Shown here: one piece after another, positions 1 to 23,294 of the stretch | Position numbering within the stretch: position 1 is the first letter of the stretch | Layout of the letters: every line of letters begins with the position of its first letter | Virus record (IMG/VR): IMGVR_UViG_2703718831_000001 | Origin: a virus | Lineage: Duplodnaviria; Heunggongvirae; Uroviricota; Caudoviricetes | Direction: 5' to 3' (one strand) | Length of the DNA stretch: 23,294 nucleotides | Notes under the pieces: model-generated | The model's input: the letters and a program-made list of their open reading frames with translations, nothing else | What the model was told of the DNA's origin: nothing | Database searches by the model: none | Made by a program: the position numbers and the translations under genes

Positions 1-1026
1 TTAGCGATGCCAGTTGAGGTTATGAAGTGGATTTTTGGTAACGGCATCTTCCAGATGATCCGGTGCAAAATGGGCATAAATCATGGTCATTTTAATATCA
101 GCGTGTCCTAAAATATCCCTCAATACCAAAATGTTTCCGCCGTTCATCATAAAGTGGCTGGCGAAAGTGTGGCGCAGAACGTGGGTACATTGACCTTCAG
201 GTAGTTCAATTCCAGCTCGTTTTACCGCACGCTCAAAAGCCTTTCGGCATGGTGTGAATAACTTTCCTCTGTTTTTGGGTAATTCTTCATACAGTTCCTG
301 AGAAATAGGAACAGTTCGGTTTTTCTTTCCTTTTGTTTTGGTATAGGTAATTCGATACTTTGATATCTGGTTACCTTGCAGGTTTTCGGCTTCGCTCCAT
401 CTTGCCCCGGTAGCCAGGCAAATCTTGGCAATCATTAGCAGACTGGGACTTTGAGATTCAGCACATGCGTCAAGCAGGCGTTTGATTTCATCAGCAGCAA
501 GGAACGCCAGTTCACCTTCTGCAATTTTGAAAGTTGGCAGACCGGCGAGGGGGTTGGGTGCAGACCAATGTCCCAGCTTTTTCAGTGTGCCAAAAACTGA
601 GGATAGGTTACGCTGTTCAAGGTTCACCGTTCTGGGCTTAACCGGTGACATGAGCACGCCATCTTCGTTTTTGACCTCACCTTTTAATCTGGCTTCCCGG
701 TACTTTGTGAAATCACCTGCTGTCAATTCAGAAGCGATGGGATCGCCAAGTCCATTACAAATGATTTTTAACTTAGCCATTAATCGCTTAGGGTCAGCGA
801 GTGTCTGACCGTACAGGGAATACCATTGCTCAATCACTTCTGACAGTTGTCGCCGATCTTCCTTTTCTCCCAGCCAAGGTTTCTTGTTTACCTCATCCAT
901 GGTGAAATTCTCAAACGCAATGGCTTCGCCTTTCGTCGCAAATTGTTTGCGTACGCGTTTGCCATCTCTTCCGTTTGGGTAGCATTCACATAACCACTTT
1001 CCGTTCGGCTGTTTTCTGATGGTCAT
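1..1026 (-). CDS. int: Tyrosine site-specific integrase, P2/186 family
   Basis: 341-aa ORF. C-terminal catalytic region carries the tyrosine-recombinase residues (RWSE ... HVLRHTFAS ... LGHADIKMTMIYAH). It sits at the prophage edge directly downstream of the repressor gene, with 1 nt between cI stop and int start. Confidence 0.9.
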   Translation of the reverse strand: MTIRKQPNGKWLCECYPNGRDGKRVRKQFATKGEAIAFENFTMDEVNKKPWLGEKEDRRQLSEVIEQWYSLYGQTLADPKRLMAKLKIICNGLGDPIASELTAGDFTKYREARLKGEVKNEDGVLMSPVKPRTVNLEQRNLSSVFGTLKKLGHWSAPNPLAGLPTFKIAEGELAFLAADEIKRLLDACAESQSPSLLMIAKICLATGARWSEAENLQGNQISKYRITYTKTKGKKNRTVPISQELYEELPKNRGKLFTPCRKAFERAVKRAGIELPEGQCTHVLRHTFASHFMMNGGNILVLRDILGHADIKMTMIYAHFAPDHLEDAVTKNPLHNLNWHR

Positions 1027-1027
1027 A

Positions 1028-1660
1028 TCAAAGGCTCTTAATAATTTTCAGTGCGCGACCTATTACCTCAATGTCATCCAGTTCGCACTCAAACGATGAA
1101 TCATCCTGATGCACTACTAATCTGTTTCCCGGGAGTCGTGTCAATTTTACAATGCTTTTTATCCCGTCGATGTCCACTAACCACGTACCATTTACTGGTG
1201 GTGTTTGGTTGCGATCTATTAAATAAGAATCACCAGAAGTACTCACCAGCAGCAGGTTGCTTGAGTCTGAGGGGAGTATGCTGCTATCAATGATTGCTTT
1301 TCCAGCATCGACCAATAAACCACCGTTGAGAGTTGCCTTGTCAATTTCAGGAGATACAAGCTCAGAAAGAGGTTTAACCCTGCTGGAGTTCACAGAATTG
1401 ATATTTTTTTTAGGGTCAATTTTTGAACCTGGCTCGCCTTGTCCGGTGGTTAGCCACAGTAAAGAAACTCCTGTTTCCAAGGCGCACTGAATCACCCACT
1501 CTGCGGGAAAGCTATCTCTTAAGTATCTGTTTGCCATAGTGCTTTTTGATGCGCCTAAGTGATCGCAAAGTTGCTGTCTGGACTTGAAATCATAGGCTGC
1601 CATTAGTCTATGGATAGCCTCTCTTCCCCCTGTATTCTCGCCAGCTTTTACCTGTATCAT
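1028..1660 (-). CDS. cI: Phage immunity repressor, 186 CI-like
   Basis: 210-aa ORF with an N-terminal HTH-like region, transcribed divergently from the apl/cII operon and immediately upstream of int, as in 186-like lysogeny modules. Confidence 0.7.
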   Translation of the reverse strand: MIQVKAGENTGGREAIHRLMAAYDFKSRQQLCDHLGASKSTMANRYLRDSFPAEWVIQCALETGVSLLWLTTGQGEPGSKIDPKKNINSVNSSRVKPLSELVSPEIDKATLNGGLLVDAGKAIIDSSILPSDSSNLLLVSTSGDSYLIDRNQTPPVNGTWLVDIDGIKSIVKLTRLPGNRLVVHQDDSSFECELDDIEVIGRALKIIKSL

Positions 1661-1672
1661 TTCTTAATCCTA

Positions 1673-1701
1673 TTGACGTATCAAATATTGGATCGTAGTA
1701 T
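1673..1701 (+). promoter_or_regulatory. Sigma70-like rightward early promoter (pR-like), TTGACG-N17-TAGTAT
   Basis: Near-consensus -35 TTGACG (1673-1678) and -10 TAGTAT (1696-1701) with 17-bp spacing in the cI-apl intergenic region, oriented toward apl. Confidence 0.4.
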
Positions 1702-1720
1702 CTCGATGTATCAAATATTG
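1678..1720. promoter_or_regulatory. Two direct copies of GTATCAAATATTG, 30 bp apart: candidate repressor operators
   Basis: Exact 13-bp repeat at 1678-1690 and 1708-1720, each with a near-palindromic core (CAAATATTG), overlapping the pR-like promoter elements. Confidence 0.5.
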
Positions 1721-1779
1721 AATCTAATAAAACAAGATAAAACGACATAAACCAAACCTTAATCGAGAGATACTGCACT

Positions 1780-2028
1780 ATGAGCAACGACATTTCAATT
1801 CGTGTACCAAAAGTGATGGCGACACCTGCAGAGTTCGCGGAATGGGAAGGCCGCTCTCGCGGTTCGGTATATCAAATGATTCATAATGGTAAGCTCGCTA
1901 AATTCTTGGAAAAAAAGGAAAAACCGAAAGACAGAGTATGTATACGTTACCTTGAGTACAAAAAGGAACAAGTCAGGAAAAACATGGGCCAATCCAATTT
2001 CAATTTTAATGTCATCGTTGGTGGCTAA
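1780..2028 (+). CDS. apl: Apl/Cox-like excisionase and lytic-switch regulator
   Basis: 82-aa ORF, first gene rightward of the switch region, with an HTH-like segment (ATPAEFAEWEGRSRGSVYQMIHNGKL). Position matches 186 apl. Confidence 0.6.
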   Translation: MSNDISIRVPKVMATPAEFAEWEGRSRGSVYQMIHNGKLAKFLEKKEKPKDRVCIRYLEYKKEQVRKNMGQSNFNFNVIVGG

Positions 2029-2060
2029 GTTCAATTATGAGAACTTTCTAAGGGGGCAGC

Positions 2061-2570
2061 ATGTTTGATTACAAGATTTCCAAACATCCGCATTTTGATG
2101 AAGCCTGTAGAGCTTTTGCACTACGCCACAATATGGCGAAGCTGGCAGAACGTGCAGGAATGAATGTTCAGACACTGCGAAACAAACTCAACCCAGATCA
2201 ACCGCATCAGCTCACAGCGCCAGAAATCTGGTTGCTCACCGATCTGACTGAAGATTCAACGCTGGTAGATGGCTTTCTGGCACAGATTCACTGCCTGCCA
2301 TGCGTACCAATTAATGAGGTGGCAAAAGAGAAACTGCCACATTACGTCATGAGTGCAACCGCAGAGATCGGGCGTGTTGCTGCAGGTGCGGTATCTGGCG
2401 ATGTAAAAACCAGTGCAGGTCGTCGTGATGCTATCAGCAGCATTAACTCTGTAACACGACTGATGGCGCTGGCGGCTGTTTCATTGCAGGCCCGTTTACA
2501 GGCTAATCCTGCGATGGCGAGTGCAGTTGATACCGTGACTGGCCTCGGTGCTTCATTTGGTTTGCTGTGA
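2061..2570 (+). CDS. cII: CII-like regulatory protein (establishment of lysogeny)
   Basis: 169-aa ORF following apl with an HTH-like N-terminus (LAERAGMNVQTLRNKLNPDQ). Size and position match 186 CII. RBS AGGGGG upstream. Confidence 0.65.
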   Translation: MFDYKISKHPHFDEACRAFALRHNMAKLAERAGMNVQTLRNKLNPDQPHQLTAPEIWLLTDLTEDSTLVDGFLAQIHCLPCVPINEVAKEKLPHYVMSATAEIGRVAAGAVSGDVKTSAGRRDAISSINSVTRLMALAAVSLQARLQANPAMASAVDTVTGLGASFGLL

Positions 2571-2577
2571 GGTGCTT

Positions 2578-2778
2578 ATGCTGACGAAAGAACCATCATT
2601 TGCATCGCTGCTGGTTAAACAAAGCCCGGCAATGCATTACGGTCACGGCTGGATCATGGGGGAGGATGGTAAACGCTGGCATCCGTGCCGTTCACAAGAT
2701 GAATTGCTGGCAGAACTATCTACGAAAAAACGGGGGAACAAATGGCTATTGAAGGCACTGCAGCAACTGTTCCATTAA
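2578..2778 (+). CDS. Small early protein of unknown function (position of fil in 186-like phages)
   Basis: 66-aa ORF starting at the ATG at 2578, preceded by GAGGTG. The ORF-track start at 2548 lies inside cII and is less likely. Confidence 0.4.
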   Translation: MLTKEPSFASLLVKQSPAMHYGHGWIMGEDGKRWHPCRSQDELLAELSTKKRGNKWLLKALQQLFH

Positions 2779-3083
2779 GCCCCGGTGAACGCCTGAATGG
2801 ACTTAATCACATTGCGGAGTTAAGGGCGAAAGTTTTTGGCCTGAATATTGAGTCAGAGCTTGAGCGGTTTATTAAAGATATGCGTGATCCATGGGATATC
2901 AATAATGAACAAAATAAAAGGGCACTGGCTGCCATATTCTTTATGGCAAAAATTCCAGCTGAACGTCATAGCATCAGCATTAATGAGCTGACCACTGACG
3001 AAAAGCGGGAGTTGATTAAAGCAATGAATCATTTTCGTGCAGTGGTGAGCTTATTTCCCAGACGGCTAACCATGCCGAATTAA
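2742..3083 (+). CDS. Hypothetical early protein
   Basis: 113-aa ORF with a GGGGGA RBS upstream, overlapping the previous ORF by 37 nt. No recognisable motif. Confidence 0.45.
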   Translation: MAIEGTAATVPLSPGERLNGLNHIAELRAKVFGLNIESELERFIKDMRDPWDINNEQNKRALAAIFFMAKIPAERHSISINELTTDEKRELIKAMNHFRAVVSLFPRRLTMPN

Positions 3084-3150
3084 CCAACTAATGAAATTAA
3101 TGGCGTAAACCCGCCGGGCATCCCTTTATCTAAATTCAGGAGAATTGATT

Positions 3151-3384
3151 ATGCGTAATATTGAAACCCTCACGACTAAAACCGGACCGGATGATGCAGG
3201 GCTTAATATTTTACTGACAGAGGCTCGTCTGGAAGAACGCCGGGCAAGGGCTGAAGCAATGGCAGCTCGCCTTGATAGCCTGGCGTGTCATATCACATCC
3301 CGCCAGCTAAACCACGTCGAAGCAGCAGAACTGCTGCGTGTGACCGCTGAAGCAATCCAGAACGAAGCGCAGGAGATCCACTGA
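3151..3384 (+). CDS. Hypothetical early protein
   Basis: About 77 aa from the ATG at 3151, with CAGGAG RBS 8 nt upstream. The ORF-track start at 3145 is a TTG two codons earlier. Confidence 0.5.
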   Translation: MRNIETLTTKTGPDDAGLNILLTEARLEERRARAEAMAARLDSLACHITSRQLNHVEAAELLRVTAEAIQNEAQEIH

Positions 3385-3611
3385 TGGCTGATGCAATGGA
3401 TCTCGTACAGCAGCGAGTTGAAGAAGAACGCCAGCGTCATATCCGTGCTGCCCGTGCCAAAACGCCGGGCGTGTCCCGCGTGCTTTGCGTTGAGTGTGAA
3501 GCGCCAATTCCGCCAGCACGCCGTCGTGCCATTCCGGGTGTGCAGCTTTGCATTACCTGTCAGGAAATCGCAGAGCTGAAAGGCAAACATTACAACGGAG
3601 GTGCTGTATGA
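3384..3611 (+). CDS. TraR/DksA-family C4 zinc-finger protein
   Basis: 75-aa ORF with CxxC-N17-CxxC (CVECEAPIP...CITCQ) typical of phage TraR-like proteins. Start overlaps the upstream stop (TGATG); AGGAG RBS. Confidence 0.8.
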   Translation: MADAMDLVQQRVEEERQRHIRAARAKTPGVSRVLCVECEAPIPPARRRAIPGVQLCITCQEIAELKGKHYNGGAV

Positions 3612-4462
3612 GCACCATCCTGAAATGGGCGGGAAATAAAACCGCCATAATGTCCGAACTGAAAAAGCATCTTCCTGCTGGCCCGCGACTGGTTGAACCT
3701 TTCGCGGGTTCCTGTGCAGTGATGATGGAGACGGATTACCCCAGCTATCTTGTTGCGGATATTAATCCTGATTTAATCAACCTCTATAAAAAGGTTGCTG
3801 CTGATTGTGAGGCGTTTATATCTCGTGCCAGAGCTTTATTTGAGGAAGCAAACAGGGAGGTGGCTTATTACAACATAAGGCAGGAGTTTAATTACTCCAC
3901 TGAAATTACTGATTTCATGAAAGCGGTATATTTCCTGTATCTCAATCGTCACGGTTACCGTGGTTTATGTCGCTATAACAAGAGCGGGCATTTCAACATT
4001 CCCTACGGTAATTATAAAAATCCGTATTTCCCTGAAAAAGAAATTCGCGCATTTGCAGAGAAAGCCCAGCGGGCAACGTTTATCTGCGCCAGCTTTGATG
4101 AAACGCTGGCGATGTTGAAGGTGGGGGATGTGGTGTATTGCGATCCGCCTTATGACGGTACGTTTTCCGGCTATCACACTGATGGTTTCACTGAAGATGA
4201 TCAGTATCACCTGGCATCCATTCTTGAACATCGGTCATCAGAAGGACATCCGGTCATTGTTTCTAACAGTAACACGTCTTTGACCCGGTCCCTTTATCGT
4301 AATTTCACTCACCACTACATCAGGGCGAAACGCAGCATCGGCGTTGCAGCGGGGGAGGGAAAATTTGCAACTGAGATGATTGCCACTAAATCTGCTAATT
4401 GGTTTAGTGCCGATTTTAGTAGGGGACGTGACTCTACTGTTATTTTCGGGGTGCAAGTGTGA
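3608..4462 (+). CDS. dam: DNA N6-adenine methyltransferase, Dam-like (D12 class)
   Basis: The N-terminus from the ATG at 3608 reads [11 protein letters not shown]...EPFAGSCAV (SAM-binding motif) and the catalytic DPPY motif follows. GGAGG RBS. The ORF-track extension to 3548 is an upstream in-frame read-through. Confidence 0.9.
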
Positions 4463-5289
4463 AAGAAATGCACCACGGAATTCATCATTTCCATGGGACG
4501 CCTGTCTGGGGAAGTGCTGGCGACGTTCATCGTATTGCGGTGAGCGGAGCTGGCGCTTTCGTCTCCTATGTACGACCAGATCAGATTGCGGCGTCCATTC
4601 AGCACGCTCAGGTCGTCGGCATTGATAACGGCGCATTTTCTGCATGGGTGCGTGGGCTAAAAATTAACTGGAGTGATTTTTATAAATGGCTCCTGAACTA
4701 TTACCACCATCCTAAGGTCGCTTTTTTTGTCATTCCTGATGTTGTGGACGGAGGTGAACGTGACAATGATGCCCTGATAAACGAAGTTCCGAAAATGTTC
4801 TACGGGAAGGCAACTCCCGTCTGGCATCTGCACGAGTCAATCGATCGGCTTATCGAGCTATGTCGTGAATGGCCTCGTGTCTGCTTTGGATCGTCTGGTG
4901 AATATGCGGCTATCAGAACTGCGCACTGGCATCGTCGTATGCAGGACGCTTTTGAAGCAATTTATTGCCGACACAATTTCAAAACAGCTGTTCATGGTTT
5001 GCGCATGCTTGACGGTCGTGTGTTGGGAAATTACCCACTGGCGACTGCCGACAGTACAAATCTTGCCTGCAATGTCCCCAAATTTAATAGCAAATATCCT
5101 GAGCTGACGCGGGCTATTCAGGAGGCTGAGTATTCGCGCAATCTGACGGAAAAGGAGCTGAAAGCTGTCATTCTGAAAAACCGTTGCGCAATTTTAAAAG
5201 GTGCAATTGAAGCTGTTCGCCCACCTTCAGTTTCTGATTGGCTGTCGAATGGTTTGCAGCCTTCACAGCTCGAACTGGAGATTGCGTAA
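4459..5289 (+). CDS. Unassigned 276-aa protein; possibly a TGT-fold (DpdA-like) DNA transglycosylase
   Basis: ORF coupled to dam (GTGA overlap) and to gene A (TAATG overlap). Motifs in TGT-like order: VGIDNGAFS (cf. TDSGGFQ), [25 protein letters not shown] (cf. GIDMFDCV). No C-terminal zinc motif. The family call rests on motif resemblance only. Confidence 0.35.
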
Positions 5290-7661
5290 TGAACTACAGC
5301 TATTCCTGGAATGCTGAGAAAAAAGCAATCAATCCTTACGTAGAGACAGAAGAGCAATCTTCAGTTTCTGCGCTTTCAAACCTGATCGCTCTGTACGCTG
5401 CCGATAACGAGCAGGAACAGCTGCGCCGCGAGGCACTGAGTGATCAGGTCTGGGAGCGTTATTTCTTTAATGAATCCCGTGATCCTGTCCAGCGCGAAAT
5501 GGAGCAGGATAAGCTCATTAGTCGGGCAAAGCTGGCGCATGAGCAGCAGCGTTTTAATCCAGATATGGTCATTCTGGCGGACGTCAATGCCCAGCCTTCC
5601 CATATCAGCAAGCCACTGATGCAACGTATTGAATACTTCAGCAGCCTGGGCAGGCCAAAGGCTTATTCCCGCTATTTGCGTGAGACGATTAAGCCATGTC
5701 TGGAACGGCTGGAGCATGTACGCGACTGTCAGCTATCCACTTCTTTTCGCTTTATGGCAAGCCATGAAGGGCTGGACGGCCTGCTGATCCTGCCTGAAAT
5801 GAGTCAGGATCAGGTGAAACGCCTGTCCACCCTGGTAGCTGCGCATATGAGCATGTGCCTTGATGCAGCTTGTGGCGATTTGTATGTCACCGATGACGTT
5901 AAGCCAGAAGAAATCCGCAAGACATGGGAAAAGGTGGCAGCGGAAACCCTGCGTCTGGATGTCATCCCGCCTGCGTTTGAGCAACTCCGCCGGAAAAGAA
6001 ACCGCCGTAAACCCGTGCCCTATGAACTCATTCCGGGTTCGCTGGCGCGTATGTTGTGCGCTGACTGGTGGTACCGGAAATTATGGAAGATGCGTTGCGA
6101 ATGGCGGGAAGAGCAGTTGCGTGCTGTCTGCCTGGTCAGCAAAAAAGCATCTCCCTATGTCAGCTATGAAGCCGTGATGCATAAACGTGAGCAGCGCCGT
6201 AAGTCGCTGGAGTTTTTTCGTTCTCATGAACTGGTGAACGAAGACGGCGACACGCTGGACATGGAGGATGTGGTAAACGCCAGCAGCAGCAACCCTGCGC
6301 ATCGCCGCAATGAGATGATGGCCTGTGTTAAAGGCCTGGAGCTTATCGCGGAAATGCGCGGTGACTGCGCCGTTTTCTACACCATCACCTGTCCGTCACG
6401 TTTCCATTCCACGCTAAATAATGGCAGGCCCAACCCAACTTGGACAAATGCGACGGTAAGACAAAGCAGTGATTATCTGGTCGGCATGTTTGCTGCATTT
6501 CGTAAGGCGATGCACAAAGCCGGATTGCGGTGGTATGGCGTGCGGGTGGCTGAGCCGCATCATGACGGTACAGTTCACTGGCACCTGTTGTGTTTTATGC
6601 GCAAAAAAGACCGCCGCGCCATCACTGCATTACTGCGTAAGTTTGCCATCCGTGAAGACCGTGAGGAACTGGGCAATAACACTGGGCCGCGCTTTAAGTC
6701 TGAGTTGATTAACCCGCGCAAAGGTACGCCAACAAGCTACATCGCGAAATACATCAGTAAGAACATTGACGGGCGTGGTCTGGCTGGCGAGATCAGCAAG
6801 GAAACGGGGAAATCCCTGCGTGATAATGCTGAATACGTTAATGCCTGGGCGTCTCTGCATCGTGTTCAGCAATTCCGCTTCTTTGGCATTCCGGGGCGTC
6901 AGGCTTACCGTGAACTGCGATTGCTGGCTGGTCAGGCGGCAAGGCAACAGGGGGACAAAAAAGCAGGTGCGCCGGTACTGGATAACCCGCGCCTTGATGC
7001 CATCCTGGCTGCTGCTGATGCTGGTTGTTTTGCCACCTACATCATGAAGCAGGGCGGCGTACTGGTTCCCCGCAAATATCACCTCATCAGAACCGCTTAT
7101 GAAATCAACGAAGAGCCGACCGCCTATGGCGATCACGGCATTCGTATTTATGGCATCTGGTCACCTATTGCAGAGGGCAAGATCTGCACTCATGCCGTGA
7201 AGTGGAAAATGGTTCGTAAGGCCGTTGATGTTCAGGAGGCGGCAGCCGACCAGGGCGCTTGCGCCCCTTGGACTCGTGGCAATAACTGTCCCCTTGCTGA
7301 AAATTTGTACCAACAAGGGAAAGACAAATCAGCTGATGGAGATACCAGAACGGATATCACCCGCATGGATGACAAGGAGTTGCACGATTACCTGCACAGT
7401 ATGAGCAAAAAAGAGCGCCGGGAACTGGCAGCAAGGTTACGCCTGGTGAAACCGAAACGGCGTAAAGACTACAAACAGCGAATTACAGACCATCAGCGAC
7501 TGCAGCTCGTGTATGAACTGAAGTCCAGGGGATTTGATGGCAGCGAGAAAGAGGTCGATTTACTCCTTCGCGGCGGCAGTATTCCGTCAGGAGCAGGCCT
7601 GCGTATCTTCTATCGGAACCAGCGTTTGCAGGAAGATGATAAGTGGCGAAACCTGTATTAA
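5289..7661 (+). CDS. A: Replication initiation protein A (rolling-circle nicking endonuclease), P2 gpA family
   Basis: 790-aa ORF from the ATG at 5289 (overlapping the upstream stop). Contains an HUH-type metal motif ([13 protein letters not shown]) and a catalytic-tyrosine motif (SYIAKYISK). Size and position match P2/186 gene A. Confidence 0.9.
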
Positions 7662-7753
7662 TTACGCGGGTTAACAATTCGTGCTCTTAATAATACCAGG
7701 CATATCAGGCTGATGAGCGTAAAAAAACGTTTTACATCAGTAAGATTATTATA

Positions 7754-7773
7754 TACTGTAAATATAAACAGTG
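7754..7773. promoter_or_regulatory. LexA operator (SOS box) TACTGT-N8-ACAGTG overlapping a sigma70-like promoter
   Basis: Perfect CTGT-N8-ACAG core (7756-7771) with an AT-rich spacer (AAATATAA). A TTTACA -35-like hexamer lies at 7731-7736, and the module's first ATG is about 40 bp downstream. Confidence 0.65.
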
Positions 7774-7813
7774 GTTATGTATACAGTATTGCTTTGGTGT
7801 CATAGGAGGAAAG

Positions 7814-8002
7814 ATGCAGGACTATTTTTTGGAGTCTTTGAAGCTCCAGCGCATTGATTTTTTTCTTAAGCTTGTAGCGGCTAGTGAGTGTAGTGATGAA
7901 GAGAAGGGGCTGGCTCTGCAGTGGGTTTCTGAACTGACAGATGAACTCATGGCAAAAATCAGAACCCACGAATACAACCGCTCAATGGATGTCATCAGCT
8001 GA
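7814..8002 (+). CDS. Small SOS-module protein; possible N-terminal part of a Tum-like antirepressor
   Basis: 62-aa ORF with AGGAGGA RBS, directly downstream of the LexA box. It is in a different frame from, and overlaps the open upstream extension of, the DinI-like ORF. Confidence 0.4.
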   Translation: MQDYFLESLKLQRIDFFLKLVAASECSDEEKGLALQWVSELTDELMAKIRTHEYNRSMDVIS

Positions 8003-8012
8003 GGTGACTTTT

Positions 8013-8246
8013 ATGCGCATTGAAATAATGATCGATAAAGAGCAGAAGATTAGCCAGTCTACACTGGACGCCCTTGAATCCGAGCTTTACCGCAATCTGC
8101 GCCCCCTGTATCCCAAAACGGTAATTCGTATCCGCAAAGGTAGCTCTAACGGTGTGGAACTTACCGGATTGCAACTGGACGAAGAAAGAAAACAAGTGAT
8201 GAAAATTATGCAGAAGGTGTGGGAAGACGACAGCTGGTTGCATTAA
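8013..8246 (+). CDS. DinI-family protein (C-terminal domain type of 186 Tum)
   Basis: 77-aa ORF starting MRIEIMIDKEQ and ending KIMQKVWEDDSWLH, matching the DinI pattern (MRIEV...ETWE..DW). GAGGTG RBS. Confidence 0.7.
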   Translation: MRIEIMIDKEQKISQSTLDALESELYRNLRPLYPKTVIRIRKGSSNGVELTGLQLDEERKQVMKIMQKVWEDDSWLH

Positions 8247-8457
8247 GAAACGTTGCTGGCGTCTGAACCTGCTTCTGGCGTCAGCAAGGTTGAACCGCGA
8301 GCCTTGAGAGGCGTTAACCATAAGTAAAAAGACAGTAATCACTTGATTATCTATCAGGGCGAGACCTATGCTGCACTTTTAGTTATAACTCATAATGTAT
8401 TGAAATTATTAGAATATATGTCATTCTTAAAATGTGTATGCTTATCAAGGAGCAAGA

Positions 8458-9330
8458 ATGAAACGTGGCATTGTAGCTAATCCTAATGAAATGAGTTTTC
8501 ATAGAAATAATAGTACGGTCTATCTTGGGGCAGGTTTAACTGAGCAGGATATTAATTATTTCTGCTTTTACTGGGATGATGTGGTTATTCTAGATAGTGA
8601 AAATATTCACTCGATTGTGCCTAAAGAAAAAGAATTATTAGATAATGGGGTATTACGTAGACCTATTATGAAACATGATGGTATGCTGAATATCCAAGAC
8701 TTTCCATTTTTATATACGGAATTTCAGTTGCAGACATTGGATGAATTCAGGAAGAACGAGCCTGCTACTTATTGGCACTTTCATCAAACAGGGGAGAATT
8801 TAATATATGATAAAGAACAGAAAACGGCCCTTCAGTTGAGATTGGAGTTGTTTAATGTTCTGAGAATTCCTGATAAAGATGCTCATATAGAAGATATATT
8901 ACGTTTTAAAGATGATTGTCAGGATGATCTTAATGCGTTACATGAGTACTTAGAAAAACTGTATACTGAAGTCCTTTATTCTAGAGACCCTAATCTAACG
9001 AGGGCTAAAAATTTTTCTTTATTACAAGAGGCTGTAGTTAATCTTGATAAAGCTATCGAAGGGAAATGGAGAAATCCTATCAGAATGGGAGTCAAAGTTA
9101 ATCCAGAAGTAGATGGTGGGCAGGTTATGGAATTTTTAAAACCGTTGTACCATGCTGCTATTGCTGGTGATTCAGGCGGTATTATTCCCGGTATGGTTAC
9201 AGCCTTGGCAACCGCAATTCCAAGTTTTATAAAATTCCAACCAGAATGGGTGGGCTTTAGAGATAAGGGGCCTAAAGAATTAGCTTATCTTACCAAAGCA
9301 ACGCATAAGGGGTTGATTAAGAGAGCTTAA
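8458..9330 (+). CDS. Hypothetical 291-aa cargo protein in the gene A-cos accessory locus; contains a GDSGG motif
   Basis: ORF from the ATG at 8458 with AGGAG RBS, in a markedly AT-rich segment unlike the phage backbone. No recognisable family. C-terminal AIAGDSGGIIPG resembles a serine-hydrolase nucleophile motif. Confidence 0.6.
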   Translation: MKRGIVANPNEMSFHRNNSTVYLGAGLTEQDINYFCFYWDDVVILDSENIHSIVPKEKELLDNGVLRRPIMKHDGMLNIQDFPFLYTEFQLQTLDEFRKNEPATYWHFHQTGENLIYDKEQKTALQLRLELFNVLRIPDKDAHIEDILRFKDDCQDDLNALHEYLEKLYTEVLYSRDPNLTRAKNFSLLQEAVVNLDKAIEGKWRNPIRMGVKVNPEVDGGQVMEFLKPLYHAAIAGDSGGIIPGMVTALATAIPSFIKFQPEWVGFRDKGPKELAYLTKATHKGLIKRA

Positions 9331-9432
9331 GGCATTTTAATCGATTTTCGCAACTATATTCCTTCGTAACCACACAAGTGCATGACTATGCCGCATGAAT
9401 CCGCATGATCGTTTGAGGATCGTTTTAGCTGA

Positions 9433-9460
9433 GGCCCGCTAGGAATGGCGGGCCTTTGCT
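9433..9460 (+). terminator. GC-rich hairpin followed by a short T-tract (putative terminator)
   Basis: GGCCCGC (9433-9439) / GCGGGCC (9448-9454) perfect 7-bp stem with an 8-nt loop, followed by TTTGCTT. Confidence 0.45.
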
Positions 9461-9502
9461 TATGTCATGCAGGCGCATGAAAACCACTACATAAAGCGGG
9501 CA

Positions 9503-9521
9503 GGCGTGGCGGGGATACGAG
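9503..9521. other. Candidate cos cohesive-end sequence (GGCGTGGCGGGGATACGAG)
   Basis: The first 13 nt match my recollection of the 186/P2 cohesive ends (GGCGTGGCGGGGAAAGCAT / GGCGAGGCGGGGAAAGCAC). It lies in a GC-rich island between two AT-rich cargo segments, with gene Q oriented toward it. It is about 1.5 kb from Q, farther than in P2. Confidence 0.35.
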
Positions 9522-9660
9522 CGCGCGTTGTGGCTTGCAGCGGTGATTCTTTACATAGTGTTATCTTGAATTTATTGTAGCATTTTCGTAACAAACTAAG
9601 GTTCTTCGATTGCATAGATAGGAAAAAGTGTTTGTTTGTTAGTCACTGCTTGATTACACT

Positions 9661-9681
9661 CGTCTACTCTTGAAGTAGACG
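9661..9681. promoter_or_regulatory. Perfect 8-bp inverted repeat CGTCTACT-N5-AGTAGACG upstream of the three-gene cargo operon
   Basis: Palindrome ending about 57 bp upstream of the 9738 start codon: candidate operator or RNA hairpin. Confidence 0.35.
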
Positions 9682-9737
9682 ATAGGTATTCGCTAGCACT
9701 TTAGGGTAATCAAACAACCTGTAAAGAGAGGATTATT

Positions 9738-10310
9738 GTGCAGGTAGTTCATATAGGGTTTCATAACTGCCTTAATCGTGGCAGTTATGAGACGATACGG
9801 CAAAGCGTACCCTTTTTAAGCCGTTCAGGCCCTAAACAATGGTTAACTCAAGGTTACTATTTTTGGACTGATGACCCATACTGGGCTCATCAGTGGAACG
9901 AAGGTCATGATACGGTGATTAGTGAATTTTCTATCACCTTTGATTCAAAGGATGAGTTGCTTGATTTGGTTGGAAATGCTCGAGATATCAGGCAATTTGA
10001 AGCTATGCGTCAGAAAGTTGCCAGTACTTTGACTCGAATGAGCGCCTTGCATATCACAGTCAATCAGGTCATTAGCTTTTTTAGAGAGCTCGAGCAATCT
10101 GATGATTTTAAAGGCGTATTTCCATATGCTGCTGTTAAGGCACAAGATAGTACGAAAGTGTCTAATCTTATAAGACTTAACTTTGTAGATGAGCGCCCAG
10201 AACAGATGGTTTCATTTACCCGTCAGCAAATGTGTGTTTATGAACATGCTCGAGGTAAGATAGAGTTTAGAAGATTTATCTTTCCAGAGCATTTCTGTGA
10301 GAAGGATTAA
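9738..10310 (+). CDS. Hypothetical protein, first gene of a three-gene cargo operon
   Basis: 190-aa ORF with GTG start and AGAGAGGA RBS 5 nt upstream. AT-rich. No recognisable motif. Confidence 0.55.
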   Translation: MQVVHIGFHNCLNRGSYETIRQSVPFLSRSGPKQWLTQGYYFWTDDPYWAHQWNEGHDTVISEFSITFDSKDELLDLVGNARDIRQFEAMRQKVASTLTRMSALHITVNQVISFFRELEQSDDFKGVFPYAAVKAQDSTKVSNLIRLNFVDERPEQMVSFTRQQMCVYEHARGKIEFRRFIFPEHFCEKD

Positions 10311-10319
10311 GGAGGAAAA

Positions 10320-10553
10320 ATGCTTTCCTTTGAACAAAGAATGGCCTTACTTAACAAGGCATTACAGCAGTATACTCCTGAGTCGCTTTATGAAAAATTA
10401 AGCTCGTACCCGGCTTATGGACCAACAATCGTAAGCTACGAGCTTCCAAGCTCTGAAGGGTTCATTACATTGAGACCACGTCTGATCAATCATGCTGCTG
10501 AACGTTCAGTGGATTTCTTTTCAGATGATACTGAATTGGATTTAGCGGCCTGA
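10320..10553 (+). CDS. Hypothetical small protein, second gene of the cargo operon
   Basis: 77-aa ORF with a strong GGAGG RBS, 9 nt after the upstream stop. Confidence 0.5.
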   Translation: MLSFEQRMALLNKALQQYTPESLYEKLSSYPAYGPTIVSYELPSSEGFITLRPRLINHAAERSVDFFSDDTELDLAA

Positions 10554-10555
10554 CG

Positions 10556-10945
10556 ATGAAACTAAGATTACGGGATAATACTGTTACTCGACTGTTGTTT
10601 GTCGATGCTGAAGGGCGCAAAATCGAATCTGGTTTTGCGCTTCGATTTAAGCCCATTTTTGATGAAAATCCGCGCGAATTTTCAGTATTGTTTGATTTTT
10701 ATTACATTACTGAGAATGATCGGGCATTACGAGTCGAGTTTCAAAGTGTTTTTGAAACAGATAAAGACATTGACGATTCTTTTAAAGAATCGAAGTTTCC
10801 AGTTGTTAATGCTCCTGCGATATCGTTCCCGTTTTTACGTTCGTTTGTTGCCAATTTTTTGATGACAAGTGGGTATACACCGATCCTGCTTCCTAGCTTT
10901 AACTTTACAACTTTTGAACAGGATATCGGGAAGTTTCCTAACTGA
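10556..10945 (+). CDS. Hypothetical protein, third gene of the cargo operon
   Basis: 129-aa ORF whose ATG lies 2 nt after the upstream stop (TGACGATG), followed directly by a terminator. Confidence 0.5.
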   Translation: MKLRLRDNTVTRLLFVDAEGRKIESGFALRFKPIFDENPREFSVLFDFYYITENDRALRVEFQSVFETDKDIDDSFKESKFPVVNAPAISFPFLRSFVANFLMTSGYTPILLPSFNFTTFEQDIGKFPN

Positions 10946-10946
10946 G

Positions 10947-10976
10947 AAAAGGGCTATGTTTAGCCCTTTTTTATTA
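10947..10976. terminator. Rho-independent terminator, likely bidirectional (cargo operon and gene Q)
   Basis: GGGCTA / TAGCCC stem (10951-10966) flanked by AAAA upstream and TTTTTTATT downstream, between convergent ORFs. Confidence 0.6.
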
Positions 10977-10983
10977 AGTTGAT

Positions 10984-12027
10984 TCAATTTTTATCTAAGC
11001 TCATGGTGTAAGGCTCGAAGCGGATCACTTCTTCACCAAGCCAGTCGTTAAGCTCCTGTAGCCTTTTCTGTAGTGGGATAAGTTCGTTGCGAACAAAAAC
11101 TTTGCTGGCTTTCTCTACATCCCCAAAACCCCCAACATTATTCGGCATAATCCCCATCATCTGTGGCGGAACACGATGCGCGGCCATCATGTCATCACGA
11201 CTCACGTTCTTGATGTTCAGAAATTCATCTTTCGCTGCGACTTCTGACAACGGGATGATCTGAAGCCCGTCCTTTTTGCCGTTAGGCGAGTACATAAACA
11301 GGTTGCGGAAGTTACCCGGTCCTTTGGCGCTTTTCATCGCGTGGCGGAGGTTGTTCACGTCCTCCTGGTTCTGCGCGGCATCGGTCATGTACATGATGAA
11401 GCCAGCATGACTGCCGTTTATGTAATACTTTCGACGGAACAGCGTGGCGGACTCATTGAGCAGGGCGGACGGAATAGCAGAAAGATAGCCGGGCAGGCCA
11501 TAGATCTCCTGATTTATGTCCGGTTCCATCAGATGGAAAATGCTGCCTTTCGTGAACTGATACGGCTGCGTGGTCATGCCGTATTGCACAAACCAGTAGG
11601 TATCCAGGTCTAACCCGCGTCGGGTGTATTTTGCCAGCGCAGGCTCAAGGGCGATAACTTCACCGAAGCGGTTAGTGCGTTTCTCCAGGTAGGCGTTACC
11701 AAATACCAGATAGTCCTGCACAAAACGCGAAAAAGCCTGCTGGCTGAGCAGCGGGTGAGGGATGTAGGTGCTGGTCAGAATGTTGCATTTCACCGCAATT
11801 GGTGAACTGTGATGCACGGCAGCGCGGAAGGTGCGCGCCAGTCCGTCAAAGCTGACAGGAGGCTCATACCAGCGATCTGTCTGTACGCATTCCACATAGT
11901 CCAGCAGTTCGCGGCGGTCAAGTACAGGAACGGGATCACCGAAGCTGAATGCTTCGGCTGAAGTCTGGCTTTTATGCTTGAGCTGATTCGTCGCCGCAGC
12001 GCGGTTTTTCTTACTCTTTCCCATCAA
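10984..12027 (-). CDS. Q: Portal protein, P2 gpQ family
   Basis: 347-aa ORF, same size as P2 gpQ, coupled to the upstream terminase ATPase gene and lying beside the cos-like region. Confidence 0.85.
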   Translation of the reverse strand: MMGKSKKNRAAATNQLKHKSQTSAEAFSFGDPVPVLDRRELLDYVECVQTDRWYEPPVSFDGLARTFRAAVHHSSPIAVKCNILTSTYIPHPLLSQQAFSRFVQDYLVFGNAYLEKRTNRFGEVIALEPALAKYTRRGLDLDTYWFVQYGMTTQPYQFTKGSIFHLMEPDINQEIYGLPGYLSAIPSALLNESATLFRRKYYINGSHAGFIMYMTDAAQNQEDVNNLRHAMKSAKGPGNFRNLFMYSPNGKKDGLQIIPLSEVAAKDEFLNIKNVSRDDMMAAHRVPPQMMGIMPNNVGGFGDVEKASKVFVRNELIPLQKRLQELNDWLGEEVIRFEPYTMSLDKN

Positions 12028-13790
12028 AAAATCTCCACAATATTGCTGGTATTGGCGGACTCGCCCTGCAGCGGTTCGTTAAACAGTGCGTGCATCGTTG
12101 CCCAGGCCAGATCGGCGTGGCTGGCTTCTTCGCTGCGGCTGGCTTCATAGGTCGGGCGGTTGCCACTGGCGGTGGTGGCGCGACGGATTGCCATAAATGA
12201 CTGCGCTATGTCGGTGTGTCCGGCGTCAAACTCCAGACGACGGTGACTGATAATGTCGTAGGCTTTGAGTACCAGGGCGTTTTTAACGTTGGGGTTGTAG
12301 ACAAACTCCCGGACGGCAGGAAAGAACGCTTTCACGTTCTCGTAAACCCCGTGACCGACACCTGTTGAGTCGATGCCGATATAGGTCACGTTGTACTGTT
12401 CGGTCAGTTTTTTGATGGCGTCAGCCTGGGCGCGGAAGTCCATCCCGCGCCACTGGTGACGCTCAAGAATGCGAAACTTACCGCCTGGCACGGCTGGCGG
12501 TGCCACCACCACGCATCCGGCGCTGTCGCCGTTCTGCGTACCTTTTGCCGGGTCATAACCGATCCACACCTCGCGCCAGCCAAACGGGCGCAGGGCCAGT
12601 GCATGAAAGTCGGTCCAGACTTCCCAACTGTCCACCATGCACGCCTGCAGTTCGCTGAGCGGGAACACGGACGCGAGATCGTCCACGAACTCGCACATCA
12701 GCAGGTTCTGGTATTCGTCCGGGCTGTACTCCATGCGTAGCTGGTCGAGGTCGAACAGGTTACAGCCGCCGCGCACCGCATCTTCCACGGTGACTATCTG
12801 GCGGTATTGCCCGTCTGCGCACAGCAGGCCGGGGGCCAGATTGCTGTGGGACAGGTCGATGTCCACCTTGTCGGCTTTGTTGCGTCCACGGTTGAACAGC
12901 GCACCGGACCAGAACGGATAAGCACTGTGGGTCAGGCTGGATGGCGTGGAAAAATAGGTTTGTCGCCATTTTTTGTGAATAGCCATACCGGAAGCCACTT
13001 TACGCAACTCCTGAAATTTCGGTATCCAGAAATATTCATCCAGATACAGGTTGCCGTGATAACTCTGGGCAGTGCGGGCATTGGTGCCGAGGAAGTAAAG
13101 CGTGGCACCGTTAGGAAGCACCATCGGATCACCTTTCAGCTCCACCTCCACTTCTTTGGCGAAGTCGATGATGTACTGCTTAAAGACGTGGGCCTGTGCC
13201 TTGCTGGCGGAAAGGAAAATCTGGTTACGTCCGGTCAGCAGGGCGTCAATCAGGGCTTCACGGGCAAAATAGAAGGTTGCGCCGATCTGGCGTGACTTCA
13301 GCAGGTTGCGGATGCGGTTGGTTTTTCCGGCTTCCCACCAGTGGCGCTGGTAGTTGAACATGGAGGAATGGAAGATTTCTTCCAGCTTCTCAATCTGTTC
13401 ATCGGTGAAAACATTCTTTTCCGGCTGACGGCGTGGGCCTTTGTTGCGGTTGGCGACGTTAGGGTTTAAGTCGGCTTCGTTGCCGCCATTGTTAAACTTG
13501 CCGATCCGCGCGTGGCGCTCCGACTGGCGCGCCAGCAGGTCAATCTCTTTGAAATCTTTCCCTTCTTTGTGCTCCTTCATAATGAGCTGGCAGTAGCGTG
13601 CGGCGGTGGTGAGCTGCATCTGATCCAGCGGCCCATAGTCACCCCACTTGTCGCGTTTTTTCCAGCTGTGAACAGTTGCAACTTTCTCGCCCAGCATTTC
13701 AGCAATGCGGGCGACGCGGTATCCCTGAAAGTACAGCAGCATGGCCTGCCGACGGGGATCGAGATCTGCGGGTGTCAGTGTGGTGTTCAT
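12024..13790 (-). CDS. P: Terminase large (ATPase) subunit, P2 gpP family
   Basis: 588-aa ORF (P2 gpP is about 590 aa) in a P-Q operon divergent from O-N-M. Confidence 0.85.
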   Translation of the reverse strand: MNTTLTPADLDPRRQAMLLYFQGYRVARIAEMLGEKVATVHSWKKRDKWGDYGPLDQMQLTTAARYCQLIMKEHKEGKDFKEIDLLARQSERHARIGKFNNGGNEADLNPNVANRNKGPRRQPEKNVFTDEQIEKLEEIFHSSMFNYQRHWWEAGKTNRIRNLLKSRQIGATFYFAREALIDALLTGRNQIFLSASKAQAHVFKQYIIDFAKEVEVELKGDPMVLPNGATLYFLGTNARTAQSYHGNLYLDEYFWIPKFQELRKVASGMAIHKKWRQTYFSTPSSLTHSAYPFWSGALFNRGRNKADKVDIDLSHSNLAPGLLCADGQYRQIVTVEDAVRGGCNLFDLDQLRMEYSPDEYQNLLMCEFVDDLASVFPLSELQACMVDSWEVWTDFHALALRPFGWREVWIGYDPAKGTQNGDSAGCVVVAPPAVPGGKFRILERHQWRGMDFRAQADAIKKLTEQYNVTYIGIDSTGVGHGVYENVKAFFPAVREFVYNPNVKNALVLKAYDIISHRRLEFDAGHTDIAQSFMAIRRATTASGNRPTYEASRSEEASHADLAWATMHALFNEPLQGESANTSNIVEIF

Positions 13791-13836
13791 GGCACAAACC
13801 TACAGCCTTGAATGAAGGCTTTCCCCGCCTGCGGTT

Positions 13837-13854
13837 TGTGTGGTTGTCAGTACA
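13837..13854. promoter_or_regulatory. TGT-N12-ACA dyad: candidate Ogr/B-type late-activator site in the divergent P / O promoter region
   Basis: TGTgtggttgtcagtACA in the 142-bp P-O intergenic region. The centre is about 87 bp upstream of the O start codon. Confidence 0.45.
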
Positions 13855-13932
13855 AATACCGTGCATTGTTTCACTGCCCCCATCACCGCAACCATAAGGC
13901 TCCAGTAAGTTTTTTCTAACGGAGCACGGCTC

Positions 13933-14766
13933 ATGACAGTGAAAGCAAAGCGTTTTCGCATCGGGGTGGAAGGTGCCACCACCGACGGACGCGAAATCCA
14001 GCGTGAATGGCTGGAACAGATGGCAGCTAGCTACAACCCGGCGGTGTATACCGCGCTGATTAACCTTGAGCACATCAAGTCTTATCTGCCGGACAGCACC
14101 TTTAACCGCTACGGCAAGGTGACGGCGCTGTTTGCTGAAGAAATCACGGAAGGTCCGTTGGCAGGCAAGATGGCGCTGTATGCCGACGTTGAGCCAACGG
14201 AATCCCTGGTTGAACTGGTGAAAAAAGGCCAGAAATTATTCACCTCTATGGAAGTCAGCCCGAAGTTTGCTGATACGGGCAAAGCCTACCTGGTCGGCCT
14301 GGCTGCCACTGATGACCCTGCCAGTCTGGGCACTGAAATGCTGACATTCAGCGCCAGTGCAGCCCATAACCCACTGGCAAACCGCAAGCAGAATCCTGCC
14401 AATCTCTTTACCGCTGCAGAGGAAACGGTGATCGAACTGGAAGAAATCCAGGACGACAAACCGTCCCTGTTTGCCCGTGTCACGGCGCTGTTTACCAAAA
14501 AAGAGCAGTCCGATGACGCCCGGTTCGCTGATGTGCATAAGGCCGTGGAGCTGGTCGCCACTGAGCAGCAGAACCTGAGCGCACGCACCGAAAAATCCCT
14601 GTCTGAGCAGGAAGAACGCCTGTCTGAGCTGGAGACAGCCCTGCAGGCACAGCTGACCGCCTTTAACGAACTGGTGGACAAGCTGAGCCATGAAGACAGC
14701 CGCCAGGACTACCGCCAGCGTGCAACAGGCGGTAACGCCCCCGCTGACACTCTGACCAATTGCTGA
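13933..14766 (+). CDS. O: Capsid scaffolding protein, P2 gpO family
   Basis: 277-aa ORF with GGAG RBS, first gene of the O-N-M head operon, with an acidic coiled-coil-like C-terminal half. Confidence 0.85.
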   Translation: MTVKAKRFRIGVEGATTDGREIQREWLEQMAASYNPAVYTALINLEHIKSYLPDSTFNRYGKVTALFAEEITEGPLAGKMALYADVEPTESLVELVKKGQKLFTSMEVSPKFADTGKAYLVGLAATDDPASLGTEMLTFSASAAHNPLANRKQNPANLFTAAEETVIELEEIQDDKPSLFARVTALFTKKEQSDDARFADVHKAVELVATEQQNLSARTEKSLSEQEERLSELETALQAQLTAFNELVDKLSHEDSRQDYRQRATGGNAPADTLTNC

Positions 14767-14782
14767 TGGAGCACAAAACCTG

Positions 14783-15841
14783 ATGAAGAAGAATACCCGC
14801 TTTGCTTTTAACGCTTACCTGCAGCAGCTGGCGCGTCTGAACGGTGTGGCTGTTGAAGAACTGTCCAGCAAATTCACCGTAGAGCCGTCTGTACAGCAGA
14901 CGCTGGAAGACCAGATCCAGCAGTCCGCCGCTTTCCTGACGCTGATTAATGTCACCCCGGTGACTGAACAGTCCGGTCAGTTGCTTGGATTGGGGGTTGG
15001 CAGCACCATTGCAGGAACCACTGATACCTCCGCGAAAGAGCGTGAGCCTGTCGATCCGACGCTGATGGTCGATGTGGAATATAAATGCGAGCAGACCAAC
15101 TTTGACACGGTGCTGACCTACGCGAAGCTGGACCTGTGGGCGAAGTTTCAGGATTTCCAGGTGCGTATCCGTGACGCCATCGTGAAACGTCAGGCACTGG
15201 ACCGCATCATGATCGGCTTTAACGGCGTGAAGCGTGCGAAAACCTCCAACCGTAGCGAAAACCCGCTGCTGCAGGATGTGAACAAAGGCTGGCTGCAGAA
15301 AATCCGTGAGGATGCATCGGATCACGTCATGGGCAGCACCACCACGGGCGGTGAAACCACACCGGGTGCGGTGAAAGTCGGGAAAGGTGGCGAATATGCC
15401 AACCTGGACGCAGTGGTGATGGATGCCGTCAATGAGCTTATCGACGTGGTCTACCAGGACGATGACGATCTGGTGGTGATTTGCGGGCGTGAACTGCTGT
15501 CTGACAAGTATTTCCCGCTGGTCAACAAAGAGCAGGAAAACAGTGAAAAACTGGCTGCCGATATGATCATCAGTCAGAAGCGCATGGGGGGCCTGCAGGC
15601 CGTGCGTGCGCCGTTCTTCCCGCCGAATGCATTGCTGATCACCCGTCTGGATAACCTGTCCATCTACTGGCAGGAAGACACCCGTCGCCGTTCAGTTATC
15701 GACAACCCGAAACGTGACCGGATTGAAAATTTTGAATCCGTTAACGAAGCCTATGTGGTTGAGGACTACCGCTGCGCCGCACTGGTGGAAAACATCCAGA
15801 TTGGCGATTTCAGCGCCGCTGCAGCAGAAACCGGAGCGTAA
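14783..15841 (+). CDS. N: Major capsid protein, P2 gpN family
   Basis: 352-aa ORF (P2 gpN is 357 aa) immediately after the scaffold gene. Confidence 0.9.
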   Translation: MKKNTRFAFNAYLQQLARLNGVAVEELSSKFTVEPSVQQTLEDQIQQSAAFLTLINVTPVTEQSGQLLGLGVGSTIAGTTDTSAKEREPVDPTLMVDVEYKCEQTNFDTVLTYAKLDLWAKFQDFQVRIRDAIVKRQALDRIMIGFNGVKRAKTSNRSENPLLQDVNKGWLQKIREDASDHVMGSTTTGGETTPGAVKVGKGGEYANLDAVVMDAVNELIDVVYQDDDDLVVICGRELLSDKYFPLVNKEQENSEKLAADMIISQKRMGGLQAVRAPFFPPNALLITRLDNLSIYWQEDTRRRSVIDNPKRDRIENFESVNEAYVVEDYRCAALVENIQIGDFSAAAAETGA

Positions 15842-15844
15842 TTC

Positions 15845-16495
15845 ATGAGCCTGAGTCCCGCACGGCAGCATCGCCTGCGCGTCCAGGCTGAACAGGCCGC
15901 CCGCGAGGGCGGCAGTGTTCGCCACGCGTCGGGCTATGACCTGATGCTGCTGCAACTGGCGGAAGACCGCCGCCGTCTCAAGGGTGTTCAGTCCACGGTC
16001 AAAAAAGCGGAAATCAAGGTGGAGCTGCTGCCGAAGTACGCCGACTGGGCAGAGGGTGTCCTGGCTGCCGGAGGCGCACAGCAGGATGACGTGCTGATGT
16101 ACGTGATGCTGTGGCGCATTGATGCCGGAGATTATGCCGGGGCGCTGGAGATCGGGCGTCACGCCCTGCGTCATGGCTGGGTGATGCCGTTAGGTAACCG
16201 CAACGTGCAGACCGTGCTGGCAGAGGAAATGGCAGATGCAGCCCAGAGCGCAATGCTTGCCGCCACCGGCTTTGATGCCGATCTGTTGCTGCAGACGCTG
16301 GAGCTGACAGACGGTATGGATATGCCGGACCAGTCACGGGCGCGTCTGCATAAAGCGATTGGCGCTGTCCTGAGTGAAAACAATCCGGCGTCCGCCCTTA
16401 ATCATCTCAACCATGCGTTACAGCTCGATCCCCGCTGTGGCGTGAAAAAAGATAAACAGCAGCTGGAGCGCAGACTGCGCAATGACAGCCGCTGA
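15845..16495 (+). CDS. M: Terminase small (endonuclease) subunit, P2 gpM family
   Basis: 216-aa ORF starting 3 nt after the N stop; position and size match gpM. Confidence 0.8.
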   Translation: MSLSPARQHRLRVQAEQAAREGGSVRHASGYDLMLLQLAEDRRRLKGVQSTVKKAEIKVELLPKYADWAEGVLAAGGAQQDDVLMYVMLWRIDAGDYAGALEIGRHALRHGWVMPLGNRNVQTVLAEEMADAAQSAMLAATGFDADLLLQTLELTDGMDMPDQSRARLHKAIGAVLSENNPASALNHLNHALQLDPRCGVKKDKQQLERRLRNDSR

Positions 16496-16590
16496 CAGAA
16501 CGTGCCCCCGCGCACGGGCGGCACGGGGTGGCGAAAGGCACTGCCACATCAAAACCCCGTCCACCGCCCTTTATTTCAGGAGAAAGCAGC

Positions 16591-17055
16591 ATGAAGTTTG
16601 TTGCGCCAGAACAGGCACCGGAACAGGCGGAAATCATCAGAAATACGCCGTTCTGGCCTGATGTGGACCTGTCGGAGTTTCGCAGTGTCATGCGCACTGA
16701 CGGCACGGTGACGCAGCCGCGTTTAAAGCAGGTTGCGCTGTCGGCAATTTCGGAGGTCAACGCAGAGCTGTATGAGTTTCGCAGACGCCAGCAGATGCTG
16801 GGGTATGCCTCGCTGGCAGAGGTTCCGGCGGAACAGCTGGACGGCAAAAGTGAGCGCATTCAGCACTATTTCAACGCGGTTTACTGCTGGGCACGCGCCA
16901 TGCTCAACGAACGTTACCAGGACTATGACACCACGGCATCCGGTGTGAAGCGGGGCGAGGAACTGGCGGAAGCCAGCGGTGATTTATGGCGTGACGCCCG
17001 CTGGGCCATCAGCCGGGTACAGGACGCGCCGCACTGCACAGTGGAGCTTATCTGA
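16591..17055 (+). CDS. L: Head completion/stabilisation protein, P2 gpL family
   Basis: 154 aa from the ATG at 16591, which follows AGGAGA. The ORF-track extension to 16528 lacks an RBS and crosses a structured GC-rich region. Confidence 0.8.
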   Translation: MKFVAPEQAPEQAEIIRNTPFWPDVDLSEFRSVMRTDGTVTQPRLKQVALSAISEVNAELYEFRRRQQMLGYASLAEVPAEQLDGKSERIQHYFNAVYCWARAMLNERYQDYDTTASGVKRGEELAEASGDLWRDARWAISRVQDAPHCTVELI

Positions 17056-17258
17056 TGAAAGTGCGTGCGCATCAGTATGACACGGTGGACGCGCTTTGCT
17101 GGCGTCATTACGGGCGCACGCAGGGTGTCACGGAGCAGGTACTGAAGGCAAATCCGGGGCTTGCCGAATACGGCCCCTTTTTACCTCACGGGCTGCAGGT
17201 GGAGCTGCCGGACATTCCGGCAACCACCACCGTGCAGACCGTCCAGCTATGGGACTGA
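17055..17258 (+). CDS. X: Tail protein X, P2 gpX family
   Basis: 67 aa, identical in length to P2 gpX, with its recognisable pattern (YGRT.GV.E.VL.ANPGLAE...LPHG..VELPD). ATGA overlap with L. Confidence 0.85.
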   Translation: MKVRAHQYDTVDALCWRHYGRTQGVTEQVLKANPGLAEYGPFLPHGLQVELPDIPATTTVQTVQLWD

Positions 17259-17261
17259 ATT

Positions 17262-17477
17262 ATGACGCTTGAGCGAATCAGCGCCTTTATCACGTATTGC
17301 ATCGCCGTCGTGCTGGCCTGGCTGGGCGATTTGTCCATCAAGGATATCTCAACGCTGGGCGGCCTGATGATCGGTGTGCTGATGCTGGCTATCAACTGGT
17401 ACTACAAACACAAAGCCTACCAGCTTCTGCGCGACGGGCAGATCACGCGGGAGGACTATGAATCCATCAATCGTTAA
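17262..17477 (+). CDS. Holin, small two-TMD type (pinholin-like)
   Basis: 71-aa ORF with two hydrophobic helices and a charged C-terminus, immediately upstream of and overlapping the endolysin gene. Confidence 0.6.
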   Translation: MTLERISAFITYCIAVVLAWLGDLSIKDISTLGGLMIGVLMLAINWYYKHKAYQLLRDGQITREDYESINR

Positions 17478-17970
17478 ACGCTGCCTTGTCGGGACCGTGC
17501 TGGCTATTGCTGCCACGCTGCCGGGTTTTCAGCAGCTTCACACCTCCGTGGAAGGACTGAAACTGATTGCCGATCACGAAGGCTGTCGTCTGCAGCCGTA
17601 TCAGTGCAGCGCGGGTGTATGGACTGACGGCATTGGTAATACGTCGGGCGTCATTCCCGGCAAAACCATTACGGAACGACAGGCAGCAGAAGGGCTTATC
17701 TCCAACGTGCTGCGTGTGGAGCGGGCGCTGGAAAGGTGTGTGAAGCAACAGCCGCCACAAAAGGTGTATGACTCGGTGGTGTCGTTTGCCTTCAACGTGG
17801 GGACAGGCAATGCCTGCAGCTCCACGCTGGTGAAATTGCTCAATCAGCGGCGCTGGGCGGATGCGTGCCGACAGTTGCCGCGCTGGGTTTATGTAAAAGG
17901 TGTGTTTAATCAGGGGCTGGATAACCGCCGTGCGCGGGAGATGGCCTGGTGTTTACAGGGAGCAAACTGA
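17458..17970 (+). CDS. Endolysin, T4-lysozyme-like muramidase with N-terminal SAR (signal-anchor-release) domain
   Basis: 170 aa. Hydrophobic N-terminus (CLVGTVLAIAATL) followed by a lysozyme E-x8-C-x5-T region (EGLKLIADHEGCRLQPYQCSAGVWTDGIGNT). Confidence 0.85.
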   Translation: MNPSIVKRCLVGTVLAIAATLPGFQQLHTSVEGLKLIADHEGCRLQPYQCSAGVWTDGIGNTSGVIPGKTITERQAAEGLISNVLRVERALERCVKQQPPQKVYDSVVSFAFNVGTGNACSSTLVKLLNQRRWADACRQLPRWVYVKGVFNQGLDNRRAREMAWCLQGAN

Positions 17971-17971
17971 A

Positions 17972-18349
17972 ATGAAAAAGAAATTAATCAGCGGACTGTT
18001 TCTGATGTTATGGATGGCGTTGTTAATCGCAGCAATGGTGTATCCGCAGGGGATTTTTCCGGTACTGGCAGCGTCCGGCGTTTGGGTAGCCTGTTTGCTG
18101 ACATGGGCGGTAATTCCGGTAGCACTGGCTGCGTTAATTAAGAATAGCCCGCTCTGGCAGGAGTTAAGGGCATCTTTGCTGAAGACAATTACCCGAAAAG
18201 AAAACGTATTTATCAGTTGGGTGATGCGATTGCTGATTGTCGTAAGTCTCGCCTGGACGGGGTGGGCTATTACCCTGGTCTTTTATCTGCTGACCGTTAT
18301 TGCCTTCTGGATCACCCGTAATCAGATGGCGCAACAGGTAGCAGCATGA
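17972..18349 (+). CDS. lysA: LysA-like multi-pass membrane protein (lysis timing)
   Basis: 125 aa from the ATG at 17972; four hydrophobic segments; positioned as P2 lysA. Confidence 0.5.
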   Translation: MKKKLISGLFLMLWMALLIAAMVYPQGIFPVLAASGVWVACLLTWAVIPVALAALIKNSPLWQELRASLLKTITRKENVFISWVMRLLIVVSLAWTGWAITLVFYLLTVIAFWITRNQMAQQVAA

Positions 18350-18774
18350 ACCGGTTGCTGCTGGTTGTGCTGGCGTTATTACTGGCGGCGCTGGGCTGGC
18401 AGACGTGGCGGCTGGCTGATGCCAGCCAGACCATCAGCACGCAGTCAGACGAGCTGCAGAGCAAAAGCCAGGCACTGGCAAAGAGCAACAGCCAGCTTAT
18501 TAGCCTGTCCATTCTGACTGAAACCAATAACCGGGAGCAGGCGCGGCTCTATGCCGAAGCAGAACAGACCAGCGCGCTGCTGAGACAACGACAACACCGG
18601 ATCGAGGAGCTGAAACGTGAGAACGAGGATTTACGCCGCTGGGCTGATACTCCTTTGCCTGCTGACATTATCCGGCTGCGGGAACGTCCGACACTCACCG
18701 GAGGTGCAGCTTACCGTCAGTGGTTGTCCGCGAGTGACGCCGTGTCGGCTGGAGCAGGCAACGCCGCGCACTAA
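18346..18774 (+). CDS. lysB: LysB-like i-spanin (Rz-like)
   Basis: 142 aa with an N-terminal TMD and a Q/E/R-rich coiled-coil periplasmic region. ATGA overlap with lysA. Confidence 0.6.
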   Translation: MNRLLLVVLALLLAALGWQTWRLADASQTISTQSDELQSKSQALAKSNSQLISLSILTETNNREQARLYAEAEQTSALLRQRQHRIEELKRENEDLRRWADTPLPADIIRLRERPTLTGGAAYRQWLSASDAVSAGAGNAAH

Positions 18775-18907
18775 CGGTGATCTGGACGCGTTGCTGGATG
18801 AAACGGAGGCCGCCTGGGCGGTCTGTGCAGACAAAGTGGACATGATTATTGCGTGTCAGGAGCGAAACAGTGAACAAACCACAATCCCTGCGCCACGCCC
18901 TCAATAA
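18617..18907 (+). CDS. lysC: LysC-like o-spanin lipoprotein (Rz1-like), overlapping lysB in another frame
   Basis: Signal peptide with lipobox (LTLSGC), cysteine- and proline-containing mature region; starts inside lysB in the +1 frame and extends beyond it. Confidence 0.55.
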   Translation: MRTRIYAAGLILLCLLTLSGCGNVRHSPEVQLTVSGCPRVTPCRLEQATPRTNGDLDALLDETEAAWAVCADKVDMIIACQERNSEQTTIPAPRPQ

Positions 18908-19301
18908 AGCGGTGCCTTATGTCCGCAATAACCCGGACAAACTGCATCTGTTTGTGGATAACGGTTCGCTGGTTGCCACGGGGGCCAGCTCCATGTCGTG
19001 GGAGTACCGTTACACCCTGAACGCGGTGATTGAGGATTTCAGCGGCGACCAGAATCTGCTGATGGCCCCGGTTTTGCTGTGGCTGAGGGATAACCAGCCC
19101 GATGCCATCAATAACCCGGCGTTACGGGAAAAACTATTCACCTTTGAGGTGGATATTCTGCGCAACGATGTCTGTGATATCAGCCTGAACCTGCAACTGA
19201 CGGAACGTGTGCTGGTCAGCACTGACGGCAGTGTGTCGAGCGTTGAAGCTGTAGCGGAACCCGATGAACCTGAAGAAAAGTGGACGGTGAAACGTGGCTG
19301 A
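18870..19301 (+). CDS. R: Tail completion protein R, P2 gpR family
   Basis: 143 aa from the GTG at 18870, with AGGAG 7 nt upstream. A TTG at 18849 is the alternative start. Position matches P2 R. Confidence 0.7.
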   Translation: MNKPQSLRHALNKAVPYVRNNPDKLHLFVDNGSLVATGASSMSWEYRYTLNAVIEDFSGDQNLLMAPVLLWLRDNQPDAINNPALREKLFTFEVDILRNDVCDISLNLQLTERVLVSTDGSVSSVEAVAEPDEPEEKWTVKRG

Positions 19302-19740
19302 ACTGCAGAAAGTGGACGACTGGCTGAGTGCCTTGCTGGCGAATCTGGAACCAGCCGCCAGAAGCCGCATGATGCGCCAGCTGGCGCAGGAACTGCGCCG
19401 GACACAGCAGCAGAATATCAGGATGCAGCGCAACCCTGACGGCAGCAGCTATGAGCCGCGACGGGTAACAGCACGCAGTAAAAAGGGGCGCATCAAACGT
19501 CAGATGTTTGCAAAGCTGCGCACCACAAAATACCTGAAAACTGCCGCCAGCGCCGACTCTGCCAGCGTACAGTTTGAAGGCAAGGTGCAGCGTATTGCCC
19601 GTGTTCACCATTACGGCCTGCGTGATCGCGTCAGTCGCAAAGGACCGGAGGTCCGTTACGCAGAGCGCCGCCTGCTGGGTGTAAATGATGATGTTGAGGC
19701 AATGACCCGCGACATGATTCTGCAATGGCTGGCGGGGTGA
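19294..19740 (+). CDS. S: Tail completion/virion morphogenesis protein S, P2 gpS family
   Basis: 148 aa (P2 gpS is about 150 aa). GTG start overlaps the R stop. Confidence 0.7.
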   Translation: MAELQKVDDWLSALLANLEPAARSRMMRQLAQELRRTQQQNIRMQRNPDGSSYEPRRVTARSKKGRIKRQMFAKLRTTKYLKTAASADSASVQFEGKVQRIARVHHYGLRDRVSRKGPEVRYAERRLLGVNDDVEAMTRDMILQWLAG

Positions 19741-19744
19741 TCTT

Positions 19745-19762
19745 TGTATCAGCACTGATACA
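19745..19762. promoter_or_regulatory. TGT-N12-ACA dyad: candidate late-activator site upstream of gene V
   Basis: TGTatcagcactgatACA, a perfect 8-bp palindrome, in the 68-bp S-V intergenic region. Confidence 0.45.
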
Positions 19763-19808
19763 AGTTGCAGCACTGCCGCCTTTCTTCCCCTGATGGCAAC
19801 CTTTCCCT

Positions 19809-20387
19809 ATGAACGCACAATTAACCGAAATCATGCGCCTTATCACCAACCTGATCCGCACAGGGGTAGTCACCGAAGTGGACAGGGAAAACTGGCTTTG
19901 CCGGGTGAAAACGGGCGAGCTTGAAACCAACTGGATCAGCTGGCTGACGATGCGTGCCGGGAATGCCCGCACATGGTGGCGACCATCGGAAGGTGAGCAG
20001 GTGGTGCTGCTGAGTCTGGGCGGCAATCTGGAAACCGCCTTTGCGTTACCCGCCATCTATTCGAATCAGTTCGCGCCACCGTCGACGTCGGCGGACGCCT
20101 GCGTGACAGAACATCCTGACGGTGGCTGGTTTGAATACGAACCCGCCACCGGGCGCTGGTATGTCAGGGGCATCAAATCAATGGTCATTGAGGCCGCTGA
20201 CAACATCACCATGAAAACCAGTGAGTTTGTACTGGAGGCTGACCGCACGCGCATTAACAGCGAAGTGGTGATCAATGGTGGCGTTACCCAGGGCGGCGGA
20301 GCGATGAGTTCTAACGGGATCGTGGTTGATGCGCATCAGCATACTGGCGTCCTGAAAGGCGGCGATACAACCGGAGGCCCGGTATGA
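19809..20387 (+). CDS. V: Baseplate spike protein V, P2 gpV family
   Basis: 192-aa ORF with a glycine-rich C-terminus, first gene of the V-W-J-I-H block. Confidence 0.85.
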   Translation: MNAQLTEIMRLITNLIRTGVVTEVDRENWLCRVKTGELETNWISWLTMRAGNARTWWRPSEGEQVVLLSLGGNLETAFALPAIYSNQFAPPSTSADACVTEHPDGGWFEYEPATGRWYVRGIKSMVIEAADNITMKTSEFVLEADRTRINSEVVINGGVTQGGGAMSSNGIVVDAHQHTGVLKGGDTTGGPV

Positions 20388-20743
20388 CGCTGTATATCGG
20401 CATGAGTCAGAGCAACGGAAAAGCTATTACAGACACGGACCATCTGCGCCAGTCGGTGCGGGACATTTTGCTGACGCCACAGGGTAGCCGCATTGCCCGT
20501 CGGGAATATGGTTCCCTGCTGTCGGCGCTGATAGACCAGCCACAAAATCCGGCATTGCGCCTGCAGGTCATGTCGGCAGTGTATGTGGCGCTGAGTCGCT
20601 GGGAGCCACGGCTGACGCTGGATTCCATCACCATCAACAGCAACTTTGACGGTTCTATGGTGGTGGAGCTGACCGGGCGGCGGAATAACGGTGTGCCTGT
20701 GTCCCTTTCCGTATCAACAGGAGCAGAGAATGGCAGTGATTGA
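20384..20743 (+). CDS. W: Baseplate wedge protein W (gp25-like), P2 gpW family
   Basis: 119 aa, ATGA overlap with V; size and position match gpW. Confidence 0.85.
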   Translation: MTLYIGMSQSNGKAITDTDHLRQSVRDILLTPQGSRIARREYGSLLSALIDQPQNPALRLQVMSAVYVALSRWEPRLTLDSITINSNFDGSMVVELTGRRNNGVPVSLSVSTGAENGSD

Positions 20744-21638
20744 CCTTTCGCAGTTGCCTGCGCCGCAGATTGTGGATGTGCCGGACTTTGAGACGCTGCT
20801 TGCCGAACGCAAGGCAGAATTTGTGGCGCTTCATCCGAAAGATGAGCAGGAAGCAGTGATCCGCACGCTGGAACTGGAATCTGAACCCGTCACCAAATTG
20901 CTGCAGGAGAACGCTTACCGTGAGTTGCTTCTGCGCCAGCGCATTAACGAAGCCGCGCAGGCGGTGATGGTGGCTTACGCGATGGGCGGCGATCTTGACC
21001 AGCTCGCTGCCAACTACAACGTGAAACGCCTGACGGTGACGCCTGCTGATAATGACGCTGTGCCACCCGTTGCGGCTGTGATGGAAAGCGATGAAGCGTT
21101 ACGCCTGCGTGTGCCCGCAGCCTTTGAAGGACTTTCTGTTGCGGGGCCAACTGCCGCTTATGAATTTCATGCCCGAAGCGCCGACGGTCGCGTGGCGGAT
21201 GCCAGTGCAACCAGTCCGGCACCTGCAGAGGTGGTGCTGACTGTCCTGAGCCGTGAAGGCGACGGAACAGCAGAAAAAGATTTGCTGGATGTGGTGGAGA
21301 AAGCCCTGAACAGTGAGAATGTCCGCCCGGTGGCTGACCGTCTGACGGTTCGCAGCGCAGAAATCATCCCGTACCGTGTGGAAGCCACCATTTTTCTTTA
21401 TCCGGGACCGGAAGCAGAGCCGGTAATGGCAGCGGCAAAAGTCAGCCTGCAGAGGTACATCGCCAGTCAGACGCGGCTCGGTCGGGATATTCGCCGTAGT
21501 GCTATTTTTGCCGCGCTGCATGTTGAGGGTGTTCAACGTGTGGAACTGGCTTCTCCGCTGGCGGATGTGGTTCTGAACAAAACGCAGGCGGCATCATGTA
21601 CGCAGTGGAGCGTGACCAACGGAGGAACGGATGAATAG
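20730..21638 (+). CDS. J: Baseplate protein J, P2 gpJ family
   Basis: 302 aa from the ATG at 20730 (P2 gpJ is 302 aa), with AGGAG RBS. The ORF-track start at 20691 is an upstream in-frame extension. Confidence 0.85.
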   Translation: MAVIDLSQLPAPQIVDVPDFETLLAERKAEFVALHPKDEQEAVIRTLELESEPVTKLLQENAYRELLLRQRINEAAQAVMVAYAMGGDLDQLAANYNVKRLTVTPADNDAVPPVAAVMESDEALRLRVPAAFEGLSVAGPTAAYEFHARSADGRVADASATSPAPAEVVLTVLSREGDGTAEKDLLDVVEKALNSENVRPVADRLTVRSAEIIPYRVEATIFLYPGPEAEPVMAAAKVSLQRYIASQTRLGRDIRRSAIFAALHVEGVQRVELASPLADVVLNKTQAASCTQWSVTNGGTDE

Positions 21639-22236
21639 TCTGCTGCCACCGGGTTCAACTTCACTGGAGCGCCGACTGGCGCAGACCTGTAGCGGGATTT
21701 CTGATCTGCAGGTGCCGCTGCGTGACTTGTGGAATCCAGCAACCTGTCCGGTCAGTTTCCTGCCTTATCTCGCCTGGGCGTTCTCTGTGGATCGCTGGGA
21801 CGAGGGCTGGACAGAAAGCGTCAAACGCCAGGTAGTGAAGGATGCTTTTTATATTCATCAGCACAAAGGAACCACCAGTGCCGTACGGCGGGTGGTGGAG
21901 CCGTTCGGCTTCCTGATCCGCATTATTGAGTGGTGGCAGACCGGAGAAACACCGGGCACGTTTCGTCTGGACATTGGTGTGCAGGACCAGGGCATCACTG
22001 AAGATACCTATCTGGAACTTGAGCGACTGATAAGCGATGCCAAACCATGTAGCCGTCACATGATCGGCATGTCCATCAATCTGCAGACCAGCGGCCCGCA
22101 TTGGGTGGGAGCCGCCAGTTATCTTGGCGAAGAAATCACGATCTATCCGTATATCAACGAAACAATTATTTCCGGCGGCACCGCGCATGAAGGCGGGGCG
22201 GTCCATGTTATTGACACAATGAGAGTGAATCCATGA
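21631..22236 (+). CDS. I: Baseplate/tail protein I, P2 gpI family
   Basis: 201 aa, overlapping J by 8 nt and coupled to H by ATGA. Confidence 0.8.
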   Translation: MNSLLPPGSTSLERRLAQTCSGISDLQVPLRDLWNPATCPVSFLPYLAWAFSVDRWDEGWTESVKRQVVKDAFYIHQHKGTTSAVRRVVEPFGFLIRIIEWWQTGETPGTFRLDIGVQDQGITEDTYLELERLISDAKPCSRHMIGMSINLQTSGPHWVGAASYLGEEITIYPYINETIISGGTAHEGGAVHVIDTMRVNP

Positions 22237-23294
22237 GCACAAAATTTTATACCCTGCTGACGGATATTGGCGCGGCGAAACTTGCCAGCGCCGCCGCGCT
22301 CGGCGTGCCGCTAAAAATTACCCATATGGCGGTGGGCGATGGCGGCGGAGCATTGCCGACGCCGGACGCAAAGCAGACGGCACTGGTAAATGAGAAACGC
22401 CGGGCTGCGCTGAATATGCTCTATATCGACCCGCAGAACAGCAGCCAGATTATTGCTGAACAGGTGATCCCTGAAAATGAGGGTGGTTGGTGGATCCGTG
22501 AAGTGGGCCTGTTTGATGAGTCAGGGGCATTAATTGCCGTGGGCAACTGCCCGGAAAGCTATAAGCCGCAACTGGCTGAAGGCAGCGGGCGCACCCAGAC
22601 CGTGCGCATGGTGCTGATTACCAGCAGCACGGACAATATCACCCTGAAAATCGACCCTGCCGTCGTGCTGGCAACCCGCAAGTATGTGGATGACAAGGTA
22701 CTGGAGCTGAAGGTGTTCGTGGATGATAAGATGGCAAAACATCTTGCCGCACCGGACCCGCATTCACAGTATGCACCCAAAGAAAGCCCGACATTGACCG
22801 GAACACCCAAAGCGCCAACGCCAGCGGAGGGGAATAACACCACGCAGATTGCGACCACCGCGTTTGTTCAGGCGGCACTGACGGCTCTTATTAATGGTGC
22901 GCCAGCCACGCTGGACACGCTGAAAGAAATAGCCGTAGCCATTAACAATGATCCGAAATTCAGTACCACCATTAACAATGCGCTGGCACTGAAAGCGCCA
23001 CTGTCGAGTCCGGCACTCACCGGAACGCCAACAGCACCTACTGCGGCACAGTCGGTCAACAATACACAGATTGCCACTACAGCTTTTGTGAAATCAGCGA
23101 TTGCAGCAATGGTGGGTTCTGCACCTGCGGCACTGGATACACTGAACGAACTGGCGGCGGCACTGGGGAATGATCCGAACTTTGCCACGACAATGCTTAA
23201 TGCGCTGGCAGGTAAACAACCGCTGGACAATACGCTTACCAATTTGAGTGGAAAGGATGTAGCTGGTCTTCTCGCATACCTTGGTTTGGGAGAA
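22233..23294 (+). CDS. H: Tail fibre protein H, N-terminal part (3' end cut by the window)
   Basis: Open frame from the ATG at 22233 to the window end (354 codons). Conserved P2-like N-terminus (MSTKFYTLLTDIGAAKLA...) followed by tandem fibre repeats. Confidence 0.85.
   Translation, partial: MSTKFYTLLTDIGAAKLASAAALGVPLKITHMAVGDGGGALPTPDAKQTALVNEKRRAALNMLYIDPQNSSQIIAEQVIPENEGGWWIREVGLFDESGALIAVGNCPESYKPQLAEGSGRTQTVRMVLITSSTDNITLKIDPAVVLATRKYVDDKVLELKVFVDDKMAKHLAAPDPHSQYAPKESPTLTGTPKAPTPAEGNNTTQIATTAFVQAALTALINGAPATLDTLKEIAVAINNDPKFSTTINNALALKAPLSSPALTGTPTAPTAAQSVNNTQIATTAFVKSAIAAMVGSAPAALDTLNELAAALGNDPNFATTMLNALAGKQPLDNTLTNLSGKDVAGLLAYLGLGE
22790..23250 (+). repeat. Two tandem ~78-codon repeats inside the tail fibre gene
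   Basis: Peptide units LTGTPKAPT...NNTTQIATTAFVQAAL...APATLDTLKEIAVAINNDPKFSTTINNALALKAPL and LTGTPTAPT...NNTQIATTAFVKSAI...APAALDTLNELAAALGNDPNFATTMLNALAGKQPL. Confidence 0.5.

Follow-up and report, generated by a model that had tools for sequence, protein, structure and literature searches.

Phages that encode a DpdA-family protein without encoding preQ0 or G+ synthesis genes form the "singleton" group; no other part of the 7-deazaguanine DNA-modification field is as poorly understood. Supplementary Data 1 of Hutinet 2019 (PMC6884629) lists SEN1 (YP_009217891), BTP1, SfI, SPN3UB and 7-11 as having singleton DpdAs. By LC-MS/MS that study found 50 dADG per 10^6 nt in the DNA of phage 7-11, but no 7-deazaguanine in that of Mycobacterium phage Orion, which has a singleton DpdA and whose host makes no preQ0; its authors noted that singleton clusters might have diverged in function (PMC6884629). 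DNA of Pantoea phage MED16 contains 354 dADG per 10^6 nt, measured by LC-MS/MS, plus m6A (Šimoliūnienė 2021, PMC8306585); it is resistant to Dam-sensitive enzymes, yet is cut by the G-site enzymes tested. MED16 gp38 matched the T. maritima TGT by HHpred (99.2%), and its only viral neighbors were SEN1 gp38 and SW9 gp39 (PMC8306585). Our literature search found no paper testing a P2-like member, including by nucleoside analysis.

Two other kinds of DpdA serve for comparison. DpdA1 of the Queuovirinae (CAjan gp35, 9g, Bas24) needs no DpdB-type ATPase partner; the CAjan-type enzymes are accompanied by folE, queD, queE and queC, and 25–32% of G is replaced. Deletion of dpdA abolishes dPreQ0 in CAjan DNA (PMC6884629). 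The dpdA of phage 9g, expressed alone in E. coli, produces dPreQ0 in plasmid DNA, and host preQ0 is therefore sufficient for a phage DpdA. The bacterial DpdA of S. Montevideo (PDB 7UI4) is a 413-aa protein with a large β8/α8 insertion containing a structural Zn site; bacterial DpdA requires the DpdB ATPase, and DpdC to make dADG. We describe here a P2-like member of the singleton group that is directly preceded by a gene for a Dam-family methylase.

The prophage and its early operon

The window, meaning the whole stretch of DNA analysed (23,294 nt), is the left two-thirds of a P2/186-like prophage. Its left end and early operon are arranged as follows.

1-1026, minus strand: integrase
1028-1660, minus strand: CI repressor
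1673-1701, plus strand: candidate early lytic promoter, TTGACG-17-TAGTAT (from a consensus scan, at a frequency at or below chance)
2061-2570, plus strand: CII, the first gene listed in the rightward early operon
2742-3083, plus strand: DUF5347 gene, early operon
3145-3384, plus strand: DUF2732 gene, early operon
3384-3611, plus strand: TraR/DksA-type C4 zinc-finger protein (PF01258, TIGR02419, phrog_54), early operon, directly upstream of dam
3608-4462, plus strand: Dam-family N6-adenine DNA methyltransferase, 284 aa, with DPPY motif (CDPPYDG) (PF02086, TIGR00571)
4459-5289, plus strand: singleton phage DpdA-family gene, 276 aa, predicted TGT-superfamily barrel without the Zn subdomain
5289-7661, plus strand: P2-type replication initiator gene A, a nicking endonuclease (PF05840, E 7e-128; phrog_91)

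Past gene A lie a DinI-like gene, a cargo region, and then the portal, terminase, capsid, lysis and tail genes. The identical gene order is annotated in a prophage of E. coli ERP001, with 99.8% identity across the dam and 276-aa ORF segment.

A preliminary description of this DNA had placed a dam gene directly before the 276-aa ORF and proposed that the ORF is translationally coupled on both sides; both ORFs are confirmed, and the junctions bear out the coupling. The dam gene runs from ATG at 3608 to TGA at 4460-4462, its start overlapping the TraR/DksA stop (ATGA, 3608-3611). The ORF runs from GTG at 4459, overlapping the dam stop (GTGA), to TAA at 5287-5289; this stop and the ATG of gene A, which begins at 5289, have one base in common (TAATG). 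RefSeq/PGAP, as in ERP001, starts the ORF instead at ATG 4468 (273 aa), five bases past the dam stop; either start is near enough for coupled translation. The first ~8 residues vary among homologs, so that either GTG 4459 or ATG 4468 may be the true start. Compared with six orthologs from other genera, the ORF has pN 0.13–0.21 and pS 0.72–0.83 (saturated), from which we conclude that it is a protein-coding gene under purifying selection. A 421-aa protein from a Logan assembly (P0011) is predicted to fuse Dam and DpdA, its PF02086 domain running on into residues that match the ORF at 100% identity; most likely this reflects a frameshift or assembly artifact where the two genes overlap (GTGA), and not a genuine fusion.

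Since the ORF belongs to the early lytic operon (CII ... TraR, Dam, DpdA, A) and its start and stop codons abut or overlap those of its neighbors, the DpdA should be made together with the replication initiator and be repressed in the lysogen. The scan for promoters and terminators covered 1000-8500, where counts were at or below chance. The candidate promoter at 1673-1701 lies just beyond the CI repressor gene, which runs on the opposite strand, a position that would agree with the early-operon layout of 186 and P2. Between it and gene A the consensus scan found no promoter-like site on the plus strand, and terminator-like sites there were no commoner than in shuffled sequence. Within the 3′ end of dam, a short way before dpdA begins, there is an 8-bp hairpin followed by TTATTTT (4417-4439, plus strand); since terminator-like sites across the region occur at chance level, we do not take it as a terminator. 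Antisense ORFs at 4238-4645 and 4315-4605 found no support and are considered spurious. The window contains no Rfam families or tRNA genes. The mechanically called DinI-like ORF (7941-8246, plus strand) has 101 aa, whereas RefSeq gives the gene of the ERP001 relative a shorter span (234 nt, ~8013-8246); its true start is probably an internal ATG.

Family assignment

The ORF is named "hypothetical protein" in RefSeq. It had been proposed to encode a DpdA-like protein of TGT fold, lacking the zinc subdomain and dependent on host precursors, and this core assignment is supported, with profile, fold and homology evidence in agreement. Scans with Pfam, NCBIfam and PADLOC gave no match; the Pfam TGT model PF01702 matched neither the ORF nor any of 80 relatives, and PDB sequences, searched with phmmer and with profiles, yielded chance matches only (coat protein, GCN4 coiled coils). 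In PHROGs the ORF matches phrog_887, "queuine tRNA-ribosyltransferase" (E 2.4e-96), as does CAjan gp35 (E 8e-96). Searching 1.84 billion cluster representatives found 901 relatives, the best matches listed being mostly ~190–270 aa. By hhalign, a profile of 80 diverse members and CAjan DpdA align across residues 32-204 in the barrel core, with 98.8% probability (E 5e-17); the ORF product and CAjan DpdA are only ~22% identical and their C-terminal regions are unrelated. Against the single E. coli Tgt sequence the same family profile gave a probability of 1%. Because this direct alignment failed, three things carry the link to TGT: the fold, the bridging CAjan DpdA, and the HHpred match published for MED16 gp38.

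The predicted structure is a (β/α)8 barrel of the TGT superfamily. When the model was compared with known folds QTRT2 scored 13.5, and the highest value among unrelated TIM barrels was also 13.5. A Foldseek search of BFVD retrieved phage proteins, 32 matches at E<=1e-3, among them proteins of Mycobacterium phage Bella96 and Vibrio phage nt-1. Ten of the matches are named, all as queuine or queuosine tRNA-ribosyltransferases except one ART-PolyVal-like domain protein.

Closest to the ORF are hypothetical proteins of the P2-like Salmonella phages SI22 and SEN1 (75–76% identity; 76% for SEN1 YP_009217891), followed by MED16 gp38 (55%), Salmonella phage 7-11 gp032 (40%), and genes of BTP1, SfI and SPN3UB (~40% over the barrel). 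The SEN1, MED16 and 7-11 proteins (234–276 aa; Hutinet 2019 group 3 and Šimoliūnienė 2021) are of the same family, and their phages, like our prophage, have no preQ0 or G+ synthesis genes. The gene in SEN1 occupies the same slot, directly upstream of replication gene A, but without a Dam-family (D12-class) methylase. MED16 has a separate Dam-superfamily methylase and m6A, compared with the Dam directly before the ORF here; MED16 and 7-11 are virulent or unrelated phages whose gene contexts are unlike that of the ORF. The ORF is thus a further member of a catalogued group, whose P2-like representative SEN1 was already listed in 2019.

The absence of preQ0 synthesis genes, noted before for this DNA, holds on searching: tblastn of the window with CAjan FolE, QueD, QueC, QueE and YhhQ gave only chance-level matches, and none is listed in the full prophage annotated in ERP001. 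The prophage in this respect differs from CAjan-type phages and is a singleton in the published sense. The ORF has no PADLOC Dpd match (dpdB, dpdC, dpdD-K), its neighbors are P2/186-type phage genes, and neither of the partners of bacterial DpdA, DpdB and DpdC, is present.

With no Pfam or NCBIfam model recognizing the ORF, its assignment to DpdA fills an annotation gap. Among complete E. coli genomes ~2% have the gene under the RefSeq label "hypothetical protein", with ATCC 8739, APEC O78 and UMNK88 as examples; beyond the biology of singleton DpdAs, it is of interest that standard annotation pipelines still miss the family.

Active site

The preliminary description had cited four motifs as following the order of the substrate-binding and catalytic-Asp motifs of TGT. 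All four are present: VGIDNGAFS (53-61), VIPDVVDGG (91-99), FGSSGEY (143-149) and GLRMLDGRV (180-188). The last, in strand 7 of the predicted structure, was not borne out as the catalytic-Asp motif, since only 27 of 80 relatives share its D185, which aligns with Ser in CAjan. The candidate nucleophile is instead the invariant D198, in a motif (TADSTN) that had not been among the four.

Six residues (D56, D94, H123, H179, D198 and S199) are invariant in all 80 relatives, and N57, G58, A59, G144, L181 and R182 are nearly so. In the model the invariant six fall at the C-terminal ends of strands 3, 4, 5, 7 and 8, and the nearly invariant set adds strand 6. D56, H123, H179 and D198-S199 align by hhalign with identical residues of CAjan DpdA; the base-recognition Asp is three residues apart in the alignment, D94 in the ORF against the D of VLDG in CAjan. 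In S. Montevideo DpdA the general acid/base is Asp95, four residues before Phe99; base recognition falls to Asp130 and His181, strand 6 leads into a Gly-rich loop, and the nucleophile is Asp256, where the insertion that comes after strand 8 begins (PMC10164549). Mapping onto Asp95, Asp130, His181 and Asp256 by strand position, together with the CAjan alignment, suggests that D56 (with F60) would be the general acid/base, D94 and H123 the base readers, G144-S-S-G147 in the loop after strand 6 the site accommodating the 7-substituent, and D198(-S199) the nucleophile. H179 and L181 are further candidate active-site residues.

The zinc subdomain is indeed absent, as had been proposed: past D198 the protein has just two Cys and not a single His, and all 80 relatives are without a CxCxxC there. 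CAjan DpdA likewise lacks the zinc motif. This absence sets the family apart from TGT and from bacterial DpdA proper, whose Zn-bearing insertion the ORF does not have. Missing too are the C-terminal domains of arcTGT, and the substrate, unlike that of TGT and arcTGT, is presumed to be DNA.

Dam and the dpdA cassette

By its scores the upstream protein is a bona fide D12-class Dam-family methylase: it matches PF02086 at E 2e-76 (257 bits), TIGR00571 at 318 bits where the cut-off is 115, and the orphan MTase model of PADLOC at E 6e-110. It had been suggested that Dam and the DpdA-like protein together make up a two-layer anti-restriction module, but the distribution of the two genes does not support a conserved unit. 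Among 5,426 complete E. coli genomes, ~1,242 have the TraR-Dam-A segment and only 102–105 of these have the ORF, 99–100% identical, between dam and A; in the other ~1,140 dam directly abuts A.

We mapped by pairwise DNA alignments what separates dpdA-carrying from dpdA-less prophages.

4386-5362 (approximate), plus strand: mosaic block, with dpdA and the hairpin at 4417-4439 inside it

Resemblance to the E. coli W prophage ends within the final ~25 codons of dam and resumes ~25 codons inside gene A; dpdA-less prophages match the query over 1532 bp as against 2317 bp, which is 785 bp less. The difference is a mosaic block, not a clean insertion. A few related E. coli prophages have a DUF3850 gene between TraR and dam (725-1027 in the 23-AB02114 locus, against position 3611 of the window), and the early operon thus has at least two variable slots, one before dam and one between dam and A.

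A search for related loci with a close alignment gave nine. Of nine P2-like dpdA loci examined, eight (SEN1, a Serratia prophage and six other enterobacterial loci) have the ORF before A without Dam, and one, from Atlantibacter, has the same Dam as the window. In an E. coli HK97-like prophage and in BTP1 the gene lies in quite different early or late-regulatory regions. Such patchy distribution and varied contexts indicate a dpdA cassette independent of Dam, the two being neighbors here because the cassette landed in the slot before gene A. The cassette's recurrent position is in the early operon beside replication functions, which would fit a post-replicative DNA-modifying enzyme. Dam is an independent and far more widespread methylase of the same operon, presumably of GATC type.

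Adenine methylases seem to co-occur, loosely but repeatedly, with singleton dpdA. At 6001-7686 of a Rosenbergiella metrosideri locus, a dpdA-like gene (62% identical) is directly followed by a Dam-family methylase only 34% identical to that of the window, and in MED16 an unrelated adenine methylase lies ~1.2 kb upstream of dpdA.

Proposed function and alternatives

We think it likely that the ORF encodes a stand-alone singleton DpdA, made from the early operon, that sparsely exchanges guanine in duplex DNA for a host-derived 7-deazaguanine. We infer the DNA substrate, the inserted base, the host supply and the biological role. After induction dpdA would be transcribed with gene A from the early promoter. 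By analogy with TGT and bacterial DpdA, the enzyme would carry out a double-displacement guanine exchange on duplex phage DNA: D94 and H123 would read the base, D198 would attack C1′ and displace guanine with D56 as the acid, and host preQ0 (from E. coli FolE/QueD/QueE/QueC) or a close precursor, its 7-substituent taken by the G144-SSG loop, would resolve the covalent intermediate. As in 7-11 and MED16, the outcome may be anything from a handful to some tens of modified G in a ~33-kb genome, as dADG and/or dPreQ0 (in traces); the rates of those two phages applied to 33 kb give ~3–25 by our arithmetic. So few would mean sequence-specific modification rather than bulk replacement. The modification would presumably block a nuclease that recognizes a site overlapping the target motif; its most likely purpose is to shield packaged DNA from some nuclease of the host, and this is the least secure step of the proposal.

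Sparse 7-deazaguanine might instead serve a purpose other than classical anti-restriction, either mimicking the dADG "self" mark of Dpd systems or acting as an epigenetic signal in replication, packaging or superinfection discrimination. We consider this unlikely, although the low number of modified G estimated above, the continued cleavage of MED16 DNA at G-containing sites, and the patchy, cassette-like occurrence of the gene all speak for it, as do the facts that bacterial Dpd systems make dADG as their final product (PMC10164549) and that Dpd clusters are present in E. coli and Salmonella strains. There are no Dpd-like restriction genes in the window, and sparse marks could still block a nuclease with the same long motif, which would be ordinary anti-restriction. 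A narrower version is that singleton DpdAs of temperate enterobacterial phages write a few sequence-specific dADG marks without DpdC, copying the Dpd "self" signal or the target of another long-motif nuclease; dADG could then arise by direct insertion of the QueC intermediate ADG, or by nitrile hydration by DpdA itself. This we regard as quite unlikely; if true, a one-gene cassette would confer immunity to a multi-gene defense island.

In type IV CBASS, Cap10 attaches a 7-deazaguanine derivative to the CD-NTase. The ORF product resembles Cap10 by fold only, in the model, and might likewise be an active TGT-like transglycosylase whose substrate is not phage DNA at all, either a host or phage tRNA or a protein adduct as for Cap10. 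That is very unlikely: no Cap9 (QueC-like) or CD-NTase gene is found among the window genes with Pfam and PADLOC or in the annotated prophage, and the window has no tRNA gene either. Homology favors phage DpdA (the shared PHROG and the hhalign match to CAjan DpdA), the protein lacks the Zn subdomain and C-terminal domains of TGT and arcTGT, and its gene sits among genes for DNA replication and methylation. Equally hard to credit is a gene functionally silent in E. coli, carried along with the mosaic block and leaving no detectable modification. Orion, with its singleton DpdA and unmodified DNA, offers a precedent, and ~90% of the related E. coli prophages do without dpdA, showing it to be dispensable; but the host of Orion makes no preQ0 and E. 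coli does, the close relative MED16 is modified, purifying selection is strong across genera, and all catalytic residues are invariant.

A sparse, host-supplied DNA modification remains our preferred reading, and a P2/186-like prophage in laboratory E. coli, with natural dpdA-plus and dpdA-minus relatives, would be a convenient experimental system. Defenses that attack 7-deazaguanine DNA (GrwAB, Dag1/2) could in principle sense dpdA-carrying phages.

Cargo region

P2-like phages have a variable hotspot for cargo, including defense genes. At this position in our prophage, between gene A/DinI and the portal gene, we found all three genes of the anti-phage defense system PD-T4-9 (9738-10945, plus strand), and upstream of them a DUF6236 gene.

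8434-9330, plus strand: DUF6236 protein, 298 aa (Pfam E 1e-20)
9738-10310, plus strand: PD-T4-9 A (PADLOC E 3e-96)
10320-10553, plus strand: PD-T4-9 B (PADLOC E 5e-39)
10556-10945, plus strand: PD-T4-9 C (PADLOC E 1e-60)

The ERP001 relative carries other cargo there in place of PD-T4-9, namely AlbA-domain and ATP-binding proteins. The DUF6236 protein, which has no PADLOC match, could be another defense or accessory gene product.

What the first reader, a model, noticed from the sequence alone, without database searches (positions are those of the whole stretch)
7754..8246. LexA-controlled tum-like antirepressor that appears split by a frameshift
A perfect CTGT-N8-ACAG LexA box precedes a 62-aa ORF and then a DinI-like ORF in a different frame. 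Between 7941 and 8002 both frames are open, and removing one A from the A5 run at about 7953-7957 fuses them into a single protein of about 143 aa, close to the 146 aa I recall for 186 Tum, whose C-terminus is DinI-like. Either the antirepressor is inactivated (or mis-sequenced at a homopolymer), or the phage natively makes a separate DinI-like protein from its own RBS (GAGGTG is present). This bears on whether the prophage is SOS-inducible.
Basis: partly seen in the sequence, partly recalled or inferred. Interest (0 to 1): 0.55.

Follow-up and report, generated by a model that had tools for sequence, protein, structure and literature searches.

The report
Natural two-gene SOS antirepressor operon
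This is not a broken gene: it is the normal, already described two-gene version (tumA-like antirepressor plus separate DinI-like gene, behind a LexA box) of the SOS induction module that phage 186 carries as one fused gene, and it is shared with Fels-2, PsP3 and about a fifth of complete E. coli genomes.

Summary
The window has a single strong LexA box (7754-7773), a 62-aa ORF (7814-8002) and a complete 77-aa DinI-like ORF (8013-8246) in another frame, and deleting one A of the A5 run (7954-7958) would give a 143-aa fusion.

The frameshift reading is wrong.
- The same two-ORF layout occurs in Fels-2, SopEPhi, PsP3 (annotated tumA/tumB), a plaque-isolated Yersinia phage and 1,083 of 5,426 complete E. 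coli genomes.
- The gap between the two genes is 3, 10, 11, 12 or 13 nt in different relatives, so their relative frame is not conserved. The A-run is not conserved either.
- The tail of ORF1 is under purifying selection in its own frame (pN/pS 0.11-0.21) but not in the fusion frame (about 1-3.5).

ORF1 is a true homologue of the antirepressor (N-terminal) half of 186 Tum (HHalign P 2.6e-10). The promoter copies 186 p95, with the -10 inside the LexA box, and the prophage has a 186-type CI.

The literature already says that Fels-2 and PSP3 have tum split in two, with the upstream gene carrying the antirepressor activity. The finding is ordinary and already known, and the prophage is most likely SOS-inducible.

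The parts
7731..7736 (+). -35 hexamer TTTACA of the SOS promoter (p95 equivalent)
   Evidence: Invariant in the 7-phage alignment. It lies 17 nt upstream of the -10 TACTGT. The annotated 186 p95 promoter has TTCACA, 18 nt, TACTGT. A strict sigma-70 scan did not call it, because the -10 matches only 3 of 6.
7754..7773 (+). LexA box TACTGTAAATATAAACAGTG; its first six bases (7754-7759) serve as the -10 hexamer
   Evidence: It is the only match in the window, with 0 expected from shuffles. Its position relative to the -10 is the same as the LexA site of 186 p95. It is conserved in Fels-2, SopEPhi, SEN8, MLG42 and ST437phi4.1, and equivalent boxes precede the PsP3, ESSI-2 and ESSI2_ev129 tumA-like genes.
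7780..7788 (+). Conserved extra half-site-like element TATACAGTA between the LexA box and the RBS (role unknown)
   Evidence: ATACAGT is invariant in the 7-phage alignment. It is not a full LexA box within 3 mismatches.
7804..7809 (+). Shine-Dalgarno AGGAGG of ORF1
   Evidence: Invariant in the alignment of 7 phages. It lies 4 nt before the ATG at 7814.
7814..8002 (+). ORF1, a 62-aa tumA-type antirepressor gene (homologue of the N-terminal domain of 186 Tum)
   Evidence: HHalign of the ORF1 family against the 186 Tum-N family gives probability 96.8%, P 2.6e-10 and score 49.3, against a shuffled null of 9.9 +/- 2.3 with maximum 22.1. PHROG cross-hits link phrog_698, phrog_8554 and phrog_1993. 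Whole-gene pN/pS is 0.12-0.15. 86 cluster representatives exist and none has the ORF1 domain followed by a C-terminal DinI domain.
7954..7958 (+). A5 run (the proposed frameshift site); an ordinary Ala-Lys-Ile coding stretch (GCA AAA ATC)
   Evidence: It is not conserved: A4 in SopEPhi and ST13phi12.1, A6 in MLG42. The residues downstream of it are invariant in the ORF1 frame.
8001..8006 (+). Shine-Dalgarno GAGGTG of the DinI-like gene, overlapping the ORF1 stop codon (TGA 8000-8002)
   Evidence: Read directly from the sequence. Relatives have G-rich SD-like sequences in a gap of 3-13 nt.
8013..8246 (+). 77-aa DinI-like gene (tumB type)
   Evidence: Pfam DinI, E 6.6e-23. Full-length alignment with E. 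coli DinI 1GHH. 41% identical to 186 Tum residues 71-145, starting exactly at the internal GTG start of the 76-aa 186 product. Matches phrog_189 profile positions 71-148 of 151.
8253..8287 (+). GC-rich stem-loop after the operon (possible partial terminator or RNA end; no U-tract)
   Evidence: RNA fold of 8240-8330 gives -29.2 kcal/mol, z = -2.27. The terminator scan did not call it. 186 has the partial terminator t95a at the equivalent place.
1028..1660 (-). 186-type CI immunity repressor, the inferred target of ORF1
   Evidence: Pfam Phage_CI_repr (4.8e-31) and Phage_CI_C (4.3e-28). 33% identical to 186 CI over 92% of its length.

Best explanation
The region is an intact SOS induction operon of a 186/Fels-2-like (P2-family) prophage, in its natural two-gene form.

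1. In an undamaged cell, LexA sits on the box at 7754-7773. The box contains the -10 hexamer, so the promoter is shut.
2. DNA damage leads to LexA self-cleavage, and the operon is transcribed.
3. The first gene (ORF1, 62 aa, tumA type) is the counterpart of the N-terminal half of 186 Tum. It most likely binds the prophage's 186-type CI repressor and keeps it off its operators. That de-represses the lytic promoter and induces the prophage.
4. The second gene is a complete DinI-like protein (tumB type), translated from its own start 10 nt after the ORF1 stop. It probably modulates RecA filament activity and hence the SOS signal.

The fact that one base deletion would fuse the two ORFs is a coincidence of this subclade, not a lesion.

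Shown here: the anatomy, the homology, the conservation and the selection pattern. Inferred from 186, PSP3 and Fels-2 work: LexA binding, CI binding and the DinI role.
For: Layout in relatives
- The same layout is present in Fels-2 (ORF1 61/62 identical, DinI protein identical, LexA box identical) and in SopEPhi, SEN8, Cartapus and 813R9. It is also in the plaque-isolated Yersinia phage MLG42 and in Klebsiella phages.
- PsP3 annotates the pair as tumA ('similar to 5' end 186 tum; UV induction of prophage') and tumB.
- 1,083 of 5,426 complete E. coli genomes carry the locus. In all 12 rows listed the features under the match are separate 'DinI-like/DinI family protein' and 'hypothetical protein' entries. 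One record is 100% identical to the window.

No conserved frame relationship
- The gap between the genes is 10, 11, 12, 13 or 3 nt, so the relative frame is +1, +2 or 0 in different phages.
- pN/pS of ORF1 codons 43-62 is 0.11-0.21 in the ORF1 frame and 0.97-3.5 in the fusion frame.
- K48, I49, H52 and E53 are invariant.

Homology
- ORF1 is homologous to the Tum N-terminal domain: HHalign P 2.6e-10 over residues 5-44 in both, far above the shuffled null.
- 186 Tum-N hits phrog_698, the ORF1 family, at 5.9e-6.

Regulation and context
- The promoter and LexA architecture equals the annotated 186 p95.
- A 186-type CI, a CII and a Cox/Apl-like excisionase are present.
- ESSI-2-type phages have a tumA-like gene alone behind a LexA box, with no dinI.

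Literature
- Fels-2 and PSP3 have tum split in two by a stop codon, and the upstream PSP3 gene encodes the antirepressor activity (PMC3121763).
- 186 induction proceeds by LexA de-repression of p95 and Tum inhibition of CI (PMC7708051).
Against: - No experiment on this exact element exists.
- The antirepressor assignment for the upstream gene rests on a personal communication about PSP3, relayed through two papers. PsP3 TumA belongs to a different subfamily (phrog_1993), which ORF1 hits only at E 0.002.
- The window's CI is only 58% identical to the Fels-2 CI, so the ORF1-CI pairing here is inferred.
- Pairwise BLASTP of ORF1 against 186 Tum or PsP3 TumA finds nothing. Homology appears only at profile level.
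- The -10 hexamer is weak (3 of 6), and the generic promoter scan found no promoter.
Confidence: 0.88

Rival explanations
1. The antirepressor gene is a pseudogene. An ancestral 186-like fused tum suffered a one-base insertion in the A-run (or the A-run was mis-sequenced), so the prophage has lost SOS inducibility.
For: Deleting one A at 7954-7958 gives a 143-aa ORF that is colinear with the 146-aa 186 Tum at 32% identity. Homopolymer-type variants do occur in some public assemblies, e.g. P0248, which reads the third frame after the A-run.
Against: - The same sequence is present in functional phages and in over a thousand complete genomes.
- The relative frame of the two genes varies among relatives.
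- The ORF1 tail after the A-run is invariant and under purifying selection in its own frame only.
- The DinI-like ORF has its own SD and a Met1 that aligns with Met1 of E. coli DinI.
- No fused ORF1-type/DinI protein appears among the 120 listed closest homologues or the 86 cluster representatives.
- A truly broken copy looks different, as in the 500465-1 record.
Confidence: 0.02
2. Programmed +1 ribosomal frameshifting (or transcriptional slippage) on GCA-AAA-ATC makes a fused Tum-like protein in addition to the two separate products.
For: tRNA-Lys could re-pair perfectly after a +1 slip on A-AAA-A, and the DinI frame is open for 65 nt of overlap with ORF1. 186 itself makes several nested products from tum.
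Against: - The A-run length varies (A4, A5, A6). The recoding event needed would differ between relatives: +1, -1 or stop read-through.
- The fusion frame shows no purifying selection (pN/pS about 1-3.5).
- A5 is too short for efficient transcriptional slippage. This point rests on general knowledge, not on a test here.
- The A-site codon ATC is not a rare codon. This too is general knowledge, not tested here.
- No stimulatory structure stands out: the junction hairpin has z = -0.85.
Confidence: 0.03
3. The DinI-like protein, not ORF1, is the effector of induction. ORF1 is an unrelated small protein or a leader ORF that only provides translational coupling.
For: ORF1 has no Pfam or NCBIfam family and no solved relative. 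Its PHROG families are all labelled 'unknown function'. The short intergenic gap is compatible with coupling.
Against: - ORF1 is homologous to the non-DinI half of Tum.
- It is under strong purifying selection over its whole length.
- ESSI-2-type phages keep only the tumA-like gene behind the LexA box.
- In PSP3 the upstream gene is reported to carry the antirepressor activity.
- In Gifsy prophages, dinI deletions did not affect induction (PMC3121763).
Confidence: 0.06

Closest known systems
Fels-2 STM2728 / STM2726.1 (Salmonella LT2 prophage SOS operon)
   Same: Essentially the same element. ORF1 is 61/62 identical with 3 nt differences in 189. The DinI-like protein is identical, the LexA box is identical, and the 10-nt gap and frame relation are the same. 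Fels-2 is the prophage named in the title of Bunny et al. 2002 as the cause of the lethal lexA-null phenotype (reference list seen).
   Different: The immunity repressor differs: the window's CI is only 58% identical to the Fels-2 CI. The cargo downstream of the operon also differs.
PsP3 tumA / tumB
   Same: A LexA box, then a small gene of about 60 aa, then a separate 77-aa DinI-like gene, all after replication gene A. The pair is explicitly annotated as the two halves of 186 tum. The upstream gene is reported to be the antirepressor.
   Different: TumA belongs to another subfamily (phrog_1993). ORF1 hits it only at E 0.002, and HHalign gives P 0.0019. In PsP3 the two genes are in the same frame, 3 nt apart. 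The PsP3 CI is 286 aa with a duplicated N-terminal domain.
Coliphage 186 Tum (p95 SOS operon)
   Same: The same promoter and LexA-box design and the same position after gene A. The N-terminal domain is homologous to ORF1, and the C-terminal DinI-like domain is 41% identical to the second ORF. 186 also makes a separate 76-aa DinI-like product, from an internal GTG that aligns with Met1 of the window's DinI gene.
   Different: In 186 the two modules are one 146-aa polypeptide. Here they are two genes in different frames. 186 has orf97 downstream, and the window does not.
Gifsy-1/-2/-3 dinI-gfoA/gftA LexA-controlled operons
   Same: A LexA-repressed prophage operon that combines a DinI homologue with a small antirepressor, which inactivates a non-cleavable repressor by binding it (PMC3121763).
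   Different: The gene order is reversed, with dinI first. The phages are lambdoid, and the repressor and antirepressor families differ. Homology of GfoA/GftA to ORF1 was not tested here.

Membership tests
186 Tum-type LexA-controlled antirepressor module (split tumA/tumB form) | The small protein is homologous to the N-terminal (non-DinI) domain of 186 Tum | tested here: met
   HHalign gives probability 96.8%, P 2.6e-10, over residues 5-44 in both. The score is 49.3 against a column-shuffled null maximum of 22.1. 186 Tum-N hits phrog_698 at 5.9e-6. Pairwise BLASTP was negative.
186 Tum-type LexA-controlled antirepressor module (split tumA/tumB form) | A LexA box overlaps the -10 of the promoter immediately upstream | tested here: met
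   The box at 7754-7773 is unique in the window, with 0 expected by chance. Its geometry matches the annotated 186 p95 promoter. LexA binding itself was not tested.
186 Tum-type LexA-controlled antirepressor module (split tumA/tumB form) | Located after replication gene A of a P2/186-family phage that has a 186-type CI repressor | tested here: met
   The gene A homologue ends at 7661. CI has both Pfam CI domains, a CP76-type CII is present, and a portal gene lies downstream.
186 Tum-type LexA-controlled antirepressor module (split tumA/tumB form) | A separate, complete DinI-like gene directly downstream, as a conserved arrangement rather than a lesion | tested here: met
   The two-gene layout is conserved across phages with gaps of 3-13 nt and changing frames. 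Selection acts in the ORF1 frame only. 1,083 E. coli genomes carry the locus.
186 Tum-type LexA-controlled antirepressor module (split tumA/tumB form) | The protein binds CI and prevents operator binding, and is required for SOS induction | not testable with these tools
   Known for 186 Tum (Shearwin et al. 1998, cited) and reported for the upstream PSP3 gene. Needs genetics and biochemistry on this element.
186 Tum sensu stricto (single fused 146-aa polypeptide) | The antirepressor and DinI-like domains are in one reading frame | tested here: not met
   A stop at 8000-8002 ends ORF1, and the DinI-like ORF is in the +1 frame. No fused relative of the ORF1 type was found.
DinI family (PF06183) | A full-length match to the DinI profile above the curated threshold | tested here: met
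   81.3 bits against a cut-off of 24.2, covering profile positions 1-63 of 63. Residues 1-75 align with residues 1-77 of E. coli DinI 1GHH.
DinI family (PF06183) | Orthology with chromosomal E. coli DinI (NCBIfam equivalog NF007893) | tested here: not met
   42.7 bits against a cut-off of 111. It is a phage paralogue, as is the 186 Tum C-terminus (44.5 bits).
Programmed ribosomal frameshift / frameshift pseudogene | The slippery site and the frame relationship are conserved, with selection on the trans-frame product | tested here: not met
   The A-run varies (A4, A5, A6). The relative frame varies (0, +1, +2). pN/pS in the fusion frame is about 1-3.5.

The most novel reading that the evidence does not exclude
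An almost invariant TumA-type antirepressor (98-100% identical to the window's ORF1) is paired in different phages with CI repressors only 38-58% identical to the window's CI. These CIs keep one nearly invariant N-terminal patch, RDxFPA(D/E)W(V/I)IxC...LETG. The patch differs in 186 and PsP3, which use other Tum-N subtypes.

The unexcluded novel reading is that this patch is the docking surface. If so, one TumA could cross-induce several heteroimmune P2-family prophages in a polylysogen. That would be the kind of antirepressor crosstalk shown for Gifsy phages. The DinI module would be a freely gained, lost or fused accessory (absent in the ESSI-2 type, separate here, fused in 186).
Probability: 0.3. 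Interest if true: 0.4.

Novelty: already known. Interest (0 to 1): 0.1.

Why it matters
It settles a practical annotation question. The 62-aa 'hypothetical protein' next to a DinI gene in Fels-2-like prophages is the SOS antirepressor gene, not a frameshift remnant. In the E. coli genomes examined it is labelled only 'hypothetical protein', and about a fifth of complete E. coli genomes carry the locus. These prophages should therefore be expected to respond to DNA damage. That matters for predicting prophage induction, for example by antibiotics that trigger SOS, and the mobilisation of their cargo, here a PD-T4-9 defence system. It adds nothing new in principle, because the split tum arrangement has been described since 2002-2011.

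Tried and rejected
- Pairwise BLASTP of ORF1 against 186 Tum, PsP3 TumA against 186 Tum, and PsP3 TumA against ORF1 all found nothing. These proteins are too short and too diverged, so profiles were needed.
- A first HHalign with low-diversity alignments gave only P 3e-4. It was superseded by a broader profile built from the exhaustive representative search.
- Pfam, NCBIfam and PDB sequence searches with ORF1 gave nothing.
- The strict sigma-70 scan found no promoter. The promoter was assigned by alignment with the annotated 186 p95 instead.
- The one terminator-like hit, at 7991-8008, sits on the ORF1 stop and the DinI SD. It is not significant (z = -0.85) and is not conserved in relatives, so I do not treat it as a terminator or a coupling device.
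- Bunny et al. 2002 could not be read. It is cited only through Lemire et al. 2011.
- A literature search for 'tumA/tumB/PSP3' returned no paper.
- I considered a second overlapping LexA box at 7769-7788. By my own count from the sequence it matches the consensus at 15 of 20 positions, and its left half is AGTG rather than CTGT. It was not found within 3 mismatches.
- Structure prediction of ORF1 was not run, because it could not change the verdict.

Full report
**1. What is in the sequence**

- The LexA box TACTGTAAATATAAACAGTG lies at 7754-7773. It is the only CTGT-N8-ACAG in the window. It is also the only match to the 20-mer consensus within three mismatches, with none in 100 shuffles.
- ORF1 runs from 7814 to 8002 (62 aa) behind AGGAGG (7804-7809).
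- The next ORF ends at 8246. Read from the ATG at 8013, 6 nt after GAGGTG (8001-8006), it is a 77-aa protein. It matches Pfam DinI over the whole profile (81.3 bits, cut-off 24.2).
- That protein also aligns with E. coli DinI (PDB 1GHH) from Met1 to the C-terminus.
- The DinI frame is open upstream to 7938, so it overlaps ORF1 by 65 nt.

**2. Context**

The window is part of a P2/186-family prophage.
- Integrase: 1-1026, minus strand.
- A 186-type CI with both Pfam CI domains: 1028-1660, minus strand.
- A Cox/Apl-like excisionase: 1780-2028.
- A CP76-type CII: 2061-2570.
- The gene A replicase, ending at 7661.
- Downstream, the portal and terminase genes.

One complete E. coli genome (strain ZH177, from a pig) matches 7740-8260 at 100%.

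**3. Comparison with phage 186**

186 Tum is 146 aa. The record annotates nested products, including a 76-aa GTG-initiated 'truncated Tum'.
- The window's DinI-like protein is 41% identical to Tum residues 71-145. Its Met1 aligns exactly with that internal GTG start.
- ORF1 alone gives no BLASTP hit to Tum. In the artificial fusion, however, its first 45 residues or so align colinearly with the Tum N-terminus.
- A broad ORF1-family profile was built from an exhaustive search of 1.84 billion cluster representatives. With it, HHalign against the 186 Tum-N family gives probability 96.8%, P 2.6e-10 and score 49.3.
- 200 column-shuffled controls give 9.9 +/- 2.3 with a maximum of 22.1. The aligned residues are 5-44 in both proteins.
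- PHROGs agrees independently. 186 Tum-N hits the ORF1 family phrog_698 at 5.9e-6. ORF1 hits the PsP3 TumA family phrog_1993 at 0.002. The window's DinI-like protein matches positions 71-148 of the 151-column fused-Tum profile phrog_189.

So ORF1 is the counterpart of the antirepressor half of Tum.

**4. Is the split a lesion?**

No. Four lines of evidence agree.
- (a) The same two genes, annotated separately, follow gene A in many phages. These include Fels-2, SopEPhi, SEN8, RE2010, Cartapus, 813R9 and Yersinia phage MLG42 (isolated on Y. pestis from a dog swab), plus about 45 Klebsiella phage records.
- PsP3 names them tumA ('similar to 5' end 186 tum; UV induction of prophage') and tumB ('similar to dinI and 3' end of 186 tum').
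- 1,083 of 5,426 complete E. coli genomes carry the locus. In all 12 rows listed, a 'hypothetical protein' and a DinI-like protein are annotated separately. That rules out a one-off homopolymer error.
- (b) The gap between the ORF1 stop and the DinI start varies. It is 10 nt in the window and Fels-2, 11 nt in SopEPhi, SEN8 and ST437phi4.1, and 12 nt in MLG42. It is 13 nt in ST13phi12.1 and 3 nt in PsP3. The relative frame is therefore +1, +2 or 0. The A-run is A4, A5 or A6.
- (c) In comparisons with relatives about 16-18% diverged in nucleotides, codons 43-62 of ORF1 have pN/pS of 0.11-0.21 in the ORF1 frame. In the fusion frame the values are 0.97-3.5. K48, I49, H52 and E53, all after the A-run, are invariant in a 31-sequence alignment.
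- (d) No protein with the ORF1 domain followed by a C-terminal DinI domain was found among the 120 listed closest homologues or the 86 cluster representatives. The longer forms are gene-caller over-extensions through the promoter or assembly artefacts.

Even close relatives of the 186 Tum N-terminus are mostly standalone proteins of 63-78 aa, several named 'Tum protein'.

**5. Regulation**

The upstream region aligns with relatives and with the annotated 186 p95 promoter.
- There is an invariant -35 TTTACA (7731-7736), a 17-nt spacer and the -10 TACTGT, which forms the first six bases of the LexA box. 186 has TTCACA, 18 nt, TACTGT with the LexA site starting at the -10.
- A GC-rich stem-loop without a U-tract follows the operon at 8253-8287. 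186 has the partial terminator t95a at the equivalent place.
- ESSI-2 and ESSI2_ev129 have a tumA-like gene (41-49% identical) directly behind a LexA box, and no dinI gene at all.
- The conserved core is therefore LexA box plus tumA. DinI is an accessory that is absent, separate or fused in different lineages.

**6. Literature**

- Lemire et al. 2011 (PMC3121763) state that Tum looks like an antirepressor fused to DinI. [quoted passage not shown] 2002).
[quoted passage not shown] - Murchland et al. [quoted passage not shown]
- Bunny et al. 2002 could not be read here. Its title attributes the lethal lexA-null phenotype in Salmonella to the Fels-2 prophage.

**7. Mechanism proposed**

Shown: the anatomy, the homology, the conservation and the selection pattern.

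Inferred:
1. LexA occupies 7754-7773 and blocks the promoter.
2. After DNA damage the operon is transcribed.
3. ORF1 binds the 186-type CI and removes it from its operators, which switches the prophage to lytic development.
4. The DinI-like protein modulates RecA filament activity.

The prophage is therefore most likely SOS-inducible. Confidence that this is the native split tumA/tumB operon is about 0.9. Confidence that ORF1 is the CI antirepressor is somewhat lower, because that rests on homology and on relayed PSP3 data.

**8. Rivals**

- Frameshift pseudogene or sequencing error: about 0.02.
- Programmed +1 frameshifting: about 0.03.
- DinI as the real effector with ORF1 as a leader: about 0.06.

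All three are contradicted by the conservation and selection data above. The decisive experiments are listed separately.

**9. Side observation**

Phages whose ORF1 is 98-100% identical to the window's carry CI repressors of very different sequence. Identity to the window's CI is as follows:

| Phage | CI identity to window CI |
|---|---|
| Kp4845-2 | 97.6% |
| Fels-2 | 58% |
| Cartapus | 52% |
| 813R9 | 43% |
| 4LV2017 | 40% |
| ST340phi10.2 | 38% |

- These CIs keep an almost invariant N-terminal patch, SKSTxAxRxxRDxFPA(E/D)W(V/I)IQCxLETG, while their C-terminal domains fall to 28-53% identity.
- The patch also holds in ESSI2_ev129 and ST13phi12.1. It differs in 186 and PsP3, which use other Tum-N subtypes.
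- This fits a conserved docking surface and possible cross-induction between heteroimmune prophages. The sample is small and shared ancestry confounds it, so it is only a lead.

**10. Verdict**

The element is an ordinary, already described member of a known system.

Noticed in passing
window 9738-10945 (+): ORFs 9738-10310, 10320-10553, 10556-10945: A complete three-gene PD-T4-9 anti-phage defence system (A 2.8e-96, B 5.1e-39, C 1.1e-60 against PADLOC). It sits as cargo between the SOS operon and the portal gene, which is the variable slot of P2-family phages. Relatives carry other cargo there, e.g. a TIR-domain protein in 500465-1 and an ATP-binding protein in ST13phi12.1.
   Followed up: partly
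window 8434-9330 (+): A gene of about 290 aa with a DUF6236 match (1e-20) and no PADLOC hit, in an AT-rich stretch just after the SOS operon. Its function is unknown, and it may be further cargo or a defence gene.
   Followed up: partly
window 1028-1660 (-) versus L015-L023: A near-identical ORF1 (98-100%) is paired in other phages with CI repressors 38-58% identical to the window's CI. These CIs share a nearly invariant N-terminal patch, RDxFPA(D/E)W(V/I)IxC...LETG, that differs in 186 and PsP3. It may be the antirepressor docking surface and a route to cross-induction.
   Followed up: partly
window 7780-7788: A conserved TATACAGTA element lies 6 nt after the LexA box. ATACAGT is invariant in 7 phages, although the flanking bases vary. 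It looks like an extra LexA right half-site, and its role is unknown.
   Followed up: no
L007 1457-1713 and L008 1460-1680: ESSI2_ev129 and Cronobacter phage ESSI-2 carry a tumA-like gene directly behind a LexA box with no dinI gene anywhere in the locus. In the ESSI-2 record the gene is not annotated at all.
   Followed up: yes
L010 (Escherichia phage 500465-1) 1501-2031: This record shows what a damaged copy looks like. ORF1 has a short out-of-frame stretch (EERGWLCSGVSEL), and the DinI gene has lost a base after codon 4 (ATGCGCATTGAATAATG). The replication gene is also truncated next to IS elements.
   Followed up: partly
L021 719-1579 (PsP3 cI): The PsP3 CI is 286 aa and contains two tandem copies of the N-terminal helix-turn-helix domain, unlike the CIs of about 190-210 aa in 186, Fels-2 and the window.
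   Followed up: no
proteins P0001-P0120 and P0241-P0321 (homologues of window 7814-8002): Many database entries for this gene are over-extended at the N-terminus (84-109 aa), because gene callers read back through the promoter and LexA box. A few entries from low-quality assemblies carry indels at the A-run (e.g. P0248). Length alone is therefore a poor guide to this family in databases.
   Followed up: yes

Follow-up and report, generated by a model that had tools for sequence, protein, structure and literature searches.

In the P2/186-like prophage considered here, the interval that separates replication gene A from portal gene Q is very probably an old/tin-type hotspot carrying two AT-rich cassettes, of which the second is identified as cmdTAC, a characterised anti-phage system, and the first holds a single gene of the DUF6236 family. 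The two cassettes would have been received in separate acquisitions, with a 151-bp remnant of the phage backbone left between them. As the hotspot, its modular swapping, CmdTAC and the CmdTAC mechanism are all already published, the island should not be pursued further as if it were a new defence system.

Position, composition and flanks of the island

Regarding base composition, the GC content of positions 8317-10980 is 0.39 against 0.51 for the window, i.e. the whole stretch of 23,294 nucleotides that was analysed (0.388 for 8340-10980 against 0.513). In 500-bp windows, it runs at 0.34-0.43 over 8251-11000, where the minima of the whole 23-kb window fall, compared with 0.52-0.55 in gene A and 0.52-0.60 on the packaging side. 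This profile bears out the AT-rich island described in the first-pass annotation, of which two details had to be revised: the left edge, placed at 8340, moves to 8317 where the first cassette begins, and the low GC is not uniform, since a piece with a GC content of 0.563 at 9377-9527 splits the island in two. Of note, the drop in GC begins at about 7500 already, within the module formed by a 62-aa ORF and a dinI-like gene.

The location, proposed to lie between gene A (plus an SOS module) and the portal gene, is corroborated on both sides, with replication gene A on the left (Phage_GPA, E 6.7e-128) and the portal gene together with a P-type (gpP-type) terminase gene, on the minus strand, on the right; the integrase, CI, CII and Fil genes are located upstream in the prophage. 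The finding of cmdTAC at this place likewise upholds the view of an old/tin-type hotspot carrying anti-phage cargo. In the left flank, the dinI-like gene matches Pfam DinI (1.3e-22) and phrog_698 (3.6e-38), and both its product and the 62-aa protein are known in RefSeq as identical sequences (WP_001217575 and WP_001154434, respectively). A LexA box, CTGTAAATATAAACAG, is found upstream of this module at 7756-7771 as the sole exact match in the window, and the module is predicted to be LexA-controlled.

The island itself contains four ORFs on the plus strand, one solitary (8434/8458-9330) and three tightly packed (9738-10945), in agreement with the layout of one plus three genes, with a terminator each, that had been proposed. 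The first hairpin (9431-9456), downstream of the DUF6236 gene, is GC-rich with 11 pairs and is followed by TTGCTT. The second, at about 10947-10972, consists of an A-run, a hairpin and a T-run (AAAAGGGCTATGTTTAGCCCTTTTTT), for which the sole match in Rfam was a sub-threshold terminator-like sRNA. The features are as follows.

7814-8246, plus strand: backbone left flank, non-cargo (62-aa ORF 7814-8002, dinI-like gene 8013-8246)
8317-9376, plus strand: cassette 1 (slot 1), DUF6236 gene with its upstream region, an AT-rich insertion with GC 0.355
8458-9330, plus strand: DUF6236 coding sequence, 290 aa (ATG at 8458, AAGGAG 6 nt upstream; Pfam PF19749)
9377-9527, plus strand: non-coding backbone remnant of 151 bp, GC 0.563, carrying the hairpin terminator 9431-9456
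9528-9737, plus strand: cmdTAC upstream region, left end of cassette 2, with a promoter-like site and the ribosome-binding site GAGAGGA
9738-10310, plus strand: cmdT, 190-aa toxin, predicted mRNA ADP-ribosyltransferase (PADLOC PD-T4-9_A)
10320-10553, plus strand: cmdA, 77-aa antitoxin and folding helper by family (PADLOC PD-T4-9_B, 5.1e-39, residues 1-77 of 77)
10556-10945, plus strand: cmdC, 129-aa SecB-like chaperone and capsid sensor by family (PADLOC PD-T4-9_C, 1.1e-60)
10947-10972, no strand assigned: putative bidirectional hairpin terminator between the cmdC stop codon (10943-10945) and the end of Q (10984)
10984-12027, minus strand: portal gene Q, backbone right flank (Pfam Phage_portal, 2.9e-18; RefSeq annotation of near-identical prophages)

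The cmdTAC operon

On the basis of its family matches, the operon at 9738-10945 is assigned to cmdTAC (PD-T4-9). CmdT matches the PADLOC model PDLC04069 PD-T4-9_A at E 2.8e-96 (318.6 bits) over 188 of its 190 residues, residues 2-189 being aligned to positions 3-190 of the 191 in the model, and both CmdT and CmdA are identical to RefSeq proteins (WP_061089969 and WP_061089970, respectively). CmdC falls 0.8 bit below the cut-off of 26 for Pfam SecB (1.7e-5, 25.2 bits) and its matches to NCBIfam SecB are partial; RefSeq names it SecB. Neither CmdT nor CmdC has a relative in the PDB as searched by sequence. The three genes are co-directional and stand in the order toxin, antitoxin, chaperone, spaced by 9 and 2 nt. 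The cassette as a whole (9528-10980) has a GC content of 0.393, and a promoter scan placed a promoter-like site, TTTACA-17-TATTGT, at 9550-9578.

The four ORFs had initially been considered as unassignable to any family, which does not hold: scans of the four proteins against Pfam, PHROGs, NCBIfam and PADLOC returned CmdT, CmdA and CmdC with full-length PADLOC matches, and placed the fourth protein in Pfam DUF6236. Regarding the proposal that the island is the site of a novel defence system, the anti-phage cargo is retained and the novelty is not, as cmdTAC has been published at this same locus, three of the ORFs being CmdTAC and the fourth being listed in an earlier survey (Rousset et al., 2022, Table S5).

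CmdTAC, or PD-T4-9, was found in the P2-like prophage of E. coli ECOR22, in the interval bounded by the genes for the replication endonuclease and for the portal (Vassallo et al., 2022, PMC9519451), and was then characterised as a toxin-antitoxin-chaperone system of abortive infection whose SecB-like chaperone senses the capsid protein of T-even phages (Vassallo, Doering and Laub, 2024, PMC11618068). The toxin CmdT ADP-ribosylates mRNA, its fold is similar to that of exotoxin A by the authors' predictions, and Y41 is catalytic within an H-Y-[E/D/Q] triad (PMC11618068). In the protein encoded here, residue 41 is also a Tyr, within GYYFW. The likeness to the ECOR22 system further extends to the full-length match of all three families, the T-A-C gene order, the E. 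coli host, the locus and the SecB-like third gene. Proteins RCP66309-11 of ECOR22 and the alleles found here (WP_061089969-71) were compared through their membership of a tight cluster (at least 92.7% identity) and of the PADLOC families. The prophages themselves differ, the 62-aa neighbour being WP_001154434 here and WP_001154431 in ECOR22; as this is another allele, identity of the window with the ECOR22 prophage was rejected, and the result of the cmdTAC deletion in ECOR22, a strain on which T4 plates well, is consequently uninformative as to whether DUF6236 blocks T4.

From family membership and near-identity to the ECOR22 system, in which the mechanism was established, the following course can be expected. 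The chaperone CmdC would keep the antitoxin CmdA stable, and CmdA would both assist the folding of CmdT and neutralise it. Upon infection by a T-even phage, newly made major capsid protein would draw CmdC off the complex, ClpP would then degrade CmdA, and the free CmdT would ADP-ribosylate single-stranded mRNA at the N6 of adenine within GA dinucleotides, so that translation would stop and no phage would be produced. HigBAC and MqsRAC are other toxin-antitoxin-chaperone systems (Mets et al., 2024, preprint 10.1101/2024.02.24.581848), whose toxin and antitoxin families are unrelated to those of CmdTAC, where the toxin is an ADP-ribosyltransferase and where the antitoxin is also required for toxin folding.

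The DUF6236 gene and its possible function

The gene of the first cassette matches Pfam PF19749 at 1e-20 (74.6 bits for a cut-off of 26.2) and its product matches phrog_23128 at 4.6e-31; RefSeq sets the start at 8458 as well and applies the name 'DUF6236 family protein' to sequences that are identical to it or nearly so, and NCBIfam gave no match. Clustered at 50% identity, the family falls into about 1000 groups, which consist almost entirely of single-domain proteins of about 285 aa. Among complete E. coli genomes, 22 carry a near-identical copy of the gene. The lambdoid prophages of Klebsiella, Enterobacter and IMG/VR have their DUF6236 genes either in the interval from the lysis cassette to the terminase or behind the tail fibres, and those on Acinetobacter plasmids invariably have an AbiD/PD-T4-5-like HEPN gene as partner. 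The genes are AT-richer than their flanks in 60 of 60 loci and always lie at prophage or plasmid cargo sites. A scan of species-representative genomes for relatives yielded a single, uninformative locus, and a further search for homologues, started from the Acinetobacter protein, only three matches. Judged by such contexts, DUF6236 appears to be a widespread AT-rich prophage moron, and it would act independently of cmdTAC, as an autonomous moron expressed from the lysogen.

Structure searches give few handles on the protein. Searches of the PDB by sequence profile and with single sequences recovered no solved-structure relative, and Foldseek nothing at E <= 1e-3, its best matches, all weak, being CARF domains (E about 0.01, TM 0.25-0.37) and other Rossmann-like nucleotide binders. 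A Gly/Ala-rich hydrophobic segment at about residues 240-258 keeps its position in 90% of the relatives; it reaches a Kyte-Doolittle value of at least 1.6 in only 22% of them, and for this reason is not called a membrane helix. The protein may be built of a Rossmann/CARF-like, ligand-sensing N-terminal half and a helical C-terminal half that includes this segment. Likeness to the CARF-type sensor-effectors Csm6, Cad1 and Cam1 through these Foldseek matches, or to solitary Abi and exclusion genes of prophages through the occurrence of a lone gene, coding for about 290 aa, in the cargo positions of prophages, is a resemblance only. Besides, residues R3, D40, K151 and D177 are conserved, and in the relative LF4-1 the gene is frameshifted.

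The most likely role of DUF6236 would be to exclude other phages, or to abort their infection, as a single protein, and a role in defence is given somewhat less than an even chance. The argument is one of guilt by location only, since PADLOC, the PDB, Foldseek at a significant level and the literature lend no support: PADLOC-DB v2.0.0 returned no match to the protein at E <= 1, and among about 60 relatives only isolated matches at chance level (E >= 0.005), while Table S5 of Rousset et al. (2022, PMC9122126) lists the gene among P2-hotspot genes with empty result columns, outside of which a literature search found no mention of DUF6236, PF19749, phrog_23128 or four WP accessions.

The absence of PADLOC matches above chance level for the protein and 59 relatives, together with the want of a recognisable effector domain or fold, would also fit a moron with no anti-phage role, involved instead in lysogenic conversion, in counter-defence for the prophage or in the regulation of host physiology. 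Furthermore, the lambdoid lysis-terminase site also hosts non-defence morons, and in Enterobacter and Citrobacter the DUF6236 gene is often near a gene whose 485-aa product weakly matches glycosyltransferase-2. Such a function is a serious possibility, albeit short of probable. It has to contend with the AbiD-like HEPN partner of the Acinetobacter plasmids and with the company kept at the P2 hotspot, where most slot-mates and alternatives of DUF6236 are defence genes, whether known or candidate; a 2026 survey offers an analogy, in that six of the eight loci of unknown function tested, taken at random from the P4 satellite hotspot and not from P2, conferred protection (PMC13586616).

Returning to a defence function, it is conceivable, and tentatively put forward, that DUF6236 founds a new family of single-protein anti-phage systems, present as a moron at the cargo sites of two or more unrelated lineages of temperate phages, P2-like and lambdoid, paired with an AbiD-like HEPN gene on Acinetobacter plasmids, with no solved fold relative and perhaps with a CARF/Rossmann-like sensor. 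The gene is to be regarded as a reasonable defence candidate, one modest lead, which as a self-contained cassette of 1.2 kb with no known fold relative makes a cheap and well-defined entry for a phage panel.

Two slots on either side of a 151-bp spacer

Comparison with E. coli genomes and draft assemblies confirmed that conserved flanks enclose a variable content, as anticipated at first pass, and resolved this content into two slots; the flank is shared by 1261 genomes, and none of the 5426 complete E. coli genomes has this pair of cargoes. The 1060 bp of cassette 1 are absent from L001, a prophage with cmdTAC only that is elsewhere 98-99% identical, with breakpoints at 8316|8317 and 9376|9377; RefSeq also annotates, in this prophage, a short remnant of a pseudogene over the region corresponding to 9395-9580. 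The 151-bp spacer is found in 1333 of the 5426 complete E. coli genomes, and it is common to the DUF6236-only, the cmdTAC-only and all other configurations. Altogether, at least seven states of slot 2 and at least five of slot 1 were recorded with identical breakpoints. An identical CmdT co-occurs with a slot 1 that is empty or filled by DUF6236, a PDC-S31/DUF2971 gene, a 225-aa gene or an HNH gene. Reciprocally, DUF6236 (at least 99% DNA identity; identical protein for the copies in the draft assemblies of this comparison) is accompanied in slot 2 by cmdTAC, a ShosTA-like system, an AbiU-like AIPR gene, an LmuB-like ABC-3C system, a PIN gene, a 97-aa gene or nothing. From these comparisons, the two cassettes appear to assort independently, in both directions.

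This assortment also bears on the reading in which all four genes make up a single novel system and DUF6236 would serve cmdTAC as its sensor or regulator. In its favour, DUF6236 and cmdTAC adjoin each other in no fewer than nine independent assemblies or contigs (L009-L012, L014, L026, L086, L087 and L090). Against it, cmdTAC occurs without DUF6236 in three complete genomes. Moreover, a backbone remnant with a terminator stands between the two, and the published ECOR22 clone, which took 602 bp upstream of cmdT as native promoter, too short a stretch for an intact slot-1 gene, gave full defence alone. A four-gene system is thus highly improbable, and was rejected because DUF6236 and cmdTAC assort independently. 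That the island is spurious or decaying, its ORFs being due to chance or pseudogenes, could draw on the remnant in L001 and on the frameshift in LF4-1 but is more improbable still, given that all four ORFs are intact with a ribosome-binding site each, align from end to end with curated family models and belong to families kept across hundreds of clusters.

With two cassettes acquired separately, the island shows no essential difference from the cargo described for the P2 old/tin hotspot (Rousset et al., 2022, PMC9122126; NAR 2026, PMC13586616), with which it shares the A-Q site, the AT-rich cargo, the rapid modular swapping, the conserved flanks and the frequent presence of more than one system per locus. 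The spacer that defines the two slots is an addition of this analysis, no earlier description having been seen, and offers a simple sequence anchor with which to catalogue the cargo of this prophage lineage. On its right, the spacer ends at the left recombination boundary of slot 2, homology among the slot-2 configurations ending at 9527/9528.

The A-to-Q interval and its surroundings

The first-pass annotation had described 8340-10980 as an island distinctly AT-richer than the phage backbone, and the sliding-window GC profile bears this out: GC content falls to 0.34-0.43 over approximately 8250-11000, the minimum of the 23-kb window, whereas gene A lies at 0.52-0.55 and the packaging genes at 0.52-0.60; for 8340-10980 it is 0.388, vs. 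0.513 across the whole window. The island is bordered on the left by a replication protein matching Phage_GPA (E 6.7e-128), and on the right by minus-strand genes for a portal and a gpP-type terminase. These flanks, together with the integrase, CI, CII, Fil and Dam genes located farther left, identify the host element as a P2/186-like prophage and place the interval at its old/tin position, the tin/old-type hotspot between A and Q that had been proposed. The described layout of one stand-alone gene and one three-gene operon, each with its own terminator, also holds. These features, and one further ORF, are as follows:

4468-5289, plus strand: 273-aa ORF, between the Dam methylase gene and gene A
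8458-9330, plus strand: solitary ORF (DUF6236)
9431-9456: hairpin 3' of the solitary gene, then TTGCTT
9738-10310, plus strand: operon ORF 1 (cmdT)
10320-10553, plus strand: operon ORF 2 (cmdA)
10556-10945, plus strand: operon ORF 3 (cmdC)
about 10947-10972: A-run/stem/T-run hairpin 3' of the operon

Ahead of the island (7731-7773), an exact LexA box (CTGTAAATATAAACAG, 7756-7771), the sole exact match in the window, overlaps a promoter-like TTTACA...TATACT directly upstream of a 62-aa ORF and a dinI-like gene; from this arrangement the module looks SOS-controlled, in agreement with the initial description. As no clear terminator was found between the dinI-like module and the DUF6236 gene, read-through from the SOS module into the first cassette is possible. 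The 273-aa ORF, without Pfam or PADLOC match, is present in the window, in the relative MEI005 and in locus L012, and missing in most relatives, whose A gene (804 aa) comes immediately after the methylase; the Dam methylase-A gap may be a further small variable site. At the other end, the bidirectional terminator separating cmdC from Q coincides with a sub-threshold Rfam match to the Salmonella sRNA STnc320 (10939-10987, minus strand; 27.4 bits where the gathering score is 50), which most likely reflects the terminator hairpin only.

The cmdTAC operon

While the hotspot and gene layout had been read correctly, the interpretation of the island as a site of four unassignable ORFs and a novel system is only partly supported, as three of the genes are neither unassignable nor novel. 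Each of the three operon proteins gives a full-length match to its PADLOC model of PD-T4-9 (A, 2.8e-96; B, 5.1e-39; C, 1.1e-60), and family membership, gene order and locus together identify the operon as the already published CmdTAC. CmdT, CmdA and CmdC of the window are identical to RefSeq WP_061089969-71 and fall inside a tight cluster (at least 92.7% identity). The published catalytic Tyr41 is retained in CmdT, within GYYFW. As for CmdC, its similarity to SecB reaches 25.2 bits in Pfam (cut-off 26), with partial NCBIfam matches and the RefSeq name SecB.

PD-T4-9 was obtained by functional selection from E. coli ECOR22 (Vassallo 2022, PMC9519451) and later named CmdTAC; it lies in a P2-like prophage, flanked immediately by the replication endonuclease on one side and the portal on the other (PMC9519451; Vassallo, Doering and Laub 2024, PMC11618068), the locus matching that of the window operon. 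The same contig of ECOR22 appears in Rousset's table, its P2 hotspot including a SecB gene (Rousset 2022, PMC9122126), and a later preprint gives the P2 hotspot as the source of CmdTAC. In the published system, CmdA, stabilised by CmdC, folds and neutralises CmdT; the T4 major capsid protein displaces CmdC, ClpP removes CmdA, and CmdT ADP-ribosylates the N6 of adenine in GA dinucleotides of single-stranded mRNA, blocking translation (PMC11618068). Taken over from this literature, the same mechanism would apply to the window operon. Both the hotspot and CmdTAC are already known.

Two cassettes assorting independently

Breakpoints were obtained by BLAST of 7601-11100 against related loci. Locus L001, which carries cmdTAC without DUF6236, aligns over 7601-8316 and 9377-11100, and judging from this gap 8317-9376 is a discrete 1060-bp insertion; prophages with DUF6236 but other downstream cargo all align over 7601-9527/8. 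The expected conserved flanks with variable content are seen as sharp shared breakpoints around differing cargo. The AT-rich island itself is real, but its left edge lies at 8317 rather than 8340, and a backbone remnant splits it. This shared piece (9377-9527) is a 151-bp non-coding segment of normal GC (0.563) between the two slots, with a strong hairpin terminator within, found in 1333 of the 5426 complete E. coli genomes, and may serve either to anchor recombination or to terminate the early operon. In one relative, the matching region is a RefSeq pseudogene with an internal stop, and in others (L091, L092) gene callers predict a 61-aa ORF at the equivalent position.

By comparison of the loci, the two slots assort independently. 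Beside an identical CmdT, slot 1 is empty or holds DUF6236, a 372-aa PDC-S31/DUF2971 protein, a 225-aa protein or a 239-aa HNH protein. Beside DUF6236 (at least 99% DNA identity), slot 2 holds cmdTAC, a ShosTA-like DprA/PRTase pair, an AbiU-like AIPR protein, an LmuB-like ABC-3C set, a PIN protein or a 97-aa ORF; in other cases the slot is empty. Among the 5426 complete E. coli genomes, cmdTAC occurs in 3, DUF6236 in 22 and the pair in none; draft assemblies or viral contigs containing both number at least nine. Besides, the active published clone of the ECOR22 system includes just 602 bp upstream of cmdTAC (PMC9519451; PMC11618068), too short for an intact slot-1 gene, and cmdTAC therefore does not need DUF6236. 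Fast modular swapping at the P2 hotspot has already been described (NAR 2026, PMC13586616).

The other slot-1 occupants upstream of identical cmdTAC are candidates comparable to DUF6236, namely the PDC-S31/DUF2971 protein (L084, L089 and L091, 2512-3630), the 225-aa protein, which has no family match (L088, 2915-3592), and the HNH-like protein (L092, 2864-3583). Two relatives hint that cassette 1 is occasionally decayed or disrupted: in LF4-1 (L005, 5025-5897) a frameshift or stop breaks the DUF6236 gene into two ORFs, and in ZH177 (hit H4) an IS1 annotation underlies the match to the A-dinI-DUF6236 segment.

The DUF6236 protein and its family

The DUF6236 gene starts at ATG 8458, preceded by AAGGAG, and encodes 290 aa. 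Considered unassignable at first, this fourth ORF does match Pfam DUF6236 (74.6 bits, cut-off 26.2) and phrog_23128; no PADLOC or NCBIfam profile matches it. Sequence profiles against PDB and a BFVD search with the AlphaFold2 model (pLDDT 76.5, pTM 0.78) returned nothing, nor did Foldseek against PDB at E <= 1e-3. The weak top Foldseek matches are rich in CARF domains (Csm6, Cad1, Cami1, Cam1) and other Rossmann-like nucleotide binders, a model-based resemblance taken as a lead only. Clustered at 50% identity, the family falls into about 1000 groups; almost all of its proteins are single-domain and about 285 aa long, with conserved R3, G4, Y38-W39-D40, W106, P138, F150-K151, Y169, D177 and Y277; a hydrophobic Gly/Ala-rich segment (about 240-258) is conserved in position and seldom hydrophobic enough for a membrane helix. 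In Table S5 of Rousset 2022, this protein is P2-hotspot entry number 125, with 23 occurrences and empty result columns (PMC9122126), and no mention of the family was found in the paper texts searched.

Beyond the P2 hotspot, relatives that share about 30% identity, from Klebsiella, from Enterobacter and from 50-odd IMG/VR contigs, lie in lambdoid prophages, between the lysis cassette and HNH/terminase or after tail-fibre genes. A Hafnia relative adjoins an Old/AriA-like ATPase in a P2 remnant, and a Vibrio phage carries DUF6236 at the end of its genome. In small Acinetobacter plasmids (L094, 6934-8882; L096-L101), DUF6236 is always 20 nt downstream of a HEPN gene (345 aa, RiboL-PSP/Abi_2; PADLOC PD-T4-5 7e-10, AbiD 2e-5) and the backbones vary around the conserved pair, which may be a two-gene conflict module. 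The DUF6236 gene is AT-richer than its flanks in all 60 loci out of 60, by a mean of 13 GC points. This is the signature, and no proof of function, of a mobile moron keeping company with defence genes; a new family of single-gene defence systems is a tentative reading of DUF6236, plausible enough though not one we would favour, and of moderate interest if true.

In lambdoid prophages of the Enterobacter/Citrobacter type, a 485-aa protein recurs directly downstream of DUF6236 (L022-L024, L025, L050, L061, L065, L068, L069, L072, L077 and L081), without precomputed Pfam match or PADLOC match. Seven downstream neighbours in the locus survey show weak glycosyltransferase-2 matches, and we suspect these to be the same 485-aa protein.

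Follow-up and report, generated by a model that had tools for sequence, protein, structure and literature searches.

The window, meaning the whole analysed stretch of 23,294 nucleotides (IMG/VR record IMGVR_UViG_2703718831_000001), carries a single long reading frame on the plus strand that runs from an ATG at 8458 to a stop codon at 9328-9330, and the ORF list contains no competing frame of at least 40 aa inside 8458-9330 on either strand. The assignment of this frame as a DUF6236 coding sequence (8458-9330, stop included) draws on the ORF list, on matches to PF19749 and phrog_23128, on RefSeq annotation and on purifying selection, and a Shine-Dalgarno sequence (AGGAG, 8449-8453, plus strand) can be read directly in the sequence 4 nt 5' of the ATG. 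The first-pass annotation had described a single AT-rich gene of 291 aa at the old/tin position. Gene, ribosome binding site and composition are borne out, the GC content being 0.34 in positions 8501-9000 versus 0.52-0.60 in the phage backbone, but the product has 290 aa and 291 codons are reached only by counting the stop. The position is also correct, as the gene is flanked by the replication endonuclease gene gpA (5238-7661) and DinI on one side and by the portal gene (10984-12027, minus strand) on the other in a P2-like prophage. Being a variable gene between gpA and the portal gene gpQ, it falls within the definition of cargo of the P2 gpA-gpQ hotspot. The conserved flank of this hotspot, recognized by Pfam and PHROG searches and by comparison with RefSeq, comprises a phrog_698 ORF (7814-8002) and a DinI-like gene (ORF from 7941, RefSeq-style start at about 8013, end at 8246), both on the plus strand.

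Presence and absence in related prophages, together with the GC content of 0.34, delimit a DUF6236 cargo cassette of 1,060 bp (8317-9376, plus strand), which occupies cargo slot 1 of the P2 A-Q hotspot, from dinI to cos. In E. coli MFDS1006657, 98-99% identical to the window elsewhere, the equivalents of window positions 8316 and 9377 are joined with 7 bp between them, and in TB06053 no cargo other than this cassette is present. Likewise, a 60%-identical allele forms the only cargo from DinI to the portal gene in the four P2-like loci listed, with at least 17 further similar places, and the cassette is found either alone or together with ABC-3C, AIPR, PIN_12 or CmdTAC. The gene is present in 22 of 5,426 complete E. 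coli genomes. Judged from these sequence comparisons, the DUF6236 gene is shown to behave as an independent, mobile, single-gene cargo cassette. The earlier term "stand-alone cargo" is apt for this self-contained and horizontally acquired unit, but not for the hotspot as a whole, which also houses CmdTAC (9738-10945). Beyond the P2-like phages, more distant homologues (about 30% identity) are carried by lambdoid prophages of Klebsiella, Enterobacter, E. coli, Providencia and Serratia, where the lysis cassette and the terminase flank them, and another is situated at the end of Vibrio prophage elements. A protein of 485 aa that recurs as a neighbour in the lambdoid prophages was considered as a partner gene and rejected, as it is missing in the P2 contexts and is not always adjacent.

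Between cargo slots 1 and 2 lies a non-coding segment of the P2-family backbone (9377-9528), delimited by its conservation (80-95% identity in 78 P2-like phage records), and homology among the DUF6236-bearing prophages ends at 9527/9528. Direct reading of this segment reveals a GC-rich hairpin, AGGCCCGC / GCGGGCCT, followed by TTGCTT (9432-9455, plus strand), possibly a weak terminator for the slot-1 cargo; we infer this role from the letters of the sequence, since a consensus terminator scan did not call the hairpin. Further downstream, a sequence match located the 19-mer GGCGTGGCGGGGATACGAG (9503-9521, plus strand), unique in the window and without a match in 100 shuffles. It is a putative cos, given its similarity to the cohesive end of P2 as contained in the old-tin clone of Rousset et al. 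(Table S2, PMC9122126). The P2 'A-Q hotspot' consists of two independently swapping slots that flank this cos-like site, a structure that bears on how hotspot cargo is delimited and counted.

Cargo slot 2 is filled on the plus strand by the known defence system CmdTAC (PD-T4-9), made up of cmdT (9738-10310), cmdA (10320-10553) and cmdC (10556-10945) and identified by the PADLOC models PD-T4-9_A, PD-T4-9_B and PD-T4-9_C (E-values 2.8e-96, 5.1e-39 and 1.1e-60, respectively), and a SecB-like Pfam match falls within the same region. As the DUF6236 gene shares hotspot and orientation with this system, adjoining cmdTAC in the window as well as in L014, and as the two are paired in several draft E. 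coli genomes according to adjacent NCBI accession numbers, it could be regarded as an accessory or regulatory component of CmdTAC or of whichever system lies downstream. Several observations argue against such a dependence. CmdTAC occurs without DUF6236 in MFDS1006657 and 23CRST025, DUF6236 is found by itself or in company with any of four unrelated downstream systems, the two units are set apart by about 400 bp of conserved backbone with the cos-like site, and none of the complete E. coli genomes in the collection has the two together. In cloned form, the published three-gene CmdTAC system confers defence by itself (PMC11618068). DUF6236 moreover matches no PD-T4-9 model, and CmdTAC is a separate cassette across the cos-like site, independently inherited. 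On the comparative sequence data, a function as CmdTAC accessory is already largely refuted and is considered very improbable.

The protein was initially thought to belong to no recognizable family, a view superseded by its match to the Pfam family PF19749 (DUF6236; E-value 1e-20, 74.6 bits versus a gathering cut-off of 26.2), in which residues 35-281 align with model positions 75-319 of 324, and by its match to phrog_23128 (E-value 4e-31). An identical protein in RefSeq E. coli genomes is annotated as 'DUF6236 family protein', while searches with the query protein gave no Pfam family besides DUF6236 at E<=1 and no NCBIfam match. The gene is already catalogued, in a family without assigned function, as "System #125, DUF6236", for which Rousset et al. 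2022 (Table S5B, PMC9122126) give 23 P2-hotspot occurrences, and the representative given there, from the same hotspot, differs from the window protein at two residues (PMC9122126). With the same length and single-domain architecture, the window protein is a full member of PF19749 and phrog_23128 and is structurally no different from the others, although its allele has D238 where the common allele has a Y. The homologue sets assembled (n=120 and n=135) consist entirely of DUF6236 proteins, nearly all of them single-domain proteins of about 285 aa, and the family comprises at least 1000 clusters (50% identity) at E<=1e-3 and 461 at E<=1e-10. Nine positions are at least 90% conserved in distant representatives (G4, Y38, W39, D40, W106, P138, F150, K151 and Y277), all of which are retained in the query. 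Family members are present in 57 IMG/VR viral loci. A profile search of genome contigs with the family alignment returned one locus, and a homologue search seeded with distant representatives returned 28 proteins, mostly on short contigs.

Among close alleles the dN/dS ratio is 0.17-0.38, while relative to alleles of 60-69% identity dN is 0.21-0.31 with synonymous sites saturated. On these values the gene is functional and under purifying selection. The frameshifted copy in LF4-1 and the IS1 element beside or inside the cassette in ZH177 could be read as signs of a decaying, non-functional ORF, carried as junk in the hotspot. Such decay is hard to reconcile with 290 codons kept intact in 34%-GC DNA, with a length of about 285 aa maintained across at least 1000 clusters, with the strong purifying selection and with an AlphaFold2 model that is confident for most of the chain, and it is given an extremely low probability.

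Near the C-terminus, the window protein contains AIAGDSGGIIPG, and with it the pentapeptide GDSGG reported in the first-pass annotation, which is located at aa 237-241 (codons 9166-9180, plus strand). The pentapeptide had been proposed to mark an unusual hydrolase effector, in which the Ser of GDSGG would be the nucleophile of a trypsin-like or other serine hydrolase. S1 proteases are built from two six-stranded beta-barrels and carry the catalytic Ser in a conserved GDSGG with the His and Asp partners of the triad upstream, alpha/beta-hydrolases have a GxSxG nucleophile elbow in a strand-turn-helix arrangement, and SGNH/GDSL enzymes have an N-terminal GDS(L) together with blocks II, III and V. 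The DUF6236 protein resembles the S1 chymotrypsin/trypsin-like proteases in the GDSGG and in its position in the last fifth of the chain, and in these features only. The motif is also improbable in any single protein, since shuffling the protein's composition 200,000 times produced it only 25 times (about 1e-4), and His109, His143, His162 and several Asp residues are invariant in the closest subfamily. The conservation data nevertheless speak against catalysis. Among 120 homologues, Ser239 is kept in seven, Asp238 in three and a GxSxG at the aligned place in only five, and in distant members conservation stays below 70% in every Ser and His column (H109 61%, H162 65%). The commonest near-identical E. 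coli allele reads GYSGG and is separated from the window allele by D238Y, the representative in Table S5B (PMC9122126) is also GYSGG, and homologues of 60-87% identity show GFSSG, GFSAG, GAFGG, GYYGG, GSMGG or GSMEG at this site.

Structural evidence points in the same direction. The GDSGG segment, which lies within a hydrophobic stretch rich in Gly, Ala and Ser, has a pLDDT below 50 in the AlphaFold model, and the predicted secondary structure, with four long helices, lacks the double beta-barrel of chymotrypsin. Searches of Pfam, NCBIfam and PDB sequences gave no profile match to Trypsin, Peptidase_S1 or their relatives, and neither Pfam nor the fold searches gave a match to an alpha/beta-hydrolase or SGNH/GDSL fold, the motif here being C-terminal, non-conserved and placed in a low-confidence segment. 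The structure prediction and Foldseek comparison suggested as a check were run and matched no hydrolase fold in PDB or BFVD. Both the fold and the motif conservation of the S1 proteases are missing, and a triad appears to be missing as well. The first-pass annotation had itself allowed that the motif might be coincidental and that the protein did not obviously fit a chymotrypsin fold, and both reservations proved well founded, the model being a helix-rich alpha/beta structure. The GDSGG is the chance product of a single-residue polymorphism (Y/D at 238) in a Gly/Ala/Ser-rich stretch; as a non-conserved motif it does not mark an active site, and the protein is therefore not a serine hydrolase. 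By the sequence conservation, the hydrolase proposal is already effectively refuted, its remaining probability being next to nil, and a false lead is thereby removed.

AlphaFold2 models most of the chain with confidence (mean pLDDT 75, pTM 0.77), as a mixed alpha/beta protein with helices at 79-100, 144-175, 184-201 and 221-236. Foldseek comparisons with PDB and BFVD gave no match at E<=1e-3, and a profile search of PDB sequences gave none either, which shows DUF6236 to be without a known fold relative in these databases. Rossmann-like and CARF structures returned by Foldseek from PDB (Sso2081, Cad1, Csm6', Cami1, UGTs and PPAT) were weak and were rejected as insignificant, with E-values of at least 0.04 and TM-scores of at most 0.23. 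The most hydrophobic 19-mer of the protein, GGIIPGMVTALATAIPSFI, spans aa 240-258 (9175-9231, plus strand) and has a Kyte-Doolittle mean of 1.55, just below the classical transmembrane threshold of 1.6. In 94% of 245 members of the family, hydrophobicity peaks at the corresponding place in the chain; the median Kyte-Doolittle mean is 1.51, and 30% of the members reach at least 1.6. AlphaFold confidence is low over aa 237-255. A few family members have weak matches to the membrane-segment families DUF3482, DUF1269 and SLATT_6, and the Table S5B representative has no transmembrane domain according to Phobius (PMC9122126). The Gly/Ala/Val-rich segment at aa 240-258 is conserved in the family and may possibly interact with a membrane; alternatively, it could simply be flexible or buried in the protein.

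Experiments have established the P2 gpA-gpQ locus as a reservoir of anti-phage systems (PMC9122126, PMC9519451, PMC13586616). The commonest 'system' in Table S5B, StbA/Plasmid_stab_B, is a non-defence cargo of the hotspot (PMC9122126), and residence at this site is circumstantial evidence for defence, since hotspots carry non-defence cargo too. In ECOR22, deletion of cmdTAC alone raises the plating of T4 at least 10^3-fold (PMC11618068), and if the ECOR22 prophage carries the DUF6236 gene too, DUF6236 does not stop T4. DUF6236 is absent from the systems cloned by Rousset et al. 2022 (Table S2, PMC9122126), and a search of the main texts of papers found no mention of DUF6236 and no report linking it to defence. 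Against PADLOC-DB v2.0.0 the query protein has no match at E<=1. Among 135 distant members, PADLOC matches arise only from an N-terminal SEC-C motif in three proteins. These matches (E2, E1-E2 and PDC-S12) might have implied a connection with ubiquitin-like conjugation, but their source is a fused N-terminal SEC-C zinc motif of 18 residues, and they therefore provide no evidence on the DUF6236 domain. A close parallel in organization is Rst_DUF4238 (pFR101 of Rousset et al. 2022), likewise a single protein of about 300 aa with unknown biochemistry on a stand-alone P2 gpA-gpQ cassette, for which, unlike DUF6236, defence against T7 has been demonstrated (PMC9122126). Homology between the two is not detectable, and kinship was rejected on an hhalign probability of 0.07% (E-value 0.69) and the lack of a Pfam cross-match. 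In P2 itself, the slot between gpA and cos that is held here by DUF6236 contains old and tin, likewise AT-rich foreign cargo. Old and tin are the classical cargo of the locus, expressed from the prophage and excluding other phages; Tin acts on the ssDNA-binding protein of T-even phages, and Old is a nuclease of the ATPase-Toprim type. Their sequences and domains are unrelated to those of DUF6236, which has no nuclease or ATPase motifs.

A different role altogether would be that of a prophage accessory gene without a defence function, which might serve counter-defence or help in the lytic cycle of the phage itself, or else contribute to lysogenic conversion or host fitness. The lambdoid copies belong to the late operon and share its orientation, with the lysis genes on one side and the terminase on the other, and genes at this position of lambdoid prophages are expressed in lytic growth. 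A consensus scan of the window found no sigma-70 promoter 5' of the DUF6236 gene, no match to known defence families was obtained, and in P2 the gene frequently stands beside a bona fide defence system instead of replacing one. Against this, the distribution is patchy, with the 23 catalogued occurrences spread among many thousands of P2 hotspot loci (Rousset et al., PMC9122126) and the gene found in only 22 of the 5,426 complete E. coli genomes, the slot-1 cassette sits where old/tin-type cargo does, many P2-like prophages have no other hotspot cargo, and the cassette is AT-rich and foreign in composition. Patchiness, slot, sole-cargo status and composition all fit the pattern of swappable defence cargo (PMC13586616), although none of them is decisive, and a non-defence role is regarded as rather unlikely.

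The reading preferred here, with a probability of roughly one half, is that the gene encodes a stand-alone DUF6236 prophage accessory ('moron') protein, not a serine hydrolase, that shields the lysogen from other phages. The large family size, the lack of a fold relative, the purifying selection, the residence in swappable slots of three unrelated prophage types and the frequent status as sole P2-hotspot cargo together make DUF6236 a candidate for defence. The gene lies on the AT-rich, self-contained 1,060-bp cassette that fills the right-end cargo slot between dinI and cos, and its anti-phage action, which we infer from context, would be that of a stand-alone protein. The cytoplasmic alpha/beta-plus-helical body, with the conserved residues R3-G4, Y38-W39-D40, W106, P138, F150-K151, Y169, D177 and Y277, may serve as the sensing or partner-binding part. 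The C-proximal hydrophobic Gly/Ala-rich segment (aa ~240-258) may constitute the output, its most plausible mode of action being association with the membrane or insertion into it, a mechanism that is speculative. A broader and more tentative proposal, given clearly less than even odds, is that DUF6236 represents a new and widespread family of single-protein anti-phage factors of the superinfection-exclusion or abortive-infection type, without a fold relative among solved structures or in the viral database, distributed as a plug-in cassette of P2-like, lambdoid and Vibrio prophages and acting via the hydrophobic segment instead of a catalytic serine. With its known boundaries, the 1,060-bp cassette makes DUF6236 a cheap and well-defined candidate for a single-gene defence.

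The gene at 8458-9330 of the window is one long plus-strand open reading frame (ORF list), which runs from an ATG at 8458 to a stop at 9328-9330 and encodes 290 amino acids. An AGGAG ribosome-binding site can be read from the sequence at 8449-8453, 4 nt 5' of the ATG, and the ORF list holds no other frame of at least 40 aa inside the gene on either strand. The GC content is 0.34 in 8501-9000 and 0.52-0.60 in the phage genes on either side. In the window, a P2-like prophage, the gene follows the replication endonuclease gene gpA (5238-7661) and a small conserved ORF (phrog_698) with a DinI-like gene (7814-8246), and precedes the minus-strand genes for the portal (10984-12027) and the terminase (12024-13790), after which the capsid genes follow. 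This is the old/tin position, as stated in the first-pass annotation. The same annotation recognized no family, but the product is a full member of DUF6236: it scores 74.6 bits against Pfam PF19749 (cut-off 26.2) and matches phrog_23128 with an E value of 4e-31, while the RefSeq label of an identical protein sequence is 'DUF6236 family protein'. Both gene and location are real and already catalogued, as DUF6236 is the P2-hotspot 'System #125', with 23 occurrences, in Table S5B of Rousset et al. 2022 (PMC9122126), a survey of the gpA-gpQ (A-Q) hotspot, and is absent from the systems cloned in that study. A literature search found DUF6236 in the main text of none of the papers retrieved, and the PADLOC models gave no match to the protein.

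In E. coli MFDS1006657, which carries the same prophage region, window position 8316 abuts 9377 with only 7 bp between them and CmdTAC next, and this junction defines the DUF6236 unit as a 1,060-bp presence/absence cassette (8317-9376). The cassette is present in about 22 complete E. coli genomes, where homology to the window stops at 9527/9528. It is the sole cargo in TB06053, with nothing following, while an ABC-three-component system lies downstream of it in MEI005 and S163-2 has an AIPR protein there. In four P2-like loci examined, an allele of 60% identity is the only cargo from DinI to portal, and there are at least 17 more places like them. The unit is a functional, mobile, single-gene accessory cassette. 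Occasional inactivation is seen in E. coli LF4-1, where a frameshift splits the gene into two ORFs (locus L004, 5760-6632), and in E. coli ZH177, where an IS1B element lies inside the matched cassette region (H3/H19).

The gene is not the single cargo of the hotspot in the window, as had been proposed, since a complete CmdTAC operon is located at 9738-10945. Its genes cmdT (9738-10310), cmdA (10320-10553) and the SecB-like cmdC (10556-10945) match the PADLOC models PD-T4-9_A, PD-T4-9_B and PD-T4-9_C at E values of 2.8e-96, 5.1e-39 and 1.1e-60, respectively. CmdTAC is a toxin-antitoxin-chaperone system in which the toxin ADP-ribosylates mRNA (PMC11618068, PMC9519451). The window sequence recurs unchanged in one IMG/VR locus (L014), and adjacent accession numbers in several draft genomes indicate the same pairing, while no complete genome of the collection holds DUF6236 and CmdTAC together. 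That the DUF6236 protein acts as a CmdTAC accessory is largely excluded, as the two are inherited independently. The hotspot in the window holds two independent cargo units, and between them lies a conserved segment of P2-family backbone (9377-9528) found in 78 phage records. Inside this segment is a cos-like 19-mer, GGCGTGGCGGGGATACGAG (9503-9521), which we take to be a putative cos from its resemblance to the cohesive-end sequence of P2, as readable in the P2 clone printed in Table S2 of Rousset et al. From one prophage to another, homology is interrupted at 8316/8317, 9376/9377 and 9527/9528. These data suggest that the 'A-Q hotspot' consists of two independently swapping slots flanking cos, with DUF6236 occupying the dinI-cos slot and CmdTAC the cos-portal slot.

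The GDSGG pentapeptide, first noted as a possible mark of a serine hydrolase with the caveat that it may be coincidental, is indeed present near the C-terminus in the peptide AIAGDSGGIIPG (aa 237-241, nt 9166-9180), and it is the caveat that holds. At the place of the pentapeptide, 11 homologues with 34-87% identity carry GFSSG, GFSAG, GAFGG, GYYGG, GSMGG, GSMEG, NMHGG, GSYGG or NPFET. Among 120 homologues, Ser239 is retained in seven, Asp238 in three and a GxSxG at the aligned place in five, and every Ser or His column stays below 70% conservation when distant family representatives are compared. Within the 90%-identity cluster, 45 contigs carry the window allele and 24 the cluster representative, while the major allele, recorded on 1000 contigs or more, has GYSGG, as do three of the four complete-genome alleles inspected and the Table S5B representative. 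Although shuffling yields GDSGG in only 25 of 200,000 permutations, and the motif is thus improbable by composition, it lies inside a Gly/Ala/Ser/Thr-rich stretch where a single substitution creates it, and it is a coincidental, chance polymorphism. An AlphaFold2 model based on an alignment of 119 sequences (mean pLDDT 75.4, pTM 0.77) has a single long stretch of low confidence (237-255, pLDDT <50), and it is there that the motif lies. Alpha and beta elements are mixed in the predicted fold, whose long helices span 79-100, 144-175, 184-201 and 221-236, and there is no double beta-barrel. Foldseek searches of the PDB and BFVD gave nothing at E<=1e-3 (TM-scores <=0.28), and the family profile matched no PDB sequence. 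Conservation, model confidence and fold searches alike point to the absence of a hydrolase-like active site, and on this evidence the protein is not a serine hydrolase.

An exhaustive profile search of 50%-identity representatives gives at least 1000 with E<=1e-3 and 461 with E<=1e-10. Nearly all are single-domain proteins of about 285 aa, and DUF6236 is the sole Pfam family that the 135 distant representatives match. The conserved core comprises R3-G4, Y38-W39-D40, W106, P138, F150-K151, Y169, D177 and Y277. Family members occur on 57 IMG/VR viral contigs. The gene is under purifying selection, with a dN/dS of 0.17-0.38 among close alleles; against the 60-69% alleles dN is 0.21-0.31 and synonymous sites are saturated. 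Lambdoid prophages with different packaging modules, from Klebsiella, Enterobacter, E. coli, Providencia and Serratia, have homologues of about 30% identity between their lysis cassette and (HNH/)terminase genes, and in Vibrio cyclitrophicus another lies at the very end of prophage elements.

The gene may protect the lysogen against other phages (probability roughly 0.4-0.5), because experiments have established the P2 gpA-gpQ locus as a reservoir of defence genes, the cassette can be its only cargo and swaps as defence cargo does, and relatives sit in accessory slots of unrelated prophages. The main rival, in which the accessory role is not defence but, for instance, counter-defence, help in the lytic cycle or host fitness, is less likely; it draws on the late-operon position of the relatives in lambdoid phages and on the lack of an obvious promoter upstream, as no sigma-70 promoter was called by a consensus scan of the 211 AT-rich bp that separate dinI from the start codon (8250-8457). 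The nearest functional analogue is Rst_DUF4238, also a single protein of about 300 aa in the same P2 hotspot and active against T7 (Rousset et al. 2022, PMC9122126), although hhalign (probability 0.07%) shows no homology between them. The cassette is of low to moderate interest as a cleanly delimited candidate single-gene defence without a fold relative, the two-slot architecture of the hotspot being a second point of value.

The most hydrophobic 19-mer, GGIIPGMVTALATAIPSFI (aa 240-258, Kyte-Doolittle mean 1.55), is the region modelled poorly by AlphaFold. Of 245 family members, 94% have their hydrophobic maximum at this same relative position, 0.75-0.92 of the length (median Kyte-Doolittle mean 1.51; >=1.6 in 30%), and the sequence of the segment varies while its Gly/Ala/Val-rich hydrophobic character is retained. 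A few members show weak matches to membrane-segment families here, and Phobius predicts no transmembrane domain in the Table S5B representative. Membrane association is hence put forward as a hypothesis rather than a finding. One conceivable, if improbable, scheme is that the conserved soluble body would sense or bind some component of phage or host, with the effect then delivered at the membrane by the hydrophobic segment.

In three distant members (P0265, P0159 and one other) an N-terminal SEC-C zinc-binding motif is fused to the DUF6236 domain, and this motif produces spurious PADLOC matches to E2, E1-E2 and PDC-S12. In Hafnia alvei (L072-L074, 7001-9836) a 69%-identical gene lies beside a 561-aa AAA_15/AAA_21 ATPase, the site being a degraded P2 remnant (portal fragment, Ogr) which adjoins a chaperone-usher fimbrial operon. 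Lambdoid prophages of Enterobacter and Klebsiella repeatedly encode a 485-aa protein shortly downstream of DUF6236 (L006 7060-8517; L007 1954-3411; L049, L053, L056, L057, L060, L065). Its sole family match is a sub-threshold Glycos_transf_2 (E 0.006), its adjacency is not constant, it is missing from P2 contexts, and it may be another moron. Several lambdoid prophages also carry a small ORF directly 3' of DUF6236, with no counterpart in the window, of 48 aa in Providencia and Serratia (L080 7860-8006; L082 7877-8023) and 62 aa in Klebsiella (L008-L011 7108-7296).

Follow-up and report, generated by a model that had tools for sequence, protein, structure and literature searches.

The cos regions of P2-family phages are described as having a 55-bp core (quoted from Ziermann and Calendar, 1990, in PMC5694545), and the same source, citing Dodd and Egan (1996) and Nakayama et al. 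(1999), passes on the suggestion that the interval between cosL and the gene Q is a hotspot for the uptake of foreign genes. Both Rousset et al. (2022, PMC9122126) and Vassallo et al. (2022, PMC9519451) present the gpA-gpQ region as a hotspot of defence genes next to cos, and it has been re-analysed in NAR in 2026 (PMC13586616). The toxin-antitoxin-chaperone system PD-T4-9/CmdTAC has been validated experimentally as a defence against T4, according to PMC9519451, and the satellite P4 is packaged by the terminase of P2, according to PMC9122126. SEN8 is a temperate isolate whose genome was sequenced from virions, and its genome announcement gives as cos the exact 19-nt sequence discussed below (PMC5427200); a literature search for experimental mapping of the ends of this 19-mer or cos type found only that announcement.

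The window analysed here, a stretch of 23,294 nucleotides (IMG/VR record IMGVR_UViG_2703718831_000001), holds most of a P2-family prophage. A conserved block within it, at 9377-9528, is very probably the cos packaging site of a prophage of the Fels-2/SopEPhi/SEN8 type (Felsduovirus-like). This identification is based on the homology of the whole block to annotated cos junctions, since the 13-mer at the start of the cohesive end is insufficient alone. As a feature, this cos is ordinary, very common, and already known.

Gene order and the cognate terminase

The main features of the window around the block are as follows.

1 to 1026, minus strand: integrase
1028 to 1660, minus strand: 186-type CI repressor
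5238 to 8246, plus strand: left backbone (Pfam), with replication gene A (5238 to 7661), a small ORF, and a DinI/Tum-like gene ending at 8246
8434 to 9376, plus strand: left cargo slot (virion right end), with a DUF6236 ORF (8434 to 9330; Pfam DUF6236, E = 1e-20) and a 46-bp tail
9377 to 9528, plus strand: putative complete cos module, the conserved block common to all relatives, with unrelated cargo on both sides
9529 to 10983, plus strand: right cargo slot (cosL to Q), with a leader and the PD-T4-9/CmdTAC genes (PADLOC, Pfam)
9738 to 10310, 10320 to 10553, and 10556 to 10945, plus strand: CmdTAC genes A, B, and C
10984 to 12027, minus strand: portal, homologue of P2 Q (Pfam Phage_portal)
12024 to 13790, minus strand: terminase large subunit, homologue of P2 gpP and expected cos-nicking enzyme (Pfam Terminase_5, Terminase_6N, and Terminase_6C, full length)
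15845 to 16495, plus strand: terminase small subunit, homologue of P2 gpM and expected cos recogniser (Pfam Phage_term_smal, full length)

The left backbone has Pfam matches to Phage_GPA (E = 9e-128) and DinI (E = 1e-22), and its gene order is identical in the relatives. Gene P is followed, towards higher positions, by the scaffold gene O, the capsid gene N, the terminase small subunit M, L, and the tail genes, and the ORFs for the integrase, CI, A, Q, P, O, N, M, and L are all full length, with strong Pfam matches. The synteny is P2-like, running from gpA and DinI through a slot, cos, and another slot to Q and P, which are transcribed from the opposite strand towards cos. The orientation is P2-like as well, with the 19-mer on the top strand and Q and P downstream of it on the bottom strand.

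The packaging proteins are of the SEN8 type. The large subunit gpP is 99.7% identical to that of SEN8 and 63% identical to those of P2/186, with corresponding values of 94% and 49% for gpM and of 89% and 62-65% for Q. A terminase of SEN8 type agrees with the lineage-specific 3' half of the overhang, which reads TACGAG (versus AAGCAY). The window spans only 23 kb, and the remainder of the prophage could be defective.

Extent and composition of the block

The preliminary description of this DNA, made from the letters alone, had singled out a GC-rich segment at 9360-9540 between two AT-rich cargo units. Such a segment is present (55% GC), but its limits are those of the 152-bp block at 9377-9528 (56% GC). 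The flanks are poorer in GC, with 36% in the left cargo, 36% in the spacer at 9529-9737, and 40% in the PD-T4-9 operon, while gpA has 53% and Q plus P 55%. Because the backbone has a GC content of 53-55%, the "island" is a piece of backbone with ordinary phage-backbone composition, and it is the AT-rich cargo that is compositionally anomalous.

The relatives examined were 80 IMG/VR loci gathered by an exact match to the 25-mer GGCGTGGCGGGGATACGAGCGCGCG. Over the 76 distinct loci among them, conservation per column climbs to 0.8-1.0 at 9377/9378 and falls to 0.3-0.5 past 9527/9528, and matches to the block in E. coli likewise stop at position 151-152 of the query. The core at 9474-9528 is nearly invariant in these 76 loci, a figure in which 9503-9527 is invariant by construction, being the search pattern, and only 9474-9502 lies outside it. 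The conservation of the 126 bp upstream of the 25-mer, on the other hand, constitutes independent evidence, because this part is absent from the search pattern.

The block is widespread. It is present in 1239 of 5426 complete E. coli genomes (coverage of at least 80%), and a sensitive BLAST search matched it in 78 phage records, all of them P2-family, from Salmonella, Klebsiella, Escherichia, Yersinia, and others. Its sequence is 100% identical to that of the block in another E. coli prophage, and the site occurs as a single copy within the 23-kb window. In RefSeq, this cos is either unannotated or overlaid by spurious short ORFs. Recognising it would fix, by homology, the virion ends of a very common type of prophage in E. 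coli, Salmonella, and Klebsiella.

Homology to annotated cos junctions

Two elements within the block carry the comparison with annotated cos sites.

9474 to 9528, plus strand: most conserved cos core, about 55 bp, made up of GCATGAAAACC...AAAGCGGGCA, the 19-mer, and CGCGCG (76-locus conservation)
9503 to 9521, plus strand: predicted 19-nt 5' cohesive end GGCGTGGCGGGGATACGAG (gap-free alignment to annotated cos 19-mers)

Junctions joining the right and left genome ends of P2, 186, PSP3, and P4 were assembled from cos-annotated records and aligned with the window, Fels-2, SopEPhi, SEN8, Yersinia MLG42, and three E. coli prophages. Compared with the window without gaps, the stretch from -29 to +26 about the nick is identical at 42/55 positions in 186, 43/55 in PSP3, 40/55 in P2, 41/55 in P4, and 52/55 in SEN8, and identity is at background past +27 (5-12 of 34 over positions +27 to +60). 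An alignment with the cos regions of P2, 186, and PSP3 is what the preliminary description had proposed as a check of its cos reading, and the 40-43 identities in 55 found with these three phages, together with the 19/19 match to the SEN8 cos, argue for that reading. We take 9474-9528 to be the putative counterpart of the 55-bp core quoted in PMC5694545, with limits that may be the same. The flanking core is asymmetric towards the virion right end, as expected for a P2-family cos.

The 19-mer at 9503-9521 is homologous to the P2-family sequence GGCG(A/T)GGCGGGGAAAGCA(C/T) at the aligned position, and it matches that of 186/PSP3 at 15 of 19 positions, that of P2/P4 at 14 of 19, and the cos annotated in SEN8 at all 19. 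Its first 13 nt had been reported to match both 186 and P2; this is true of 186 (13/13, as for PSP3), but P2 matches at 12/13, like P4, with A for T at position 5. By itself, the 13-mer is non-significant, as at least one match turned up in 71 of 100 shuffles when two mismatches were allowed, and it is solely the block-wide homology that rules out a chance match. The SEN8 record starts exactly at GGCGTGGCGGGGATACGAG and ends at the base homologous to 9502, although its feature label, "putative cos site", is derived from annotation. From this homology we infer nick sites at 9502/9503 on the top strand and at 9521/9522 on the bottom strand.

Repeats and hairpin inside the block

Upstream of the cohesive end, the block contains several short repeats and a palindrome.

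9380 to 9408, plus strand: three direct GCATGA (TGCAT-type) repeats, with copies at 9380, 9393, and 9403
9407 to 9425, plus strand: lineage-specific tandem GATCGTTTGAG/GATCGTTTTAG repeat with two Dam GATC sites
9431 to 9460, plus strand: GC-rich hairpin and short T run (RNA fold of 9431-9456)
9465 to 9480, no strand: inverted and direct GCATGA pair (TCATGC and GCATGA, with AGGC between them) just 5' of the core

The direct repeats mentioned in the preliminary description are found as stated, CCGCATGA at 9391 and 9401 and GATCGTTT at 9407 and 9418, and the GC hairpin that it had reported lies at 9431-9456. However, CCGCATGA belongs to a larger GCATGA family of five copies, four on the plus strand (9380, 9393, 9403, and 9475) and one on the minus strand (9465). 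These five, out of 19 GCATGA copies in the whole window, are crowded into 101 bp, a length expected to contain about 0.08 copies, and the motifs are practically invariant among 67 variants of the block. Three TGCAT motifs stand at the equivalent position in 186, PSP3, P2, and P4, and the pair at 9465-9480 aligns with GTCATGCAACTGCATTAAAA of 186/PSP3 and with P4. Being clustered and almost invariant, the GCATGA copies are the best candidates for the binding sites of the terminase small subunit. The GATCGTTT tandem repeat, by contrast, is kept in blocks of the Fels-2 type and absent from 186, PSP3, P2, and P4.

Short repeats flanking the block (ATTTTCGCAAC at 9344 and ATTTTCGTAAC at 9582; TTCGTAAC at 9363 and 9585) were also considered and are probably due to chance, because their copies lie in cargo modules that have their best matches in different prophages, and because the relatives lack these repeats.

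The hairpin folds at -25.6 kcal/mol (z = -4.3), and none of 200 shuffles was as good. Its stem of 9 GC base pairs is nearly invariant, the core stem being 93-98% paired across 59 variants while the loop varies freely. The rare changes in the stem are mostly one-sided, mainly to G-T wobble on the plus strand, and the 59 variants include no two-sided compensatory changes that would prove covariation. In the relatives the element reads GCCCGCCAG-NN-CTGGCGGGC-TTTTGC; the tail of the window's hairpin, CCTTTGCTT, is weaker than the TTTTGC of most of them, and a simple terminator scan made no call here. We regard the weaker calls of the same scan, at 9526-9542 on the plus strand and 9499-9484 on the minus strand, as noise. 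A palindrome occupies the aligned place in 186, PSP3, and P4. We read the hairpin as a putative plus-strand intrinsic terminator for the transcript of DinI and the left cargo, and it may additionally or instead serve as a protein-binding palindrome. In 186, a terminator annotated as t95b lies just upstream of the block.

Proposed working of the site and alternative readings

By analogy with P2, 186, and P4, the terminase formed by gpM and gpP would, after replication, recognise the approximately 126 bp upstream of the cut, that is, the GCATGA/TGCAT repeats, the central palindrome, and the GCATGAAAACC...AAAGCGGGCA core. It would then nick the two strands 19 nt apart (9502/9503 on the top strand, 9521/9522 on the bottom strand), leaving 5' overhangs GGCGTGGCGGGGATACGAG. 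The resulting linear virion genome would start at 9503 and proceed through CmdTAC, Q, P, and onwards, and its other end would consist of gpA, DinI, DUF6236, and the block. The embedded GC hairpin would probably end the rightward DinI/cargo transcript before cos. On the left-end side, the signal would extend only about 6-7 bp (CGCGCG) past the overhang, which would permit insertions of foreign DNA directly abutting cos at that end.

How much sequence past the overhang is needed is suggested by P4, whose similarity to P2 likewise covers about -125 to about +26 and then gives way to its own cargo. Since P4 shares only that extent and is nevertheless packaged by the P2 terminase, a block that ends at +26 would be a complete signal and not a truncated one. 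Conservation in the present lineage stops 6-7 nt past the overhang, as it does in P4, and phages with cargo between this cos and Q are viable (2 kb in SEN8, two ORFs in SopEPhi). The packaging signal of this lineage would accordingly be a compact module of 152 bp with nearly all of the recognition sequence on the right-end side, which would explain how cargo of the CmdTAC type can directly follow the cohesive end without harm to packaging.

The reading that competes most directly with a working cos is that the block is a relic, homologous to cos but without function, in a prophage that has lost the ability to package, in which case it would say nothing about virion ends. Only part of the prophage is included in the window, cleavage is predicted from homology, and the hairpin tail and a few other positions deviate from the majority sequence. 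Still, the 54-bp core is the same as in all 76 loci and SEN8 save at 3 of 55 positions, every GCATGA motif is intact, and the ORFs from the integrase to L are full length with strong Pfam matches; the identical block in another E. coli prophage also argues against decay. We therefore consider a relic improbable. Less probable still is that the block is kept mainly as a terminator, another regulatory element, or a short ORF, with an incidental likeness of the 19-mer to cos. The hairpin is indeed strong and its changes are mostly of the wobble-compatible, one-strand kind, PGAP and other pipelines annotate short hypothetical CDSs over the block, and the 13-mer is statistically unremarkable by itself. 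However, the hairpin accounts for only 26-30 bp of the block, whereas about 150 bp are homologous to the cos junctions that experiments have defined in 186, P2, and P4, with the 19-mer correctly placed and oriented. In one genome, the annotated ORF is interrupted by a stop codon, and Rfam returned no match for a structured RNA at E <= 1 over 9200-9800. A terminator role is in any case compatible with cos and no alternative to it.

Satellites resembling P4 have a similar cos with cargo directly after it, so the site might be thought to belong to such a satellite or to a second element inserted beside the prophage. Against this, the block is flanked by gpA/DinI on one side and Q/P on the other, within one gene order of P2 type, psu, delta, sid, and alpha genes are absent nearby, and whole phage genomes show the identical arrangement, which leaves this reading a negligible chance.

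Cargo on both sides of cos

The right slot holds a known defence system. All three genes of the operon were recognised by PADLOC as PD-T4-9/CmdTAC on sequence similarity (PD-T4-9_A, 2.8e-96; _B, 5.1e-39; _C, 1.1e-60), the product of gene C has a SecB-like Pfam match just under the curated cut-off, and a promoter-like site lies in the leader at 9550-9578. In the left slot, the DUF6236 ORF had no PADLOC match. The locus shows what defines the published hotspot, namely variable accessory genes between gpA and gpQ beside cos and an anti-phage system recognised by PADLOC. Given the P2-like orientation, the single DUF6236 ORF would lie at the right end of the virion genome and the three-gene operon between cosL and Q, much as the preliminary description had supposed.

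The same description had called this an unusual place for cargo on the grounds that Q normally abuts cos. This is true of P2, 186, and PSP3, where the Q stop lies about 167-178 bp past the 19-mer, but not of the lineage to which the window belongs. Q was located in 54 related loci, and only 7 of these have a short interval between cos and Q (148-173 bp). In the other 47 the interval is 0.5-3.5 kb (median 1685 bp), compared with 1462 bp for the window. Named phages have genes here too: one ORF of 1.7 kb in Fels-2, two ORFs in SopEPhi, two genes in SEN8, and one gene in vB_EcoM-813R9. The left slot is empty in 18 of 53 loci, with 77-78 bp from DinI to the block. Defence cargo on both sides of cos is thus normal in this lineage and has already been described.

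Mosaic structure and the hypothesis of cargo exchange

The two cargo units of the window occur together in no complete E. coli genome of the collection, and they can be traced to different relatives. Positions 4800-9528 differ from a prophage of E. coli MEI005 at only 6 of 4729 bp (99.87% identity), and past the block that prophage carries an ABC-three-component system in place of CmdTAC. Positions 9475-13600 are 99.8% identical to a prophage of E. coli MFDS1006657, in which the left slot is empty and 14 of the 98 positions at 9377-9474 differ from the window. Judging from these alignments, the prophage is a mosaic of a MEI005-like left arm up to 9528 and a MFDS1006657-like right arm from 9475 onwards, with a crossover that maps within the invariant cos core at 9475-9528, overhang included.

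The flanks of the block also vary across the lineage. Across 81 loci there are 46 types of left flank and 65 types of right flank in 78 combinations, and one left-flank type is combined with 12 different right types. The single published hotspot is divided by cos into a left and a right slot whose contents combine almost independently of each other, which is a modest addition to what has been described.

That left and right arms meet at the cos core bears on a published hypothesis of cargo exchange. In their Discussion, Rousset et al. (2022, PMC9122126) speculate that the swapping of cargo is driven by cohesive ends, either cut by terminase or newly injected, when P2-like phages and satellites reside in the same cell. 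A breakpoint in the cos core fits this speculation and would lend it support at the sequence level. It is equally compatible with plain homologous recombination within the longest stretch of identity, which predicts the same breakpoint interval. It is conceivable, though on balance unlikely, that cos itself is the exchange point of the gpA-gpQ hotspot, beyond being a landmark within it. The block's variable part may be linked to the left or to the right flank, and both models of exchange predict the same pattern of linkage.

Comparison with P2-family phages and satellites

The closest known sites are those of a group of named phages and prophages. In SEN8, Fels-2, SopEPhi, RE-2010, those of the Klebsiella 4LV2017 type, and Yersinia vB_YpM_MLG42, the 19-mer with the CGCGCG after it has exactly the sequence seen in the window. 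The upstream 126 bp are 84-94% identical in phages of the SEN8/Fels-2 type, which also share the GCATGA repeats, the GATCGTTT tandem repeat, the hairpin, and the cargo slots on both sides. Compared with SEN8, only the cargo differs: from cos to Q, SEN8 carries a hypothetical gene together with an HNH endonuclease where the window has CmdTAC, and across cos it has a DNA-binding protein in the place of DUF6236.

The architecture and orientation are also those of 186 and PSP3 (Eganvirus) and P2 (Peduovirus). Like the window, these phages have a trio of TGCAT motifs (about -125 to -95), the central palindrome, (TCATGCA...)TGCATKAAAACC...AAAGYGGGC, and a 19-nt overhang starting with GGCG(T/A)GGCGGGGA and followed by GCGCG. 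The differences lie in positions 14-19 of the overhang, which read TACGAG in the window and AAGCAT or AAGCAC in 186/PSP3/P2, and in the stretch from the overhang to Q, which is conserved among P2, 186, and PSP3 and is replaced in the window by 1.46 kb of cargo.

P4 resembles the window in that its conservation with the cos of its helper ends about 7 nt past the overhang and accessory or defence genes come next, gop starting at +247 in P4 and the CmdTAC ORF at +236 in the window. However, P4, with its gop/beta/cII hotspot, has a 19-mer of the P2 type and, as a satellite, encodes neither terminase nor structural proteins, while the window belongs to a phage of the helper type. Finally, the papers on the gpA-gpQ region (PMC9122126, PMC9519451, and PMC13586616), in the parts that present it, treat as one hotspot the same locus that in the window is divided by cos.

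Mosaic structure of the prophage

The prophage in the window is a mosaic of two parents. The left arm (window 4800-9528) has 99.87% identity with a prophage of E. coli MEI005, a match that ends at 9528, and the right arm (window 9475-13600) has 99.8% identity with a prophage of E. coli MFDS1006657, beginning at 9475. These end points put the crossover between the arms inside the invariant cos core (window 9475-9528). The two cargo units, the DUF6236 gene to the left of cos and the PD-T4-9 operon to its right, were found together in none of the complete E. coli genomes in the collection searched.

Genes to the left of cos

The features of the left side are the following:

Window 7814-8002: conserved 189-bp ORF, upstream of the DinI-like gene
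Window 7941-8246: DinI-like gene, mechanical ORF (101 aa from 7941)
Window 8434-9330: DUF6236 protein, left cargo (298 aa)

The DUF6236 gene and the cos block are found at >99% identity in more than 20 E. coli genomes among the matches listed, and some genomes with this pair have another right-hand cargo. PADLOC gave no match for the DUF6236 protein; we consider its gene an uncharacterized candidate hotspot gene that may have a role in defense. In E. coli ZH177 (NZ_CM125652.1, 3135578-3137583), an IS1B insertion cuts the region of DUF6236 plus cos in two.

The mechanical DinI-like ORF is longer than the annotated DinI genes of its relatives, which are 234 bp. Since the Pfam match begins only at residue 38, translation probably starts close to 8013. 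The 189-bp ORF precedes the DinI gene in Fels-2, SEN8, and E. coli prophages, as it does in the window.

The cos block in other records

In genome annotations, the cos block is either bare of any feature or overlain by short "hypothetical protein" CDSs (for example, 2519-2704 and 3018-3161 in the related loci L009 and L004, respectively), one of which contains an internal stop and is marked as a pseudogene. These calls are probably spurious. Among the annotations examined, only SEN8, 186, P2, and PSP3 label the block as cos. It is also present on nonmobilizable E. coli "plasmids" similar in size to a phage genome:

NZ_CP019275: 37,446 bp
NZ_CP019257: 36,172 bp
NZ_CP019246: 45,156 bp
NZ_CP148400 and NZ_CP148585: about 55 kb

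CP019275 appears in the phage collection too, and these records possibly represent P2-like phage genomes in excised, circular form that were assembled as plasmids.

The metagenomic viral contig L082 (IMGVR_UViG_3300011853_000021) contains the cos 25-mer (our exact search string) twice, in opposite orientations and ~3.2 kb apart:

3441-3465, - strand: copy one
6704-6728, + strand: copy two

One copy is followed by a PD-T4-9 operon with 95-97% amino acid identity to that of the window and the other by the portal gene Q. Such an arrangement may have come about through a genuine rearrangement, or the assembly may have fused two related phages into a chimera.

Comparison with known cos regions

The cos block includes one further element:

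Window 9407-9425: tandem GATCGTTTGAG/GATCGTTTTAG repeat, with two Dam methylation sites

This repeat is conserved in the cos blocks of the Fels-2/SEN8 type, whereas the cos regions of 186, PSP3, P2, and P4 lack it.

Follow-up and report, generated by a model that had tools for sequence, protein, structure and literature searches.

The window analysed here, that is, the whole stretch of 23,294 nucleotides, is a P2/186-like prophage in which an integrase, a CI repressor, the gpA replication protein (5238-7661), a DinI-like protein and a DUF6236 gene are followed by a three-gene operon, the portal gene and the large terminase (12024-13790, minus strand). The operon lies on the plus strand and comprises cmdT (9738-10310; 190 aa, GTG start), which encodes a predicted ADP-ribosyltransferase toxin, cmdA (10320-10553; 77 aa), which encodes the putative antitoxin, and cmdC (10556-10945; 129 aa), which encodes a predicted SecB-like chaperone that would serve as the phage sensor.

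Read from the sequence, an SD-like GAGAGGA (9726-9732, plus strand) lies 5 nt upstream of the cmdT GTG, and the 9-nt spacer between cmdT and cmdA, GGAGGAAAA (10311-10319, plus strand), holds the cmdA SD. The stop/start junction between cmdA and cmdC, TGACGATG (10551-10558, plus strand), leaves a 2-nt gap, through which translational coupling of the two genes is likely. An earlier note on this DNA had listed three open reading frames of 190, 77 and 129 aa, with a 9-nt gap before the second and a tight junction before the third; their coordinates and plus-strand orientation, as well as both intergenic stretches, are borne out by the sequence. Relative to the 92.6%-identical allele of E. coli N2250, dN/dS amounts to 0.06, 0.07 and 0.03 for cmdT, cmdA and cmdC, respectively. 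All three are under purifying selection, and these values of 0.03-0.07 thereby identify them as real genes.

The leader of the operon contains an inverted repeat (TCGTCTACT / AGTAGACGA; 9660-9682, plus strand), the perfect 9-bp arms of which (9660-9668 and 9674-9682) enclose a 5-nt loop and fold with -15.1 kcal/mol (z -3.7 vs shuffled controls). The Lelliottia homologue has an unrelated leader that lacks this palindrome, and a role as a conserved operator or defining element of the system was rejected for that reason. A consensus scan returned a weak candidate sigma-70 promoter, TTTACA-17-TATTGT (9550-9578, plus strand; 9/12 matches), and with 5 promoter-like sites vs 4.0 +/- 2.1 expected, the region does not exceed chance. 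Since such sites are no commoner than in shuffled sequence, none of them is put forward as a firm promoter. The published native-promoter clone of the ECOR22 system included about 600 bp of upstream DNA.

Downstream of cmdC, a hairpin terminator (10947-10976) is formed by perfect 10-bp arms (10947-10956 and 10961-10970) around a 4-nt loop, with T-runs flanking it. A simple terminator scan missed this element, and folding confirmed the hairpin, with -16.3 kcal/mol on the plus strand (z -4.4) and -13.1 kcal/mol on the minus strand. Both the upstream palindrome and the strong downstream terminator that the earlier note had described are thus present. The position of the terminator is that of the annotated tW of 186 and tQ of P2, downstream of the portal gene, and the element probably works in both directions, as the end of cmdTAC on the plus strand and of the portal/terminase operon on the minus strand. 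Rfam searches detected no RNA family anywhere in the window.

An exchangeable cassette beside cos

On its left, the slot occupied by the operon is bordered by the 19-nt cos site GGCGTGGCGGGGATACGAG (9503-9521), which aligns with the annotated cos of 186 (NC_001317 1-19) and of P2 (NC_001895 1-19). A conserved P2-like segment (9377-9529) ends at cos, and the cos motif also occurs upstream of the Lelliottia cmdTAC. The right border is the portal gene (10984-12027, minus strand), a homologue of P2 Q and 186 W that was recognized through Pfam Phage_portal and through annotated portal genes in relatives. In P2 and 186, only about 145-175 nt, with tQ or tW, lie between cos and the portal stop; in the window, this space is filled by a 1.5-kb cassette. 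Its borders emerge from a blastn comparison with a sister prophage (S163-2) in which AIPR takes this slot: homology breaks off at 9527 and restarts at 11063, inside the portal gene, and the portal C-termini of the two differ over the last ~20-26 residues. Specifically, the exchangeable cmdTAC cassette (about 9528-11062, plus strand) comprises the leader, the three genes, the terminator and the divergent 3' end of the portal gene (~20-26 codons).

P2-like prophages carry a cos-proximal hotspot between gpA and the portal gene gpQ (Rousset et al. 2022), and the ECOR22 system has been placed within the hypervariable part of a P2-like phage (Mets et al., bioRxiv 10.1101/2024.02.24.581848). The operon in the window lies between gpA and the portal gene, beside cos, in a slot whose content varies among related prophages, so that the phage defence hotspot invoked in the earlier note can now be named as the cos-proximal gpA-gpQ hotspot of a P2-like prophage. 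The neighbouring slot between DinI and cos varies independently and is either empty or occupied by DUF6236 or by unknown genes of 372, 225 or 239 aa. This anatomy shows that the P2/186 hotspot consists of two slots that are exchanged independently, one to either side of cos, with cmdTAC in the cos-to-portal slot carrying its own, probably bidirectional, terminator together with the last portal codons.

Assignment of the operon to CmdTAC

All three proteins match the PADLOC profiles of the PD-T4-9 system: ORF1 matches PD-T4-9_A (E 2.8e-96, residues 2-189 of 190), ORF2 matches PD-T4-9_B (E 5.1e-39, residues 1-77 of 77) and ORF3 matches PD-T4-9_C (E 1.1e-60, residues 1-128 of 129). PD-T4-9 is CmdTAC, which was discovered in E. 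coli ECOR22 (Vassallo et al. 2022, PMC9519451), where it occupies QOXH01000008 116077-117290 and encodes the proteins RCP66309-11.1, and for which a mechanism was published in 2024 (Vassallo, Doering & Laub, PMC11618068). [quoted passage not shown] 2022, PMC9519451); the window has these three in this order, with gaps of 9 nt and 2 nt.

The operon is thus very probably a CmdTAC (PD-T4-9) allele and, with it, an abortive-infection system made up of toxin, antitoxin and chaperone; a P2/186-like prophage carries it as a cassette, with cos on one side and the portal gene on the other. As such, it belongs to a system that is already known, and the window copy is an allelic variant of it, which removes the novelty implied by the earlier note. 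The description of the three proteins as lacking recognisable domains does not hold either, given the end-to-end PADLOC matches, the SecB match of ORF3 and the predicted ADP-ribosyltransferase fold of ORF1. The expectation of a sensor/effector or toxin-antitoxin-like anti-phage cassette proved sound, in that CmdTAC would pair a chaperone sensor with an ADP-ribosyltransferase effector, and the proteins match PD-T4-9 instead of structural or morphogenesis proteins. Profile searches and structure prediction, the route that had been suggested, did find family and folds (PADLOC; AlphaFold2 monomer models of CmdT and CmdC).

Pfam and NCBIfam returned no significant match for ORF1 or ORF2, and PHROGs returned none for these two and only families of unknown function for ORF3. 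Searching the PDB by sequence revealed no relatives, either with single proteins or with profiles (35 CmdT and 23 CmdC homologues), and fold comparison alone succeeded.

The AlphaFold2 model of CmdT (pLDDT 93.9, pTM 0.89) shows similarity to MbcT, RES and DarT in fold comparison. An alignment of 35 CmdT homologues (29-79% identity) contains the invariant residues H9, C11, P25, W35, G39, Y41, W43, T44, D45, W53, D76, L77, G79 and Q164, among which H9, Y41 and Q164 lie on beta-strands in the model and fit the H-Y-[E/D/Q] triad reported by the original authors (PMC11618068). According to the model, CmdT is an ADP-ribosyltransferase fold with an H9-Y41-Q164 triad. The codons of this triad, located by their invariance in the alignment and, for Y41, also by a published primer, are found on the plus strand at 9762-9764 (H9), 9858-9860 (Y41) and 10227-10229 (Q164).

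CmdA combines N-terminal helices with an aromatic-rich C-terminal tail and ends in ...TELDLAA, the final LAA being encoded at 10542-10550. An LAA end is a ClpXP degron, and both ClpP dependence and a disordered C-terminal tail have been described (PMC11618068). The aromatic residues of the tail (Y30, Y33, Y40, F48, F66 and F67) are consistent with a chaperone-addiction (ChAD) element. Pfam and NCBIfam contain no domain that matches CmdA, and no recognisable DNA-binding antitoxin domain was found there.

The match of CmdC to Pfam SecB is marginal on its own (E 1.7e-5, 25.2 bits, cut-off 26 bits), and Pfam SecB is matched by all 23 CmdC homologues (best E 2e-12). In Foldseek, the AlphaFold2 model of CmdC (pLDDT 87) has the M. 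tuberculosis toxin-antitoxin-chaperone (TAC) chaperone Rv1957 with a ChAD peptide (5mtw) as its best match, followed by the SecB proteins of E. coli and H. influenzae (top hits with E about 1e-6 and probability 1.00), and on this model CmdC is a SecB-like chaperone. It stays below the NCBIfam/TIGRFAM equivalog cut-offs for SecB itself (best 27.3 vs 143 bits; TIGR00809 18.1 vs 102.8). Scores so far under these cut-offs do not place CmdC with the housekeeping SecB of protein export, and because CmdC fails them, the RefSeq name 'protein-export chaperone SecB' is an over-annotation. Since the window proteins and their variants are named either in this way or as 'hypothetical protein', the locus is easily taken for unknown.

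A scan of one genome per species identified 17 loci with CmdT homologues of 25-99% identity, distributed over Escherichia, Lelliottia, Planctobacterium, Pseudoalteromonas, Methylococcaceae, Methylophaga, Halarcobacter, Ruthturnera, Breznakibacter, Acinetobacter and Psychrobacter. The order of CmdT, small ORF and SecB-like gene is kept in 17/17 loci, down to 25% CmdT identity, with the SecB-like CmdC homologue located 139-486 nt downstream of the CmdT homologue in every one of them; the three genes do co-occur elsewhere, a point on which the earlier note had made its reading depend. In the distant loci, the middle ORF (77-152 aa) is variable in sequence and usually has an xAA end, commonly LAA, and the gap between the A and C genes is -4 to +6 nt in most. 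The operon is present in 3/5426 complete E. coli genomes, and its DNA has no match in the INPHARED phage collection. Exact copies of the window proteins are common in public Escherichia assemblies, and variants within 90% identity occur in Klebsiella, Lelliottia and Atlantibacter. The exact CmdT is found in at least 460 collection blocks, and all ten places listed for it lie in the cos-to-portal slot.

The ECOR22 allele and related systems

In the P2-hotspot table of Rousset et al., the ECOR22 contig is entered as '... + hypothetical + hypothetical + SecB' with the final accessions WP_087898297, WP_087898296 and WP_087898295, the last two of which are the annotated CmdA and CmdC of strain N2250. 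The N2250 operon measures 1214 nt, equal to the ECOR22 operon, and the published Y41A primer CV109 agrees with N2250 exactly outside the codon that it mutates, apart from a 1-nt gap within a run of A. On the window, this primer falls at 9828-9888, with its mutated codon over TAT (9858-9860) and with three further differences, all of which are synonymous.

The window CmdT is identical to CmdT of N2250, the ECOR22-type allele, at 179 of 190 residues (94%), with N2250 and the primer providing the connection to ECOR22 CmdT; the direct identities to ECOR22 are those of CmdA (74/77 vs WP_087898296, 96%) and CmdC (126/129 vs WP_087898295, 98%). Overall, the window and the ECOR22-type allele diverge by about 7% in DNA and by 11, 3 and 3 substitutions in CmdT, CmdA (T19N, L55V, A60T) and CmdC (T11N, V60I, K126E), and none of these 17 amino-acid differences falls on an invariant position. 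That the window might be ECOR22 itself was rejected in view of three synonymous primer differences within 60 nt and of three residue differences each in CmdA and CmdC.

The window allele resembles the ECOR22 CmdTAC in gene order, in the lengths counted from GTG, in Y41, in the LAA end of CmdA and in its P2-like cos-proximal location. The two differ in the surroundings: the other hotspot slot of the window holds a DUF6236 gene, whereas in the ECOR22 entry of the Rousset table three 'hypothetical' proteins and DinI precede CmdA and the SecB-like CmdC. CmdTAC of E. coli O112ab:H26 likewise is a toxin-antitoxin-chaperone system with an mRNA-modifying ADP-ribosyltransferase, ClpXP-dependent activation and activity against Tevenvirinae (Mets et al. 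2024, bioRxiv 10.1101/2024.02.24.581848), but it resides in a different, unclassified prophage and its range includes one siphovirus, Bas34 (bioRxiv 10.1101/2024.02.24.581848).

Further relatives share parts of this design. DarTG, ParST and MbcTA also combine an NAD+-using ART-fold toxin, for which structural similarity to CmdT is detectable, with a cognate antitoxin, but they consist of two components without a chaperone, and no sequence-level similarity to CmdT was found. Among these toxins, DarT modifies thymidine or guanosine in ssDNA, ParT modifies Prs, and MbcT acts on NAD+ itself. The classical toxin-antitoxin-chaperone systems, M. tuberculosis HigB1-HigA1-Rv1957 and E. coli MqsRAC and HigBAC, have the same T-A-C order and an antitoxin that is stabilised by a SecB-like chaperone via a C-terminal chaperone-addiction tail; their toxin, however, is an RNase-type HigB or MqsR in place of the ADP-ribosyltransferase of CmdTAC, and the antitoxins are unrelated. 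The triggers also differ, with lambda gpV activating HigBAC (bioRxiv 10.1101/2024.02.24.581848) and T4 Gp23 activating CmdTAC.

Proposed mechanism and alternative readings

The published work on ECOR22 provides the framework for interpreting the window operon. ECOR22 CmdT, CmdA and CmdC co-precipitate, and a published complex prediction assembles one CmdT, one CmdA and four CmdC (PMC11618068). Expression of cmdT together with cmdA is toxic, which is rescued by cmdC, and without CmdC, CmdA is degraded by ClpP (PMC11618068). In T4-infected cells, CmdC binds Gp23, the major capsid protein, and Gp23 and Gp31 are sufficient for activation (PMC11618068). CmdT ADP-ribosylates adenine N6 within GA dinucleotides of mRNA, with ADP-ribose not detected on protein, DNA, rRNA or tRNA, and the outcome is abortive defence in which translation stops and burst size is about zero; Y41A abolishes this defence (PMC11618068). 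T4 plates at least 1000-fold better once the system is deleted, and K-12 gains protection from the cloned operon (PMC9519451; PMC11618068). A second laboratory, working with a different CmdT, has reported sequence-specific mRNA modification and ClpXP dependence (bioRxiv 10.1101/2024.02.24.581848).

From the 94-98% identity, the invariant residues, the architecture and the location, we infer that the window allele acts as the ECOR22 allele does. In this model, CmdT, CmdA and CmdC would be produced from one operon and assemble into a complex in which CmdA aids the folding of CmdT and keeps it neutralised, while a CmdC tetramer would grip the disordered, aromatic-rich tail of CmdA and thereby shield its LAA degron from ClpXP. 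Once a T-even phage infects, its freshly synthesised major capsid protein (Gp23 in T4) would compete for CmdC, and the exposed CmdA would be degraded by ClpXP. The freed CmdT would then attach ADP-ribose from NAD+ to the adenine N6 of GA dinucleotides in single-stranded mRNA, which would halt translation and leave no phage progeny.

The residue differences between the alleles (11/3/3 in CmdT/CmdA/CmdC) mean that the phage range of the window allele could differ. Specifically, the substitutions could shift which capsid proteins trigger CmdTAC, a P2-like prophage with a capsid-sensing system may need to escape being triggered by its own capsid upon induction, and the leader palindrome (9660-9682) could take part in allele-specific regulation, for instance by switching the operon off in lytic growth. 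Taken as a whole, this allele-specific reading is improbable.

Still less probable is that the operon is a plain prophage addiction module, maintained by post-segregational killing and without a role in phage defence. The toxin-antitoxin architecture, an antitoxin whose LAA end would make it proteolytically labile, and the location on a mobile element are all compatible with addiction, but the plating effect of deleting the near-identical ECOR22 system and the protection of K-12 by the clone point to defence, as does the presence of other defence genes, AIPR for example, in this slot elsewhere. Roles in addiction and in defence are not mutually exclusive.

There is similarly little chance that CmdT of the window acts on a substrate other than mRNA, be it by depletion of NAD+ as with MbcT and RES, by modification of DNA as with DarT or by modification of protein as with diphtheria toxin. 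The fold matches to MbcT, RES and DarT would permit this in principle. Yet the ADP-ribose of the ECOR22-type enzyme was found on mRNA, not on protein, DNA, rRNA or tRNA, with the GA N6 position mapped (PMC11618068), the different CmdT of the second laboratory also modifies mRNA in a sequence-specific manner (bioRxiv 10.1101/2024.02.24.581848), and H9, Y41 and Q164 are unchanged in the window CmdT, which favours the mRNA-modifying CmdTAC described above.

That the genes are instead morphogenesis accessories of the structural module, for example a SecB-type chaperone set for capsid or portal assembly, has next to no probability: the operon does adjoin the portal/terminase operon and has its terminator in common with it, and the published chaperone does bind a capsid protein (PMC11618068), but P2 and 186 lack the cassette, which is found in so few complete E. 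coli genomes (3/5426), gives way to unrelated genes in sister prophages, keeps its three-gene order in diverse non-enterobacterial genomes (a comparison of gene order only) and begins with what is predicted to be a toxin-type ADP-ribosyltransferase.

As a CmdTAC allele, the window operon has little to add to the biology: publications of 2022-2024 cover the system as well as its trigger and chemistry. Together, the window and ECOR22-type alleles constitute a natural variant pair for tests of trigger specificity.

Cargo slots on either side of cos

The conserved P2-family cos segment (window 9377-9529, with cos itself at 9503-9521) lies between two cargo slots that vary independently, and the 'gpA-gpQ hotspot' is thus better described as a pair of slots, one on each side of cos. 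Once the genome is packaged in linear form, cmdTAC would lie at its extreme left end, with the DUF6236 gene at the extreme right. The right recombination border of the cmdTAC cassette falls within the 3' end of the portal gene (10984-11062, minus strand). Sister prophages with cmdTAC and those with AIPR encode portal proteins that differ in their last ~20 residues, which indicates that the portal C-terminus is carried along in cargo exchange.

The DUF6236 gene as defence candidate

In the window, a gene for a DUF6236 family protein (8434-9330), whose start is probably at M9 (8458), fills the hotspot slot that has the DinI-like gene on one side and cos on the other. The protein matches the Pfam family (E 1e-20) and phrog_23128, a PHROG of unknown function, and the PADLOC search matched nothing in it. 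The DUF6236 module (about 8317-9376) is carried by 22 of the 5426 complete E. coli genomes and exchanges independently of cmdTAC, with an AIPR gene as its partner in strain S163-2. DUF6236 appears as entry 125 in the P2-hotspot table of Rousset et al., with 23 loci and the other columns blank, and is not mentioned in the literature searched. We consider the DUF6236 gene a candidate defence gene.

Start of cmdT and naming of CmdC

An inverted repeat, GTTTCATAACTGCC / GGCAGTTATGAGAC (9758-9793; 14-nt arms, 93% complementary, 8-nt gap), lies inside cmdT codons 1-20, overlaps the H9 codon and might affect translation initiation of the CmdT toxin. For some alleles, RefSeq annotates a CmdT of 192 aa that begins at an ATT two codons upstream (MIVQVV...; 9732-9740 in the window; L032 3128); the published CmdT numbering (Y41) fits the 190-aa GTG start used in this analysis. 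At the other end of the operon, CmdC (10556-10945) scores at most 27 bits against the NCBIfam SecB equivalog models, the cut-offs of which are 103-223 bits. CmdC is a TAC-type SecB-like chaperone, and the product name 'protein-export chaperone SecB' of RefSeq record WP_061089971 is an over-annotation.

The integrase-CI junction

The junction between the integrase and CI repressor genes is a further variable site of this phage family. In the window (1-1660), the integrase gene is followed directly by the CI repressor gene, whereas the prophage of strain MFDS1006657 (L001 663-4899), which is otherwise near-identical to the window, carries three additional genes between the two: one with an ASCH domain, an N-acetyltransferase gene with a frameshift, and one for a hypothetical protein.
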